The notes under the pieces: generated by a model
Seen by the model: the letters and a program-made list of their open reading frames with translations, nothing else
Told to the model about the DNA's origin: nothing
The model's database searches: none
Source: Rhodanobacteraceae bacterium
GTDB lineage: Bacteria > Pseudomonadota > Gammaproteobacteria > Xanthomonadales > SZUA-5
Reading direction: 5' to 3'
DNA: 64,000 nucleotides
NCBI GenBank assembly: GCA_031425695.1
Contig: JANPJV010000301.1
Location: 5,862 to 69,861 of the forward strand
Program-made: the position numbers and the translations under genes
In this document: piece after piece, positions 1-64,000 of the stretch
How positions within the stretch are numbered: the stretch's first letter is position 1
How the letters are laid out: each line of letters begins with the position of its first letter

Positions 1-964
1 GCTCAGCAAGGTGCTGGCCAATGTCGAGATCGCGATCTTTGCGCTCGACGACCAGCGCCGGCTGATTCTGATCAACGCGGCCGGTGAACGCCTGCTCGCC
101 CGGCGCGCCAGCGCTGCACTTGGACGCAGCGCCCACGAGCTCGGGCTCGATGCGTGCTGCGACACGGAAACGCCGGCGACGCTGAAGACCGCGTTCCCGG
201 GCGGCGCCGGCAGCTTCGACTTGCGCCGTGCAATCTTTCGCCAGGGCGGTCGCCCACACGAGCTGATCGCAGTCACCGATCTCTCGCGCGCGCTGCGCGA
301 GGAGGAGCGGCAAGCCTGGCAGCGGCTGATCCGGGTGCTCGGCCATGAGCTCAACAATTCACTGGCACCGATTCGTTCGATGGCGGCCACCATCTCGACC
401 ATGATCGCGCGCCAGCCACCGCCGGAAGACTGGCGCGAGGACGTGCTCGGCGGGCTCGCGGTGATTGGCGACCGGGCCGAATCATTGACCCGTTTCATGT
501 CCGCCTACACCCGCTTGGCGCGGCTTCCCGCACCGAACAAGCGCGCCGTCTCGCTGGCGGCGGTGGTGCGCCGCGCTGCGCGCCTGGAGCAGCGGCGCCA
601 GGTCGAGATTGGCGAGCTGCCGCCGGTCCAGATCCAGGCCGACGCCGACCAGATCGAGCAGGCACTGATCAACCTGATCAAGAACGCTGCCGAGGCCTCG
701 ATCGAAACCGGCGGTCGGCAGGTCAGCGTCGAGATGCGCGTCGGCGACGAGGACGTCGTGATCGAGATCAAGGACGACGGCCCGGGCCTGTCCAAGACCG
801 AAAACCTGTTCGTTCCCTTCTTCACCACCAAGCCCGGCGGCAGCGGTGTCGGCCTGGTGCTGGCGCGCCAGATCGTCGAGAACCATGGCGGGCAACTGAC
901 CCTGCTCGACCGCGTCGACGCGAGTGGCTGCGTCGTCAGCCTGGTGCTGCCGCTGGCCGCTTGA
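1..964 (+). CDS. Sensor histidine kinase, C-terminal part (5' end outside window)
   Basis: H-box 'GHELNNSLAPI' (HisKA). HATPase_c N/G boxes 'LINLIKNAAEA', 'DDGPGL', 'GGSGVGL'. The frame is open to the window edge. Confidence 0.85.
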   Translation, partial: LSKVLANVEIAIFALDDQRRLILINAAGERLLARRASAALGRSAHELGLDACCDTETPATLKTAFPGGAGSFDLRRAIFRQGGRPHELIAVTDLSRALREEERQAWQRLIRVLGHELNNSLAPIRSMAATISTMIARQPPPEDWREDVLGGLAVIGDRAESLTRFMSAYTRLARLPAPNKRAVSLAAVVRRAARLEQRRQVEIGELPPVQIQADADQIEQALINLIKNAAEASIETGGRQVSVEMRVGDEDVVIEIKDDGPGLSKTENLFVPFFTTKPGGSGVGLVLARQIVENHGGQLTLLDRVDASGCVVSLVLPLAA

Positions 965-1007
965 GCGCGGTGCATACTCCGCTTTCCTTTTGCGAGAGGC
1001 TCGTCCA

Positions 1008-1601
1008 ATGCATAGCGCAATCAAATCGAGCGTGCTGCTCGGTGCCGCCCTGTTGCTGGCCGCGTGCGGATCCACCTCCAAGCTGGTTGCTACCGATACC
1101 GAATCGCAGAGCCTGGACCTGCGCGCGTACGAGCGCGTCGCCGTGCTCGATTTCACCAACGCAACCTCGCGCGAAATCAAGGACGAGGAAAAGCGAGCCG
1201 AGTACGCGGCACGGGTCACCGAGGCCGGCGTCAAGTTTGCTGATCTCATCGCCGGCGAAATGCGCGATCACAAGGCCGCGCCGGAGGTCCTTCGCGAGCA
1301 GCCTGAAGGCAAGGCACTCATCGTAAAGGGCGAAATCACCGAATACGTCCCCACCAATTTCGTGATTCGCTGGTTGCTGCCGATCGTCGGCGAGACGAAG
1401 TTCGACGCGGTCGTCCACTTCATCGATGCCGAAAGCGGGACGGAGCTCGGCACCATCCTGGTCGACAAGAATTCCTGGCCCCTCGGCGGCTGGGGCGCCA
1501 TCACGCAGACCGTCGATAGCCTCATGGGCCCCCCGGCCCAGAAGGTCGCCGAAGAGCTGGCCATCGCGCGCGGGGTGATGCAGCGGCCGGCGAAGAAGTA
1601 G
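1008..1601 (+). CDS. Lipoprotein of unknown function
   Basis: An internal ATG at 1008 gives 'MHSAIKSSVLLGAALLLAAC' (signal peptide plus lipobox LAAC). The upstream part of ORF 924 overlaps the kinase 3' end. Confidence 0.7.
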   Translation: MHSAIKSSVLLGAALLLAACGSTSKLVATDTESQSLDLRAYERVAVLDFTNATSREIKDEEKRAEYAARVTEAGVKFADLIAGEMRDHKAAPEVLREQPEGKALIVKGEITEYVPTNFVIRWLLPIVGETKFDAVVHFIDAESGTELGTILVDKNSWPLGGWGAITQTVDSLMGPPAQKVAEELAIARGVMQRPAKK

Positions 1602-1603
1602 CG

Positions 1604-1679
1604 GGTTTCGGTGTCGGTTCTCGGTGTCGGAAGGGCGTGAGCCCTGCATTTTCCGAAACCGAAACCGACAACCGAAACC
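1604..1679. terminator. Long imperfect inverted repeat between convergent genes (putative bidirectional terminator)
   Basis: Arms of about 27 nt built from GGTTTCGG-type units (1604-1630 versus 1653-1679). An inner AGGGC-GTGA-GCCCT hairpin sits between the lipoprotein stop (1601) and the gmk stop (1685). Confidence 0.5.
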
Positions 1680-1684
1680 ACGCT

Positions 1685-2344
1685 TCAGGCCAGCAGCTGC
1701 GCCAGCAACGCCGCCTGGCGCGGGCCCTGGTTGCGGATCGACAGGCGCACGCCGCGGACGATGCAGGCCAGGTCCTGATGGGCGTCGTCGAAACGGTCGT
1801 TGACCACCAGGTAATCGAACTCGTGCGCATGCGCCATCTCGCCGCGCGCGTTGGCGATTCGCCGCGCGATGACTTCCGGTGAATCCTGGCCGCGTGCCTT
1901 GAGGCGCTCGAGCAGGGCCTCGCGCGAAGGTGGCAGGATGAAGATCAGCAAGCAGGCCGGGAAGCGCTCCCGAATCTGCCGCGCGCCCTGCCAGTCGATT
2001 TCGAGGATCACATCCCGGCCGGCCGCGAACGCCGCGTCGACCTGATCCCGGCAAGTGCCGTAGAAATTGCCGTGGACTTCGGCGTGCTCGAGCAGGCGAT
2101 TGCCCGCGATCAACGCGCGAAAACTGTCGACGGTCGTGAAGTGGTAATGCTCGCCATCGACCTCGCCGGGGCGTGGCTGACGCGTGGTATGGGAAACCGA
2201 AACCATGAGCCGCGAGTCAGAGGCGACCAACGCCCGCACCAGGCTGGTCTTGCCCGCGCCTGAGGGCGCCGCGATCACGAACAGATTGCCAGCAGCGTGA
2301 TTCGGCACGCCGTGATCGACGGCGAGGTTGGTCGCGCCGGTCAT
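1685..2344 (-). CDS. gmk: Guanylate kinase
   Basis: P-loop 'APSGAGKTSL' and 'SHTTRQPRPGEVDGEHYHF', typical of Gmk. Start chosen at the internal ATG (2344) that gives a normal length of about 219 aa. Confidence 0.9.
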   Translation of the reverse strand: MTGATNLAVDHGVPNHAAGNLFVIAAPSGAGKTSLVRALVASDSRLMVSVSHTTRQPRPGEVDGEHYHFTTVDSFRALIAGNRLLEHAEVHGNFYGTCRDQVDAAFAAGRDVILEIDWQGARQIRERFPACLLIFILPPSREALLERLKARGQDSPEVIARRIANARGEMAHAHEFDYLVVNDRFDDAHQDLACIVRGVRLSIRNQGPRQAALLAQLLA

Positions 2345-2723
2345 GCGACCGGGATCGCTGCAGATGGCTGGGTGACCGCCATGGGTGATTGTCCAGAAGC
2401 CAGCAAGGCGCGGACGGCTGAGTCTAGCGGGTTCGGCCCGAGCACGCTGCCGAAGTGCGACTGCCAACCGAATCCTGAACTACGCAGCGCATCCAGGGCG
2501 GAGTCACGAGACTGCCCCCGGGTGCGCCTCCGGCGTACCGGGCGACAGAGAGTGACAAGCCGCCCGTTCCAATTGATTTGCCGGCGCAGACCTTTTGCTT
2601 GAGCGTAATCGATATTGTCGAGCTCGCCGGACGATGACCACCAACCCATCTATTCACACCTGCGGCATCGTTCGACGGCCTGCCTGAGAAACCACCGCGC
2701 AAATCCGAAAAGGGTGCACGTCC

Positions 2724-5700
2724 ATGATCCGATCCACGCTCCGGCTACTTCGCAGCGGCTTGATCTCCTTGTCGCTGTTTTCGGTTTGCGGCAGCGCAGT
2801 CGCGCAGGTGACCATCCTCAATCCGGGTTTCGAGGCACCAGCCTTTGGGCCTGGAGGCTGGAGCTACAATCCCGGCGGGTCCAGCTGGACGCACGGATCA
2901 AGCACCGGAATCGCCAGCAACGGCTCACCCTGGTACGTCAACCCGGCGCCACAGGGCACGCAGGCTGCTTTCTTGCAGGTCGCTCATGTGACCAACTCGG
3001 TCATGTCCCAGGTCATCAACCTGCCGAGCGCTGGCAACTACGAGATCCGGTTTTTCCTGGTGCGACGAGCTGCGGCCTATCCGGCCAACGACGTTGCCGT
3101 GCGCATGAACGGGGTCACGCTTACCACGATCATGAATACGGCGCAGCCGGATGATACCTGGCGCGAGTTCGTGGTCCCTTATACGGCGGCAGCGGCGGGC
3201 AACCATACGCTGGCATTTGCCGGAACGCGCTGCTGCGCAGATTTCGACTCGGCGCTGGACAACGTCCGCATCAATGCATTGACCCAGGCGTCCACCACCA
3301 GCATCACCGCCGCTACGCCGGACCCGTCGGTAATCGGCCAGGCGGTCACCATCAATGTTCAGGTAGACGGTGCCACGTCGGCGCCTGCCGATGGCCAGGT
3401 AGCCGTGAGCGCCAGCACCGGTGAGAGCTGCACCGACCTGACCGCTACCGCCGGTCCCGGAACTGCTTCTTTTTTCAGCTGCTCCATCACTTTCGCCAGC
3501 GCTGGCCCACGCAACCTGACGGCGAACTTTTCGGCGTCCGCAACCCACAGCGCGAGCGCATCGGCTATCGAGCCGCATTCGGTGTCGGCGACGCCGATCG
3601 TGACCAGCACCACCATCTCCTTCATTACGCCCGCAGGCAGCCAGACCATCGGCATCCCCTACGCGGTCTCAGTCGCAGTGAACGGTGCCGCGCCGACCGG
3701 CACCGTCGCGGTGAATGATGGCGACGGCAACAGCTGCACCATTGCCTTACCGGGCAGCAACTGCTCGTTGACCAGCACGTCGGTCGGGCCGAAGACGATC
3801 TCCGCGAGCTACGGTGGCGATGCGTTCAATACTGCGTCCGCAGATAACGAGCCGTACGCGATCACGTCGAACGCGAACCAGTCGGGTGGCCTCCAAGTGG
3901 GCACGATCACGCTGCCCGCCACCGCCGCGGCGCCGGCTGTCAATCCGCTGACGACGGTAGCCTTCGCTCAGCCCTTCAACTCGATTCCGGTGGTGGTGGT
4001 CCAGACCTCCGACGAGGATTCGGCCAACCCGAAGGCCCTGCGCATCCGCAACGTCACGACGACCGGGTTCCAGGTGCTGCAAGTGCAGGCGCCGTGTCCG
4101 GGCTGCACGGGCGCGGGCAGTTCGATGACGGTGCATTGGCTGGCGGCGATGCCGGGCACTTATCGACTGGAGCAGGACACTGCGGTGTCGGCGTGGGCGC
4201 CACTGGCGCCGCGCGGCTCCGGCCCGGGAGCGTTACTCAAGGTCGGTGCGGTCACCACGACGGCGACCCAGCGCAGTACTGTTCCGGGCGGGTTCGGCGG
4301 GTGGCCGGCGCGTAGCTGGGACAGCGTCATCTGGCCGGTGCTGGGCGGCGGACTGGATTTTGCTGCGTCGCCAGTGGTGCTGACGACGATCCAGAGCTGG
4401 AACAACGAAGGCACCAACCTGACGGCGGGCGGTTTGACCGGCCCGTCGCAACCTTGGGCGACCAGCGTAACCAATGCGGCTACGGCGACCGGGTTCCAGT
4501 TTGCGATCGAGGCTTCCGAGGTGACTGACGACGACCTGGCTCCGCCAGGCTTCGCATCCGGCGAGAGTATCGGCTACGTCGCAATGGAGCCGGGTGCGTC
4601 GCAGCTGCTGGTGCCGCTCGGTGGCCCGCCGAACGTCGGCATGATCACCGCCCTGGCGACGGCCGCGCGCGGATCCTGCACGTCGAACATGAACAACTTT
4701 CCGGCGGCAACGTCGATCAATCCGCCGGACTTCCTCGGATTTGTCAGCAAGCAGTCGCGGGCGATCGAAGATGGTGGCTGGTTGCGCCGCTGCGCCCTGT
4801 CGAGCGGTGGTGGCACGGCGGTCATCGTCGGCGCGCGGGTCGAGGATGACAATGCCTTCGACCCGATTGCGCCGCCAGCCAATGCCAAGGGGGGTGGTGG
4901 CGGACCGCCTGATACCAGCGGCATCGTCGCCTTCAGCGGCGGCTTCACCACCACGCCGGTGACGCTGGCGAAGCTGTCGGTGAGCCGCATCGGCAGTGCG
5001 CTCGATGTGCAGTTTTCCACTGCCACCGAAAGCGCCCAGCTCGGCTTCCGGGTCTGGGGCCGCAGCGCTCCGAATGGTGACTGGGCCTTGCTGAGCCCGG
5101 ACCTGATCGGCAGCAGCGCTGAAGGCCATGAGCTGAAGCGCTATGCGCGCCGCATCGAAGCCGCGGGCGGCATCACCGAGGTTCGCCTCGAGGACATCGA
5201 TGTGCTCGGCGCCAGCCGCTTCCACCTGCCGGTGGCGGTCGGCAGCACGCGCGGCGAGGATCCAATCGCGGCGCCGATCAACTGGGCCGCCATCCAGGCG
5301 GACAATGCCGCCAACCCGGCGCGTGCAGCACGTATTTCCGAGAACGCCAGCGCACTTGCGCAGGTCAAGCAGAGTGGCGTGCAACGCGTCGATGTGGCAG
5401 CACTGATCTCGACCGACGCCCGTTTTGCTGGCATCAGTGCCGACCAACTCGCGGTTCGCGATGGCAGCACGCCGATCGCTCGCCATGTCTCCTGTGCCAA
5501 CCTCCAGGCGGGTTGTTTCGTCGAGTTCCTGGGTACTGCGCGCACGTCGCTGTATGGCGCCGAGAACGCCTACACGCTGACTTTGGCAGCAGCCGATGCG
5601 CGCATCGTGGGCAGTGGCCACGCGCTCGTCGGCAGCGGCACGCCGCGCAACTTCACCGACACCTTCGTCCACGCGCCGAACCTGCTCTACAGCGCCAGTT

Positions 5701-7421
5701 CGCCAGCGCAGGATCCCTGGTATGACGCGCGCATTGTTGCCAATGGCGCGCCAGGGTCGCTCACGCGCAGCTTCACGCTGGCCGAGCGGGTTGCCGGACC
5801 GGTACAGCTCAGCCTCGACGTCTGGGGCGGGATCGATTTCCCGGATCCGGCGCCTGACCATCACCTGATCGTGCGCGTGAACGGCCAGCAGGTCGCCGAG
5901 CGCAGCTTCGATGGCCTCACCGCCGAGCGCATCGAGGTGGCGATCCCGGAGAACCTGCTCGTCGCAAACAACACGCTGGAGTTGGTGCTGCCGCGCGATA
6001 CCGGGTATGTCGCCGATATGATCCTGCTCGACCGCTTCAGCGTCAGCTATGCGCGACGCTCGCGGGTGAGTGGCGGCGAGCTCGCACAAGGCACTATCGA
6101 CCCGGCGACGAGCAATGTCGGCGGCGAGTTTGCCGATGGCTTCGAGTCGACGCTGCCGGCCCCCGGCCCGACGTTCCAGATCGATGGCCAGGCTGCGGGC
6201 GCGGTGCTCTGGAGCGTGGTCGACGGCGAGCTCCGCCGCGACACCCTCGGCGCCGGCCCGGTGTTGCTGCCGGCGCTAAGCACGCAGTGGCGCCTGGCCG
6301 ATCCAGGATCAGTGCGCGCGCCGATGCTGACCAGCGCCACCGATGCCTACAGCCTGCCGGCGCAGCTCGATTATCTGGTGATCACGCACCCGCAGTTCGA
6401 GAGCGGTTTGCAGCCGGTGCTCGACCTGCAGGCAGCCCGCGGGTTGACCACCGCGGTCCTGCGTACGGATGAGATCTACGCCACCCACAGCGACCACGCT
6501 CGTGATCCGGCGGCGATCGAGGCGGCGATTGCCGCGGCGGCGCAGCGGGGCGCGCGCTTCGTGCTGCTGGTCGGCGGCGACAGCTACGATTACCACGACT
6601 ATCTCGGCAGTGGCAGCGTGAGCTTCGTGCCGACCTGGTACACAGCAGCGAGCCAGGTGATCTTCCACGCGCCTACCGACAATCCATCCGCCGACTTCAA
6701 TGGCGATGGCCGTCCCGAAGTGGCGCTCGGCCGGTTGCCGGTGCGTACACTGGCCGAACTGCAGCGCGCGGTGGCGTCCATGGTCAGTCGCGGCGACAGT
6801 ATCGCCAGCCGTTACCTGGCGGTCGCCGGCGCCTCGCAGCCCGGTGAGCTCTTCGGACTGCACAGCCGCACGATCCTGAGCCACCTGCGCCAGCCGGGGC
6901 AGAGCAAGGCCTACGGACTGGTCGACGAAATCGGCACGACCGCCGCCCGCGCCATTGCACGCGACGGCCTTGCCGGCAACGCCGACTGGGTGAACTACCT
7001 CGGCCACTCCAGCCCGAACCGCTGGGCCTTCGACAACCTGCTCGACACCAGCCAGCTGGCTTCAATCACGCGTACCGGCGTGCCTGCGGTCGTCAGTCAA
7101 TGGGGCTGCTGGAACAACGCCTTCGCGCTGCCGACGCAGGACACCATGGCCCATGCGCTGATGCTGCGTGCCAACCCGCTGGCGGCGACCGTGATCGGTG
7201 CCTCCAGCCTGGTCGAGGACGCCAGCCTGCTGGCGCTGGCCACGCGCTTCTTCGACATCGTGGAAGACGGTCGCCTGCACGACTGGGGCGGCGCCCCGAC
7301 GCGGACGATCGGCGAAGCCATGCGTGAGGCCAAGCGCGACCTCATCGAGACCGAGCCCGCGCACCGCAACGCCGCCGACAGCATCCAGCTGTTCGGCGAC
7401 CCGGCATCGCCGGTGCTGTGA
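2724..7421 (+). CDS. Secreted 1565-aa multidomain protein with a C-terminal peptidase C25 (gingipain-like) domain
   Basis: Signal peptide 'MIRSTLRLLRSGLISLSLFSVCGSAVA'. N-terminal CBM/DUF642-like module. Ig-like repeats ('TSITAATPDPSVIGQAVTINV', 'TTISFITPAG'). Two H-type-lectin-like modules. C25 hallmarks 'YLVITHPQF', 'FVLLVGGDSYDY', 'DFNGDGRPEVALGRLPV', 'YLGHSSPNRW' (His) and 'VSQWGCWNN' (Cys). Confidence 0.8.
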   Translation: MIRSTLRLLRSGLISLSLFSVCGSAVAQVTILNPGFEAPAFGPGGWSYNPGGSSWTHGSSTGIASNGSPWYVNPAPQGTQAAFLQVAHVTNSVMSQVINLPSAGNYEIRFFLVRRAAAYPANDVAVRMNGVTLTTIMNTAQPDDTWREFVVPYTAAAAGNHTLAFAGTRCCADFDSALDNVRINALTQASTTSITAATPDPSVIGQAVTINVQVDGATSAPADGQVAVSASTGESCTDLTATAGPGTASFFSCSITFASAGPRNLTANFSASATHSASASAIEPHSVSATPIVTSTTISFITPAGSQTIGIPYAVSVAVNGAAPTGTVAVNDGDGNSCTIALPGSNCSLTSTSVGPKTISASYGGDAFNTASADNEPYAITSNANQSGGLQVGTITLPATAAAPAVNPLTTVAFAQPFNSIPVVVVQTSDEDSANPKALRIRNVTTTGFQVLQVQAPCPGCTGAGSSMTVHWLAAMPGTYRLEQDTAVSAWAPLAPRGSGPGALLKVGAVTTTATQRSTVPGGFGGWPARSWDSVIWPVLGGGLDFAASPVVLTTIQSWNNEGTNLTAGGLTGPSQPWATSVTNAATATGFQFAIEASEVTDDDLAPPGFASGESIGYVAMEPGASQLLVPLGGPPNVGMITALATAARGSCTSNMNNFPAATSINPPDFLGFVSKQSRAIEDGGWLRRCALSSGGGTAVIVGARVEDDNAFDPIAPPANAKGGGGGPPDTSGIVAFSGGFTTTPVTLAKLSVSRIGSALDVQFSTATESAQLGFRVWGRSAPNGDWALLSPDLIGSSAEGHELKRYARRIEAAGGITEVRLEDIDVLGASRFHLPVAVGSTRGEDPIAAPINWAAIQADNAANPARAARISENASALAQVKQSGVQRVDVAALISTDARFAGISADQLAVRDGSTPIARHVSCANLQAGCFVEFLGTARTSLYGAENAYTLTLAAADARIVGSGHALVGSGTPRNFTDTFVHAPNLLYSASSPAQDPWYDARIVANGAPGSLTRSFTLAERVAGPVQLSLDVWGGIDFPDPAPDHHLIVRVNGQQVAERSFDGLTAERIEVAIPENLLVANNTLELVLPRDTGYVADMILLDRFSVSYARRSRVSGGELAQGTIDPATSNVGGEFADGFESTLPAPGPTFQIDGQAAGAVLWSVVDGELRRDTLGAGPVLLPALSTQWRLADPGSVRAPMLTSATDAYSLPAQLDYLVITHPQFESGLQPVLDLQAARGLTTAVLRTDEIYATHSDHARDPAAIEAAIAAAAQRGARFVLLVGGDSYDYHDYLGSGSVSFVPTWYTAASQVIFHAPTDNPSADFNGDGRPEVALGRLPVRTLAELQRAVASMVSRGDSIASRYLAVAGASQPGELFGLHSRTILSHLRQPGQSKAYGLVDEIGTTAARAIARDGLAGNADWVNYLGHSSPNRWAFDNLLDTSQLASITRTGVPAVVSQWGCWNNAFALPTQDTMAHALMLRANPLAATVIGASSLVEDASLLALATRFFDIVEDGRLHDWGGAPTRTIGEAMREAKRDLIETEPAHRNAADSIQLFGDPASPVL

Positions 7422-7429
7422 CGCTCCTG

Positions 7430-7458
7430 GGAGGGCGGCGCTCCTGCGCCGCCGCTCT
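7430..7458 (+). repeat. GC hairpin repeat (family 4) just after a stop codon; terminator-like
   Basis: 'GGAGGGCGGCGCTCCTGCGCCGCCGCTCT' has an 8-bp perfect stem GGCGGCGC/GCGCCGCC. An identical 29-mer recurs at 19176-19204. Confidence 0.7.
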
Positions 7459-7670
7459 CGTGCCAGCCAGAGGTAGCGCGGTTCTGTGCGCGCGCAGGGT
7501 CGAGCCTGTCGCGCGCAGCGGATCGCGCCAGCGGCCGCGATCCGCTACGTAGCCAGGGCCGGGCGCCTTGCGCTCGATAAGCTGGTACCCAAATCCCGGG
7601 TTTGCGGGCGCATGGGACCCAGCCTACTCCACGCGCGAAGTTTCCCGGTCAGGTCACCTGTTTCGATTCC

Positions 7671-9062
7671 CTACCAGTCCAGCTGACAGGCAATGCTGAG
7701 CATGATCAACGCCAGCACCGCGTACATCAACTGCAATGGAATCATCCACTTGGCCCATGTGGCCCAGGGGATCCGGGCCAGCGAGAGGACGCCGATGGTG
7801 ATCCCGGAGGTCGGGATCACGGAGGTGCTGAGTTCGCCGAGCTGGAAGGCCAGGACCGCAGTCTGGCGGGAAACGCCGACCAGGTCGGACAGCGGCGCCA
7901 TGATCGGCATGGTCAGCGCGGCCTGGCCGGTGCCGGAGTGGATGAAGAAATTGATCACCGACTGGATCACGAACATCTTGTGCGCGGCAAACACGGGATT
8001 CGACGAGGCCACCAGCGGGGTCAGGCCATGCAGCATGGTGTCGATGATGTTGGCATCCCGCGCGATGATCATGGTGGCGCGTGCCAGGGCGATCACCAGT
8101 GCCGTGGTGACGAGATCCTTCGCGCCCTGCAGGAAGGCAGCGACGAATTCATCTGCGCTCAAACGCCCGACTACGCCGACGCTGATCGCCATGACCAGGA
8201 ACAGGGCGGCGATTTCTTCGATGAACCAGCCGTACTTGACCACGCCAACCACCATGGTGACCAAGGTCGCCACGAACAGCAGCAGTACCAGCTTGTGCAC
8301 GCCGGTCATGCCGGCAAACTCGGCCAGGTCATCGTGCGGCGCCTCGAGCCGACGCTCCTGGTCGAGGGCGTAGGTCGGGCTCGCCTGCGGGTCGCGCTTG
8401 ATGCGTGCCGCATAGCGCATCAGGAAGACGATGGTCAGCGCGGTGCAGGCCGCCCACACGATCAGCCGAAAGCCAATCCCGGAGAACACTGGGACACCGG
8501 CAATGCCCTGGGCCACGCCGACGTTGAACGGATTCAAGAAGGCGGCGGCAAAACCGACCTGCGAGCCCACGAAGGGAATCGAAACGCCGATGATCGAGTC
8601 GTAGCCGAGCGCCAGCGCCAGCGGAATGAAGATGAGCACGAAGGGGATGGCCTCTTCAGCCATGCCAAAGGTGGCGCCGCCGAGCGAAAACAGGGTCACG
8701 AACACCGGGATCACCAGCATTCGCACCAGCGCCGAATGCGTATGCGCCTTAGCCACGGTCTTGATGAGCGCATCGATCGCCTGCGTCTTCTGCAGCACCG
8801 CGAAGGCACCACCCACGATCAGGATGAAGCCGATGATCAGCGCCGCTTCGACGAAGCCCTTGATCGGCGAAAGCATCAGCGCAACGAAGCCCTGCGGGTT
8901 GCTCGCCACGTAATGGAAGGTGTCCGGATTGATGACCTGGCGGCCATTCACCAGATGGGTGTCGTACTTGCCGCCGGGGACCACCCAGGTCGCCGCCGCG
9001 ATCAGGGCCAGCAGCCCGAACAGCAGCACGAAGGTATTGGGCATTCGCAATTGCAGGCGCAT
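7671..9062 (-). CDS. YfcC-family membrane transporter (putative basic amino acid/peptide carrier)
   Basis: Polytopic membrane protein. N-terminus 'MPNTFVLLFGLLALIAAATWVVPGGKYD' and overall pattern are typical of YfcC/DcuC-fold carriers. TGATG overlap with the upstream astA paralog. Confidence 0.75.
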   Translation of the reverse strand: MRLQLRMPNTFVLLFGLLALIAAATWVVPGGKYDTHLVNGRQVINPDTFHYVASNPQGFVALMLSPIKGFVEAALIIGFILIVGGAFAVLQKTQAIDALIKTVAKAHTHSALVRMLVIPVFVTLFSLGGATFGMAEEAIPFVLIFIPLALALGYDSIIGVSIPFVGSQVGFAAAFLNPFNVGVAQGIAGVPVFSGIGFRLIVWAACTALTIVFLMRYAARIKRDPQASPTYALDQERRLEAPHDDLAEFAGMTGVHKLVLLLFVATLVTMVVGVVKYGWFIEEIAALFLVMAISVGVVGRLSADEFVAAFLQGAKDLVTTALVIALARATMIIARDANIIDTMLHGLTPLVASSNPVFAAHKMFVIQSVINFFIHSGTGQAALTMPIMAPLSDLVGVSRQTAVLAFQLGELSTSVIPTSGITIGVLSLARIPWATWAKWMIPLQLMYAVLALIMLSIACQLDW

Positions 9063-10060
9063 CAGCTGTCTCCTCGTGCCGTGACCCAAAGCGCTTGTGC
9101 TTGCGTGAAGCCCACCTGCGCGGCCGTGGCGGACGCCATCTCAACGCCACCGGCCGCATCCATGGACCCCGGCACCAGCCACACATCATCGTCTGACTCG
9201 CCAGCAATCAGCAGCGGCGCTGGCCGGTCTACGTGCGCGCGCAGCTGCAGCGGGCAATGCGCGATCGGCTGGTGCGCGTCAATGAGATCGAGGTGCGACT
9301 CGAAGACCGGACCGCCGTCGAAAAGGTCGACATGCTGTCCGGCGCGCAGCCCGCATTCGGCAAGCGCATCGCGCAGGTGTTCGGCGTCGGGGTGAATCGC
9401 GCCGATGGCCGCCTGCGCGGCTTCGCGCAGGACCGACACCACCAGCGGATGGCGCGGCAGCAACGCGGCGGCATGGGTGCGCCAGAGCTCGCCGAAACGC
9501 GCCAGCGCCTGATCCACATTGCCGGGGTAGAAGTGTCGCCCGAGGCCTTCCCAGAACGGCGCCGCGCCGCTGTCATCGCGGCGGCCCGGCAGTGCGCAAA
9601 TGACCCGCGGCATGCTGGCGCCGGGACCTGGATGACGGCGCTCGCGCTGCAACAGCAGCAACGCGGCGCGCACCAGCAGGCGCGGTAGACGCGCGCGCTG
9701 GGCTGGCTGCAAGCGGGGAGCATCGATGCAGAGGTCCGCCAGTTCGGCCGCCCCGGTGTGGTCGTTGCCGAGCAGCAAGGTGCGCTCACGCCGGAACATG
9801 CCAAGCTCGGCGGCTGCATGCACGCGAACCCCCAGGTGAAACCAGAAGCGCGGCTGCGCCAGGCCGATGCGGCGCCGCAGCCTGATGCAGCCGAGCGGCG
9901 TCGTTGCAATTTCGTCGGGGCCGCCCGGAAAGGCCAGCAGCAGCCGGTCGTCGCCATCGTTGTCGGCGCTGGCGGCCGCTTCCAGCTCCCAATTGGGCAG
10001 CAGGCGCGACAGGGACGGCAGGTCGGCGCTGCGTGCCGGGCGCAGATGCCAGAGTTTCAT
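9062..10060 (-). CDS. astA: Arginine/ornithine N-succinyltransferase subunit (AstA/AruG-like)
   Basis: 'FWFHLGVRVHAAAELGMFRRERTLLLGNDHTGAAELADLCID' matches the AstA core. 4-nt overlap with the preceding paralog. Confidence 0.8.
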   Translation of the reverse strand: MKLWHLRPARSADLPSLSRLLPNWELEAAASADNDGDDRLLLAFPGGPDEIATTPLGCIRLRRRIGLAQPRFWFHLGVRVHAAAELGMFRRERTLLLGNDHTGAAELADLCIDAPRLQPAQRARLPRLLVRAALLLLQRERRHPGPGASMPRVICALPGRRDDSGAAPFWEGLGRHFYPGNVDQALARFGELWRTHAAALLPRHPLVVSVLREAAQAAIGAIHPDAEHLRDALAECGLRAGQHVDLFDGGPVFESHLDLIDAHQPIAHCPLQLRAHVDRPAPLLIAGESDDDVWLVPGSMDAAGGVEMASATAAQVGFTQAQALWVTARGDS

Positions 10061-11118
10061 CGCGGCTCTCCTGCCGGTACGTCGAATTCGGCGACGCGCA
10101 CACGATCACCGCTCAACAGTGCCAGTCGGTCGAGCGCGTCCGCATCGAGCACCAATGTTTCTCCAGCCACGACGGCAGGCAGTAGCAGCGCGCGAAAATG
10201 CTGGCGGTCGGTATTGCACACCAGCTGCCAGGTGGCGCGCTCGGGCGCCGTGGGTCCAGCTCGCGCTGTCAGGATGCGCGAGCGGCTTACCGTCTTGAGC
10301 ATGGCGAGGCGCTCCTGGACGGTCGGGCCGCCGTCGAAGATGTCGAGGTACGTGTCGGCATCGAAGCCCTCATCGAGCAGGATGGAAAACGGCAACTCCG
10401 CGATCGGATGCAACTGGCCGATCGCCCATTGCGCTTCGTCCGACAGCAGCGGCACGTAGATTGGCGATGGCGGCATCAGGTCGGCGATGAAGGACTTGCT
10501 GCGTCCACCGGTCAGACGTTCCACGGTCGGGTAATCCATGCCGAAAAAGCGCCGCCCGACCGCATCCCAAAACGGACAGCGGCCGTTGTCATCGGCAACA
10601 CCGGCGCTCTCGGCGGCGATGCGATCGGCGAAGCGTTCGGTGTGCTGGGCGATGAACAGCAGGCGCGCGCGCGACAGCAGCTGTGGCGCCAGCGTATCCA
10701 GATAGGCCGGATCAATATGAAAGCTGATGAACAGCGAAACGTCGGTGAGATCGTGGCACAGGTGCAGCGTGTGGATGCGCGTGGTCACGCCCAGCGGCTT
10801 GCTGCTGTGGACGACGAACTCGTTGCGGAAACTGTAGAAGCGATCGTTGAAGCCTGCGCGCGCAGCGATGCCGCTGATGCCGATGACCGCCCCCGAGGCC
10901 AGGTCTTCCAGGGCAAACAGGTAGATCTCCTCGCCGCTGGCGTCCTCGGTCGCAAACGAGTGCAGCGAGCGTTGCAGGCGATCGGTCAGGAAGGCGCGAT
11001 CGTGCGGCAGCGTGGTGATGCCGACCGGGCTCGCCGCGGCAAAACGCTCCAGTGCGGGCAGGTCGTCGGCCGAACATGCGCGCAGCAGGAAGGGCGTCGT
11101 GGGAATGGCGTCTGTCAT
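10057..11118 (-). CDS. astA: Arginine/ornithine N-succinyltransferase subunit (AstA/AruF-like)
   Basis: N-terminus 'LLRACSADDLPALERFAAASPVGITTLPHD' and 'FRNEFVVHSSKPLGVTTRIHTLHLCHDLT' are AstA-family patterns. Confidence 0.8.
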   Translation of the reverse strand: MTDAIPTTPFLLRACSADDLPALERFAAASPVGITTLPHDRAFLTDRLQRSLHSFATEDASGEEIYLFALEDLASGAVIGISGIAARAGFNDRFYSFRNEFVVHSSKPLGVTTRIHTLHLCHDLTDVSLFISFHIDPAYLDTLAPQLLSRARLLFIAQHTERFADRIAAESAGVADDNGRCPFWDAVGRRFFGMDYPTVERLTGGRSKSFIADLMPPSPIYVPLLSDEAQWAIGQLHPIAELPFSILLDEGFDADTYLDIFDGGPTVQERLAMLKTVSRSRILTARAGPTAPERATWQLVCNTDRQHFRALLLPAVVAGETLVLDADALDRLALLSGDRVRVAEFDVPAGEPR

Positions 11119-12143
11119 GTCGAAGCCTCAAAGGTTTGCGCACCGACGGGCGCGTCCGTCGCCGCCGGGGATTGGCGCCAGGCAAAGGCGCGCACGCTGC
11201 GCTCATCGCGCGGCGTATGCCCGAAGCAATTGCGGTAAGCGTTGGAAAAATGCGCGCCAGAAGTAAACCCGCAGCTCAGCCCGATCTGCAGGATCGATTG
11301 CGAGCCCTGTTGCAGCAGCTGCCGGGCGCGGCCCAGGCGCTGTTCGAGATACCAGCGCGAGGGCAGCGTATCGAGGTGCTGTTTGAACAGCCGCTCCAGC
11401 TGGCGGCGGGAAACGCCTACCAGGCTGGCTACATCTTCGGTCGACAAGGGCTCGCTCAAGTTCGCTTCCATCAGCGCGACTGCCTCGGCGAGTTTGCTCG
11501 AGGCGGCGCCGAGACGGCTCGCGGGCGACACCTGGCAATCGTGAGTGGGGCGCAGCTTTTCGATACCAAAGTGGCTCAGCAGCTTGCGCACCAGAGTGTC
11601 GCCGTGACGCGCACCCAGCCAATGGATCATCAGTTCCAGCGCACTGGTCCCGCCGGCGCAGCTGATGCGGTTGCGGTCGACCTCGGAAAAGTGGGTGGAC
11701 ACGATCACCGCCGGATTAGCCGCGGCCACCTCGGCGTTGAACTCGGCTTGCACCGTGCAACGATAGCCGCGCAGCAGATCGGTGCGGGCAAGCCAGGCGG
11801 CGCCACAACCGAGCCCACCGAGCACGCCGCGCGCGCGATCGACGCACAGGCCCGCGGCGCGCAGCTCAGTCTGGATGAAGGCCTCGTCCGCGGCTTCAGG
11901 TGGCGCTGGCGCGACCACGAACAAGCCGCTCAGCGCGGCCGTCTGTACCACCCCGAGTGCGGCATTCACCGCCAGGACTTCGCCGCCCGCGGCCTGCACG
12001 GGCCGGCCATCGCGCGACAGCAGCAGCACCTCGTAGGTGCGTGCGCCGAGCAAGCCATTGGCCACCCGTAGCACTTCCGTCGCGCCGGACAGGCACAGCA
12101 GCGACATTCCCGGCAGGAGCAGAAGTCCATAGCGCTGGCGCAT
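11115..12143 (-). CDS. GlxA-family (DJ-1/PfpI plus AraC HTH) transcriptional regulator
   Basis: N-terminal DJ-1-like domain ('ISCAGGTSALELMIHWL'). C-terminal AraC HTH ('IGLSCGFTSGAHFSNAYRNCFGHTPRDER'). Confidence 0.8.
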   Translation of the reverse strand: MRQRYGLLLLPGMSLLCLSGATEVLRVANGLLGARTYEVLLLSRDGRPVQAAGGEVLAVNAALGVVQTAALSGLFVVAPAPPEAADEAFIQTELRAAGLCVDRARGVLGGLGCGAAWLARTDLLRGYRCTVQAEFNAEVAAANPAVIVSTHFSEVDRNRISCAGGTSALELMIHWLGARHGDTLVRKLLSHFGIEKLRPTHDCQVSPASRLGAASSKLAEAVALMEANLSEPLSTEDVASLVGVSRRQLERLFKQHLDTLPSRWYLEQRLGRARQLLQQGSQSILQIGLSCGFTSGAHFSNAYRNCFGHTPRDERSVRAFAWRQSPAATDAPVGAQTFEAST

Positions 12144-12167
12144 TGGCGTTTGCGCCGTCGCTTGAGA

Positions 12168-13370
12168 TCAGGCCGACAACAGCGAGCCGGAACGGATCGC
12201 CTCGGTGCCCGCGACCTTGGCAATCGGCATCCCGGCATGGACCACGCGCACGCTCTCGCGGGCGTAGAGGAAGCCGTCCACCGGGCTGGTGAGCTCAGTG
12301 CAATCGCCGCTCAACGGATCGATGACTTCGGCAATGCACTCGCCTTTGCTGACGGCGCGGCCCAGCAGCGGCCGATGCACCAATACGCCGCCGACCGGCG
12401 TCGCCACCGGCATCGACCCTTCCAATGGCCGCGGCTCGCGCAGCAGCGCGGGCAGGGCGGTTGGCGTCGTGTCGACGATTTGCAAGTGGGCGAGATAGGC
12501 CACGATCGCCGCCGCATCGCGCTGCGCCAGTTCATGGCTGACGTCGGTTTCGCCGCGCAACTCGATGGTCACGGCGACACACGCCGCGGGCCAGCCGGGC
12601 GCGACCGTGGGAGCGCCCATGGCCGCGATCGGGTTTCCACCGGCGCGACCGTGCTCGCGCCAGCATTCGTTCAAGCGTGACCACACCATCGAGCAGCTCT
12701 CGTCGAAGGGCTCGCCGCCAGACTCGGTCGACAGCAGGCAGACCTCGGCGCCGAGCAGCCGTGCGAGCGGCTCGACCTGTGGCCACACCGGCGTAGCCGT
12801 GTACAGATGCAGCGCCGCCTCGTTGTCGCAATGCAGATCGATCACCAGATCCGCATCGATGGCAAGGCCGAGCAGCGTCTTGCGCAAGCTCTTGAGTTCA
12901 CTGTCGGCCGGCAGCTGCGCACAGCTTTCCCGCAAGGCTGCGCGCACTTCAGCCACCGTCGGCCGCGCGCCGGCATCGATCGAACCGCGCAGGCGCGTGA
13001 AGGCTGCTGCGCTCAGATCGGCATAGTTGCGATTGAAGTTTTCACCGCCCGTCAATTCGAAGCGCCCGAGCGCTCGACCCAGCACCCGTTGCGCGGCGCC
13101 GACTGGATTGGCCATCGGCACCAGCACCACTTCACCGCGCAGCTTGCCGGCTTCCTCGAGCGCGGCCAGTTCCCTGCGCAAATGCCAGGCCACCAGCAAA
13201 CCAGGCGGTTCGTCGGCATGCAAGGAAGTCTGGATCAGCGCTTTCGGGCCAGCTCCGGCGGTGCCGAAATGCAGGCTCACCAGTTCACGGGTCGTGCCCG
13301 GGGTACAAGCAGTCAAGCGGTGTCTTTCGGTTCGCATCGGCAGGGTAATGATCGGATCGGCGCCGATCAT
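12168..13370 (-). CDS. Succinylglutamate desuccinylase/aspartoacylase (AstE/AspA, M14-like) family protein
   Basis: 'SLHADEPPG', 'VVLVPMANPVG' and 'VIDLHCD' are metal-ligand motifs of the family. The start is uncertain (13370 or 13337). The ORF-track N-terminal extension runs through REP elements and was trimmed. Confidence 0.75.
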   Translation of the reverse strand: MIGADPIITLPMRTERHRLTACTPGTTRELVSLHFGTAGAGPKALIQTSLHADEPPGLLVAWHLRRELAALEEAGKLRGEVVLVPMANPVGAAQRVLGRALGRFELTGGENFNRNYADLSAAAFTRLRGSIDAGARPTVAEVRAALRESCAQLPADSELKSLRKTLLGLAIDADLVIDLHCDNEAALHLYTATPVWPQVEPLARLLGAEVCLLSTESGGEPFDESCSMVWSRLNECWREHGRAGGNPIAAMGAPTVAPGWPAACVAVTIELRGETDVSHELAQRDAAAIVAYLAHLQIVDTTPTALPALLREPRPLEGSMPVATPVGGVLVHRPLLGRAVSKGECIAEVIDPLSGDCTELTSPVDGFLYARESVRVVHAGMPIAKVAGTEAIRSGSLLSA

Positions 13371-13526
13371 TGCACCAACCGGTCGCGCCGCGCAGATCGC
13401 TCGGAGCGTAGAGGCCAGCTTGCGCAAACCCGTGTCGCATTCAGACAAGCGGGAGACCGCAACCCGCGCATGGGTCGCCTCGTCTTCGTAGGTCAGGTTC
13501 AATGCGGCATGGGCGCATTGGCCCCT

Positions 13527-13676
13527 GTAGGTCATGTTGCTCGCGCAGCGAGCTACTTGACGTCAACGGCCGTGCGGCATGCGAGTTGCCGCAAGAGCCG
13601 TCAAGTAGTCCGCTGCGCGGACAACATGACCTACAAAGGCAGGGCTCGGCCCCGCTCTGCGGACAACATGCCCTAC
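13527..13676. repeat. REP-like cluster, family 2 (GTAG-headed), two inverted copies plus a partial copy
   Basis: 'GTAGGTCATGTTGCTCGCGCAGCGAGCTACTTGACG' (13527-13562). Its inverted partner is at 13599-13634. A partial copy is at 13658-13676. A further copy is at 26017-26053. Confidence 0.8.
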
Positions 13677-13876
13677 GGGCACGGTCCGGTGTAAGGGTTC
13701 GCAGGCTAAGGCCGGCACTGAACTTTTCACATTTGCGACAGCAAATTGCCCAGGTGCGACGTTCGCAGGCGGGCCGGCTGGCGCCTGCAATTCGGGTGCG
13801 TACAGTCCGCCCACTCGCCGGATTGCCGGCAGTCGGCGCCGATCGGTTGCCGCTTTCCGACGACCCAGGAATCCGC

Positions 13877-16663
13877 ATGAACAGACTCGTCCCGCACCTC
13901 GGATCCGATGGCAAGCGCGCCTTCAAGCGCAGGCTCCTGAGCCTGGCGCTGCTGCACGCCCTGGCTGCCCAGGCAACGCTCGTCGTGGCACAGGACGCGA
14001 GCACGACCGAGGCTGCGGAAGAGTCCAAAGCGCAGATGGACACTGTCTTCGTCACCGGCTCGCGCATCAAGCGCATCGACGGCGAAACCGCGTTGCCAAT
14101 CGAGATCATCACCCGCGAAGACATCCAGAAGCGTGGCGTGACCACCGCGGCGGAAATGGTCAAGACGCTCACGGCCAACACGGCACCCCTGTCGGACGGC
14201 GCCAGCATCACCGACGGCACCTCCGGGCAGCGTGGCTTCAACGGTGCCAACCTGCGTGGCGTTGGCGTGTCCAGCACGCTGATCCTCCTGAACGGCCGAC
14301 GCCTGGCGAACTTTGCCTCGCCCGGCGACGAGGCCGGTGTCGATCTCAACAACATCCCGGCCGGCGCCATCGAGCGTGTCGAGGTGCTCAAAGACGGCGC
14401 CTCCGCGCTGTACGGCTCCGACGCGATTGGCGGCGTGATCAACTTCATTACACGCAGCGATTACCAGGGCCTCGACCTCAGCCTCACCGGTGCCGACACC
14501 CAGGACGGCGGCGCCGACAAGCAGACGGCGACCATCGCTGGCGGCTTCGGTGACATGCAGGAAGACCGCTACAACGTCTTCGGCGTACTCGACGTGCAGC
14601 ACCTTGGCGCCCTGCGTTCCACCCAGCGCGACTTCATCCAGGATCGGCCGCTGGCGACGCTGCTGCCCGCGCTGATGTCGAGTAATACCTTTCCGGCGAA
14701 TTTCGACGTCAGTTCCGCGCAGCGCAACGCGCTGATCACGGCCGGATTGCTCCCCGCCGGCACCACCCGCACGCGCGTCAATCCGAGCGCGCCGGCCTGC
14801 AATCCACCGGCGACAGTGTTTGCGCCACAAGGCCCCGGCGGCCCGAACGCGTGCAGCTACGACTACATGCAGGACACTGAAATCTACCCCGATTCGGACA
14901 AGATCGGCTTCATCGGCCGTGGCGCGATCGCCGTCGGCGACGGTCATGAGCTGTTCGCGGAAGTCGCCTACTCGCGCGCCGACACCACCTATCGCCTGAG
15001 TCCGAATCCGCAACGCATCCGCAATCTCCCGGTCTCGATTCTGCCTGCGGCGTATCGCACGGCACTGACGCGCCCCGGTCTGCCAACGACCTTCAGTGGC
15101 GTGCGGCTGCGCATGAACGAGGCCGGCAACCGCACCAACGAGGTCACCAGCGAAGGCAGCCGCATCGTGCTCGGCGCGGAAGGCACTTTCGGCGAGTGGG
15201 ACTATGGCGCAGCGCTGGTGCGCAGCCAGAATGAAGCGATCGATCGCTACGTCGGCGGCTATGTGCTGTTCGACCAGTTCGACGCTGGCGTGCGCAGCGG
15301 CTTGATCAACCCCTTCGGGCCGTCCTCGGCGCAAGGCCAGGCACTGATCGACAGCATCATCATCGATGACGAAGCGCGCAAGTCGAAGGGCACCAGCGAA
15401 AGTTTCGATTTCAATTTCACCCGTTCGCTGATGGCACTCGACGGTGGCGACATGGGCCTGGCGCTCGGTGGCGAATTCCGCCACGAGAAGCAGTCTTTCA
15501 CGCCCTCGGCGCTGCTGCTGAGCAACAACATCGCCGGCGATCGCGACAGCACCCTCCCGCCCGGGCAAACGGACATCGTCGCCTCGCAGGACGAGCGCAC
15601 GGTGGCGTCCGCCTATGCCGAAGTGAACGCACCGATCAGCGAAACGTTGGAGCTGCAGGGCGCGCTGCGCTTCGACGAGTACGAAGAAGTGGGCTCCACC
15701 CTCAATCCGAAATTTGGGGTTCGCTGGCAGCCGCGCGAAGACTTCATCGTGCGCGCCTCGGCCGGCACCGGCTTTCGCGCGCCCTCGCTCAATGACCTGC
15801 ACCGCCCAACCATATTCGGGGTCACTTCCAGCCTGATCACCGATCCGCAATGCGCGGCCGCCGAGGGCAGTATCGACCTGTGTACCGACCAGTTCCCGGT
15901 CGAGCGCCGCAGCAATCCCGATCTTGATCCCGAGCGCTCCAAGCAGTTCTCGATCGGCATGATCTGGGAGCCGTCCCGCACCTTCAATGTCGGTCTCGAG
16001 TACTGGAATCTGCGCAAGAAAGACGTCATCAGCACGCTCGGCGAGCAGATCATCATCGAGAGCCCGGGGCTCTACAACGGCACCTACATCCAGCGCGACG
16101 CGGACGGCTTCATCACGAACATTATTTTGCAAAAAGAAAACCAGGGCGAGCTCAAAACCTCAGGCTTCGATTTCACCAGCCGGCTCAGCAGCGACGAGAC
16201 CGATTACGGTACGCTCAGCGTCGATTTCAGCGGAACTTTGATCCTCGAATACGAACGCCAGTTCGGTCCGCTCGAGCCTTTCCGCGACAACCTGGGCCGC
16301 TTCCTCAACGATCAGGTGATCCAGCGCTGGCGCCATCGTATCGCCTTCAACTGGGACCAGGGCCCGCTCGGCTTGACCCTGGCCAGCACCTACTCGTCCG
16401 GCTATCGCGATCAAAACACCACCTACGATCCGTTCAGTGACGAGCGTCTGCCGGCGCGTGATGTCGATGCCTACTCGCTGTGGGACCTGACTGGCCGCTA
16501 TGAGTTCAACGAGCATCTGAGCGTGCGTGCCGGCGTGTTGAATCTATTCGACGAGGAACCGCCGTTCTCCAACCAGGCGTATTTCTTCATCGCTGGATAC
16601 GATCCGACCTACACCGACCCGCGTGGCCGCTCGTACTATGCGGGGATCGACTACAGGTTCTGA
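13877..16663 (+). CDS. TonB-dependent outer-membrane receptor
   Basis: Signal peptide. TonB-box/plug 'DTVFVTGSRIKR', 'GASALYGSDAIGGVINFITR'. C-terminal 'RSYYAGIDYRF' with terminal Phe. Confidence 0.9.
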   Translation: MNRLVPHLGSDGKRAFKRRLLSLALLHALAAQATLVVAQDASTTEAAEESKAQMDTVFVTGSRIKRIDGETALPIEIITREDIQKRGVTTAAEMVKTLTANTAPLSDGASITDGTSGQRGFNGANLRGVGVSSTLILLNGRRLANFASPGDEAGVDLNNIPAGAIERVEVLKDGASALYGSDAIGGVINFITRSDYQGLDLSLTGADTQDGGADKQTATIAGGFGDMQEDRYNVFGVLDVQHLGALRSTQRDFIQDRPLATLLPALMSSNTFPANFDVSSAQRNALITAGLLPAGTTRTRVNPSAPACNPPATVFAPQGPGGPNACSYDYMQDTEIYPDSDKIGFIGRGAIAVGDGHELFAEVAYSRADTTYRLSPNPQRIRNLPVSILPAAYRTALTRPGLPTTFSGVRLRMNEAGNRTNEVTSEGSRIVLGAEGTFGEWDYGAALVRSQNEAIDRYVGGYVLFDQFDAGVRSGLINPFGPSSAQGQALIDSIIIDDEARKSKGTSESFDFNFTRSLMALDGGDMGLALGGEFRHEKQSFTPSALLLSNNIAGDRDSTLPPGQTDIVASQDERTVASAYAEVNAPISETLELQGALRFDEYEEVGSTLNPKFGVRWQPREDFIVRASAGTGFRAPSLNDLHRPTIFGVTSSLITDPQCAAAEGSIDLCTDQFPVERRSNPDLDPERSKQFSIGMIWEPSRTFNVGLEYWNLRKKDVISTLGEQIIIESPGLYNGTYIQRDADGFITNIILQKENQGELKTSGFDFTSRLSSDETDYGTLSVDFSGTLILEYERQFGPLEPFRDNLGRFLNDQVIQRWRHRIAFNWDQGPLGLTLASTYSSGYRDQNTTYDPFSDERLPARDVDAYSLWDLTGRYEFNEHLSVRAGVLNLFDEEPPFSNQAYFFIAGYDPTYTDPRGRSYYAGIDYRF

Positions 16664-16691
16664 GCGAGCGGATCGTTCGCAGAGGAGATGC

Positions 16692-18326
16692 GTGAACCAC
16701 GCGGGCGCTGCCGGCCATTCATCGACAGCGTCCCGCGCGGGCATCTGGGGCTTCGCGGTGGTCGTATGCCTGCTCATGTCGACCACTGCAGTCAGCGCCC
16801 GGCCGCGCCTGCTGCTCGCGGGTGGACATCTGCCGGTTTGCAGCAGCGCTGCAACCGATGCTTGCGAGAAGGGCCGCATCCCGATTGCGAGGGTGCAGTC
16901 TGCGCGATTCCGGCTCGATGCCGATGGGATCGAGCGGATCAATGCGGGCGGCTGGCTGCCGCATCGCAAGCTTTCCAAGGAGCGCGTGGTGGCAGCGCTA
17001 ACGCGCTGGCATGAACGTGTCGGAAGCATCGAGCTGCCCGGCGACGACCTGGCGCCAGCTCTCCAGACCGGCGGATCGTCCCGCGACGCGCGCGCCTGGA
17101 CTGATCTGGCCGACTTCGAGCGCGACCGTGTGTGGGATGCGCTCGAGCAGGAGCCGGTGCAGGAGCGCGTCGAGCTGGCGGCGTCCACGGCGGATTCCGG
17201 AGCGTCGGTCTTTCGCGAGTTCGTGGCCATGGCGCGCGAGCTCACCAGGCGCGAGCGCCCACGCATCCTCATCGTCACGGCCTCTGGACGCGATCCCTTC
17301 GCTTCCATCGATTTTTATCGCGTGGTGTTCGAGCAGGCCGGCGCGCAGGTGCGTTGGCTGCCGCTCGACCACGCGCTGCGAGCGGCGCAGGCGAATCGCG
17401 GGCGCGATTGTCGACGCCTCGATCGCCTGCGTGGCGAGCGGCTCGCGGCGCACGATCGCGCCCGCCTTTATCCCAAACGTGCCAAAGAGCTCAGCGCGGC
17501 TTGCCATGATCCAACCCGCCTCGACGCCCTGATCAACTGGGCCGATGGCGTCTTCTTGAATGGCGGCGACCAGAGCTTCACCCGCGCTGCCTGGTTCGCG
17601 AGGGATGGCTCGGCGTCGCAACAACTGACGCTACTGCTGGCACGCCTGGACGCTGGCGAGCTCGTCCTCGGTGGCACCAGCGCCGGAACCGCCGTACAGG
17701 CCGGTCGCACCGCGATGATCGTCAGCGGCTCGAGCACGCCGAGCGCTCCAGCGACCGCAATCGCCGCGCTACCTCCGCATCCCAGTTGCGCCTTTGCGCA
17801 AGCCTGCGCCGGCGTGAATCCGGATGCCCTTCTGTATCACCCCGCTGGTGGCCTCGGCAGCTTTCCGGGCGTGCTCGATACGCATTTCTCCAACCGCGGC
17901 CGCGAGTTTCGCCTCGCTCGACTGCTACTCGATAGTGGCACCGAGCTCGGCGTGGGCATCGATGAAACCACCGCGCTGCGCATCGACGTCGAGGACGGCC
18001 GCATGCGTGGAGGCGTCGTCGGCCAGGGCGGGGTCAGCGTTTTTCAGCGCGTCGGTGGCGACCTGCTGTGGCGCCGGCGGTATCTGGCGGGTGAGTCGGT
18101 CGAACTCGAACTGCAGCCGCCGTCGCCCTCTGCATGCGGTGACAGCAAGCTCGCCGCGGCGACGGTCGTAAGTGGCGACGATTCGCTCGCTGACTGGCTG
18201 GACGCACTGCCCGCCGACGCGAAGTGGCATCCGCTGGTGTTGACCGCGGGTGGGCGCCGGGAGGCCGCCGGTAGCGTTTGCGCCCCCGCGGCGGGGCGCG
18301 CGCGCTGGTGGCGTCTTAATCCCTGA
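16692..18326 (+). CDS. Exported cyanophycinase-family (peptidase S51) protein
   Basis: 'FLNGGDQSFT', the nucleophile-Ser motif 'GGTSAGTAVQ' and 'VLDTHFSNRGREFRLARLL' match cyanophycinase signatures. N-terminal hydrophobic signal present. GTG start at 16692 after GGAG (uncertain). Confidence 0.7.
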   Translation: MNHAGAAGHSSTASRAGIWGFAVVVCLLMSTTAVSARPRLLLAGGHLPVCSSAATDACEKGRIPIARVQSARFRLDADGIERINAGGWLPHRKLSKERVVAALTRWHERVGSIELPGDDLAPALQTGGSSRDARAWTDLADFERDRVWDALEQEPVQERVELAASTADSGASVFREFVAMARELTRRERPRILIVTASGRDPFASIDFYRVVFEQAGAQVRWLPLDHALRAAQANRGRDCRRLDRLRGERLAAHDRARLYPKRAKELSAACHDPTRLDALINWADGVFLNGGDQSFTRAAWFARDGSASQQLTLLLARLDAGELVLGGTSAGTAVQAGRTAMIVSGSSTPSAPATAIAALPPHPSCAFAQACAGVNPDALLYHPAGGLGSFPGVLDTHFSNRGREFRLARLLLDSGTELGVGIDETTALRIDVEDGRMRGGVVGQGGVSVFQRVGGDLLWRRRYLAGESVELELQPPSPSACGDSKLAAATVVSGDDSLADWLDALPADAKWHPLVLTAGGRREAAGSVCAPAAGRARWWRLNP

Positions 18327-18617
18327 TTTGGCGGCCATGCACAGGCCAGAGGTAGACCGGGTCATACGCGCCCGCCAGCCCAAGATTTCGTGCCAGGTTT
18401 TCAAGCGCAAGCCGCCCGGCTCCCGCTACGTAGCCACACGCGCCGCTGGCGGAGTGAGGGCGGTCTGCTGCGCGGCATGCCGCGCGACCGCTCGAACGCC
18501 CGCGAACTCGTTCGCGGGCAGAATCCCGCACAGAACCGCGCTACCTCAAGCGGTCACTCAGCGCCGCCTCAGTGTCCACCCTGTCCAATGGCTGGCTACC
18601 GTGTGGGAGCTTGAACC

Positions 18618-19139
18618 ATGGGTTTCAGTGCAGCCGTGCTATTTGGCGCGATGGCCATGCTGGCGAATGGCGATATTTATCGCTGTCGCAACGCGAGTGG
18701 CGTGCTGAGCTATCAGGACAAGCCATGTCCGAGTGGTGCGTCCGCGCGGCTGGCGACTGCCGGCGCCGACCAATCAGTGGGTGCGTTGCAGCGCTGGCTG
18801 GACGCGCAGGATCCGCGTCCGGCACGCCGGGCGGCGGCGAATGCATACAGTGCACCGGCAGCGCGCGCTCGTGGCCCATTGGTCCCGGGTGGCCCAGTCA
18901 GCGAGGCGCAACTCGCTGGATGTTCTGAGCGCTTCCTGGCCTGCGCGACGGGCGACGCCGCGATCATGGACGCCTGCGTTGATCGGCTGCCGCGCTGCTC
19001 CGCGTCAGGAAGCGGGGCCTGCTGTCCGCAGGCGTGCGTCAGTCGCTACCAGGTGTTGCGCAGCGACGGCCACAAGCTGTCGTCGGCCGTGCGCCTGGCC
19101 TTGCTCGATCCGGCGGCGCCAAACTGCAGCGTACCGTAG
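18618..19139 (+). CDS. DUF4124-domain protein with a Cys-rich C-terminus
   Basis: Signal peptide followed by 'GDIYRCRNASGVLSYQDKPCPSG' (DUF4124 signature). Confidence 0.7.
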   Translation: MGFSAAVLFGAMAMLANGDIYRCRNASGVLSYQDKPCPSGASARLATAGADQSVGALQRWLDAQDPRPARRAAANAYSAPAARARGPLVPGGPVSEAQLAGCSERFLACATGDAAIMDACVDRLPRCSASGSGACCPQACVSRYQVLRSDGHKLSSAVRLALLDPAAPNCSVP

Positions 19140-19175
19140 GCCGGAATTGCCGCGCTGGGGCTCAGTGGCGCTTTT

Positions 19176-19204
19176 GGAGGGCGGCGCTCCTGCGCCGCCG
19201 CTCT
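19176..19204 (+). repeat. GC hairpin repeat (family 4), second copy
   Basis: Identical 29-mer to 7430-7458, again shortly after a stop codon (19139). Confidence 0.7.
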
Positions 19205-19265
19205 AGACTTCGAGCCGAACCAGGCCGAAGCGGCCGCGCGGGAGCGCGGCCCTCCAGCCAGAACC

Positions 19266-19589
19266 TCACGTCCTGCGACTGGCCAACCCGTGGAAGCCGA
19301 GCATGCCGAGGCCGGCAGCGAAGATCACGATGCCGAAGGTGGCCGGGTCATTCGCGCCGAGGTTGAGCAGATCGATCAAGCCGAAGGCGGTGCCGACCAG
19401 CACCAGCACCAAGCCCCATTTGAGCGAGGAGACGCGGCGGTTCTGCTCGTCGGCGGCGAGCATCGTGCGCACCAGGTCTTCAGAGGCGCCGGACTCGGCG
19501 AGCCGGCGCCGTACCCGTCCGTCCATGACGATCTTGATCGCAGCAACGATGCAGATGAACAGCACGATAGGAATGAAATCACCGTCCAC
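19266..19589 (-). CDS. Small membrane protein (about 107 aa)
   Basis: GTG start preceded by GGAGA at 6-nt spacing. Two hydrophobic segments ('FIPIVLFICIVAAIKIV', 'WGLVLVLVGTAFGLI...FGIVIFAAGLGMLGF'). Confidence 0.6.
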   Translation of the reverse strand: MDGDFIPIVLFICIVAAIKIVMDGRVRRRLAESGASEDLVRTMLAADEQNRRVSSLKWGLVLVLVGTAFGLIDLLNLGANDPATFGIVIFAAGLGMLGFHGLASRRT

Positions 19590-19704
19590 TTTGGATCTCC
19601 GTCGTGGGGCGGATGTGCCCCGTTTGAACCAATAGAGACGCCGGCGTAAACGCCGGTTGCACCCCCGCCGCAAATTTTCCGCGCAAGATCGCGCACCTGC
19701 TGTG

Positions 19705-19728
19705 GTGGGTCCGGACCTCGTCCGGACA
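19705..19728 (+). repeat. Solo REP, family 1
   Basis: 'GTGGGTCCGGACCTCGTCCGGAC' followed by T7. Same core as the arrays flanking the RAYT gene. Confidence 0.75.
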
Positions 19729-19759
19729 CTTTTTTTGTCGGGGTCTGCAACCGTGGGCA

Positions 19760-20344
19760 GTGAACAGGTATCCATCCTGCATGAATGACGATCGATCCCT
19801 GGTGGAAGCCACGCTGGCGCGCAAGCCGGGCGCGTTCGAGCGCCTGGTCACCAGTCACCAGGGGTTGGTCTGGCATCTGATCGAGCGCATGGTTCGGCAC
19901 CCCGAGGACACCCGCGAGCTCAGCCAGGAGGTGTTCCTGCGGGTGCACCAGAAGCTCGATCAGTATCGGTTCGAAAGCACGCTCGCGACCTGGATCGGCC
20001 GGATTGCCTTCTCGATTGCCACTCGCCACCTGCAGCGCAAGCGCCTGCCGCTCGACGAGGCCGGCTTCGATGACGAGGATTCGATGGCGTCACGCGTGAG
20101 CGATGGCTTCGATCTCGCCGAGGCCTGCGCCGACGAGCAATTGATGGGCGTGGTCGGGCGCGAGCTCGACGCACTCTCGCCCATGCAACGTACACTGATC
20201 AGCCTCTACCATCTCGAAGAGCTCGGCATCAGCGAGATCGCGAGCATCACCGGCCAGCCCGAAGGCACGGTCAAGAACAGCCTGTTCCGCGCGCGTCGCC
20301 GGTTGCGCGAGCGCCTGGAACAAGCCATGGGAGTCGCCGCATGA
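19760..20344 (+). CDS. ECF-type RNA polymerase sigma-70 family factor
   Basis: Region 2 'FERLVTSHQGLVWHLIERMV...EVFLRVHQKLDQYR'. Region 4 'LISLYHLEELGISEIASITGQPEGTVKNSLFRARRRLRE'. Start may be 19781. Confidence 0.85.
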   Translation: MNRYPSCMNDDRSLVEATLARKPGAFERLVTSHQGLVWHLIERMVRHPEDTRELSQEVFLRVHQKLDQYRFESTLATWIGRIAFSIATRHLQRKRLPLDEAGFDDEDSMASRVSDGFDLAEACADEQLMGVVGRELDALSPMQRTLISLYHLEELGISEIASITGQPEGTVKNSLFRARRRLRERLEQAMGVAA

Positions 20345-20796
20345 ACGAAGAACACGACTGGACCCAGGAACGCCGCCGCGAATGGCAGGCACAGGAACGC
20401 GCCCGCACGCTCGAGCTTGCAAGCGCGCCCGTCACCGGTGAGCCACTGGTCGACCGCTACCGCGCCGTGATGCGCCTCACGCGCACCGCCCCACGTCCTC
20501 CCGTTCCCGCCGACTTTGCTGCAAAAGTAGCCGCGGCCGCGCGCGAGCAGGAATTCGACGAGCGTTTCGAGCGCTGGATGCTGCTGGTCGGCGGCCTGAT
20601 CGCGCTGGCCTTCACCGTTTTCTACATGGGCGACAGCCTGCTCGAAATCGGCCAACTCACCCTGCGCAGCATCGACGGCCTTGCCCCCGAGGTGCCGCTG
20701 CTCAGCAACCCGATGCTGTGGATGGCGATCGCGGGCACTGGCTGCGCCACCTTGTTCGACCTGCCATTTGGCGCGGGGCGCCGGGCGGTGGGCTGA
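20341..20796 (+). CDS. Putative membrane anti-sigma factor
   Basis: 4-nt overlap with the sigma gene. Cytoplasmic N-terminus, then transmembrane segments ('WMLLVGGLIALAFTVFY'). Confidence 0.55.
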   Translation: MNEEHDWTQERRREWQAQERARTLELASAPVTGEPLVDRYRAVMRLTRTAPRPPVPADFAAKVAAAAREQEFDERFERWMLLVGGLIALAFTVFYMGDSLLEIGQLTLRSIDGLAPEVPLLSNPMLWMAIAGTGCATLFDLPFGAGRRAVG

Positions 20797-20810
20797 GGGA
20801 TTTGCTCCAC

Positions 20811-20958
20811 GTGGGTCCGGACCTTGTCCGGACGCTGTTGCTTAGCTGTACGTGGGTCCGGACCTTGTCCGGACGCTGTTGCTTAGCTGTACGTGGGTCC
20901 GGACCTTGTCCGGACGCTGGTGCTTAGCTGTACGTGGGTCCGGACCTTGTCCGGACGC
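20811..20958 (+). repeat. REP array, family 1 (41-bp period, 3 full units plus 1 truncated)
   Basis: Unit 'GTGGGTCCGGACCTTGTCCGGACGCTGTTGCTTAGCTGTAC' starts at 20811, 20852, 20893 and 20934. Confidence 0.9.
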
Positions 20959-21043
20959 TTTTCATACAAATCCAGAAACTTCCTACAGGAAAACCCGGTG
21001 GCGACCCGATGCACTCAAGCTGGCCCGCTCGGCATTGTTACTC

Positions 21044-21517
21044 ATGCCCTACGACAGCCTCCTGCGTCATCGTGAACAAGCGCTCGGCAATGGCTTCACT
21101 GTCACATTCTGCGCACTTGACCGCCGGCCTGTTTTTGCGTCGGACGCAGCGGCGGCGATCTTGGCCAGAGCGATTTGGCGAAGCGATGAGCTGAAACTAT
21201 CCAGCACCCACGCCTGGGTGATCATGCCGGACCACGTCCACTGGCTGGTTTCCGTAGAAGCCGGTGTTTCCGTCAGCAGGGCGGTAGCGAGCGTCAAGGC
21301 CAACACCAGTCGCCAGCTTGCACAGCTGGGACTGACCGGCCTCTGGCAGCCCGGCTTCTATGAACATCGCGTGCGCAACCAGGAAGACCTCGCCTCTCAA
21401 GCTCGCTATCTGATCGCGAATCCACTGCGAGCCGGGCTGGTCGCGAAGCTCTCGGATTACCGGTGGTGGTACACCTCATTTGCATGTTCGGCTGACGGTG
21501 AAGATGTGTTCTGGTAG
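21044..21517 (+). CDS. REP-associated tyrosine transposase (RAYT, IS200/IS605-like Y1 HUH enzyme)
   Basis: HUH motif 'MPDHVHWLV'. C-terminal Tyr helix 'ASQARYLIANPLRAGL'. About 157 aa from the internal ATG 21044; the upstream ORF portion is only translated REPs. Confidence 0.85.
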   Translation: MPYDSLLRHREQALGNGFTVTFCALDRRPVFASDAAAAILARAIWRSDELKLSSTHAWVIMPDHVHWLVSVEAGVSVSRAVASVKANTSRQLAQLGLTGLWQPGFYEHRVRNQEDLASQARYLIANPLRAGLVAKLSDYRWWYTSFACSADGEDVFW

Positions 21518-21523
21518 TGATCA

Positions 21524-21917
21524 ACAGCGTCCGGACAAGGTCCGGACCCACGTACGGCTAAGCAACAGCGTCCGGACAAAGTCCGGACCCACGTACAGCT
21601 AAGCAACAGCGTCCGGACAAGGTCCGGACCCACGTGCAGCAAAGCAACAGCGTCCGGACGAGGTCCGGACCCACGTGCAGCAAAGCAAGAGCGTCCGGAC
21701 GAGGTCCGGACCCACGTACGGCTAAGCAAGAGCGTCCGGACAAGGTCCGGACCACGTCCGGCTAAGCAAGAGCGTCCGGACGAGGTCCGGACCCACGTGC
21801 AGCAAAGCAACAGCGTCCGGACAAGGTCCGGACCCACCTGCAGCAAAGCAACAGCGTCCGGACGAGGTCCGGACCCACGTGGAGCCAAAGGCAACAGCGT
21901 CGGACGGGTCCGGAGTC
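21524..21917 (-). repeat. REP array, family 1, inverse orientation (9 units plus 1 degenerate)
   Basis: Unit 'CAGCGTCCGGACAAGGTCCGGACCCACGTACGGCTAAGCAA' repeats about every 41 bp from 21524. One unit carries a 1-bp deletion and the last unit is degenerate. Confidence 0.9.
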
Positions 21918-21972
21918 ACAGGCACAGCCGCGCTTCACCCTTTCTCTGCCCACACCCGCGTAGCCTCGCGGC

Positions 21973-23277
21973 ATGCACCCGAACTCCGATCCGTTGATGC
22001 CGCTCTGGCTGCAGACTGCCGCGCCGTTGGTGCTGGCGGAAAGCGGTCCGCGTTTTGAGGATCTGGGCGCGTGCGATTGCGTGGTCAGCGGCGCGGGTGT
22101 GACCGGGCTTTCGACGGCGCTGCACCTGGCCGAAGGCGGGGCGCGCGTGGTTCTGCTGGAGCGCGAGGCGCCGGGGCTCGGCAGTACCGGGCGCGCCAAC
22201 GGGCAAATCATCGCCGGCCTGCAACGCACGCCGGAGGCAATCATCAAGGCATATGGGCCGGCGATTGGCGAGCGTATCGTCGACTTCAGCGGGCACGCGC
22301 CGGAATTGGTGTTCGAGCTGATTGACCGCCACGGCATCGACTGCGGCGCGGAGCGCACTGGGTGGATCCAGGCGACGCGCTCCGAACACCAGCTCCCGGA
22401 TTTGCATGTCCTTGGCGCGTCGTGGATCGCGCGCGGCGCCCCGGTGCGCCTACTCGATCGGATTGACACCAGCCGCTTGCTCGGCACCGATGCCTACGCC
22501 GGCGGTTGGCTGGACGAACGCAACGGTATGTTGCAGCCGCTCGCCTTCGCGCGCGGGCTGGCAGGCGCGGCAATGCGCGCCGGCGTCGACCTGCATTGCG
22601 GTGTCAGCGTGCGCAAGCTGGAACGCGTGGCGGAGCGGTGGCAAGTCACCACCGATCGCGGCGTGGTGTCCGCACGTACGGTCGTGGTCGCCACCAACGT
22701 CTACACGGGTGAACTCGAGGGCATGGCCACGGCGCTGCTCGGGCGCAGTTTCCTGTCGGCCTACAGCGTGCAGCTCGCGAGCGCGCCGCTGACGCCGGCG
22801 CAACTGGCGACGGTGCTGCCGCAACGGCATTCGTGCGGCGACACCGAACATTTGCGCCTGCGCTATTTCCGGCTCGATGCCGACAACCGATTCGTGATCG
22901 GCGGTCCTGGCTGGCTGCGTCCACCGAAGTCGCGCATGGCGATGAGTTTTCGCATCCTCGCCGCTTCGGCCCGTCGCATGTTCCCGCAGCTGGCCGACAC
23001 CCGTTTCGAATACCGCTGGTATGCGCGTGACAGCGTCACCGCGGATCTGCTGCCGCACCTCTACGAGCCGGCACCGGGGATCTTCTCGGCGCTCGGCTAC
23101 AACGGCCGCGGCCTGGCGATGGGCATCGCCCTCGGAAGCGTGCTGGCGCGACGCGTGCTCGGTGCGGATCCGGCCAGCCTGCCGTTCCCGATCACCGACG
23201 CGACGCGGGCGCCACTCAACCTGCCGACGTCGGCGCGCTCGTGGTTCGGCTCGGTGTTTTCACGCCTGCACCGTTGA
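21973..23277 (+). CDS. FAD-dependent oxidoreductase (DAO family)
   Basis: Dinucleotide-binding 'DCVVSGAGVTGLSTALHLAEGGARVVLLE'. Length and C-terminal 'GYNGRGLAMG' are typical of DAO/PuuB-like oxidases. Confidence 0.8.
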   Translation: MHPNSDPLMPLWLQTAAPLVLAESGPRFEDLGACDCVVSGAGVTGLSTALHLAEGGARVVLLEREAPGLGSTGRANGQIIAGLQRTPEAIIKAYGPAIGERIVDFSGHAPELVFELIDRHGIDCGAERTGWIQATRSEHQLPDLHVLGASWIARGAPVRLLDRIDTSRLLGTDAYAGGWLDERNGMLQPLAFARGLAGAAMRAGVDLHCGVSVRKLERVAERWQVTTDRGVVSARTVVVATNVYTGELEGMATALLGRSFLSAYSVQLASAPLTPAQLATVLPQRHSCGDTEHLRLRYFRLDADNRFVIGGPGWLRPPKSRMAMSFRILAASARRMFPQLADTRFEYRWYARDSVTADLLPHLYEPAPGIFSALGYNGRGLAMGIALGSVLARRVLGADPASLPFPITDATRAPLNLPTSARSWFGSVFSRLHR

Positions 23278-25422
23278 CCTTCGCGCCCAAAGCTCCGTCA
23301 GCAGCGTTTCAAACGCCAGGGCAAAGCGGGCCGCATCAAACAGTGGCGACATCCGGACTTGTTCGCGCAAGCGCAGGCGCAGGGCCTGCAAGTCGGCAAC
23401 GTCAGCCGCCCGGTCGATGGCCGCGTGCTCATAGGCGTCGGTGTCGCTGACGACCCAATCCGCCAGCCCCGCAGCGCCGAGCAGGCTCGCGCCCTGGCGC
23501 GCCACCAGCGTTTCGCCGGTGAGGGTCAGGGTCGGGACGCCCATCCACAGCGCTTCGCAGGTGGTGGTGCCACCCGGAAATGGAAAGCTGTCGAGCAGGA
23601 TGTCGACCTCGGCATGGCTGCTCAAGTACTGCGCCCGTGAGCCGGCCGCGTGCAGCTGCAAGCGCTCAGGATCGATGCCCTGCGCGCTGGCGCGACCCTC
23701 GAATGCCGCGCGCCCGAGGGCATCGCCGAGCGAGTCACTCTGGATGCGCAATCGTGCGCCGGGAACCGCGGCCAGTATCCGCGCCCAGGCGCTCAAGACC
23801 GCGTCGTTGAGCTTGCGGATGGCCTGGAAGCTGCCGAAAGTGATGTAGCCATTGCGCAAGGCCGGCGTATCGGCGACGAAAGGCGCATCCCGCGGTGGGC
23901 TGAAGCACAGGCGCGTATCCGGCAGGCACGCAACCGCTTCGGTGAAAAACTGCCGCGCCGCGGCGGGCACGCCAATCTCGTCGGCAATGAAGTAGTCCAT
24001 TTCCGCGAGCCCAGTGGTCGCGAAATAGCCGAGCCAGCTGAGCTGCAGCGGCGCTGGGCGCCAGGCGAACATCGATAGCCGGTTGTCAGCGCTGTGCCCG
24101 GCAAGGTCGATCAGGACATGCGGTGCGTCCGCGTGGATCAGGCGCGCGCAGTCCTCGTCACTCAGTCCCGCCAGCGATTTCCAGCTCACGCAACGGGACT
24201 GGAGCCGCTCGCTCAGGCCATCGCTGGCACGGTTCGTCGGATAGGCGAGGAATTGGACCCGGCTGGCATCGCTGTTGGCTAGCAAGGGTTCCAGGAAATA
24301 TCCGACCGGGTGCTCGCGCAGGTCGCCCGACACCAGGCCGATGCGCAGCGGCGTGGCAGCGGGGCACTGCCAATGCGAATAAGGGCGCGCGGAAGCGCTC
24401 GCGTGGCGGCCATAGGCGCGTGCTTCCGCGAGCAGCTCGGCGGGGCGCAGCTCAGCCAGGTAATTGGTGCAGAACAGCCAGCTCTGGCGGGTGGGCAGGT
24501 CGGCGGGCCGCAGTTCGAGCGCCCGGGCGAAGGCCGCCGCAGCGGCATGCAGGTCGCCGCTGCGCAGCAGGCTGCGGGCCAGGTCGACCTGCGCATCGAA
24601 ATAGTCCGGCGAGGTGGCGAGCATCTGCCGCGCGAGCTTGCCGAGCTCGATTTCCCGCCCTTGATGAAACAGCAGCTGGCCGAGACGCCGATAGGCATCA
24701 ACGCTGTCGGGTCGATGCTGCAGTGCTTCACGGAAGGCCTGCTCGGCGTCGCCGGCGCGATCCTGCTCGAGCAGGGCCTCGCCGAGGACGCTGCAGGCAG
24801 CGGGGTCACGCGGCTGCACGGCCAGTGCGCGGCGGGCGGCGGTTTCCGCGTCCGCGTACCGGTACAGCCGCATGAGCACACCCGCGTAGGCGACCAACAG
24901 CGTCGGCTGCCGGGCATCGTGCGCAAGCGCCTGTCGCAGGGCGACCTCGGCTTCGCTGAAGCGTGATTGCGCGAGCAACTGGTCGAGCTGTCGTTCCAAA
25001 GCACGCAAGTCGGTCGGCTGCGCGGCGACCGGCTGCGCTGCCGGAGCAGGGGCTACTCGCGGTCTCAGCAACGCGAGATCCGGGCCACGCAGGCCGCGAC
25101 GCTGGCCATCGTCGAGCACCCGCCGGGCCTCGTCCTCCGCCCCGGAATGCATCAGTGCCCTGAGGTAGCTCAGCCAGTGCTGCAGATGGCCGGGATCGGC
25201 TTCCCAGGCGGTGCGAAAGTAGGGTAGCGCGACGCCCATTCCGCGACCACTCTGCATCGCGAGCACCGCGGTGTTGTGATTCGCCTCGGGGTTGCGCGGG
25301 GCCACGTCGAGCACCTGCGCATACAGCGCCTGCGCCTGGGCCAGGCGGCCGGCCTGATGGTGGGTTGCGGCAGCGTAGAGACAGTCGGTCAGTTGCTTCT
25401 CGTCCATCGGTGGCCTGCGCAA
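23260..25422 (-). CDS. TPR-repeat protein with a C-terminal O-GlcNAc-transferase-like (GT41/SPINDLY-type) domain
   Basis: N-terminal half is TPR repeats. The C-terminal half ('GYITFGSFQAIRKLN', 'LDSFPFPGGTTTCEALWMGVPTLTL') matches GT41-type glycosyltransferases. Confidence 0.75.
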   Translation of the reverse strand: MRRPPMDEKQLTDCLYAAATHHQAGRLAQAQALYAQVLDVAPRNPEANHNTAVLAMQSGRGMGVALPYFRTAWEADPGHLQHWLSYLRALMHSGAEDEARRVLDDGQRRGLRGPDLALLRPRVAPAPAAQPVAAQPTDLRALERQLDQLLAQSRFSEAEVALRQALAHDARQPTLLVAYAGVLMRLYRYADAETAARRALAVQPRDPAACSVLGEALLEQDRAGDAEQAFREALQHRPDSVDAYRRLGQLLFHQGREIELGKLARQMLATSPDYFDAQVDLARSLLRSGDLHAAAAAFARALELRPADLPTRQSWLFCTNYLAELRPAELLAEARAYGRHASASARPYSHWQCPAATPLRIGLVSGDLREHPVGYFLEPLLANSDASRVQFLAYPTNRASDGLSERLQSRCVSWKSLAGLSDEDCARLIHADAPHVLIDLAGHSADNRLSMFAWRPAPLQLSWLGYFATTGLAEMDYFIADEIGVPAAARQFFTEAVACLPDTRLCFSPPRDAPFVADTPALRNGYITFGSFQAIRKLNDAVLSAWARILAAVPGARLRIQSDSLGDALGRAAFEGRASAQGIDPERLQLHAAGSRAQYLSSHAEVDILLDSFPFPGGTTTCEALWMGVPTLTLTGETLVARQGASLLGAAGLADWVVSDTDAYEHAAIDRAADVADLQALRLRLREQVRMSPLFDAARFALAFETLLTELWARRSTVQA

Positions 25423-25530
25423 AAGGCCAGCATAGCGGCAAGCGCCGGACTGCTTGCTTGAGATCTTCTGCGATTACCGTGTGCGCGGCCGCGTCGGTTC
25501 GGCTCGTGTTACAAAACCTTGGGCAGCACC

Positions 25531-25559
25531 AAAAGCGTCCGCGCACAGCGCAGACCCAC
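25531..25559 (-). repeat. REP-like element, family 3 (solo)
   Basis: 'AAAAGCGTCCGCGCACAGCGCAGACCCAC' is the reverse complement of the GTGGGTCTGCGC...GCGCGGAC type seen at 27271-27388. Confidence 0.7.
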
Positions 25560-25609
25560 AACAGCCAATCGCCGCCATAATCTCCGCCTTTGCATCCCGG
25601 AGGCGCGTC

Positions 25610-26011
25610 GTGTCGGTCAATTCCCGCTGGCAACTTTTGCGCGACGCAGGCGCCTTCCAGGTCAAGCTGCTGCTCGATGCCCTCCGCGACATCGCCTTGA
25701 GCCCGCTGGCATTGGTCGCCGCGCTCGTCGATTTCGTGTTCGCGGGCTCGCGTCCGCCGCAGCACTTCTACGCCGTGCTGCGCCTCGGTCGCCGCTCCGA
25801 AGCCTGGATCGACCTGTGGGCGGCCGGCTTGCGCGAAGCACGCAGCGATGAAACCGCGCCGGCCGATACTGCGCCGGTAAATGCCGACTGGATCATGGAC
25901 CGCGTCGAGTCGCTCATCCGCGACCCGCGCTCCGGCGCGCGCGATGCGCTGGTTCTCAAGCGCTGGGCGCGCATGCGGCTGGCTCGGTCGGCGGCCAAGA
26001 CCGAGCTGTGA
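25610..26011 (+). CDS. Hypothetical protein (about 133 aa)
   Basis: GTG start 6 nt after GGAGG. GC3-rich frame. One hydrophobic segment ('IALSPLALVAALVDFVFAG'). No recognised family. Confidence 0.45.
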   Translation: MSVNSRWQLLRDAGAFQVKLLLDALRDIALSPLALVAALVDFVFAGSRPPQHFYAVLRLGRRSEAWIDLWAAGLREARSDETAPADTAPVNADWIMDRVESLIRDPRSGARDALVLKRWARMRLARSAAKTEL

Positions 26012-26016
26012 CTTTG

Positions 26017-26053
26017 GTAGGTCATGTTGTCCGCGCAAGCGGACTACTTGACG
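26017..26053 (+). repeat. REP-like element, family 2 (solo)
   Basis: 'GTAGGTCATGTTGTCCGCGCAAGCGGACTACTTGACG' between convergent genes. Confidence 0.8.
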
Positions 26054-26062
26054 TTTTGATCC

Positions 26063-27181
26063 TCAACCAGCCAGCGCCTTGCCGATGCACGCCTGATAGC
26101 GCTTCTGCACCCGTGTCGCGAACCATTCAGTGGTGAGCTTGCGGGTGATCTTGGGGCTTTCGAGCAGGATGCGCGGGATCACGGCGCGCGGCAGCGGCTG
26201 GCCGGCGCGGCGGTCGGCGAGCGCGAACACGCGGTGGTAGAGATCGGTTTGTTCGAACTCGAAGCGGTCGCCCTGGTCGAGGTCGCGCTGGATCGCGCGC
26301 TCGTCGAGCTCGAGCTCGTCGGCAATCGACAGCGCCGCGCGCTCGGTGACGCCAATCTTGCGCTTGCCCCAACCACCGGCATGCACGATCAGGTCGCCAT
26401 CGAGGGCCAGTTCGATGCCGGCAGCGCGGGCGAGCGCGGCCTGGAAGGCAGCGTTGCGGCTGGCATACCAGCCGGCGTTGAAGTCCGCGTAGCGATAGAG
26501 GTGGCGCTCGTAGCTGTTCGGATAATCGAGCAGGTGGGCAATGCCGAAGTACAGGCCGCCGCGGCGTGAGAACACTTCCTGGCGAATGCTGCCGGCGTCG
26601 GCGTAAGGATAGCGATGGCCGTCCGCATAGGTTTCGGCGAAGCGGATGCCGACCTGCATCGGGCCGCCAGTACGCACCGGATTCGCGCGTCCGAACAGGC
26701 GCTTGCCGAGCGGCACCGAGGCTAAAAACTCTTCGAACAAGCGGCTCAGCTCCTGTTCGGTGCGCACGCCCGCGAGCCGTTGCGCATAGGTCTTCCCATT
26801 GGCCGAATCGACGTCCAGCGCCGCGCGCACGAGGAATTGCGGAACCTTGAGCTTGGCCGCGCGCCGGTCGATTTCTTCCCGCGCAATCCGGGCCAGTCCC
26901 GGTACCGCCGGGTCGGCTACATAGCCTGATTCCTGCTCGATCACCGCCAGCACCGCGCACAGGTTCTCCGAGCTCGGCGGAACATCGATGCTCGCAAATG
27001 CCGTCTGGATCTCCCGTGCCCAGCCTTCCCGATCGGGCGTCTTGGCCGGCATGAGCCGCACCAGCTGCGCACGCACGTCGGCGGGCGTGCGTTTCGGGCC
27101 CTGGTTGGCATCAGGTGTGGCGCAACCGACGAGCACTGCCAGCAGCAGTCCAGCCAAACCAACAAAGCGCATCGTGACCAT
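26063..27181 (-). CDS. DUF1615-family lipoprotein
   Basis: 'MVTMRFVGLAGLLLAVLVGC' lipobox start. The body ('GGPMQV', 'LYRYADFNAGWYASRNAAFQ') fits DUF1615. The ORF-track N-terminal extension is translated REPs. Confidence 0.7.
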   Translation of the reverse strand: MVTMRFVGLAGLLLAVLVGCATPDANQGPKRTPADVRAQLVRLMPAKTPDREGWAREIQTAFASIDVPPSSENLCAVLAVIEQESGYVADPAVPGLARIAREEIDRRAAKLKVPQFLVRAALDVDSANGKTYAQRLAGVRTEQELSRLFEEFLASVPLGKRLFGRANPVRTGGPMQVGIRFAETYADGHRYPYADAGSIRQEVFSRRGGLYFGIAHLLDYPNSYERHLYRYADFNAGWYASRNAAFQAALARAAGIELALDGDLIVHAGGWGKRKIGVTERAALSIADELELDERAIQRDLDQGDRFEFEQTDLYHRVFALADRRAGQPLPRAVIPRILLESPKITRKLTTEWFATRVQKRYQACIGKALAG

Positions 27182-27270
27182 CGCATCCGTTTCGCAGGGC
27201 CGGCGGCCCCAAGGCACGAACATGCTGCGGACACGCGCGTGTATCGGAGGTAACCGGCGTCTCCCTCGTG

Positions 27271-27388
27271 GTGGGTCTGCGCTCTCGCGCGGACTCTTTT
27301 GCCTTCGCCCCGCTGTTGGTGGGTCTGCGCTGCGCGCGGACTCTTTTGCCTTGGCGAGCGAAAGCGTCCGCGCATAGCGCAGACCCAC
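27271..27388. repeat. REP-like cluster, family 3 (two direct copies plus one inverted)
   Basis: 'GTGGGTCTGCGCTCTCGCGCGGACTCTTTTGCC' (27271). 'GTGGGTCTGCGCTGCGCGCGGACTCTTTTGCC' (27319). Inverted 'AAAGCGTCCGCGCATAGCGCAGACCCAC' (27361-27388). Confidence 0.8.
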
Positions 27389-27558
27389 CAACAACCAGCA
27401 GCGCACTGCCGATCGCGACCAGTAGCTCCGGCCACCACCAGAAGCCGTGCCCGGCGCTCAGGTCGTAATGCAGGCCGGCAAAACCAATGGAGCCGAAGCT
27501 TGCCGGTATCGCCGCGCACGCATACTCCCCCCATCACTCACTGACCCACGAGGCCCAC

Positions 27559-28608
27559 ATGACCACAGCCTATGGCGCTTACGCCGCTGACCAGCCGATC
27601 CAGCCCATGCAGATCGAGCGCCGGGCGCCGGGGCCGCGGGATGTGCAGATCGAGATCGCCTTCTGCGGCGTCTGTCATTCGGACCTGCACACCGTGCGCT
27701 CCGAATGGGGTGGAACGCGCTATCCGTGCGTGCCGGGACACGAGATCGTTGGCACGGTCAGTGCGGTAGGTTCTGAGGTGTCCAAGTTCGAGGTCGGCCA
27801 AACGGTCGGCGTCGGCTGCCTGGTCGGCAGCTGCCAGCAGTGCGCGGCGTGCGCAGAAGGTCTCGAACAGTATTGCGAGAAGGGTTTCGTCGGCACCTAC
27901 AACGGGCGTACGAAGGACGCGCCGGGCCACACTCTCGGCGGCTATTCACAGCGCATCGTCGTCGACGAGGCCTTCGTGCTCCGGATCTCCCATCCGCTCG
28001 AACAGCTCGCCGCGGTCGCGCCGCTGCTGTGCGCCGGGATCACCACCTATTCGCCGCTGCGCCACTGGAAGGTCGGCCCGGGCCAAAAGGTCGGCATCGT
28101 CGGCATCGGCGGTCTCGGCCACATGGGCATCAAGATCGCACACGCCATGGGCGCGCACGTGGTCGCCTTCACCAGCTCGCCCGGGAAGCGCCAGGACGCA
28201 CTCGACCTCGGCGCTGCCGAAGTGGTCGTCACGCGCAACGAGAACGAGCTCAAGGCCCACGCCGGCAGCTTCGACTTCATCCTCGACACGGTCGCGGCCA
28301 GCCATTCGCTCGACATCTTCGCGACCCTGCTCAAGCGCGACGGCACCCTGGTATTGGTCGGCGTCCCCGAGCACCCGCACCCCAGCCCCAACATCGCCAA
28401 CCTCATCTTCAAGCGCCGCACGATTGCCGGCTCGCTGATCGGCGGCCTCGCCGAAACCCAGGAGATGCTCGATTTCTGCGCGGACAAAGGCATCGTCGCC
28501 GAAATCGAAATGGTCTCGGCGCAGCAGATCGAAACGGCCTACGAGCGCATGCTCAAAAGTGACATCAAATATCGATTCGTGATCGATGGAGCTTCGATGC
28601 GCGGGTGA
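27559..28608 (+). CDS. Zn-dependent NAD(P) alcohol dehydrogenase (YahK/cinnamyl-ADH type)
   Basis: 'CGVCHSDLH', 'GHEIVG', structural-Zn 'CQQCAACAEGLEQYC' and Rossmann 'GIVGIGGLGHMG'. Confidence 0.9.
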   Translation: MTTAYGAYAADQPIQPMQIERRAPGPRDVQIEIAFCGVCHSDLHTVRSEWGGTRYPCVPGHEIVGTVSAVGSEVSKFEVGQTVGVGCLVGSCQQCAACAEGLEQYCEKGFVGTYNGRTKDAPGHTLGGYSQRIVVDEAFVLRISHPLEQLAAVAPLLCAGITTYSPLRHWKVGPGQKVGIVGIGGLGHMGIKIAHAMGAHVVAFTSSPGKRQDALDLGAAEVVVTRNENELKAHAGSFDFILDTVAASHSLDIFATLLKRDGTLVLVGVPEHPHPSPNIANLIFKRRTIAGSLIGGLAETQEMLDFCADKGIVAEIEMVSAQQIETAYERMLKSDIKYRFVIDGASMRG

Positions 28609-28644
28609 GCTGGTTTGTGCAAGCTTCGCCGCCGGTCCGAAGGG

Positions 28645-29601
28645 TCAGGATGCGCCCCGGCGCAACCACGTGGACAGCAGTTGCGGAGCCAGCAACTGCA
28701 TTGACTTGCGGACCGCCAGATCGGCACCGGCGGTGGTCGCCAGTGCCGTGGCAATCCCGAGTAGCGAGCCGCCCGGGCGCGGGTCCGCATCGCGGGCACA
28801 CACGAGTGGCACGGCATGCAGCAGCCGGCACCACGCCGGGAACGCGTGTATCGGCATGGCCGGCTCGGCGTCGCAAAATTCATCCCAATGCGCGGCCAGG
28901 CTTGGCGACGCGCAGATTGCGATTTCGGCGCTCTCCGGAAACGCGAAACAGAGCTCGGCAATATCAGCGAACTCCGCCTTATGATCACTGCCCGCGCGGG
29001 CGAGCTCGGCGTGCCAGCACAGCGCAGCTTCGTTGGAGCGCCAGGCGGAATCCCGTTCCACCGCGGCCATGGCTTGCTCGTACTCGCCCAGCAGGTGGTA
29101 CAAATAGCTGTGATGCGTATGCGCCGTCGCGGCCTGATAGGGCCTGTCGTCCGCCTGAGCGAGCAGGCTCCTCAAAGCCAAGTGCACCACCCGATCGGGG
29201 TGATCAGCAAGCGCGCGCGCGGCCGCCGGGCGCAGCGCGGACTCGATCCAATCCAGCGCCGCGCCCGTGTCTTGCCAGCGCGGATGACCGCGTTCAATCG
29301 CCTCGATGCAGCATTCCATATCACACGCAAACCCCTCCAGATCCGGGCACTGAGCTCGAATGAAGGCCAGCTCGGTCCGCACCGAAGCGATCGATGTCTG
29401 CTGCAGTGCACGCCGTGCCCGTGCCGCCGCTTGCTCGATGGCACTGTCCCGGAACAGATCCAGCTGATCGACCCGCGTTGCCGTCGACGCGCCGCAGCGA
29501 CCGGCTTGGTTTGTTGGCGACTCCACCCGCGCCGATTCCGGCGCGAAGAGGTCGAGATTCACGCACTGTGTCATGGAACGACGCGCAGTTTCAAAGGCCA
29601 C
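28645..29601 (-). CDS. Hypothetical helical protein (318 aa)
   Basis: Long GC3-rich ORF with no recognised family. Two N-terminal xLDLF pentapeptides. The start could be 29574. Confidence 0.6.
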   Translation of the reverse strand: MAFETARRSMTQCVNLDLFAPESARVESPTNQAGRCGASTATRVDQLDLFRDSAIEQAAARARRALQQTSIASVRTELAFIRAQCPDLEGFACDMECCIEAIERGHPRWQDTGAALDWIESALRPAAARALADHPDRVVHLALRSLLAQADDRPYQAATAHTHHSYLYHLLGEYEQAMAAVERDSAWRSNEAALCWHAELARAGSDHKAEFADIAELCFAFPESAEIAICASPSLAAHWDEFCDAEPAMPIHAFPAWCRLLHAVPLVCARDADPRPGGSLLGIATALATTAGADLAVRKSMQLLAPQLLSTWLRRGAS

Positions 29602-29971
29602 GAATTAGAGCCGGGTGCGGGGCGAAATCAAGTGGCGGATCGATCCGTCGATGGCACACGGCCAATCTCATTCTCACGGCTGCACGAGCATCTCCGCGCG
29701 GTCTCTTGCGGGCCGACAAGCCTGTGCTCCATGGAAGTGCAGTGCCCGGCGCGCCATTCGAAAACGGCCCGCTTGCGCACGGTTGGCAATACGAGATTTC
29801 GCACTGCCTGTGCGCGGCAGATCGCTCATGCAGGCGGGGCGCTCCACCCCAACCGGGACCAGGTCTGGTCATCCCGCCCGGGCTTTACATCCGGGTGAGC
29901 GCTTCGGAGCGCTGCGGGAAAACCACCAGACCCTGGCGCTGGCTGCCGATTTGCAAACAGTAACGCACCGG

Positions 29972-30002
29972 TTGACACCGTACTGCGGTACGGGACTACG
30001 GT
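29972..30002 (+). promoter_or_regulatory. MerR-type promoter/operator: TTGACA-N19-TACGGT with dyad CCGTAC-N4-GTACGG
   Basis: 'TTGACACCGTACTGCGGTACGGGACTACGGT' lies 45 bp upstream of the ATG at 30047. The 19-bp spacer and dyad closely mirror the Tn501/Tn21 mer operator as I recall it. Confidence 0.65.
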
Positions 30003-30046
30003 CACTGAACTCGGGGCGCGGTGTCCCGAATTTGGAGCAGGCCGAT

Positions 30047-31042
30047 ATGAAAATTCCAGCGCCACCACGAGCAACGCTGTTTACGCTAGCGCTTTTTGCC
30101 GCGACGTTCGCGCTGGCAGCGCCGGCGCCTGCGGTGCACGAACACTCGGCGTCGGAGGCGGCGCAGTCGTCCGATGTGGCAGAGCGCCCCATTGAAGCCG
30201 GCGCCATCCGTTTGAACGACGCGAAGAGCTCCAGTGACGACCTGGCCGGATCGGTGTGGAGCAAGTCCGGTTCGATGTCGTTCCAGAGCATCAGCACCAC
30301 CCACGGAAAGTCGACGGTTCGCGGCGCCAAGCCTGACCTGGTCGAGGCGACGCTCGTGGTCAATGGCATGCAGATCAAGCATGTTTTCGACTCCCTGCAA
30401 AACAATGTCACGATCAGCACGACCGAGTCGGTAAAGCTCGAAAAGGCCGACGTCGAGGTTCTGCGGACTTTCCAGCAAGAGTTTGGCAAGGCTGTGCTGT
30501 CGGCGGACACCTTCATGAGCATGCCGCGCGCGACTGAAGTCATATACCGGCTCAGTGAAATGTACTCGGAAGCCCCGTACGGAATTGACCTGCCAAAGAT
30601 GCGAGTGATCGATTTCAACATCGACCCTGAGCAGAATGCCGATATCGACCCTGGGCAGAATGCCGTTGCCGGTGGGCTGGTGTTCGGAAGCACGGAAAAA
30701 GCCTGTGGCCAGGCAGGCGGGGGTTTCATCGACCTGCACGATACGGCCAATGTGTGTGATAGAGGCGCCTTCTATCGCAATGCACATCATGACTTTTGCC
30801 CGAATCACGATTACATATCGAACAATCAAAAATACGGCTGCGGTAGTTCCGATTGTTACGGCCGCTGCGGCGGTGGTTGCGGCGCACTCAACGGACAGGG
30901 CGCCTGGCAGAAGGACTGCCTTGACCATGACGTCTGCAATCGCAGTCACAACTCGCAGTTTGGGGGTTGCGGTGACGAATGGAACGAAGCGGCTGACGAC
31001 TACCTCAACGGCGCCATCCACTGCATTTTCGACCATTGCTGA
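30047..31042 (+). CDS. Secreted Cys-rich protein with a C-terminal sPLA2-like motif set
   Basis: GGAG 9 nt upstream. Signal peptide 'MKIPAPPRATLFTLALFAATFALAAPAPA'. C-terminus 'CYGRCGGGCG...KDCLDHDVC...GGCGDEWNEAAD'. Confidence 0.75.
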   Translation: MKIPAPPRATLFTLALFAATFALAAPAPAVHEHSASEAAQSSDVAERPIEAGAIRLNDAKSSSDDLAGSVWSKSGSMSFQSISTTHGKSTVRGAKPDLVEATLVVNGMQIKHVFDSLQNNVTISTTESVKLEKADVEVLRTFQQEFGKAVLSADTFMSMPRATEVIYRLSEMYSEAPYGIDLPKMRVIDFNIDPEQNADIDPGQNAVAGGLVFGSTEKACGQAGGGFIDLHDTANVCDRGAFYRNAHHDFCPNHDYISNNQKYGCGSSDCYGRCGGGCGALNGQGAWQKDCLDHDVCNRSHNSQFGGCGDEWNEAADDYLNGAIHCIFDHC

Positions 31043-31050
31043 GCTGCCGA

Positions 31051-31081
31051 AGGGAGGCAGGTGCTGCGCGCCTGTCTCCCT
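31051..31081 (+). terminator. Hairpin after the secreted-protein gene
   Basis: AGGGAGGCAGG-N9-CCTGTCTCCCT (11-bp stem with one G-T pair) 9 nt after the stop. No clear U-tract. Confidence 0.4.
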
Positions 31082-31183
31082 CCGGAGTGACAATCTTCGT
31101 GACGTGTGGCATGTCGGCCCCCAGGCAACATCGCAGACGCGCTAAGGTTCGTTACCATCGCCGGATATCCGGCGAACCGGGGA

Positions 31184-31672
31184 GTGACATTGCGCATCGG
31201 GGAGCTTGCCAGGCTAGCGGATGTCGGCGTTGAGACTGTCCGCTTCTACCAGCGGAGTGCGATCCTGCCTCTGCCCCCGAAGCCCCCAGGCGGCATACGT
31301 TGCTATTCCGAGGAGCATCTGAAGCTCTTGCAGCGGATTCGCGTGGCCCGCGAGGTGGGCTTTTCCTTGGCGGAGATTCAAAGCGCCTTCTCGCGATTCA
31401 ATCAGCCCTGCGCGGTCACCCACGGGTACGCCATGCACAAGCTGCTCCGGGTCACCGAGCAGATCAATCGCTTTACGCGGATGTCGATCTGCCTGGAGGC
31501 CTGGATCCGCTTCTGCGAGGAAGATTCCGCACGCTCCGTTCGCGATGCGATTGAAACGACAGTGGGTCCCTTGAGTGCTCAAACGATGGGCGAACTCAAG
31601 GACAAACGCACGAAGCCCAATAGATCGCCACGTACACGCGCTAGAAAGCGCCTCTCGCGGACTGATCCATAG
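31184..31672 (+). CDS. MerR-family regulator, closest by eye to mercury-type MerR
   Basis: 'IGELARLADVGVETVRFYQRSAILPLPPKPPGGIRCY...GFSLAEI' parallels Tn501 MerR '[37 protein letters not shown]...GFSLDEI'. Start uncertain (GTG 31184, TTG 31190 or ATG 31106). Confidence 0.75.
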   Translation: MTLRIGELARLADVGVETVRFYQRSAILPLPPKPPGGIRCYSEEHLKLLQRIRVAREVGFSLAEIQSAFSRFNQPCAVTHGYAMHKLLRVTEQINRFTRMSICLEAWIRFCEEDSARSVRDAIETTVGPLSAQTMGELKDKRTKPNRSPRTRARKRLSRTDP

Positions 31673-31848
31673 CACTTGTGCCGGTGCGGCACTGCGCCGC
31701 GCGGCTGTACCGACCTCTGCTGCGTCCTTTTTTGAGCTGCCGGTGCGGCGGTGCGCTCAGCAATTCGGTGTTTTGGGAGCGAGGGTGTCGGCAAGGCCGA
31801 CCCACGGCAGCTGGGAGACGTATCCTCTGTTGCAAAACGAGACCTCGC

Positions 31849-32790
31849 ATGGCCCAGGGCACGCACGATTTTGTCGACGATCCGCGCAATGCGCAGGTCC
31901 TGATCTACCTCAATGGGCAGTTGGTGCCACGGGCGCAGGCCATGGTGTCGGTATTCGATTCCGGCTTCATCCTGGGTGATGGTGTGTGGGAAGGATTGCG
32001 CGTCGTCAACGGCCATCCGGCCTTCCTCGACGCGCATCTCGACCGCCTGTACGAGGGCGCCAAGGCGATCGCGCTCGATATCGGCATGGACCGCCAGCAG
32101 CTCACGGCGGCGATATACGCCACGCTCGGCGCCAATGGGATGCACGATGGCGCGCACCTGCGGCTGATGGTCACCCGCGGGCTCAAGCGCACGCCGTACC
32201 AGGACCCGCGCGTCTGCATCGGCCCGGCCACGGTGGTGATCATTGCCGAGTACAAGAATCCGCTACCGGAGACACTGGAGCGCGGCCTCACGCTGTTCAC
32301 CGTGCACGTGCGCCGCGGCTACCCGGATGTGCAGGATCCCAAGCTCAACAGCCACAGCAAGCTCAACTGCATCACCGCCTGCATCCAGGCGGCGACGGCG
32401 GGTGCGGATGAAGCCCTGATGCTCGACCCGCATGGGTTCGTCGCGACCTGCAACTCGACCCATTTCTTCATCGTCCGGCGCGGCCAGGTGTGGACCTCGA
32501 GCGGCGATTACTGCCTGCCCGGCATCACCCGCGCCAACGTGCTGCAACTGTGCCGCGACCACGGCATCCCCGCCTTCGAGCGCAACTTCAGCCTGACCGA
32601 GGTCTATGGCGCCGACGAAGCTTTCGTCACCGGAACCTTTGCCGGACTGGTACCGGTCAGCACGATCGATGGCCGGGTGCTCGGCTCTGCAAGCACCTCG
32701 GGTCGACCCGTGATCCAGCGCCTGCAGGCGCTGTATCGTGAGTTGGCGCAGCGTGAGGTGCTCGACTGCGGCGAGCGCGCCGGTCCATGA
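31849..32790 (+). CDS. Aminotransferase class IV (BCAT/D-amino-acid aminotransferase fold)
   Basis: 'VFDSGFILGDGVWEGLRV', 'HSKLNCITACIQA' (catalytic Lys region) and 'GITR', typical of PLP fold-type IV. Confidence 0.85.
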   Translation: MAQGTHDFVDDPRNAQVLIYLNGQLVPRAQAMVSVFDSGFILGDGVWEGLRVVNGHPAFLDAHLDRLYEGAKAIALDIGMDRQQLTAAIYATLGANGMHDGAHLRLMVTRGLKRTPYQDPRVCIGPATVVIIAEYKNPLPETLERGLTLFTVHVRRGYPDVQDPKLNSHSKLNCITACIQAATAGADEALMLDPHGFVATCNSTHFFIVRRGQVWTSSGDYCLPGITRANVLQLCRDHGIPAFERNFSLTEVYGADEAFVTGTFAGLVPVSTIDGRVLGSASTSGRPVIQRLQALYRELAQREVLDCGERAGP

Positions 32791-33524
32791 GCGCGCCAAC
32801 CCGCATTGCGATGTGGTCGGGGCCGCGCAACATCTCCACGGCGATGATGCGGGCGTGGGAAAACCGCGGCGATTGCACAGTCAGCGACGAGCCGCTGTAT
32901 GCCCACTATCTCAAAGCGACGGGCGCCGACCATCCGGCGCGCGATGAAGTCATCGCCGCCGGCGAAACCGACTGGCGTCGCGTAGTCGATGATCTCACCG
33001 GCCCGATTCCGGATGGCCAGCCAATCTGGTACCAGAAGCACATGTGCCATCACCTGTTGCCGCACATGGATCGCGAATGGATCGGCTCGTTGACCAACGT
33101 CCTGCTGATCCGCGATCCGCACGAGGTGGTCGCCTCGTACCTGCGCACGCGCGATACGGTCACGCCGGAAGACATTGGCCTGCCACAGCAGCAAGCGCTA
33201 TTTCATTGGCTACGCGCGCGCAACGGTGTGCCACCGCCGGTACTCGACGCGGGCGAATTTCTGCAGGATCCGCGCGCGCACTTGAGCGCCCTTTGCGCGC
33301 TGCTGGGCATCAGCTTCGATGAGCGCATGTTGCATTGGCCACCGGGCCCACGCGCCAGCGATGGCATCTGGGCGCCACATTGGTATCACGCGGTCTGGCA
33401 ATCGACCGGGTTCGACCAGCCGCATGGACGGCGCCAGCCCTTGAGCCCTGCGGCCGTTCGCGTCGTCGCGGAGTGCCGGGACGCCTATCAGGATTTGCAC
33501 GCGCACCGGATGCGCGTCGATTGA
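32787..33524 (+). CDS. Sulfotransferase-fold (P-loop-like) protein, often annotated 'BCAT-like protein 2'
   Basis: 'IAMWSGPRNISTAMMRAW' N-terminal PAPS-loop-like motif. ATGA overlap with the aminotransferase gene. Confidence 0.6.
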   Translation: MSAPTRIAMWSGPRNISTAMMRAWENRGDCTVSDEPLYAHYLKATGADHPARDEVIAAGETDWRRVVDDLTGPIPDGQPIWYQKHMCHHLLPHMDREWIGSLTNVLLIRDPHEVVASYLRTRDTVTPEDIGLPQQQALFHWLRARNGVPPPVLDAGEFLQDPRAHLSALCALLGISFDERMLHWPPGPRASDGIWAPHWYHAVWQSTGFDQPHGRRQPLSPAAVRVVAECRDAYQDLHAHRMRVD

Positions 33525-33597
33525 GGCGCAAGTCAGCGACCCCTGCGCAGGCGTTCAGTACGAGACGCGCGCGAAGTAGCTACACTCGCTTGCGCCA

Positions 33598-34005
33598 ATG
33601 TCATCCGCAACGAGGTCGATAGGCTCGCCTGTGTTCCGCCGCTACCGCCATCGTCGCTGGATCGCGCTGTTCGCGCTGATGGCGCTGCTGTTCCAGCAGT
33701 TCGCGGTGGCCGCATATTTGTGCCCGCAAGAACAGTTGGAGCGCTCCGCGGGTGTCGCCACGGGGGCGCCGTGCCACGCCTCGCGAGCGGTCGATTCGGC
33801 ACTCTGCCACGAGCATTGCTTTCCGAGCCCGGCTTCGCCCGATCACACCGCGGTCGTGAGCATCGCGGCAGCGCTGTTGCCGGTCACCGCCTGGGTTCGC
33901 GAATGCGCCGGATCGACGGGCAAGCGCATGCAGACGCTTGCTGGGTTGATCGAACGCGTGCACCCGCCACCGCTGACCGTGCGGCACTGCAGCTTCCAGA
34001 TTTGA
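33598..34005 (+). CDS. DUF2946-like small membrane/Cys-His protein leading the cus operon
   Basis: Transmembrane segment 'WIALFALMALLFQQFAVAAYLC' followed by 'PCHAS...LCHEHC'. Position is directly upstream of cusC. Confidence 0.5.
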   Translation: MSSATRSIGSPVFRRYRHRRWIALFALMALLFQQFAVAAYLCPQEQLERSAGVATGAPCHASRAVDSALCHEHCFPSPASPDHTAVVSIAAALLPVTAWVRECAGSTGKRMQTLAGLIERVHPPPLTVRHCSFQI

Positions 34006-34073
34006 GCTTCCACATCGAGTGACCTCAAGTGCCGCCTGCGGGCGGTTCTCCCGTCTTCGTGGTGGAGGTTGTC

Positions 34074-35354
34074 GTGAATTTTCCTGTTCCTCATTGCGCG
34101 CGCCCGGGCCTGGCGCTGTCCCTGGTGCTCGGTCTCTCGCTGCTGAGCCCGGCGCTCAAGGCCGAGCCGCCTCCATTGTCGCTGTTCGATGCTGTGCAAC
34201 TGGCCGAACGCCAAGCGCCGCAGATCCGCGCGCGCGACGCCGCCATCGCTGCGGCCGAGGCCGCCATCGGCCCGGCCGGTGAGTTGCCGGATCCGGAGCT
34301 CATCCTCGGTATCGAGAATCTGCCCATCGATGGCGACGAGCGCTTGAGCCTCACCGATGACTTCATGACCATGCGCAAGCTCGGCTTCATGCAGTCCTTT
34401 CCGCGCCGCGAGAAGCGCCTGCTGCGGGCCGAACGCGCCACGAGCGAGGCCGCGCGCGAGCGTTCGCTGCTGATCAGTGAGCGCTTGGGCGTTCACGAAG
34501 CGGTTGCGCGCGCCTGGATTGCGGTGGCGATCGCCGAGCAGCGCGCGCGGCTCTTGCAGGAGCTTGCAGCGACTGCTGATGCGCAACTGGCCGCCGCAAC
34601 CGCCGCGCTGACGGCCGGGCGCGGCTCCGCAGCGGACGGAATCAACGCGCGCAGCGCGGTGGTCGCGCTGCGGGATCGAATCCTGGCAGCGCAGGCGCAG
34701 GTCGATACGGCGCGTTCCGACCTCAAGCGTTGGCTGCCTGGGTTCGCAGACGCGAAGCTGGCGCCGGCACCCGACTGGTTCGATCTCGGTGTGGAGGCCG
34801 ACGCGCTTGCCGGCAAGATTGCCCATCACCGCGAACTTCTGGCGTTCGCCGCAGCCGAGCATGCGGCGGCGACTGAGGTGGCGCTCGCGCGCGCCGAGAA
34901 GCGTCCGGATTGGTCGCTCGAAATGGCCTACGCGCAGCGGGGGCCGCAGTACTCGAACATGCTGTCGGTGCAGGTGCGGGTCGGCTTGCCAATCTTTGCG
35001 GGCTCGCGCCAGGAGCCGACCATCGCCGCCAAACAGGCCCTGCTCACCGGCATCGAAGCCGAGCGCGAGGCGGCGCTACGCATGCACGGTGCCGAGCTCG
35101 AGCGGACGGTCACGGTGTGGCGCAGCAGCGCCGAGCGTCTGCGTCGCTATCAACGTGATCTGCTGCCATTGGCCGAGGAGCGCACGGCGGTGGCGCTTGC
35201 TGCCTACCGCGGCGGCAGCGGCGATCTGCAGGCCGTGCTGGTCACCCTCGAAGCGGCCATTGAACAGCGCCTGGCCTATGTCGATTTGACCGATACCTTG
35301 GCGCAGGCCTGGGCCACGCTGCACTTCGCCTTTCCGCAGGAGGGCGCGCGATGA
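34074..35354 (+). CDS. cusC: TolC-family outer-membrane efflux protein (CusC/CzcC type)
   Basis: GTG start after GGAGG. Signal peptide. Two TolC-type repeats. 4-nt overlap with cusB. Confidence 0.8.
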   Translation: MNFPVPHCARPGLALSLVLGLSLLSPALKAEPPPLSLFDAVQLAERQAPQIRARDAAIAAAEAAIGPAGELPDPELILGIENLPIDGDERLSLTDDFMTMRKLGFMQSFPRREKRLLRAERATSEAARERSLLISERLGVHEAVARAWIAVAIAEQRARLLQELAATADAQLAAATAALTAGRGSAADGINARSAVVALRDRILAAQAQVDTARSDLKRWLPGFADAKLAPAPDWFDLGVEADALAGKIAHHRELLAFAAAEHAAATEVALARAEKRPDWSLEMAYAQRGPQYSNMLSVQVRVGLPIFAGSRQEPTIAAKQALLTGIEAEREAALRMHGAELERTVTVWRSSAERLRRYQRDLLPLAEERTAVALAAYRGGSGDLQAVLVTLEAAIEQRLAYVDLTDTLAQAWATLHFAFPQEGAR

Positions 35355-36844
35355 GCCGCCTGCGCTTGCTACTGGTCCTGCTGCTTGGCGTGGTCGTCGG
35401 CAGCGCCGCGACGTGGTGGTTCACGAAAGCTCCGCAAGAAGCGCGTTCAGACGAGCCCAGGCCAACGGCTGAACAGACCGTGCTCTATTGGTACGACCCG
35501 ATGGTCCCGAATCAGCATTTCGACCAGCCGGGCAAATCGCCGTTCATGGACATGCAGCTGGTCCCGAAGTACGCCGGAGCGGCCGAAGATGCGGCGGGGA
35601 CGGTCAGCATCGATCCGCGGCTGGTGCAGAACCTCGGCGTACGCACCGCAACTGCGCAACGCGGCCGGCTTGGCGTCAGTGTTCGCGCCACCGGATCGGT
35701 GGCCTTCGACGAGGGTGCGATCACCTGGGTGCAGGCACGCGTCGCCGGCATCGTCGAACGTCTGCATGTACGAACCACGCTGATGCGGGTCGACCAGGGC
35801 CAGCCGCTGCTGACCCTGATCGCACCCGAATGGACGGCCGCACAGGCCGAGTATCTGGCGTTGCGCCAGACGCGCAGCGCGGGGCTCGATGGCTTGCGCG
35901 CGGCAGCGCGCCAACGGCTGGTGCTGCTCGGCATGAGCGAAGGCCAGATACGCGCGGTGGAACGTAGCGGCCGCGCGCAGGATCGCATCACCGTTAGCGC
36001 CGCGCACGCTGGGGTCATCGGCGAACTGAGTGTGCGCGAGGGCGCCAGCGTCATGGCCGGCACGCCATTGATGCGCATCAACGGCCTCGACTCGGTGTGG
36101 ATCAATGCGGCGATTCCCGAAACGCAGATCGGACGCGTGCCGGCCGGCGCCACGGTGACCGTGGAATTGGCGGCCTATCCCGGGATGAGCTTCGCGGGCG
36201 TGATCGACGCCCTGCTGCCGGATCTGGATGCGGCCACGCGCACGCAGGTTGCCCGCATCCGCGTGCCGAATGCGGACGGACGATTGCTGCCGGGGATGTT
36301 CGCGCAGATCAAGATCGAGGCCGCTGAGAACGCGGCTCATCTGGTCCTGGTGCCCACCGAGGCGGTGATCGCGACCGGCACGCGCGATGTGGTCATCGTC
36401 GATGCCGGCGATGGCCGCTTCCGCGCGCAGGAGGTGCGCATAGGCGACGAGGCGAACGGCCAGACGGCCGTGCTGGAAGGCTTGTCTGACGGCGATCGGG
36501 TGGTCCTGTCCGGTCAGTTCCTGGTCGACTCGGAAGCCAGTCTGATCGGGACGCTGGCAAGGCTGGAGACCAGCCCAGCGGATGACGCTGGCAGTGCGGC
36601 GGCCGAACGCCACTCGGCCCAGGGCGTGATCGAAGACACCAACGGCCACACCTGGACCATCGCCACCGACGCCATCCCGTCCTTGCAGATGGGCGCGATG
36701 TCGATGCGCTTCTATCACCCGGAGCATCTGCCGGAAGACCAGTTCAAGGCTGGCGCGCGGGTCAGCTTGTCCTTCTTCCGAAACGCCGATGGCGAATTCG
36801 AAATCGCCGAAGTCGCGGTCGTCGCGCAGGCGCCCACGCCATGA
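35351..36844 (+). CDS. cusB: RND periplasmic adaptor (CusB type) with a fused C-terminal CusF-like domain
   Basis: '[27 protein letters not shown]' is a CusB N-terminal signature. The barrel-sandwich/beta-barrel core follows. The C-terminal 77 aa are CusF-like ('[10 protein letters not shown]'). Confidence 0.85.
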
Positions 36845-39800
36845 TCGCGCGGGTGATCTACGGCGCCATCGCGAACCGTTTCCTGGTCTTGCTTGCGGCG
36901 CTGTTCCTGACCGCCTGGGGCCTGTACGCGGTCAGTCGCACGCCGGTCGATGCATTGCCCGATCTGTCGGATGTGCAGGTGATCATCCGCACGACCTGGC
37001 CCGGGCAATCACCGCAGCTGGTCGAGAACCAAGTCACCTATCCACTGACCACGACCATGCTCTCGGTGCCGGGCGCCAAGGCTGTGCGCGGGTTTTCATT
37101 CTTCGCCGACTCCTACGTCTACGTGTTGTTCGAAGACGGCACAGATCTCTACTGGGCACGCTCGCGCGTCCTCGAGTACTTGAACCAGGTGCAATCGCGG
37201 CTGCCGCGCGGCGTGACCACCGCGCTCGGGCCAGACGCGACCGGGGTCGGCTGGATCTACCAGTACGCACTGGTCGACCGTGGCGGCCAGAACGACCTGT
37301 CCGAGCTGCGCGCGCTGCAGGACTGGTTCTTGCGCTTCGAGCTCAAGACCGTGCCGGGCGTCGCCGAAGTCGCCAGCATCGGCGGCATGGTGCGCCAGTA
37401 CCAGGTCGTACTTGATCCTGAGCGCCTGCGCGCTTATGGCGTCAGCCAGGCCCAGGTGATCGACGCCGTGCAGCGTGCCAACGGCGAGGCTGGCGGTTCA
37501 GTACTGGAGCTGGCTGAAGCCGAATACATGGTGCGGGCGAGCGGCTATCTGAAAAGCCTCGAGGATTTCCGCGCGATACCCCTGAGCAGCAATGCGACGG
37601 GCACGCCGGTACTGCTCGGCGATGTCGCCCGCGTCCAGCTCGGCCCCGAAATGCGCCGGGGCATTGCCGAGCTCAATGGCGAAGGCGAAGTCGTCGGCGG
37701 CGTGATCATCATGCGCTCCGGCAAGAATCCGCAGGCGACGATCAGCGCGGTGAAGGCCAAGCTCCAAACCCTGCGCGCGAGCTTGCCGGCCGGCGTCGAG
37801 GTGGTCGAGACCTACGATCGCTCGCAACTGATCGGCCGCGCAATCGACAACCTGACCGCGAAGCTGCTCGAAGAATTCCTGGTGGTGGCGCTCGTCTGCG
37901 CGGTGTTCCTGTTCCACCTGCGCTCGGCACTGGTGGCGATCGTGGCGCTGCCACTCGGCGTGCTGATGGCCTTCATCGTCATGCAATGGCAGGGCCTCAA
38001 CGCCAACATCCTGTCGCTCGGCGGCATCGCGATCGCGATCGGCGCCATGGTCGATGCGGCGATCGTCATGATCGAAAATGCTCACAAGCATCTCGAGGCC
38101 TGGCAGCACGCGCATCCCGGTGAAAGCTTGGAAGGCGAGGCGCGCTGGCGTTTGATCGGAGACGCTGCGGCAGAAGTCGGGCCGGCGCTGTTCTTCAGCC
38201 TGCTCATCATCACCCTGTCCTTTGTTCCGGTGTTTACCCTGGAGGCGCAGGAAGGCCGCTTGTTCGCGCCGCTCGCGTACACCAAGACCTATGCGATGGC
38301 GGCGGCGGCGGGGCTGTCCATCACCTTGATTCCGGTGTTGATGGGCTACTGGATTCGCGGCCGCATACCGGACGAAAACGCCAACCCGCTGTCGCGTGTG
38401 CTGATCAGCAGCTACCGGCCGCTGCTCGATGCGGTGTTGCGCTTTCCCAAATCCACGCTGGTGTTGGCGTTGGCCTTGTTGCTGGCGACCGCGTGGCCCA
38501 TCACCCAGATCGGTGGCGAGTTCCTGCCGCCGCTGGACGAAGGCGATGTCCTGTACATGCCGACCGCGCTGCCGGGACTTTCCACGGGCAAGGCCGCGCA
38601 GATCCTGCAACAGACCGACAAGATGATCCGTTCAGTGCCGGAGGTCGCAAGTGTTTTCGGGAAGATCGGACGGGCCGAAACGGCGACCGATCCGGCGCCG
38701 ATGGAAATGGTCGAAACCACCGTGCGCTTCAAGCCGCGCGCCGAGTGGCGTGCCGGCATGACCCCGGAAAAGTTGATCGAGGAACTCGACGCGGCGGTGC
38801 GTCTGCCGGGACTCACCAACCTGTGGGTGCCACCGATCCGCAATCGACTGGATATGCTGGCCACCGGCATCAAGTCGCCGATCGGGATCAAGGTCAACGG
38901 CAACGATCTTGCGGTCATCGACCAAGTCGCGGCAAGCATCGAGAAGGCGATCAAGGATGTCCCTGGCGTGAGCTCGGCGCTGGCCGAGCGACTCACTGGC
39001 GGCCGCTACATCGACATCGCGATCGACCGCGCGGCGGCGGCGCGCTACGGCCTCAATATCGCCGATGTGCAGAGCATCATCACCGCCGCGATCGGCGGGG
39101 AAAACATCGGCGAAGTGGTCGACGGTCGGCGCCGCTTCCCGATCAGCGTGCGCTATCCGCGCGAACTGCGCGACAGCGTGCAGAAGTTGCGCGAGCTGCC
39201 GATGCTGACGGCTGCGGGCGCCCAGATTGTGCTCGGCAGCGTCGCCCAGATCAGCATCAGTGCCGGACCGCCGATGATCCGCAGCGAAAATGCACGGCTC
39301 TCGGGCTGGATCTACGTCGACGTCCGCGACCGCGACCTCGCGTCGGTCGTGGGCGATCTCAAGCAACGCGTCGCCCGCGATATCCAGCTGCCGGCGGGTT
39401 ACTCAATCACCTGGTCCGGCCAGTTCGAGTACTTCGAGCATGCGATGGCCAAGCTGAAGGTGGTGATTCCGGCGACGCTGGTGATCATCTTCGTGCTGCT
39501 CTATCTGACCTTCGGACGCGCCGACGAAGCGGCGCTGATCCTCGGCAGTATTCCCTTCGCACTGATCGGCGGTTTCTGGCTGATGTACCTGCTCGGCCAC
39601 GCCTTGTCGGTCGCCACGGCGGTGGGTTTCATCGCGCTCGCAGGCGTCTCCGCCGAGTTCGGCGTGATCATGCTGCTGTACCTGAAGCACGCTTGGGAGC
39701 GCCGTCTTGCAGCCGGCGAACCGGCATCGCCAGAAACCCTGCTCGCCGCCATCCGCGAAGGCGCTGTCCAGCGCGTGCGCCCCAAGGCGATGACCGTTGC

Positions 39801-39996
39801 CGTCATCCTTGCCGGCCTGTTGCCGATCATGATCGGCAGCGGCACCGGCTCGGAAATCATGCAGCGCATCGCTGCCCCCATGGTCGGCGGGATGATCTCG
39901 GCGCCACTGCTGTCGATGCTGGTGATTCCAGTGGTGTACCGGCTGCTGCGCGAGCGCTCGGATGTGGTGCGCGCAGCGGAGGCTCCGCTCGCGTAG
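36841..39996 (+). CDS. cusA: CusA/CzcA-family heavy-metal RND efflux pump
   Basis: 1051 aa with 12-TM RND architecture. '[13 protein letters not shown]', '[20 protein letters not shown]'. Confidence 0.9.
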
Positions 39997-40104
39997 GGCG
40001 CTCGCGAGAATTGACCTAGGGCGCCACGCGCAAGCGGGCGCTACCTGACAGACTGCACGTCTGTCGCCGCCGGTGGGCGCAAGCTCGCGTAAAGGAGTTG
40101 AGGA

Positions 40105-41307
40105 ATGAAATCGGGCTTGCTCACCATCGTCTTGCTGCTCTCTCTGCAGGTCCAAGCGGCAGTCCTGCTGACCCCTGTGGAACTTTCGACATCCGAGCAC
40201 GCGGCGCAGCCGTCGGTCACGGTCGACCCGCGCGCGGGTTTTGTCGTGACCTGGCAGGAGCGCGAGACTGAGGGCAATCACCTCAAGTTTGCAGTGATTG
40301 CCGCCGATGGCAGCGAAACCCGTCGCGGACTGATCCAGAGCGGATCAGACTGGTTCATCAACGGCGCCGATTTCCCGAGTCTCGCGGTGCTCGACAATGG
40401 CGACTGGGTGAGTTTCTGGCTGCAGAAGACCTCGCCCGGCACCTATTCCTACGCGATCCAATCCGTGCGCTCGCGCGACGCGGGCAAGACCTGGGATAAA
40501 GCGGTCGTGGTCCACGACGATGGCACTGACACCGAACATGGTTTCGTCAGCATGACCGCCGCCGGCGGCGATCGAGTACGCCTGGTCTGGTTCGACGGAC
40601 GACGCATGGCCGGCGCGGGACATGACCACGAGGGCGCGGCCGAGCACATGACGCTGCGCAGCGCGACCATCGGACGCGATGGCAAGCTGGCCGATGCCCG
40701 CGAGCTCGACGATTTCACCTGCAGCTGCTGCCAGACCGATGCGGTTCGCGGCGCCAAGCGCACGCTGGTTGCCTACCGTGATCGTTCCAAGACCGAAGTC
40801 CGCGACATTGGCGCCATCACCTTTGCTGGCAAGGCCTGGTCGAAGCCGACCGTGGTGAGTGCCGACAACTGGACCATTGCCGGTTGCCCGGTCAATGGCC
40901 CGGCGCTGGCCGTGCGTGGTGATCAGTTCACGGCACTGTGGCCGACCATGGCTGGCGGCCAAATGAATCTCAGGTTCGCGACCGGGGATGGCGGAATATT
41001 CAGCGCACCGCTCGAGCTCGCGTCCGGGCCTGCGGAGCTCGGTCGGGTCGATCTGGCCACCTGGGGCGACACCGGATTCCTCTATTCCCGTGTGCGCCAG
41101 GGAAGCGTCGCCCCTGAGCTCATCGTCGACGAGCTGGATGCACGAGGCCGCTCGCTGCACTCCTATCCAGTCGCCGTGAAGGTCGGCGGCTACCCGCGCA
41201 TCGCGCGCTCTGGTGACACCGCACTGTTGGTGTGGGCGCAGGCGGGGGCGAGCAGCGCCACTTCCCGCGTGGGCATCGCGAGGATCCAACCCGCCGTCAC
41301 GGAGTGA
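40105..41307 (+). CDS. Secreted BNR/sialidase-fold beta-propeller protein
   Basis: Signal peptide. Asp-box 'SRDAGKTW'. 'CSCCQTD' and 'AGCPVNGP' motifs. Confidence 0.6.
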   Translation: MKSGLLTIVLLLSLQVQAAVLLTPVELSTSEHAAQPSVTVDPRAGFVVTWQERETEGNHLKFAVIAADGSETRRGLIQSGSDWFINGADFPSLAVLDNGDWVSFWLQKTSPGTYSYAIQSVRSRDAGKTWDKAVVVHDDGTDTEHGFVSMTAAGGDRVRLVWFDGRRMAGAGHDHEGAAEHMTLRSATIGRDGKLADARELDDFTCSCCQTDAVRGAKRTLVAYRDRSKTEVRDIGAITFAGKAWSKPTVVSADNWTIAGCPVNGPALAVRGDQFTALWPTMAGGQMNLRFATGDGGIFSAPLELASGPAELGRVDLATWGDTGFLYSRVRQGSVAPELIVDELDARGRSLHSYPVAVKVGGYPRIARSGDTALLVWAQAGASSATSRVGIARIQPAVTE

Positions 41308-41481
41308 TCCACGACGTCCAGACGGCGCGGCCCAAGGCGTGGTGCGTGCGCCATTGCCTTATTGCGCGCCATCTTTGCGAATGCCACCGAAAGCTATTGC
41401 ACTCACATGGGTCGAGCAGCGTTTGCGCTGCCACCAGACCTCGTCCTGGAACGCCATCAATGGGGCCGGCTGGTACCGGCA

Positions 41482-43134
41482 TCACCGGTCCCTATCTTTA
41501 GTGCCGAGTGCCGACAGCGCGGCGCCGAGATCGACATGCAGGGTCTGGTCGGCGAGCTGCGCGATTACGCCGGCGCGCGTGAGCTTGTTGCGCACGGTTT
41601 CATTGGCGCCGCTCAGCAGCACACCCACGCCGCGCGTCCGCAAGGTGCCGATGACGTCGTCCAGGGTCTGCAAACCCGTGGCGTCGATGAAGGGCACGCG
41701 TTCCAGGCGCAAAATCAGCAGGCGCGGATCGCTGTGGGTGCGCAGCAAGGTGTGCTCGAGTTGCTCTACGGCGCCGAAGAAAAACGGTCCATCGATTCGA
41801 TAGACCAGCACCCCGGGTGGCAGGCGCTCGACGCCGATCGCCTGGAGTTCCTGCTGCAGTGTTTCCGTGGTCTGCGGCAAAGCCTCGACGCTGGACGCCA
41901 TGCGCCGCATGAACTGCAAGGTGGCGAGAATCACGCCGATATTCACCGCGACCACGAGATCGGCAAACACCGTCAGCACCAGGGTCACCAGCAGCACGAC
42001 GATGTCCGCGCGCGGCGCACGGCGCAGGATTTTCACCACCCGCGGCAGGTCGCTCATGTTCCAGGAAACCAGCAGCAGGATCGCGGCGAGCGCGGCCAGC
42101 GGAATGGATGCGGCCAAAGGTGCGAGCAGCAGCAATACCGCGACCAGGAAGGCCACGTGCACGATCCCGGCGAGCGGGCTGGTGCCACCACTGCGCACAT
42201 TGGTCGCCGTGCGCGCGATCGCACCGGTGGCGGCGAAACCACCGAACAGCGGCGCCGCAATATTCGCCAATCCCTGTCCAATGAGCTCCTGGTTCGAGTC
42301 GTGCCGGGTTCCGGTCAGGCCGTCCGCGACCACCGCCGACAACAGCGACTCGATCGCGCCGAGCATGGCGATGGTGAACGCCGGTCCGATCAGCGTGAGC
42401 GCCTGGGCCAGCGTGACCTGCGGCACCTGGAAGCTCGGCAATCCCGACGGAATCCCGCCAAAGGCACTGCCGATGGTGGCCACGCCTGGTAATTGCAGGG
42501 CGCTCTGGACGAGCGTCGCGACGGTCAGCGCGACCAGCGGTGCCGGCACCTTGGACAAGACCGGAATGCGTGGGACTGCGAGCAGGAGCAGCAGCGAGCC
42601 GACGCCGATCAGGGTGGTTGCCGCATGCAGCTCCGGCATTGCCGAGCCGAGGGCGACCAGTTTTTCATGGAAATGCGCGCCGGTGATCGCCGGCAAGCCG
42701 AGAAAAGGGGCCAGTTGACCGGCCGCAATGACCACCGCAATGCCGGCCGTGAAACCCACGATGACCGGGTCGGGAATGAAGCGGACCATCGCACCGAGCC
42801 GCGCGAGGCCCAGCATGACCAGGATGACCCCCGCCATCATCGAGGCGACCTGCAGCCCGATGATCCCGTGTTCTGCGGTCACCGCCGCGAGGATCACGAT
42901 GAAGGCGCCGGTCGGGCCGGCAATCTGCAGGCGGCTGCCGCCACACAGCGACACCACGATTCCGGCAACGATCGCCGTGTATAGACCCTGTTCGGGCTTG
43001 GCGCCGGAGGCAATCGCAAACGCCATGGCCAGCGGCAGGGCGACCACACCGACGATGACGCCCGCGAGCGCATTGCGCGCGAAGTGACCGCGGGCCAGCA
43101 AACCGGATCGCCAGGCTTCAACAATCGCGAACAA
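41482..43134 (-). CDS. SulP-family anion transporter with a C-terminal STAS domain
   Basis: Polytopic core ('GLANIAAPLFGGFAATGAIARTATNV'). STAS tail ('RVPFIDATGLQTLDDVI'). Confidence 0.9.
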   Translation of the reverse strand: MFAIVEAWRSGLLARGHFARNALAGVIVGVVALPLAMAFAIASGAKPEQGLYTAIVAGIVVSLCGGSRLQIAGPTGAFIVILAAVTAEHGIIGLQVASMMAGVILVMLGLARLGAMVRFIPDPVIVGFTAGIAVVIAAGQLAPFLGLPAITGAHFHEKLVALGSAMPELHAATTLIGVGSLLLLLAVPRIPVLSKVPAPLVALTVATLVQSALQLPGVATIGSAFGGIPSGLPSFQVPQVTLAQALTLIGPAFTIAMLGAIESLLSAVVADGLTGTRHDSNQELIGQGLANIAAPLFGGFAATGAIARTATNVRSGGTSPLAGIVHVAFLVAVLLLLAPLAASIPLAALAAILLLVSWNMSDLPRVVKILRRAPRADIVVLLVTLVLTVFADLVVAVNIGVILATLQFMRRMASSVEALPQTTETLQQELQAIGVERLPPGVLVYRIDGPFFFGAVEQLEHTLLRTHSDPRLLILRLERVPFIDATGLQTLDDVIGTLRTRGVGVLLSGANETVRNKLTRAGVIAQLADQTLHVDLGAALSALGTKDRDR

Positions 43135-43362
43135 GGGCGGGATGTTGCTCGGTCGGGAACCCTAGAGTACCCCGGCGTCGGTCGCCGCCGGCCCCATCCG
43201 AGCGCTGCAGTTGATCGAGATCAACTGGCCTGATTGGCCTGGAGGTCGCGCTGCCGACCTTGTTGACGATGGATTTCTACCTCCCAGGCGTCCTCGTCGA
43301 TGGGTCGGGAAGCTTGAATACGGCCCGCACCGCGGTGCTGCGCGGCGCGCCCCGTCCATTGA

Positions 43363-44256
43363 TCACGCCATTCGCGGCCGGGCGGATTCTGTGGCCGCTC
43401 GGCGACGACGCAGCGGGAACCTCAGCAGATCCTTGAGCGCCCGTGGGGACGGGTACTTGCCGGGGTCCTGGACGCCGAGTAGTTGCGGATCCGGCCCAAA
43501 GCGAAAGCTTCCGAACACCAGGTCCCATGCCGGCAGGCTGGTGCCGTAGTTGCCGGCCTCAATGAGGCGGCTGCTGTGGTGAAGGCGATGCAATTCGCTG
43601 CTGCCGACGATGAGATTCAGCACCCCCAGGCGTCCGCGGATATTGGCGTGGACGATGACGCTCTGCAGCAGGCCGAACAGCAGGATGAACAGGATCGCGT
43701 CGGCCGACAGCCCCATGGGAAGCAGTGGTGCCATCCGCGCGAGCTTGCCGAAGAGTGCATTCAGCGGATGGGCGTTGAAGCTGTTGCTGGCGTTGAGCGC
43801 AGTCGGCAGGTGGTGGATGACATGGACGTCCCAAAGCCAGTTCGAGCCATGGCTGACGCGATGCAGGGCGTATGACCCAAGTTCCGCGGCCAGCAGGCCG
43901 ACGACGATTTGCACAACCAGGGGCCAGGAGGAGGGCGCTGCGATCCACCAGATTGCAGCCGCGGCAATCGCGACGTCAGCCAGCCCATCCGCGACGACGT
44001 TGAGCGTGAACAGACTGCCGTCGCGCTTGTGATCCGGTCCGTCCGGATGCCAATGTTGCCGATACGGCAGCAGCCGTTCCGCGATCATGGCCGTGACCAG
44101 CACGACCGCCAGCCAGATCAGCAAGACGCTGGTCGCTGATCGTGCGGCGTCCTTTTGCATCAGCCAATAAATGGGCAGCGCAGTCAGCAAGCCCAGGTGT
44201 ACCCAATGCAGCTCGCGCCAGCGCGGGAACCAACGGCTTCGATTTACGCTATTCAT
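43363..44256 (-). CDS. Sterol desaturase/fatty-acid hydroxylase superfamily membrane protein
   Basis: His boxes 'HRVSH', 'HVIHH' and 'HRLHHS'. Confidence 0.8.
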   Translation of the reverse strand: MNSVNRSRWFPRWRELHWVHLGLLTALPIYWLMQKDAARSATSVLLIWLAVVLVTAMIAERLLPYRQHWHPDGPDHKRDGSLFTLNVVADGLADVAIAAAAIWWIAAPSSWPLVVQIVVGLLAAELGSYALHRVSHGSNWLWDVHVIHHLPTALNASNSFNAHPLNALFGKLARMAPLLPMGLSADAILFILLFGLLQSVIVHANIRGRLGVLNLIVGSSELHRLHHSSRLIEAGNYGTSLPAWDLVFGSFRFGPDPQLLGVQDPGKYPSPRALKDLLRFPLRRRRAATESARPRMA

Positions 44257-44382
44257 GACAGCTCGTGTACAGGGGAGATGCCGGTAGCGTGGCCGCTGCG
44301 CGTCTTGACGGCATTAACCCGGGTTCACGCGCAGCCTGTTTCCCGCGCGTTGGCCGCGCGTCACCGAGGAAATCTGCAAGCA

Positions 44383-45015
44383 ATGGATGCATTGAACAGA
44401 ACGTCCGGTGGGCGGCGCATGCCACCCGCGTTTGCCGTGGAGCTTGCCGCACTGGCACGCTTGCGCTTTGCTGCAGGCAGCGAGCTGACCGCTCCGGGAC
44501 AGGTGGAGCAGGCATTCTGGTGCATCGAATCCGGCTTGGTGCGCCTCTATTCGCTGGGTGAGCACGGGCGCGATCGCAACCATGATTTCCTGGGCGCAGG
44601 CGAGTGGGTCGCCGGTGCGCTGTCGTGGCGCGATGGCCGCGTCTGCTGCGAGGGAGCAGCCATCGGCGTGCAGGCGCTGAAATCCACCGTGGCGATCCGT
44701 CTGCCACTGACCTTCATCGAGCAACGCCACCGCGAATCGCCCGAGGTGGCGGCCTGGCTCACCGACGAGCTCATGCAACTGAGCTCGCGCCGCCTGCAGC
44801 GCGAGCTCGATCTGTTGCAGCTGAGCGCCGAGCAGCGCTACCACGCACTGGCGCGCGAACGCCCGGCGCTGGTGCGCATGCTCGCCCAGCACCACATTGC
44901 GTCCTGGCTCGGAATCACGCCCGTCGCGCTGTCGCGGATCCGGCGCCGATCGAAGATCTCGGCATCAAGTCAGTCATCCAGCGGCGATGGGCACGCCAAG
45001 CGCGTTGTAGGCTAA
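44383..45015 (+). CDS. Crp/Fnr-family transcriptional regulator
   Basis: cNMP-binding-like N-terminus. C-terminal HTH 'HHIASWLGITPVALSRIRRR'. The last roughly 15 codons run antisense into the ATPase remnant, so the C-terminus may be altered. Confidence 0.7.
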   Translation: MDALNRTSGGRRMPPAFAVELAALARLRFAAGSELTAPGQVEQAFWCIESGLVRLYSLGEHGRDRNHDFLGAGEWVAGALSWRDGRVCCEGAAIGVQALKSTVAIRLPLTFIEQRHRESPEVAAWLTDELMQLSSRRLQRELDLLQLSAEQRYHALARERPALVRMLAQHHIASWLGITPVALSRIRRRSKISASSQSSSGDGHAKRVVG

Positions 45016-45310
45016 GGCGAAGGCGAGTTCGCGACGGTCGCTTCGGAGATCTCGCGGGCGCGCCGGATGCCGCGCAGATCGCCCTTTGAAAGCGTGATCT
45101 GGGAACTCGACGGCGCGGATGATCAGGCTGCCATTGCCGTCGATGATGGCGTCGATGACTTGAGTGCCGGCCAGTTTCTCGACCGGAATGGGCTCGCCGG
45201 TCGGCATGGCTTCGTCGACGCTCGAGCGGCCATCGATGACGACGCCATCGACCGGCACCTTCTTGCCGGGACGCACGCGCAGGCGATCGCCGATGTGCAC
45301 ATGATTTGTG
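44974..45310 (-). pseudogene. P-type Cu-ATPase remnant with an internal deletion of about 1 kb
   Basis: Aligns at nucleotide level to the intact copA at about 54100-54250 (C-terminal '[15 protein letters not shown]') joined directly to about 55285-55485 ('[34 protein letters not shown]'). The P/N domains, N-terminus and C-terminal end are missing. Confidence 0.8.
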
Positions 45311-45343
45311 CGCGCCAGCAGCTCGCGTGAACTTCGCGAGCCG

Positions 45344-45919
45344 CTACGAAGCCGCCGCTCGCAGATGTTCAAACAGAATGGCCAGGCCGATCACGATCAG
45401 GACCACGCCGCCGAAAATCTCTGCCCGCTTGCCTGCGATTTCTCCAAGCACCCGGCCGAGCATGACGCCGAAGGTCACCATGAAAAAGGTGGAGAGACCG
45501 ATCGCAGCGGCGATCGGAAGGATGGAAACGTCGAGGAAGGCCAGGCCGACACCCACCGCCATCGCATCGATGCTGGTCGCGAACCCGGTTGCCGCGAGCA
45601 ACCAGAAGCCGTGGCGGTTTGGCTTCGTGACGTCCGCTTCGGCCGAAGCACGCGTCCCGGCGCGGATCATGCGCAGGCCGAGAATCGACAACAGGACGAA
45701 TGCGATCCAATGGTCCCAGGCGGTCACGTAGCCGGCTGCCGCTGAGCCGAGCAACCAGCCGACGATGGGCGTCAGCCCCTCGATGATCCCGAAAATGGCG
45801 CCCGTTCGCAGTGCTTCGCGCCAGTTTGGCCGCTCGAGCGCCGCACCCTTGCCGATCGCTGCCGCGAAGGCATCCGTCGACATCGCGAGCGCGAGGAAAA
45901 TCGTCGCAATCAGGCTCAT
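45344..45919 (-). CDS. mntP: Manganese efflux pump MntP
   Basis: '[25 protein letters not shown]' and internal repeat '[17 protein letters not shown]', typical of MntP/YebN. Confidence 0.85.
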
Positions 45920-45990
45920 CTTGTTGTCATGGGTCTTACGCCGGCCGCCGCGGGCTGATGGCAAGGGGCGGGAGAGTGACGCAGGTCACG

Positions 45991-46075
45991 TCACGATCTC
46001 AACCTCTGCGCATTGGCTGCAACACTGACCGACGACAGCTCATCGCCAGCGCCGCAATCGTCGGGCTCAGCAGCA
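45991..46075 (-). pseudogene. Second P-type ATPase 3'-end remnant
   Basis: About 85 nt align to the last roughly 28 codons plus stop of copA (53997-54080) with one 1-nt indel ('LLSPTIAALAMS'/'SVSVAANAQRLRS*'). Confidence 0.65.
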
Positions 46076-46184
46076 CCGAGCCATCGCGTATCTGGACTGA
46101 CATCATCGATCCGGTATTCAACCTCGCGTGCGTCGCGTCGGTGCCGGACCGCTCCGTTGACGGTCAGACCGCCCAGTTTGGCCC

Positions 46185-49100
46185 TTATGCCGGCTGAGCA
46201 CTCGCGGCCTCGATCGTCGAGTTCGGGATGAACTGCCAGCGCCGCCAGATCGCGTAGGCCGCCGGCAGAACAAGCAGCGTGAGGAACATGCACGCCCACA
46301 AGCCGCCGACCACGGGGGCGGCGGTACGGGCTGAAAGGTCGGCGCCGACGCCGGATTCGAACAGCAGCGGTGTCAGTCCTAGCACGGTGGTCGCCACGGT
46401 CATCAACATCGGCCGCAAACACTTCGAAGCGCCGTCGATGACAGCCGTATCGATGTCTGCGCGCTGGCGCAATTGCCCGCGTGCACGGGCGGCTTCAAAT
46501 GCCTTATCGAGATAGACGACCACAACAATGCCGGTTTGCGCCGCGACACCGCCGACCGCGATCAGCCCGACCCACACCGCAGTGGACAGGTTGTAGTCGA
46601 GCAACGCGAGCAGCCACACACTTCCGGCGATGGCAAACGGCAGGCTCATCAGCACCAGTCCGGTCTGGGCCCAACCGCGCAGCGACAGGTAGAGCAGCGC
46701 GATGATCAGAAACAGGGTCAGCGGCAAAACCACGCGCATGCGCGCTTCCATGTCCGCCAAGAATTCGTATTGTCCGGTCCACTGCAGGCTATATCCCGCC
46801 GGCAACGCCAACCGATCGCGCACCAGGCGCTTGGCGTCCTCGACCCAGCCGCCGAGATCGCGCTCAGCACTGTCGATGTCGGCGAATACGTAGCCGACGA
46901 GCACCCCGTTCTCGTCCTTGATCATCGGCGGACCGCTGACCACACGCACGTCGGCCAGAGTTCCAAGGGGTACGGTGGTGCCTCCCGACTGCCAACGGTC
47001 CCAGCCGTCGGCGGCGACAACTGCAGGCGCGCCTGATCCCATCCCGGAATCATTCATGGCCGGTGCGTTCGATCCCGATTTGCCCCCCATGCCGCCCATG
47101 TCCCCGCCGCTGGCGCGCACTTCGCTGCGTGCGGCAGGCGCGCTGCCGCGACCTGATCCCTCGCCCTCGGCAGGCATCGCGGATGCGACACGTGGAATCG
47201 CAATCGGCAGCGCGCGCAGCAATTGCGGGTCAGCGCGAAAGTCGGCGCCGTAGCGAACATTGACTGAGAAACGCGCGCGGCCATCAATGATCGTGGAGAT
47301 CGGCATGCCGCCAATGCTTGCCTCGACGTTTTCGAGGATGTCGCGCACGCTCAAGCCGAAGCGCGCGATCGCTTCCCGATCCGGCACAATGTCGATGTAC
47401 TCGCGTCCGGTCTGGCGTTCGGCGAAGGTGCTGCGCGTCCCGCTCACCTCGCGCAGCAGACCTTCGATCGCGAGGCTCACGCGCTCAATGCCGGGCAGAT
47501 CAGGGCCGAAGACCTTGATGCCCACTGGCGTGCGCACGCCCGTGGTGAGCATGTCGATGCGCGTCCGGATCGGTGGCGAAATGGCGATCTGGTAGCCTGG
47601 CATGCGCAGCGCGGCATCGAGATCGCGCGCCAGTTCGGCTTGATTGCGCGGCCCAAGCTCGGGCCAGAGCGGACGCAGCACGCCCTTGAACCATGCTGGC
47701 GCCCAGCCGCTGTACCAGCGCTGGCGCGGGACGTCGGGCCATTGCTCGCGCGGCTTCAGTACCACCACCGACTCGTTCATATCGAGTTGCGCGGGGTCGG
47801 TCGCAGTGTCCGCACGGCCGGCCTTGCCGTGCACTGACGCGACTTCGGCGAAGCCTTTGATGATGCGATGCTGTGCGCCGAGTGCTCCGCGTGCCTCCTC
47901 GATCGAAATGCCGGGAAATGTCGTCGGCATCACCAGCAGTGAACCCTCGTCGAGCGGCGGCATGAACTCCGAACCGAGACGCATGAACACCGGGACCGTG
48001 GCGAGCATGGCGAGCGCCGCGGCCAACGCCACGACCACGCGGCGGCGCACGACCATCGTCACGATGGGTCGATACAGCCGGCCGAGCACGCGATTGACCG
48101 GATTTTCCTGTTGGCCGCGTATGCGCCCGCGGAGCAGCCAAATCATCAGCGGCGGCGCCAGCGTCACCGACAGCAGCGCGGCCGCGAACATCGACAGCGT
48201 CTTCGTGTATGCCAGCGGTTCGAACAGCCGGCCGGCCTGTCCCGCCAGCGTAAAGATCGGCAGGAAGCTCACCGTGATCAACAGCAGCGAGAAGAAGATC
48301 GGTCGCCCGACTTCCTTGCAGGCGTCGATGATGATGCGGCGGCGGTCCGCGGCGGCGGGCGCAGCGGCTAGACGGGTGTGCGCGTTCTCGATCAGCACGA
48401 TCGCCGCGTCGGTCAATTCGCCAATGGCAATCGCAATGCCGCCAAGCGACATGATGTTCGAGGTGAGCCCCAGGTAGCGGATGCCGATGAAGGAGAGCAG
48501 CACGGCCAACGGCAGGATGATCATCGCGACCAGCGCAGAGCGGGCGTGCATCAGAAACACCAGGCAGATCACCGCGACGATGATCCCTTCCTCGATCAAG
48601 GTCATGCGCAGGGTAGCGATCGAACCGAGAATCAGTTCCGAACGATCGTACGTCGGTAACAGCTTCACGTTGGCCGGCAACGACAGGGTCTCGATCTGCG
48701 CCTTCACCGCGCGAATCACCTCGAGCGCGTTCGAACCGACGCGCATCACGACGATCCCGCCGACGACTTCCCCCTGACCGTTCAGGTCGGCGGTTCCGCG
48801 GCGAATCTCTGAGCCGAATTGAACGGTGGCGACGTCGCGCACGCGAATCGGCGTGCCGCCGGCGGCAACCGTCACCACGCTGAGCTCAAGATCCTGCAGC
48901 GACTTGACATAGCCGCGGCCGCGCAGCACGAACTCGCGCCCGCCCATCTCCAGAACGCGCGCGCCCACTTCACTGTTCGCATCGCGGACTGCCCGCGAGA
49001 CATCGAGCGGGGTCACGTTGAAGGCGACCAGCTTTGCCGGGTCAAGCAGGATCTGATACTGACGCTCGAATCCGCCCATAGACGCAACTTCGGCGACGCC

Positions 49101-49616
49101 CTTCACGCCCTGCAATGCCGGACGGATGGTGAAGTCCTGCAATGCACGCAGCTCGGCCAGGTCCATGCGGCCCGAGGTGTCCTCGATCGCATACTGGTAG
49201 ATCCAGCCGACGCCACTCGCATCCGGGCCCAAGGTGGGTACTACACCGGGGGGAATCGATTGCTGCGCGCGGCCGATCTGTTCCAGGACGCGGGTACGTG
49301 CCCAATAGATGTCGGTGTCGTCTTCGAAGATCGCATAGATGAAGCTCATGCCGAACATCGAATAGCCGCGGACGGTACGGACGCCGGGCGTGCTCTGCAG
49401 CGCGCGCACCAGCGGATAGGTGATCTGGTCCTCGACCAGGTCGGGACTGCGTCCCATCCACTCGGAAAATACGATCACCTGCGGATCGGATAGGTCGGGG
49501 ATCGCGTCGAGCGGCGTCTTGCGTACGCAGTCGACCGCCCACAATGCGAGCAGCAAGGTCGCGCCGAAGACGATCCAGCGGTGTTGGGCCGACCATTCGA
49601 TGACGCGCTCGATCAC
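46185..49616 (-). CDS. cusA: CusA/CzcA-family RND pump, second copy, with a Met/Gly-rich periplasmic insertion
   Basis: 1143 aa, collinear with the first CusA except for an extra segment of about 70-75 aa (46975-47190). Confidence 0.9.
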   Translation of the reverse strand: MIERVIEWSAQHRWIVFGATLLLALWAVDCVRKTPLDAIPDLSDPQVIVFSEWMGRSPDLVEDQITYPLVRALQSTPGVRTVRGYSMFGMSFIYAIFEDDTDIYWARTRVLEQIGRAQQSIPPGVVPTLGPDASGVGWIYQYAIEDTSGRMDLAELRALQDFTIRPALQGVKGVAEVASMGGFERQYQILLDPAKLVAFNVTPLDVSRAVRDANSEVGARVLEMGGREFVLRGRGYVKSLQDLELSVVTVAAGGTPIRVRDVATVQFGSEIRRGTADLNGQGEVVGGIVVMRVGSNALEVIRAVKAQIETLSLPANVKLLPTYDRSELILGSIATLRMTLIEEGIIVAVICLVFLMHARSALVAMIILPLAVLLSFIGIRYLGLTSNIMSLGGIAIAIGELTDAAIVLIENAHTRLAAAPAAADRRRIIIDACKEVGRPIFFSLLLITVSFLPIFTLAGQAGRLFEPLAYTKTLSMFAAALLSVTLAPPLMIWLLRGRIRGQQENPVNRVLGRLYRPIVTMVVRRRVVVALAAALAMLATVPVFMRLGSEFMPPLDEGSLLVMPTTFPGISIEEARGALGAQHRIIKGFAEVASVHGKAGRADTATDPAQLDMNESVVVLKPREQWPDVPRQRWYSGWAPAWFKGVLRPLWPELGPRNQAELARDLDAALRMPGYQIAISPPIRTRIDMLTTGVRTPVGIKVFGPDLPGIERVSLAIEGLLREVSGTRSTFAERQTGREYIDIVPDREAIARFGLSVRDILENVEASIGGMPISTIIDGRARFSVNVRYGADFRADPQLLRALPIAIPRVASAMPAEGEGSGRGSAPAARSEVRASGGDMGGMGGKSGSNAPAMNDSGMGSGAPAVVAADGWDRWQSGGTTVPLGTLADVRVVSGPPMIKDENGVLVGYVFADIDSAERDLGGWVEDAKRLVRDRLALPAGYSLQWTGQYEFLADMEARMRVVLPLTLFLIIALLYLSLRGWAQTGLVLMSLPFAIAGSVWLLALLDYNLSTAVWVGLIAVGGVAAQTGIVVVVYLDKAFEAARARGQLRQRADIDTAVIDGASKCLRPMLMTVATTVLGLTPLLFESGVGADLSARTAAPVVGGLWACMFLTLLVLPAAYAIWRRWQFIPNSTIEAASAQPA

Positions 49617-49626
49617 GGTCAGTCAC

Positions 49627-50883
49627 TCATCGATTGTCGTGATTCGGATGTTGTGCCGGCAGATTTGACGCGGGTTGTGGGTTCGCGTCGGCGCGAGGCG
49701 GCGCATCGCGAGGCCCTGTAGTCGAGTGCCCCGAGTGCCCGGTACTCCCCGAGGCACGCAAGCGGCTTTCAGAATCGATCAGGAACACCCCGCTCGAAAC
49801 CACTTGCTCGTCGGGTGCCAACCCAGTCGTCACCTCGATGCGTTCGCCGATACGGACACCGATCTTGATGTCGCGTGGCTTGAACGCGCCGGAAGCGGCG
49901 CGCACGAATACGAGGTGAGCATCCCCGGTATAGATCACGGCATCCCGGGCGACGGTCAGTACCTCGCGCGGCGCCGCCGCGAATTCGGCGGTGCCATACG
50001 AACCGGGACGAAGTTGGCCATCGTCGTTGGGCACGCGCAGACGCACTCTCCCGGTGCGCGAGCCCTCGCTCAACGCTGGATAGACAAAGTCGACAGTTGC
50101 CACGAATGGCGCACGACCTGACCCTGGAAAGCTGAGTGTTGCCGTGAGTCCAGGCCGGACCCGTGGCATATCAGCCTCGGCAATCTCGGCAATGACCCAT
50201 ACCTGCGAAAAATCGGCAATCGTCACGATCTCCGTGGACGGGTCGACGGCTGTGCCGACGCTGACGCCACGGCGCAGGACGACACCGGCGCGGGGCGACG
50301 TCAGCATGACCAGGCGACGCGGTTGCTGCGATTTTTCGATCCGGGAAATCTCTGCCTCGCTCATGCCCAGCACCCTGAGCCGAGCGCGCCCGGCGGCAAT
50401 CACCGCGCTGTCGGGACCGCGTTGTGCCTGCCGCAACGCCGCCAGATACTCAAGCTGCGACGAATAAAGTTCCTGCGAGAACACCGCCGCCAAGCGCTCG
50501 CCAGCGCGCACGTTTTCGCCGGTGGTGTTGACGAACAGCTCCTCGATCCAGCCGGCGACACGGGTATGCACATGGCTGATGCGCGACTCATCGGCGACGA
50601 CGGTTGCGACTGCTCGCAATGGAGCGCTGAGCGACTCCAGGCGCACCGGTTCGAGCTGGATACCCAACACATCAAGCTGGGCTGCCGCCAATTCAATCTC
50701 GGTGCGGGCGTTTGCGTTCGGCTGCGCCACCGCAGGTGGCGGCACCGTCGGCGCTGGTTCCACGTGTTGAGTCGCAAACGGCCAGCTCGCACGTCGGTCC
50801 TGAACAACCAGGAAGCCGGCGAAGACCACCGCCGTGATCAACGCGCCGGCAAGTGCACTTCGCCCACGGGGTCCAATAGTCAT
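49627..50883 (-). CDS. cusB: RND periplasmic adaptor (CusB type), second copy
   Basis: ATGA overlap with cusC2. Adaptor core ('ISHVHTRVAGWIEELFV'). His-rich C-terminal tail. Confidence 0.85.
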   Translation of the reverse strand: MTIGPRGRSALAGALITAVVFAGFLVVQDRRASWPFATQHVEPAPTVPPPAVAQPNANARTEIELAAAQLDVLGIQLEPVRLESLSAPLRAVATVVADESRISHVHTRVAGWIEELFVNTTGENVRAGERLAAVFSQELYSSQLEYLAALRQAQRGPDSAVIAAGRARLRVLGMSEAEISRIEKSQQPRRLVMLTSPRAGVVLRRGVSVGTAVDPSTEIVTIADFSQVWVIAEIAEADMPRVRPGLTATLSFPGSGRAPFVATVDFVYPALSEGSRTGRVRLRVPNDDGQLRPGSYGTAEFAAAPREVLTVARDAVIYTGDAHLVFVRAASGAFKPRDIKIGVRIGERIEVTTGLAPDEQVVSSGVFLIDSESRLRASGSTGHSGHSTTGPRDAPPRADANPQPASNLPAQHPNHDNR

Positions 50884-52181
50884 CGCGGCGACTCGGGAGT
50901 TTGTCCGGAGGCACGTATGAGCTTGGCCCATGCCTCGGCCAGAGCGGATTCGGCCATCACCAATTCGGCGCGCACTTCCCATAACGCGCGCGCTGATTCA
51001 ATGACCGCTGCCAATGTGCCCTGGGCGGCACGGTAGCCGGCGAGCGCTGCGTCGACAGACGCGGCAGCGCGCGGCACGACATCGCTCTCCAGCATAAGCA
51101 CTTGAATGCGCGCGGCGCTGACCAGCTCGCGCGTCTGCACGGCTTCACCCGCAACCATGAGTTGCATCGCCTGCAATTCGGCTTGTGCCATGCGTTCCAT
51201 GGCCTTGGCCTCGGCGACGCCGGCGCGCAATCGACTCCGACCGATCGGAAGACTGACACCGAACATGAGCATTGCGCCCGGGCCCTCGGCCATGGTCGAG
51301 GCGCGCCCAACACGAACCGTTGCCATCGGCGCGTACATGGCGCGCATGACATCGATCTCGGCAGCCGCGCGCTCGATTTCTGCGGCCCCGGCGTGCAGCT
51401 CCGGCCGGTGTCCCAACGCCTGCGTGCGCAACCAGGCCGGCACCGGTGGTTCGTCGCGCCGCACCGAATAGTCGAACACCGGAATGCCGGCCTCAGGAGC
51501 GCGGCCGAGACTCGCGTTCAGCATCGCTTCGGCGGCGCGGATTTCGGCTACGAGCGATTGTTGCGTTGCCTGCGCGCGCGCCACTTCGACCTCAGCGCGC
51601 AGGATGTCAGCTTGCGTGCCGGTGCCGCTGCTGTAGCGAGCGCTCGCGGCATCGACGAGCTGCCGCGAGAGTTTGACCCGTTGCTCGATGACCAAGGACA
51701 TCTGCCGGCGCTCGTGCAGCATGAAGAAGGCGCGTTGCGCGGTAACCGCCACGTCCAATTGCGCCAATTCGACGTCGGCGAGAGCCCGCTTGGCTTCGGC
51801 CTGTGCCGCGCGGCGGCGGTGACCGAGCAAACGCGACAATGGGAATCGCTGCTCGACGGCGATGCTCCAGTCGTAGCGACGGCCGCCGTCGTCCTCCTCC
51901 ATCATCGAAAACGGATAATGGTCGACCGCCGGCGACAGCATGGGATCCTCGAGCGCGCCGACGATGTCCGGGCGCTGCGCGAGCGCCTCGGCGCGCGCAC
52001 TCATCGCAACGATTTCGCGGCGATTCTCGCGTGCAATGCGGATTGCCGCCGCGAGCGTGAACGGCGTCGGTAGCGACCCTGGACCCGGCGCTGCTGTCTC
52101 GGCGCCGGCGGCGACGTTCATCAGCAGGCTGAGCCCGAGCAGGAGCAAGCAACAGCCGCGCGACAACGCGGAATCGCTCAT
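50880..52181 (-). CDS. cusC: TolC-family outer-membrane efflux protein (CusC type), second copy
   Basis: AGGAG 7 nt before ATG 52181. Signal peptide. TolC repeats. Confidence 0.8.
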   Translation of the reverse strand: MSDSALSRGCCLLLLGLSLLMNVAAGAETAAPGPGSLPTPFTLAAAIRIARENRREIVAMSARAEALAQRPDIVGALEDPMLSPAVDHYPFSMMEEDDGGRRYDWSIAVEQRFPLSRLLGHRRRAAQAEAKRALADVELAQLDVAVTAQRAFFMLHERRQMSLVIEQRVKLSRQLVDAASARYSSGTGTQADILRAEVEVARAQATQQSLVAEIRAAEAMLNASLGRAPEAGIPVFDYSVRRDEPPVPAWLRTQALGHRPELHAGAAEIERAAAEIDVMRAMYAPMATVRVGRASTMAEGPGAMLMFGVSLPIGRSRLRAGVAEAKAMERMAQAELQAMQLMVAGEAVQTRELVSAARIQVLMLESDVVPRAAASVDAALAGYRAAQGTLAAVIESARALWEVRAELVMAESALAEAWAKLIRASGQTPESPR

Positions 52182-52271
52182 GATCAATCTCCTGCGATGC
52201 TGGGAAGTACAGCCGGATGAAATTGCCATGCCGCGATGCGGCTACGGCGACTTCCTTTCAGGCCGCATAAG

Positions 52272-52298
52272 GTGTCTCGCGAAGGATCCGCGAGACAC
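52272..52298 (-). terminator. Perfect 10-bp hairpin between the small ORF and cusC2
   Basis: GTGTCTCGCG-N7-CGCGAGACAC. No U-tract, so it could be an attenuator or processing site rather than a terminator. Confidence 0.4.
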
Positions 52299-52321
52299 TG
52301 GTCACCAGGACCACTAAACCT

Positions 52322-52732
52322 TCAAGGCTTGTCGAGCTCGACGGTGTCGTTGACTTTGAGCTCGCCGCCGATGATTTCCGCGACTGAGTAATGATCATCA
52401 AATATTGTCGCGATGCGGACCGATCCGATGTTCTTCCGGGTAAAGTTTGGAATGGTGCGTTTGGGTGAGTACGGTCCCGGCTCATGCCTGATGACCTGAA
52501 GCACCTGGCCTACTTCGGCGCCATCGCGACTACCAATGCAGATCGTCACGGTTTTGTCTTTTACTTCCAATACCTGACCCTGCATGAAAAACTCATGTTT
52601 CAAGGAGCCGGCCATGGCCGAGGTCGAGATGCTGAGAACGCCAATGAGTGCGACGGCGGCAAGCCCGCGCGACCAAGACGCAACGATGGATTTAGCAAAG
52701 CTGGAAGGGGACGAGTTGGCGTTCACAAACAT
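52322..52732 (-). CDS. Exported small protein of unknown function, first gene of the cus2 cluster
   Basis: Signal-like 'GLAAVALIGVLSISTSAMA'. Beta-rich body. Lower GC than its surroundings. Start is ATG 52732 or GTG 52726. Confidence 0.55.
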   Translation of the reverse strand: MFVNANSSPSSFAKSIVASWSRGLAAVALIGVLSISTSAMAGSLKHEFFMQGQVLEVKDKTVTICIGSRDGAEVGQVLQVIRHEPGPYSPKRTIPNFTRKNIGSVRIATIFDDHYSVAEIIGGELKVNDTVELDKP

Positions 52733-52826
52733 CTCCTGACTGGATCGGCCAATGCGGATGCATGGGATTCGGTTTAGATCATGCCGATAGCCATGCTGTG
52801 GCCCTTTGATCCAGGTCAACTCCCGC

Positions 52827-53300
52827 TCATTGCTCCAAAAATCGGCGATACCTCATCGCCGGTGCGACTGGGCTTTCCAATTGATCCAGATCAAGTTGCT
52901 TTGGACACATCTCATGAAGATCTTGCCCATCCGAAAAAACCTGAGGGCGCTCCAAAAGCCCAACGATATCGTTTGGAGCAAGTCCATAGGACCCACCGAG
53001 ATTGGGCACCGCCCTGAGAGTGTGAAGGAAGGTCAGAACAAGTCCATCCTGGCCTTGTTCAGACACGCTCTACAAAAAGCGTGGTTTTTGTTTCGCTTGA
53101 TTTTCAATGACTTGCACCATCGAAAAATGGCGGCACATCCATGTGCCGCGCGGAACCTCTGACTTGTTCAGAGGTTCCTTAAATTGGCCGGTGATATCCG
53201 TCTGAGCAAACATCGCAGCAGGAGATTGCGCTTGGATCCACGTCAATCCCCACCGGTGCGCGGCTTCAGCGGCCGCATGCGTGCCGCGATCACGGTGCAT
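52827..53300 (-). pseudogene. Low-GC ORF of about 157 codons interrupted by one in-frame TAG (family unknown)
   Basis: ORFs 53070-53300 and 52827-53066 are in the same frame, separated only by TAG (53070-53072) plus one codon. Confidence 0.3.
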
Positions 53301-53321
53301 GGCTCATGGCCGGCGCCGACT

Positions 53322-53891
53322 TCAGTGTTCCGCAAAGGCCGATAGGGAGCCGTCACGACTCACGAGTTCGACGGTGTAAGGCTGCGTGCGGCCATCCGGC
53401 GTTTCCATGCCCGGCGAGCCCAGCGGCATGCCGGGTAGAACCAGCCCCTTTGCGTCGGGCCTTTCCTGCAGCAACCGCTTGATGTCCGATGCCGGCACGT
53501 GCCCTTCGACAAAGTAATCGCCGACCTGCGCCGTGTGGCAGGAGCCCTTTCCTACGGGCACGCCGACGCTTTCCTTGATCGGGTTGAGATCGTCGGTCTT
53601 GCGCTCCTCCACTTTGAAGCCAGCGGCGCGCATGTGCTCCACCCAGAGCCCGCAGCAACCGCAGCTCGCGCTCTTGTGAACCACGACCGCGGGCAATTCG
53701 TCCATGGCATCTGCCAACGGGGGTGCCTGCGATGTGCTTTCAGTGACCGGCACTGACTCAGTCTGCGCGACAGCCGTCGGAGCGCTCGACGGCGCGCCAT
53801 TTCCGTCGGGCGCGCGTGCGCAAGCTGATCCCAAAAGGCTCGCCGCGAGAAGGCCCAGCATGATTTTCGATTTTGGGTTCATAGGACGCAT
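53322..53891 (-). CDS. copG: DUF411 (CopG-type) periplasmic metal-binding protein
   Basis: GGAGG 5 nt before the ATG. Signal peptide. 'CGCCGLW' and 'GSCHT...VEGHVP...PGMPLGSPGME' are DUF411 signatures. Confidence 0.8.
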   Translation of the reverse strand: MRPMNPKSKIMLGLLAASLLGSACARAPDGNGAPSSAPTAVAQTESVPVTESTSQAPPLADAMDELPAVVVHKSASCGCCGLWVEHMRAAGFKVEERKTDDLNPIKESVGVPVGKGSCHTAQVGDYFVEGHVPASDIKRLLQERPDAKGLVLPGMPLGSPGMETPDGRTQPYTVELVSRDGSLSAFAEH

Positions 53892-53996
53892 GTGTTCCTC
53901 CGTATCCATCAATTCGTGAGGCATAAGGTACATTGCCGCGGGAAATCCAGCCTTGATCCTCGTCAACGAGCCCACCGATGGGATCGGGCGTCAACT

Positions 53997-56342
53997 TCAC
54001 GACCTCAAGCGCAGCGCGTTGGCAACGACACTCACAGAGGACAAGCTCATCGCCAGTGCCGCAATCATCGGGCTCAAGAGAAGCCCGAAAGTCGGGTAGA
54101 GCAGACCGGCTGCAATGGGTACGCCGAGGGCGTTGTAGGCGAAGGCGAAGGCCAGGTTCTGCTTCATGTTCGCGACCGTCGCTTCGGAGATTTCGCGCGC
54201 TCTCAAGATGCCGCGCAGATCACCCTTGACCAGCGTGATCTGGGCGCTCGACATGGCCACGTCGGTGCCGGTGCCCATGGCGATGCCGACATCGGCCGCG
54301 GCGAGAGCCGGCGCGTCGTTGATGCCGTCGCCAGCCATGGCAACTCGACGTCCCTGCGCTTTCAGCTTCGCCACCAGATCGGCCTTGTCCTTCGGCCGGA
54401 CCTCTCCATGGACCTCGTCGATGACGCCGAGCGTTTTGGCCACCGCCTCGGCGGTGGTCTTGCCGTCGCCGGTGGCCATGACGATGCGCAGTCCGGCCGC
54501 TTTCAATGCGGTGACCGCAGCCAGGGTGGTGTCCTTGATCGGGTCCGCGACGGCGAGTAGACCCACTGCGCGCCCGTTGACGGCAAGGAACATGGCGCTG
54601 GCACCGTCGCTGCGCAGACGCTCGGCGGCGTCCTTGAGCTCGCTGACATCGGCGCCCACCTGCTGCATCAACGCGGTGTTTCCAAGTGCCAGCTGCTGCG
54701 CGCCGACGCGTCCGCGAACACCGATGCCGGTCGCGGATTCGAATTCCGTCGCCGTCTCCAGCGCGAGCCCTCGGCTCCGAGCCTCGGCGACGATGGCATC
54801 CGCCAGTGGATGCTCGCTGCCCTGATCCAGGCTCGCGGCCAGGCGCAGGACTTCTTCCGACGCCATGCCCTTCACCGCGATCACTTCCCGGAATGCGGGC
54901 TTGCCCTGGGTCAGCGTGCCGGTCTTGTCGACGATCAACGTATCGATGGTACGCATGCGCTCGATCGCCTCGGCATCGCGAAACAGCACGCCGGCCTGCG
55001 CGGCGCGGCCGGTCGCGACCATGATCGACATCGGCGTGGCGAGGCCCAGGGCACAAGGACACGCAATGATGAGCACCGCCACCGCGTTGACCACCGCAAA
55101 CGTCCATGAGGGTTCAGGACCAAAGAGGCCCCAGATGACAAAGGTCGCGACCGCGATGGCCAGCACGGCCAGGACAAACCAGAAGCTGACCTTGTCGGCC
55201 ATGCGCTGCATTGGCGCGCGGGAGCGCTGGGCCTGGGCGACCAGTTGGACGATCTGGGCAAGCACGGTCTCCGAGCCAACTTTTTCAGCGCGGATGACCA
55301 GGCTGCCATTGCCGTTCATGGTGGCCCCGATGACCTTGTCGCCCGGGTGCTTCTCGACCGGAATCGGTTCGCCCGTCAGCATGGATTCGTCGACGCTCGA
55401 TTGGCCCTCGATGACCACGCCGTCGACGGGCACCTTTTCCCCAGGACGCACGCGCAGGCGGTCGCCCAGGTGTACGTGGCTGAGCTCAATATCCTCCTCA
55501 CTGCCATCGTCTCGCAGGCGCCGCGCCGTCTTCGGTGCCAGCCCGAGCAGTGCCTTGATCGCGGCTGACGTACTCGAACGCGCCTTGAGCTCCAGCAACT
55601 GGCCGAGCAGCGTCAGCGAAACGATGATGGCCGCGGCTTCGAAATAGACGTTGACGCGTCCATGTTCGCGGAACGATGCCGGGAAAAGATCCGGCGCCAA
55701 CGCCGCAACCATACTGTAGGTGTAGGCCGCCCCGACCCCGGTGCCGATGAGGGTCCACATATTCGGGCTGCGGTTGGCGATGGATTGCGTCCAGCGCACG
55801 AAAAACGGCCAGCCAGCCCAAAGCACCACCGGAGTCGACAGCACGAACTCGATCCAGGTCCGTGTGCCTGGCGACAGGGTTCCGATCTGATGCCCGACCA
55901 TGGCGATCGCCAGCACGATCAATGACAAGGGCAAAGTCCACCAGAAGCGGCGGCGGAAATCGACCAGCTCTGGACTCTCGTCATCGTCGAGCGTCGGCAT
56001 CAAGGGTTCGAGCGCCATGCCGCAGATCGGGCAGGATCCAGGGTGGTCCTGGAGGATCTGCGGGTGCATCGGGCAGGTGTACTGGGTACCCGCTGGCGCC
56101 GGGGGCCCGGCTTCCGAGATCGTGGCCTTGGCATCGCGCGCGATCAAATAGCGCCCGGGATCAGCCACGAATTTGCTGCGGCATCCCGCCGAACAGAACC
56201 GATAGTCGTGTCCGTTGTGCGCCGCCTGCAGTGGCGCATCGGCCGCAACTGTCATTCCACATACCGGGTCGATAACCTTGGGAGAGTCGGGGTTGGGCTG
56301 ATGCGCGTGGTGCTCGTGGCTGCCGTGGTGAGCGCTATTCAT
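53997..56342 (-). CDS. copA: Copper-translocating P1B-type ATPase
   Basis: 'TGEP', 'CPC', 'DKTGTLT', 'GDGINDAP'. ATGA overlap with the cueR stop. N-terminus carries TRASH/YHS-like and CPxH...CPxCGM metal motifs. Confidence 0.92.
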
Positions 56343-56734
56343 GTCCCGATCTCCCGGGTCAACGCATTGAGGATTGGACACGCGTCCGCTCGGCCGTGAC
56401 CCGGGCAGGCTTTGATCAGCGTGCTCAGGCCGCGGCGGATGGACTCGAGCTCTGCAATCCGGCGGTCGACATCGGCAAGCCGCACCTCCGCGGCCTGCTT
56501 GACGCGGGCGATGTCCTGCTCGTCGCTGAGGGTCAGCAGTCCCCGGATTTCCTCGAGCGTAAATCCGAGGAGCTTTGCGCGCCGGATGAACTGGAGTCGC
56601 TTGAGCTGGATCTCGCCGTATTGCCGATAGCCGGAGCTTTGACGTCCGGCCGGTTCCAGCAGCCCATCCCGTTCGTAGTAGCGCACCGTGTCGACGGCTA
56701 CATTTCCACGCTTCGCCAGTTCACCGATTTTCAT
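56339..56734 (-). CDS. cueR: Cu(I)-responsive MerR-family regulator
   Basis: '[26 protein letters not shown]' and C-terminal '[12 protein letters not shown]' (the CueR Cys pair). Confidence 0.85.
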
Positions 56735-56766
56735 GATCGCGTCCGCACCAAGTGGATGTTGCGACC

Positions 56767-56798
56767 AGCTTGCACCCTGGACTCGGGTCCAGAGTCAA
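56767..56798 (-). promoter_or_regulatory. MerR-type promoter/operator upstream of cueR-copA-copG
   Basis: The minus strand reads 'TTGACTCTGGACCCGAGTCCAGGGTGCAAGCT': a -35 TTGACT, a 19-20 nt spacer containing dyad ACTCTGGAC-N4-GTCCAGGGT, then a weak -10. Confidence 0.6.
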
Positions 56799-56871
56799 GT
56801 GTTTTCCGGACGCCGGCCAAGCGTGGCAAGCAGGCGACCCAAGTTGTCAGCGAGTGCCGGCGATTCAGACC

Positions 56872-58308
56872 TCAACCGTGCTTCATCTTGGAATGGTCGA
56901 CCGGCCTGGCTTCGAGGGTAGGCGCCGGGCCGGGTGGTGGGCCACGCCGTACCGGCGATCCGAAATCGGCATCGGTGCTCACGCGGTGCGCGACTTCGGA
57001 TTTGGGACTCGGGTACCAGCCGGGATCGCGGTAATCGCCACGAGCCAGATCGTCGCGCACCTTGATCACGGTGAACATGCCGCCCATCTCCAGATTCCCG
57101 TAAGGACCCTTGCCCATCATCATCGGCAAGGTGTTCTCTGGCCCGGTCATGTGGCCGGAATCGGTGTGGTCCTGGTGCTCGGCCATTCCGCCTTTGCCCA
57201 TCGCCATGTACCCCGGCAGGATGGCGCGGATCTTCTCCTCGACTCCGGACTGGTCCACGCCCATGGTGTTCGGAACCTCGTGGCCCATGGCGTTCATGGT
57301 GTGGTGCGACATGTGGCAGTGGAACGCCCAGTCGCCCGGGACGGCGATGAATTCCAGGTCGCGGGTCTGGCCGACGCCGACGATTTCGGTGACTTCCGGC
57401 CGCTGCAGACTCTTCGGCCAGCGTCCGCCATCCGATCCGGTAACGATGAATTGCACGCCGTGCATGTGGATCGGATGGTTCCACATCGACAGGTTGCCGA
57501 CGCGCACACGCACGCGTTCACCCGTGCGCGCGACCATCGGCTCGATCGCCGGGAAGACCTTGCTATTGAAGGTCCACAAGTCGAAGTCCTGCATCACTGA
57601 CGGATCTGGCCGGTAGGTTCCAGGATGCAGTGCCCAGTTGTGCAGCAGGACGACGTAGTCGCGATCGATTCGTTGGGGCTCGCCATCCTTGGGATGGATG
57701 ATGAACATGCCCATCAGCCCGACGGCCATCTGCACCATTTCGTCGGCGTGCGGGTGGTACATGTGCGTCCCGTGCTGGCGCAGCGTGTACTCGTAGACGA
57801 AGGTCTCGCCGGGTTGGATCGTGGGTTGCGACAAGCCGCCGACGCCGTCCATGCCGCTCGGCAGCAGGATCCCGTGCCAATGCATGCTGGTGTGCTCGGG
57901 CAGGCGGTTGGTGAGATAGATCCGGATGCGGTCACCTTCGACTGCCTCGATCGTCGGCCCTGGCGTCGTGCCGTTGTACCCCCAGCATTTGGCCCGGCTG
58001 CCCGGCGCAAACTCGTGTTCGATCTCCTCGGCAACGAGATGGAATTCCTTGACGCCGTCGACCGTCCGCCACGGCAGCGTCCAGCCGTTGAGAGTGCGTA
58101 CAGGCGTGTAGCGGGAATCGCGGGGCACGGCGGGCGGTGGACTGGCGACCGCATCAGACGGCGTCTGCACTGTGCTCGCTGCAGGACTGCTGTCGGGCAT
58201 CTTGTGCCCGCTGTGGTCCTGGCCGAACGCCCGCTGCGCAAAGAGCGAGAGGGGCGCCAGCGCACCCAGGCCAGCCCAGCCGAACCAATGACGTCGGGAA
58301 AGCTTCAT
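56872..58308 (-). CDS. Multicopper oxidase (Tat-exported)
   Basis: 'SRRHWFGWAG' twin-Arg signal. Cu-site motifs 'HWHG', 'HPIHMHG' and 'HCHMSHH'. Confidence 0.85.
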   Translation of the reverse strand: MKLSRRHWFGWAGLGALAPLSLFAQRAFGQDHSGHKMPDSSPAASTVQTPSDAVASPPPAVPRDSRYTPVRTLNGWTLPWRTVDGVKEFHLVAEEIEHEFAPGSRAKCWGYNGTTPGPTIEAVEGDRIRIYLTNRLPEHTSMHWHGILLPSGMDGVGGLSQPTIQPGETFVYEYTLRQHGTHMYHPHADEMVQMAVGLMGMFIIHPKDGEPQRIDRDYVVLLHNWALHPGTYRPDPSVMQDFDLWTFNSKVFPAIEPMVARTGERVRVRVGNLSMWNHPIHMHGVQFIVTGSDGGRWPKSLQRPEVTEIVGVGQTRDLEFIAVPGDWAFHCHMSHHTMNAMGHEVPNTMGVDQSGVEEKIRAILPGYMAMGKGGMAEHQDHTDSGHMTGPENTLPMMMGKGPYGNLEMGGMFTVIKVRDDLARGDYRDPGWYPSPKSEVAHRVSTDADFGSPVRRGPPPGPAPTLEARPVDHSKMKHG

Positions 58309-60098
58309 GGCGAATCTCCGTGATGATGTGACTCGGGTTCCGGCGTCTCCGGCTCTTCTTCTGCTTCACGTAGGACGGAACTTGCTCCGCTGCCTTGCTT
58401 TGGCGTAGCTGTCTCCGAGTGGTCCATCTTCGAGTGGTCCATCTCCGAGCGATCCATCTTCGAGTGATCCATCGTCGAGTGATCCATCTTCGAGTGATCC
58501 ATCGTCGAGTGATCCATCTTCGAATGGTCCATCTTCGAGTGATCCATCTTCGAGTGGTCCATCTCCGAGCGATCCATCTTCGAGTGGTCCATCTCCGAGC
58601 GATCCATCTCCGAGCGATCCATCTTCGAGTGGTCCATCTCCGAGCCATCCATCTTCGAGTGATCCATCTTCGAATGGTCCATCTTCGAGTGATCCATCGC
58701 GGGCGCAGAGGTGTCAGGCAACACCGCATCCACGCCGATGGTTGCCGCGGGCAACGCTGCGTCATCAGGCAGTGCTCCGCCTACGGCGCGGCGCAGTTTG
58801 GCTCGGGCGGTCCAATAGTCACGTACCGATTCGAGGTATTCCTGATAGGCGTCGTACTGCTCCTGCTTGGCCCGGATCAGCTCGAACACGCCGATGAGCA
58901 TGAAGTTCACTTCTTCCTGTGAGCGCGCAACGATTGCTTCGCGGCGAGGCAGCAGCAGCGTTCGATAGCGTTCGGAAATGTCGCGCGCGGTGGCCATCCG
59001 CTCCAACCCGATGCGTGCTTCGTTGCTCACCGTCAGGACCAGCGCGTCCAGGCGCGCACGCGCCCCGTCGAGCTCTGCACGGCCACGCGCGATTGCCGCC
59101 TGCCCTTGATTGAAGATTGGCAATTCGAGTGACAACGTGGGCCCACGCAGCACCTCGCCGTCGAGCTCGCGCTCGCGCTCGTATTCAAGCTCGACCGAAC
59201 CCAGCCACCGCCACCGCCGCGAGATGCCCAGTGTGGACTCCCGCAGGCTAAGCTCCTGCCGCGCTGCCGCCAGATCCAGGCGTTGCTCGAGTGCAATCGC
59301 CACCAGTCCCTCTGACGACGCGCGACTTGCGGGAGGGGCTGGCAGCCGGCCCTCAAGATTCCATTCGCCATCGCTCGGTAGACCGATCAGCGCGGCCAAG
59401 TCGGATCTCGCTTGCCGCGCCTCGGCGCCGGCGCGTACTGCAGCAATCCGCGCCTGGGCTGCTGCAGCGAGCTCTTGCTCCAGCTGCAGCCGGCTGATGT
59501 TGCCGGCGTCAAAAAAGCGCTGTGCCAGCTCGGCCGATGCCTCGGCCGAAGCCGCCACGAGATCACGCATTGCCGCAATCTGGTTCGCGCTGGCGGCCTC
59601 GAACCAGGCCACTTCGGTCTCGACTGCCAGTTCCACCAGCGCCGCCGCGACCTCCTGCTGCAGGCGGACCAACTCGCCTGTCGCAAAGCGCTGGCGCGAC
59701 GGCAGCAACAGCAGTTCGCTGAGGCCGATGGAAAGACTTTGCGTGATCATCGCTCCGCCACCTGCTTCGGGACGCAAGCGCGTGTAGCCGAAGGTCGGGT
59801 TGGATACGCGGCGCGCCTCTTCTAGCTCGGCGCGACCGAGGCCAAGGCGGGCAAACTCAGCGCGCACCCGCGGATTGTTCTGGAAGGCCAGCGCTACCGC
59901 CGCCCCGCTCGAGATCGGCGCTGCGGGCATTTCGGGAGCTTGCGGACGCTCCTCCGACCAACTGGGCGCGGCACCGAGCCGGGAGCGGACGAGCTCCCCA
60001 GTTTCCTGGTAACCGCGTTGCGATGGAAGGCTCGTGCAGCCGCTCAAAGCGGCAATGGCCAACACCAGCACCGAGGCTGGTTGACGACGTAACATCAT
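58305..60098 (-). CDS. TolC-family outer-membrane lipoprotein with a C-terminal 19x MDHS[K/E/T] repeat
   Basis: Lipobox 'LSGC'. TolC repeats. C-terminal pentapeptide array. ATGA overlap with the oxidase gene. Confidence 0.8.
   Translation of the reverse strand: MMLRRQPASVLVLAIAALSGCTSLPSQRGYQETGELVRSRLGAAPSWSEERPQAPEMPAAPISSGAAVALAFQNNPRVRAEFARLGLGRAELEEARRVSNPTFGYTRLRPEAGGGAMITQSLSIGLSELLLLPSRQRFATGELVRLQQEVAAALVELAVETEVAWFEAASANQIAAMRDLVAASAEASAELAQRFFDAGNISRLQLEQELAAAAQARIAAVRAGAEARQARSDLAALIGLPSDGEWNLEGRLPAPPASRASSEGLVAIALEQRLDLAAARQELSLRESTLGISRRWRWLGSVELEYERERELDGEVLRGPTLSLELPIFNQGQAAIARGRAELDGARARLDALVLTVSNEARIGLERMATARDISERYRTLLLPRREAIVARSQEEVNFMLIGVFELIRAKQEQYDAYQEYLESVRDYWTARAKLRRAVGGALPDDAALPAATIGVDAVLPDTSAPAMDHSKMDHSKMDHSKMDGSEMDHSKMDRSEMDRSEMDHSKMDRSEMDHSKMDHSKMDHSKMDHSTMDHSKMDHSTMDHSKMDRSEMDHSKMDHSETATPKQGSGASSVLREAEEEPETPEPESHHHGDSP
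58413..58697 (-). repeat. 15-bp coding tandem repeat, 19 units
   Basis: Units 'ATGGA(T/C)C(A/G)CTCG(A/G)A(G/A)' are read on the minus strand and encode MDHSK/MDRSE/MDHST/MDGSE. Confidence 0.9.
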
Positions 60099-60198
60099 GG
60101 ATCGAACTCCTCGGCCGACATCAACAGCAAGTGCGATGCGGCTCCAAGCGACAGGCGCACCGCTCTCACGGAGCAGCGCGAATGGGCGACGGGACGGT

Positions 60199-60582
60199 CT
60201 AGACCGAGGGTGGGCGGAACGGCGCCGTGCTGCGCGGGCTTACCGCGGCCGCGACCAGCGCCACGACTGGCGCGCTCGACGTGCCCTGCAGGGTGATCGA
60301 CATCACCAGCCCGAACGCGACCGATGGCAGAGCGCAGCCGCAGTTGCAGATCGCCTCACCGCAGCAATCGCCTGCCGGGACCGGCACCTCCTCATCAGCC
60401 AACGTGTTCGGCGTGGCGTGCCCGCCCTGATGACCCGAATGCTCCATGGCAGCGTGATCCAGGACCACGCTGGCGTGCTCACAGGGAGCGCGATCCATAC
60501 GGGCTGGATGCCCGTTCGCATTCGCAAAGCCGCTTGCGAGGAAAACGAGTGCCAGCAGCAAATTCAGGACCGAGCGGATCAT
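60199..60582 (-). CDS. copL: CopL-like Cys/His-rich metal-binding protein
   Basis: Signal peptide 'MIRSVLNLLLALVFLASGFA'. His-rich stretch. 'GDCCGEAICNCGCALP'. C-terminal 'FRPPSV'. The pattern matches Xanthomonas CopL as I recall it. Confidence 0.55.
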   Translation of the reverse strand: MIRSVLNLLLALVFLASGFANANGHPARMDRAPCEHASVVLDHAAMEHSGHQGGHATPNTLADEEVPVPAGDCCGEAICNCGCALPSVAFGLVMSITLQGTSSAPVVALVAAAVSPRSTAPFRPPSV

Positions 60583-60815
60583 GGCGGCGATTCTACCGGC
60601 TTGCGCTGCATCACGAGCGTAGACGCCGCGGACGCCGCCATGGCGCTGCTTCAAAAACCCTGGGGGCGGTTAGCTCTTGCTCACCCCCTTCAAAAGCTAC
60701 ACCGCGTCTCGACCCGCATGAACGTCCCCAGTGCCTCCCGGAACCTCCAACCCTGCTTTCCATAAGCTGCGGCTGGGTTCGCCGGACTTTCGCGAGTGAG
60801 ACGGGGGCAACGGCT

Positions 60816-62105
60816 TTACCGCCGCCGTTGCTTCGAGCGTCTGCGCGTCGGCGTCGGAGCGTCGTCTGCAAACGGATCGACTTCGTCCAAAAAACCCGCC
60901 GCCATGGCCGCGCGGAATTCCTCATCTTCAGCGCTCTCGAGTGCACCCATCGCTTCGGCAATCTCGTCGAGCATGCGTTTGCGCAACTCGGGTTGCTGCA
61001 GGGATTGCAATGTTTCTACCAGATAGCGCAGCGACTGCCGAGCGGCGCGCATTGAGTCGGTGAACAGCCGGTCGAAGGCCTGGGGCTCGCGCGGGGGCCG
61101 TCCACCGCCGCTATCTGCCTGTTGCTGCAGGCGCTCGATCTGCGCTTCGATCTCGGCATTGAGCGTGCGCAACTGCTGCCGCAGGACTTCGTTGTAATGC
61201 CGCAGCCGCTCCTCGGGTAATCGCGCGATGCTGGCTGCGTCGATTTGCTCGACCTCCATCTGCAGGCTCAGCAACGTCAACAGGTCGCCGCTCTGATACG
61301 CGCCATTGATGCGCATCATCAAACCAGTCTTGCGTTCGCGTTCGTCCGGGTCGCTTTCGCGATCGGGATGCAGGCTGCTCACGAGCTTGCGATAGATGTC
61401 GCGCACCGATTGACTGGCCGCCTGCGCCGCCTGCGCGCCCGCATCCGCTGCTGTTGGCTGATCTTTGCGGTCCCGCCGTGCGCGCTTGGCGCGCCGTGCG
61501 TCGCGCGCGCGCTCGCGTTCCGCGCGTTCCTCGGTCACGGTGGCATCGACCTGCCTCAAAAACTCCTCGGCGGTCTTCGCACCATGATCGAAGGCGACAT
61601 AGTCTTCGCCGAGCGAGTCCCGCACCATCTGCTCGGCCAGTTCCAGCTCGATCTTCGCGTCAATGTCGCGGCGCGCGGCCAATGTAAGGCTACTGTGGCG
61701 ATCATGGATGTCTTCGATCGCCCCGTCCGGCCCATGCGCGAGCACAGCGTCGATCAGCATGATCAGATAGGCCGCGAGCCCCGCTCGACGGCGTTTGGTG
61801 ATGGACACGCCGACCGGCGGCGGCGACAACAGGGCGTCGATCAGTACGATCAGCTCGCGCTTCGCCGCGAGCAGTGCTGCGTTCAACGGCACCATTTCAT
61901 CGCCGACACGCTCATGCAGTTGTTGGGCAAATTGCTCCCAACGCTGCAGGGCGGCGCGCGACTGCTCGACCTGCAAGGTCAATCGATTGAAGGCTTGCTG
62001 CGCAGGCGATAGCTGGTCTTTGCGTGCGTCGATGCGCAGGAGTTCGGATGCTGTGGCGGGAACGGGGTCGGACAGTGCGGATCTGACTGGGCGCTTCTTG
62101 GGCAT
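60816..62105 (-). CDS. J-domain (DnaJ-like) protein with flanking coiled-coil regions
   Basis: Central 'IYRKLVSSLHPDRESD...INGAYQSGDL' (HPD motif). Basic KR-rich linker and tail. Confidence 0.7.
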   Translation of the reverse strand: MPKKRPVRSALSDPVPATASELLRIDARKDQLSPAQQAFNRLTLQVEQSRAALQRWEQFAQQLHERVGDEMVPLNAALLAAKRELIVLIDALLSPPPVGVSITKRRRAGLAAYLIMLIDAVLAHGPDGAIEDIHDRHSSLTLAARRDIDAKIELELAEQMVRDSLGEDYVAFDHGAKTAEEFLRQVDATVTEERAERERARDARRAKRARRDRKDQPTAADAGAQAAQAASQSVRDIYRKLVSSLHPDRESDPDERERKTGLMMRINGAYQSGDLLTLLSLQMEVEQIDAASIARLPEERLRHYNEVLRQQLRTLNAEIEAQIERLQQQADSGGGRPPREPQAFDRLFTDSMRAARQSLRYLVETLQSLQQPELRKRMLDEIAEAMGALESAEDEEFRAAMAAGFLDEVDPFADDAPTPTRRRSKQRRR

Positions 62106-62153
62106 GCTGGTGGCAATCTGGATCAGCGAAAACGATGGGAAAAGCGAAAACTA

Positions 62154-63410
62154 TCAATGCTGGAGGCGGTTGGCGCTCGTCCCGCAGCGCTTCTCCAGCT
62201 CGTCCAACTGCGCCAACTCCGGCGGCTTGAGACCCGTGCCACGAGCTTGACGATTGGCAGCGCACGCCTCAGCCAGTTCGTTCGCTGCTGCGGCGCTGCG
62301 GGCGAGCAGGATCCAGCTGCCAATGTCCTTGCGCAGGACGAGATTCTCGCGGGCCAAGGTCAACGCTCGAGCCGATTGACCCATGTCGAGCAGGAACTCG
62401 GCCGCATGTTGCGCGTAGGCCGCGGGATGGCGCTCGAGCAACTGTTCATAGCCCGATTGCGCCTCTGCCCGCAGCGATCGCGCCAGTTCGCGATGTCCGT
62501 CCGCTGCTTCGACATCCGCCAGGGCGGCGATGAATTCGGGATTGGCAGTCTGGTCGATGACCGCGCGGTACAGCATCCGGGCACTGGCGTAATGGCCGAG
62601 CTCAAATTCGCATTCGGCCAAGTGCTCGGTCGCCAGGGCGTATTGCGGCAAGCGTTCGTGCGCCGCCTGGAAAAACGGCTTGGCCTGCGCAAACTGGCCG
62701 TGGCGGAGCAGGGCGATCCCTTGTTGGGTATGCAGCCATGCCAGCGGCATGGGATCCACATCCGCGTATAGATTTTGCGCCGCGCGATACCAGTGCGTCG
62801 CGCCGTCGAGGTCGCCCTGCAGCACCCGCAGATCCGCGCGATGTGCCAGCTCATAGAAATCGCCGACCGGCTCGCGCGAGCGAGCGAAGTCGTCGCTGAG
62901 CGCAGCGTATTCGCCGCGCGCTACCTTGAGGTCACGCTCGATGCGCGTCAGTGCGCCCGCATCGGCATTCAGCGTGCGTGCGCGCGCCAGGGCGCGTTCG
63001 GCATCGTCAAATTGATGGAAGGCGCTCAACGTCGATGCGTGGGCGAGCAGGGCGTCCGCATGGTCCGGCTCGATGGCCAGCGCGCGCTCCAGGTGCATCA
63101 AGGCGGCTTCCCCATCCTGGATGCGTCCGACGATGCGAAAGCGGTGGTTAAGGGCACCGGCGAGTGCGGCCCGGTGCGGCGCCGATTCCTGCGTCGCCAG
63201 CCGTTTCTGGTGAGCGTCGATACGGGCATCGAGATTGCCCATGAAAATTGCCGGGTCCGTGGTGCGGATGCGCGCGGTGGAAGCCGGGTAACTGAAATCG
63301 GTCATGGTCGCTACCGGCAGCATTGGGCGCTGCCGCGGTGCTGCCGCGCAGGCAGCGAGCAGCACAGCGGCGAGCGCACCGGCGAGGCTTCGGCCTTGCA
63401 AGAAAGTCAT
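62154..63410 (-). CDS. TPR-repeat lipoprotein
   Basis: 'MTFLQGRSLAGALAAVLLAAC' lipobox. The remainder is TPR-like helical repeats. Confidence 0.7.
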   Translation of the reverse strand: MTFLQGRSLAGALAAVLLAACAAAPRQRPMLPVATMTDFSYPASTARIRTTDPAIFMGNLDARIDAHQKRLATQESAPHRAALAGALNHRFRIVGRIQDGEAALMHLERALAIEPDHADALLAHASTLSAFHQFDDAERALARARTLNADAGALTRIERDLKVARGEYAALSDDFARSREPVGDFYELAHRADLRVLQGDLDGATHWYRAAQNLYADVDPMPLAWLHTQQGIALLRHGQFAQAKPFFQAAHERLPQYALATEHLAECEFELGHYASARMLYRAVIDQTANPEFIAALADVEAADGHRELARSLRAEAQSGYEQLLERHPAAYAQHAAEFLLDMGQSARALTLARENLVLRKDIGSWILLARSAAAANELAEACAANRQARGTGLKPPELAQLDELEKRCGTSANRLQH

Positions 63411-63524
63411 GTTTGGGGACCCACGGTTCGCGGCGTTGAACGCAAATGCGCCGGCATGCGCCGGCGCATTCTCCAAATTGAGACGACCCGCCTGGCCATC
63501 AAAGGCCGGGCGTTCGGCCATGCC

Positions 63525-64000
63525 TCAGAGGGGCGGACCCATGAACGGGAACGTGGTGAGGAAGGTGCTGTCGTTGGCGACATTGTCGGACACGCCCGGA
63601 CCTACGATGGCGCCAAGCGAGTCGTCCATCACGTCGCGGGACAGGGTGCGACCGCCGCACTGGTTGGCCACTCCGAGCTCGACGGCGAGATACGCACCAC
63701 ACGTGGGGATGGCCGTGTTGATGATCAGCCGATCGTCGACCAGCACGGACGCAAGCGTGGCCGCTGGCAGCACTGCATTGCCGGTAACGCCATCGAGCGT
63801 ATCCAGCGCGGCGAGGTTGCTCTGCATTTCGCTTTGGAACATCGAGGCCCATTGACTCGGATCGCCCGCACGGTTATAGGCGTCCTTGAGCGCAGTGCCC
63901 GTACCCGGCAGCACATTGATGGTGGCCGTGTTGATGGCCGGGCGGCCGTTGCGGTCAATCTGTCCGGCGCTCAAGAGCGAGCAGGGCAGGTCTTTGACCG
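63525..64000 (-). CDS. DUF4331-family protein, C-terminal part (5' end outside window)
   Basis: 'GGRTLSRDVMDDSLG...FPFMGPP' matches the DUF4331 C-terminus. The frame is open to the window edge. Confidence 0.6.
   Translation of the reverse strand, partial: VKDLPCSLLSAGQIDRNGRPAINTATINVLPGTGTALKDAYNRAGDPSQWASMFQSEMQSNLAALDTLDGVTGNAVLPAATLASVLVDDRLIINTAIPTCGAYLAVELGVANQCGGRTLSRDVMDDSLGAIVGPGVSDNVANDSTFLTTFPFMGPPL

What the first reader, a model, noticed from the sequence alone, without database searches (positions are those of the whole stretch)
29972..30002. Near-canonical mer-type operator/promoter in front of a non-mer gene
Seen: 'TTGACA CCGTACTGCGGTACGGGAC TACGGT' is a -35/-10 pair separated by exactly 19 nt. 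The spacer carries the perfect dyad CCGTAC-N4-GTACGG, 45 bp upstream of the ATG at 30047. Established (from memory): the Tn501/Tn21 mer operator-promoter is TTGACT-CCGTACATGAGTACGGAAG-TAAGGT, and the 19-bp spacer is the hallmark of MerR-family activation by DNA distortion. The match covers the -35, both half-sites, the spacing and 5 of 6 positions of the -10. There is no merT/P/C/A/B anywhere in the window. The controlled gene is instead a Cys-rich secreted protein, and the MerR-like gene lies downstream in the same orientation rather than divergent. Inference: a mer-type sensor/operator pair has been rewired to a different output.
Basis: partly seen in the sequence, partly recalled or inferred. 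Interest (0 to 1): 0.72.

Follow-up and report, generated by a model that had tools for sequence, protein, structure and literature searches.

The report
Mercury-type switch before a non-mercury gene
A promoter and operator of the mercury-resistance (mer) type sits in front of a secreted, cysteine-rich protein of unknown function, next to a divergent MerR-like regulator that lacks one of the three mercury-binding cysteines; this looks like a repurposed metal switch, but it is a single case and only a modest variation on a well-known theme.

Summary
The window holds TTGACA (29972-77), a 19-nt spacer containing the perfect dyad CCGTAC-N4-GTACGG, and TACGGT (29997-30002), 44 nt upstream of the ATG at 30047. 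It matches the Tn21 mer operator-promoter (checked in plasmid R100) at 23 of 31 positions in the same register. The chance expectation is about 4e-8.

The same operator variant precedes merT-merP-merA in metagenomic contigs, so it is a genuine mer-type operator. The window has no merT, merP, merC or merA.

The downstream gene (30047-31042) encodes a secreted two-domain protein of the DUF8213 family. The family has invariant His-Asp and Cys residues, no match to any solved fold, and no metal link in 29 other loci.

The next gene (31190-31672) is an orphan MerR-family regulator. Its DNA-recognition helix is the mer type and its nearest relatives (at most 41% identity) use the same operator. It keeps the equivalents of Cys82 and Cys117, has Arg at the Cys126 position, and its metal loop is four residues shorter, so it fails the test for true MerR.

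Having the regulator on the same strand as the operator is common among its relatives. Mer-type operators before non-classical genes also exist elsewhere (Gemmobacter, a glutaredoxin-MauE fusion).

Verdict: a plausible rewired MerR-type switch with an unknown signal, seen once, and of moderate interest.

The parts
29972..29977 (+). -35 hexamer TTGACA
   Evidence: Read directly. It is a perfect sigma-70 consensus; Tn21 has TTGACT.
29978..29996 (+). 19-nt spacer CCGTACTGCGGTACGGGAC, carrying the operator dyad CCGTAC (29978-83) - TGCG - GTACGG (29988-93)
   Evidence: The same spacer variant, ACCGTAC-N4-GTACGGGAC, precedes merT-merP-merA in L044, L045 and L047. It also lies next to a MerR-family gene in Gemmobacter p1.
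29997..30002 (+). -10 hexamer TACGGT (TAnnnT); it is also a third copy of the half-site, being the reverse complement of ACCGTA at 29977-82
   Evidence: Tn21 has TAAGGT.
30034..30037 (+). Shine-Dalgarno GGAG, 9 nt before the ATG
   Evidence: Read directly.
30047..31042 (+). Gene for a 331-aa secreted, Cys-rich two-domain protein of the DUF8213 family, the presumed regulated output
   Evidence: 28 close homologs carry PF26641/DUF8213. The N-terminus aligns with theirs. The wider family has 445 representatives. C274, C291, H294 and D295 are invariant across 132 sequences. The AF2 model has pLDDT 84.4, and no PDB fold matches at E below 0.3.
31051..31081 (+). 14-bp GC-rich hairpin just after the stop codon, with no U-tract; it could be a partial terminator or an mRNA-stabilising element
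   Evidence: The 161-nt intergenic stretch folds with a z-score of -4.5.
31190..31672 (+). Gene for a 160-aa orphan MerR-family regulator (TTG start, GGGAG 5 nt upstream), the presumed ligand of the operator
   Evidence: Pfam MerR_1 and MerR-DNA-bind. The best NCBIfam match is MerR, at 84 bits against a cut-off of 150.85. The best PDB match is 5crl, MerR. The alignment shows C74 matching C82, C109 matching C117, and R115 in the C126 column. The best homolog is 41% identical.

Best explanation
This is a MerR-type 'activation by DNA distortion' promoter that controls a gene unrelated to mercury resistance. The product of 31190-31672 is proposed to bind as a homodimer to the dyad CCGTAC-N4-GTACGG, which sits in the over-long 19-bp spacer between a perfect -35 and a TAnnnT -10. 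Without its signal it would hold the promoter off or poised. With its signal it would under-twist and kink the spacer so that RNA polymerase can engage both hexamers. That would switch on the DUF8213 gene (30047-31042) and possibly, by read-through past the hairpin at 31051-81, its own gene.

The signal is probably not sensed as in canonical MerR. The protein keeps the equivalents of Cys82' and Cys117 at the MerR spacing of 35 residues, but it lacks Cys126 and has a shorter loop. This suggests either a two-thiolate site for a soft metal ion or a thiol-reactive or oxidative signal acting across the dimer interface.

The likely origin is a 'promoter, then regulator first' unit of the kind seen in the closest relatives, into which (or in front of whose regulator) the DUF8213 gene came to lie. 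Both genes have lower GC than their surroundings.

Shown: the sequence anatomy, the family relationships, and the pairing of recognition helix with operator type across loci. Inferred: binding, activation, the identity of the signal, and co-transcription.
For: The operator-promoter anatomy matches Tn21 in register, and chance is excluded. The same operator variant drives merT-merP-merA in L044, L045 and L047. The adjacent regulator has best NCBIfam and PDB matches to MerR. Its closest homologs sit next to the same operator type: L007 is divergent from merT-merP, L004 lies upstream of merR with a thioredoxin-like gene and merF, and L005 lies upstream of merR with a P-type ATPase. All seven regulators with the helix V[GN]VET[IV]RFY[QE]R pair with CCGTAC-type half-sites. 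The window's second MerR-family protein ([11 protein letters not shown]) has its own TTGACT-19-nt promoter with CTGGAC-N4-GTCCAG. The C74-C109 spacing of 35 residues equals that of C82-C117 in MerR, so the dimerisation helix is intact. No other mer-type dyad exists in the 64 kb. The leader length (44 nt, with an SD) is like that of real mer operons. The mechanism and the Hg ligands Cys82', Cys117 and Cys126 are as reviewed in PMC9909328. The 19-bp spacer as the MerR-family hallmark is also described in PMC7911910.
Against: There is no experimental evidence and no comparative support, because the regulator is an orphan and the pairing with DUF8213 is unique. The regulator is very divergent: R100 MerR matches the window's CueR-like gene better (E 7e-23) than this one (E 8e-11). 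It also has a 38-residue basic tail without homologs, so it could be decaying. A strong hairpin separates the two genes. The -10 hexamer is also a third half-site copy, so its role as a -10 is not certain. The rest of the genome is unseen and may encode a canonical MerR.
Confidence: 0.55

Rival explanations
1. It is the relic of a decayed mer unit. The operator-promoter and a degenerating merR-like gene are leftovers of a former mercury or soft-metal operon whose structural genes were lost or replaced. The DUF8213 gene merely landed behind the promoter, and the regulator no longer senses anything; at most it represses constitutively.
For: The third Hg-ligand Cys is lost, the loop has a 4-residue deletion, and there is an unusual basic C-terminal tail. 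The regulator is highly divergent, has no orthologs and scores far below the MerR cut-off. DUF8213 genes elsewhere are stand-alone, have no metal context and no such promoter. GC and GC3 are lower for both genes, which suggests foreign or drifting DNA.
Against: The regulator ORF is intact and has a good SD. The recognition helix, the Arg-x-Tyr motif, the helix length between the two Cys residues and the two Cys residues themselves are all conserved. The dyad is perfect and the -35 is consensus, which is unexpected for unselected DNA in a 65% GC genome. No frameshifted MerR-like C-terminus was seen in the other frames.
Confidence: 0.2
2. The site is served in trans by a canonical MerR encoded elsewhere in the genome, for example on a mer transposon. 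The DUF8213 gene would then belong to a mercury regulon, and the neighbouring regulator would be irrelevant or would compete for the site.
For: The operator variant is identical in its core and flanks to that of real merT-merP-merA operons. MerR-clade proteins with the same helix bind this operator type. The window lies in a metal-resistance-rich region with two heavy-metal RND systems, a P-type ATPase, a multicopper oxidase and DUF411.
Against: No mer gene and no canonical MerR is found in the 64 kb. The adjacent regulator carries the matching recognition helix, and adjacency is the rule in this family. This could not be tested beyond the window.
Confidence: 0.15
3. It is a chance resemblance with no regulatory role.
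For: GC-rich genomes hold many short palindromes. The generic scan for TTGAC plus a 19-20-nt spacer with a 5-bp or longer inverted repeat finds about 10 sites in shuffled sequence.
Against: The specific composite is expected 4e-8 times. It is intergenic, correctly oriented and spaced before a gene with an SD. A regulator of the matching clade lies 1.2 kb away.
Confidence: 0.02

Closest known systems
Tn21/Tn501 merR-merOP-merTPCAD (plasmid R100, NC_002134.1, positions 92-3821)
   Same: Both have a -35 hexamer, a 19-bp spacer and a -10 hexamer, with the dyad CCGTAC-N4-GTACGG starting right after the -35. The match is 23 of 31 positions. The regulator has a MerR-type recognition helix and the equivalents of Cys82 and Cys117.
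   Different: There are no mer structural genes. The regulator is not divergent and lies 1.2 kb downstream. It lacks Cys126 and has a shorter loop. The dyad is 6 bp rather than 7 bp. The -10 is TACGGT rather than TAAGGT.
'Regulator-first' mer-type units in metagenomic contigs: L004 (merR, thioredoxin-like gene, merF), L005 (merR, two unknown genes, P-type ATPase) and L043. Gram-positive mer operons have the same layout, but that point is from my own knowledge.
   Same: They use the same operator type, on the same strand as the regulator gene. Their regulators are the closest relatives, at 37-41% identity.
   Different: In those units the operator lies directly before the regulator gene, all three Cys are present, and the cargo is metal-handling. 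Here a DUF8213 gene lies between the operator and the regulator.
Gemmobacter fulvus plasmid p1 (NZ_CP076362.1, 339255-340514): a MerR-family gene divergent from a glutaredoxin-MauE fusion
   Same: The spacer is nearly identical (TTGATA CCGTACTATGGTACGGGAC TTATAT). The sensor is a reduced two-Cys MerR-like protein, and the output is not a classical mer gene.
   Different: The layout is divergent. The Cys that is missing is the Cys82 equivalent, not Cys126. The output is a membrane thiol-redox protein plausibly linked to metals, not a secreted protein.
The CueR-like regulator and copper P-type ATPase unit in the same window (56798-53997, minus strand)
   Same: It has a MerR-family promoter with TTGACT, a 19-nt spacer and a 6-bp dyad with a 4-nt loop abutting the -35. 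The regulator is on the same strand as its operator.
   Different: The half-site is different (CTGGAC). The regulator comes first and has the CueR-type [10 protein letters not shown] loop. The cargo is a classical copper exporter.

Membership tests
mer operator-promoter (Tn21/Tn501 merOP type) | -35 and -10 hexamers separated by 19 bp | tested here: met
   TTGACA, then 19 nt, then TACGGT. This was compared with R100.
mer operator-promoter (Tn21/Tn501 merOP type) | Dyad (T)CCGTAC-N4-GTACGG(A) inside the spacer, starting right after the -35 | tested here: met
   The 6-bp core is perfect and in the same register. The 7th position is not complementary (A and G). The same variant precedes merT-merP-merA in L044, L045 and L047.
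mer operator-promoter (Tn21/Tn501 merOP type) | Lies between merR and mer transport or reductase genes | tested here: not met
   The downstream gene is DUF8213. tblastn with MerT, MerP, MerC and MerA finds nothing in the window; merB was not tested. The upstream minus-strand ORF (28645-29601) has no family match.
mer operator-promoter (Tn21/Tn501 merOP type) | Bound by MerR and activated by Hg(II) | not testable with these tools
   This needs EMSA or footprinting and reporter assays.
MerR, the Hg(II)-responsive regulator (NCBIfam TIGR02051 equivalog) | Score at or above the curated cut-off | tested here: not met
   The score is 84.1 bits against a cut-off of 150.85. MerR is still the best-scoring model, ahead of ZntR, CueR and CadR.
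MerR, the Hg(II)-responsive regulator (NCBIfam TIGR02051 equivalog) | Three Hg ligands: Cys82', Cys117 and Cys126 (PMC9909328) | tested here: not met
   C74 aligns with C82 and C109 with C117. Arg115 occupies the C126 column, and the loop is 4 residues shorter.
MerR, the Hg(II)-responsive regulator (NCBIfam TIGR02051 equivalog) | N-terminal winged HTH with the mer-type recognition helix, and a 35-residue dimerisation helix between the first two Cys | tested here: met
   Pfam MerR_1, MerR and MerR-DNA-bind match. The helix is VGVETVRFYQR, and the C74-C109 spacing is 35 residues as in MerR.
MerR-family activation by DNA distortion (general mechanism) | An over-long (19-20 bp) spacer, a dyad operator centred in it, and a MerR-family gene nearby | tested here: met
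   the mechanism is as described in PMC9909328 and PMC7722741. Activation itself cannot be tested here.
DUF8213 (PF26641) | Match to the Pfam model, or clear homology to members | tested here: inconclusive
   My Pfam copy gives no hit for the window protein or for P0002, P0016 and P0025. The precomputed hits for the homologs are faint to weak. Homology itself is clear: 66% identity to P0002, E 1e-136.
Secreted phospholipase A2-like domain (considered for the Cys-rich C-terminal domain) | Sequence or fold similarity to sPLA2 beyond the Gly-rich loop and C-x-x-H-D-x-C motif | tested here: not met
   phmmer and hmmsearch against the PDB were negative. Pfam was negative at E up to 10. Foldseek with a confident model (pLDDT 84.4) gave no PLA2 match and nothing below E 0.3.

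The most novel reading that the evidence does not exclude
A MerR-clade sensor has been cut down to a two-cysteine site across the dimer interface (the equivalents of Cys82' and Cys117, with no Cys126). It has acquired a new signal, either a soft metal bound by two thiolates or thiol or oxidative stress. It uses an unchanged mer operator to switch on secretion of a disulfide-rich His-Asp protein with a fold not seen in the PDB. The same module occurs at the C-terminus of an RHS-repeat protein, so it may be a toxin or hydrolase. Metal or redox stress would then be coupled to an extracellular effector rather than to detoxification.
Probability: 0.12. Interest if true: 0.6.

Novelty: new variant of a known kind. 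Interest (0 to 1): 0.35.

Why it matters
If the pair is functional, it would be a natural example of a mer operator kept intact while both ends of the circuit changed: a sensor that has lost one Hg ligand, and a secreted protein of unknown fold as the output. That would bear on how MerR-family specificity evolves and on the design of metal biosensors. It would also give the first regulatory handle on the uncharacterised DUF8213 family. Because it is a singleton in an uncultured Xanthomonadales-like genome with no orthologous loci, its general importance is limited until it is tested.

Tried and rejected
(1) PLA2-like identity of the Cys-rich domain. The motif resemblance (YG..CGxGCG, then 17 residues, then DCxDHDxC, then CGDEW..DDY) was seen by eye only. 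Sequence searches against the PDB, Pfam and Foldseek on a confident model were all negative, so this is not claimed.

(2) Comparative support for the pairing. None of the 27 genome loci or the two metagenome loci L001 and L002 with DUF8213 genes shows a MerR-like gene within 3 kb or a mer dyad with one mismatch or fewer. There is no synteny with the window.

(3) Orthologs of the regulator. None exceeds 41% identity, so conservation or selection analysis is not possible.

(4) A merR remnant upstream of the operator, or a frameshifted MerR C-terminus. tblastn finds only 31187-31516 and 56345-56734. The other frames show nothing MerR-like.

(5) A second mer-type site before the regulator or before downstream genes. 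None was found; sites with two or three mismatches are at chance level or lie in repeats.

(6) Insertion scars. The direct repeats around 31040 and 31732 (TGAGCTGCCG) are at chance level for 10-mers.

(7) Rfam: no RNA family in the window.

(8) PADLOC: only a generic HTH hit (mad1) for the regulator.

(9) The first AF2 model, built with 26 sequences, was poor for the C-terminal domain. It was superseded by the 132-sequence model.

(10) The standard sigma-70 scan reports no promoter here. This is by design, because it allows only 16-18-nt spacers.

Full report
**1. The observation**

One search confirms the sequence letter for letter. TTGACA lies at 29972-77, the spacer CCGTACTGCGGTACGGGAC (19 nt) at 29978-96, and TACGGT at 29997-30002. 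A GGAG follows at 30034-37 and the ATG at 30047.

- The dyad CCGTAC-N4-GTACGG is unique in the window. Only 0.06 matches are expected in dinucleotide shuffles even when one mismatch is allowed.
- From base composition, the dyad alone is expected 0.0075 times. The composite TTGACN-dyad-N3-TANNNT is expected 4e-8 times.
- The two one-mismatch hits (21542, 21706) sit in a 41-bp tandem repeat and are irrelevant.

It is exact in 2209 plasmid records. In R100 it lies between merR (minus strand) and merT (plus strand). The window site shares 23 of 31 positions with it and has the same register. Only the 6-bp core of the dyad is complementary here.

**2. Is it a real mer-type operator?**

Yes. I scanned metagenome contigs for the window's own variant, TTGAYACCGTAC-N4-GTACGGGAC, and found five loci.

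- In three of them (L044, L045, L047), merT, merP and merA follow directly.
- In L043 the site lies just upstream of a merR-like gene on the same strand.

A BLAST search of the site against annotated plasmids gave one hit, Gemmobacter fulvus p1. There TTGATA-CCGTACTATGGTACGGGAC-TTATAT lies between a divergent 'MerR family DNA-binding protein' and a 'glutaredoxin family protein', which Pfam resolves as a glutaredoxin + MauE fusion.

**3. No mer genes, but a metal neighbourhood**

tblastn with R100 MerT, MerP, MerC and MerA finds nothing in the window.

MerR finds two genes. One is the gene at 31187-31516 (E 8e-11). The second is CueR-like: it has the loop [10 protein letters not shown] and no Cys at the Cys82 position. 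It precedes a copper-type P-type ATPase. It has its own MerR-type promoter, TTGACT-CTGGACCCGAGTCCAGGGT (19 nt), at 56798-56774.

The window also holds:
- two heavy-metal RND systems;
- a DUF411 protein;
- a multicopper oxidase.

**4. The regulator (31190-31672)**

The family assignment is clear, but membership in true MerR fails.

- It has the Pfam MerR_1, MerR and MerR-DNA-bind domains.
- Its best NCBIfam model is MerR (TIGR02051), but at 84 bits against a cut-off of 150.85. ZntR, CueR and CadR score lower.
- Its best solved relative is MerR, 5crl.
- In the alignment, C74 aligns with MerR C82 and C109 with C117, with the same 35-residue spacing.
- The Cys126 column holds Arg115, the loop is 4 residues shorter, and a 38-residue basic tail follows.

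According to PMC9909328, Hg(II) is bound by Cys117, Cys126 and Cys82'. The residue from the other protomer sets +1/+2 ion selectivity. This protein therefore fails the defining test for MerR, and its effector is unknown.

It is an orphan: the best hit among 5.8 billion proteins is 41% identical. Those best hits are nevertheless mer-type regulators:
- P0031 is divergent from merT-merP (L007);
- P0032 lies with a thioredoxin-like gene and merF (L004);
- P0036 heads an operon ending in an HMA P-type ATPase (L005).

Each of these has TTGAC[AT]-CCG[TG]A[CG]-N4-GTACGG next to it. Across R100, L004, L005, L007, L042, L043 and the window, the helix V[GN]VET[IV]RFY[QE]R goes with CCGTAC-type half-sites. 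The window's CueR-like protein ([11 protein letters not shown]) goes with CTGGAC. This is the main argument that the adjacent regulator is the ligand of the site.

In L004, L005 and L043 the operator and the regulator gene are on the same strand. What is unusual is that another gene lies between them.

**5. The output gene (30047-31042)**

It encodes a 331-aa protein with a signal-peptide-like N-terminus, a short His-rich linker, a beta-rich domain and a Cys-rich C-terminal domain.

- It has 28 close relatives, almost all from Lysobacteraceae or Xanthomonadales MAGs, annotated only as DUF8213.
- A profile search finds 445 representatives.
- Across 132 diverse members only C274, C291, H294 and D295 are invariant.
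- One relative carries the module at the C-terminus of a 1213-aa RHS-repeat protein, and two relatives are fused to dockerin. This points to an extracellular enzyme or toxin-like role.
- With the deep alignment, AlphaFold reaches pLDDT 84.4. Foldseek finds nothing in the PDB below E 0.3.
- A by-eye resemblance to the sPLA2 calcium loop and CCxxHDxC motif found no support.
- In 29 other loci the gene stands alone in varied contexts, with no MerR-like gene, no mer dyad and no metal genes.

**6. Linkage of the two genes**

A 14-bp GC-rich hairpin without a U-tract follows the DUF8213 stop codon (31051-81). A second small hairpin precedes the regulator's SD. The 161-nt intergenic region folds with a z-score of -4.5. 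Co-transcription is therefore open.

Both genes have lower GC (0.58 and 0.61) and lower GC3 (0.70 and 0.73) than their neighbours (GC about 0.65-0.69, GC3 0.74-0.84). DUF8213 genes in other genomes match their flanks. This is compatible with acquisition of the pair, or with drift.

**7. Conclusion**

The most likely reading (about 0.55) is a working MerR-type switch in which a mer operator and a divergent MerR-clade regulator control a non-mer secreted protein. The signal is probably not sensed through canonical three-thiolate Hg(II) binding.

The rivals are:
- a decaying relic (about 0.2);
- control in trans by a true MerR encoded elsewhere (about 0.15, and not mutually exclusive);
- chance (about 0.02).

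MerR-family regulators controlling diverse genes are well known. Mer-type operators with non-classical cargo already exist in public records (Gemmobacter, L005). I therefore rate this as a new variant of a known kind, of moderate interest (0.35), limited by being a single case with no experimental data.

The window comes from an 83-kb NCBI contig, most likely of an uncultured Xanthomonadales-like bacterium.

Noticed in passing
window 20846-20943 and 21522-21914, flanking ORF 20852-21517 (+): A 41-bp tandem array (9.6 copies, 91% match) has the unit CAACAGCGTCCGGACAAGGTCCGGACCCACGTGCAGCAAAG, which contains GTCCGGAC palindromes. It lies just downstream of an IS200-like Y1 transposase ORF (PF01797, E 3e-9). 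Inverted copies of the repeat lie at the other end of the ORF. It looks like a REP-associated tyrosine transposase (RAYT) with its REP arrays.
   Followed up: partly
window 56798-53997 (-): A second MerR-type promoter, TTGACT + CTGGACCCGAGTCCAGGGT (19 nt), has the dyad CTGGAC-N4-GTCCAG but a poor -10 (GCAAGC or CAAGCT). It precedes a CueR-like regulator (56734-56339) and a P-type ATPase with YHS and HMBD domains (56381-53997).
   Followed up: partly
window 30047-31042 and proteins P0076-P0221: The DUF8213 superfamily has 445 representatives. Its predicted fold is confident (pLDDT 84) yet matches nothing in the PDB. Cys, Cys, His and Asp are invariant. The module also occurs at the C-terminus of an RHS-repeat protein (P0133) and fused to dockerin (P0087, P0139). 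It may be an uncharacterised secreted enzyme or toxin domain.
   Followed up: partly
window 30620-30665: There is an in-frame 24-bp tandem duplication inside the DUF8213 gene (IDPEQNAD / IDPGQNAV). It lies in the low-confidence linker between the two domains.
   Followed up: no
window 29977-30005: The -10 hexamer TACGGT is itself a third half-site copy. Read on the minus strand, the palindrome gives a mirrored, weak promoter-like pair: GTGACC, 17 nt, TACGGT. It points towards the unannotated ORF 28645-29601 (-), which occupies the position merR has in Tn21. That ORF has no family match.
   Followed up: no
L042 (Gemmobacter fulvus plasmid p1, NZ_CP076362.1, 339255-340514): A mer-type operator lies between a two-Cys MerR-family gene (it lacks the Cys82 equivalent) and a glutaredoxin-MauE membrane fusion. 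It is another apparently uncharacterised non-classical output of a mer-type switch.
   Followed up: partly
window 35351-36844 (+): The CusB-like membrane-fusion protein carries an N-terminal HMBD and a C-terminal CusF-like domain fused in one polypeptide. It lies within a cusCBA-like operon at 34029-39996.
   Followed up: no
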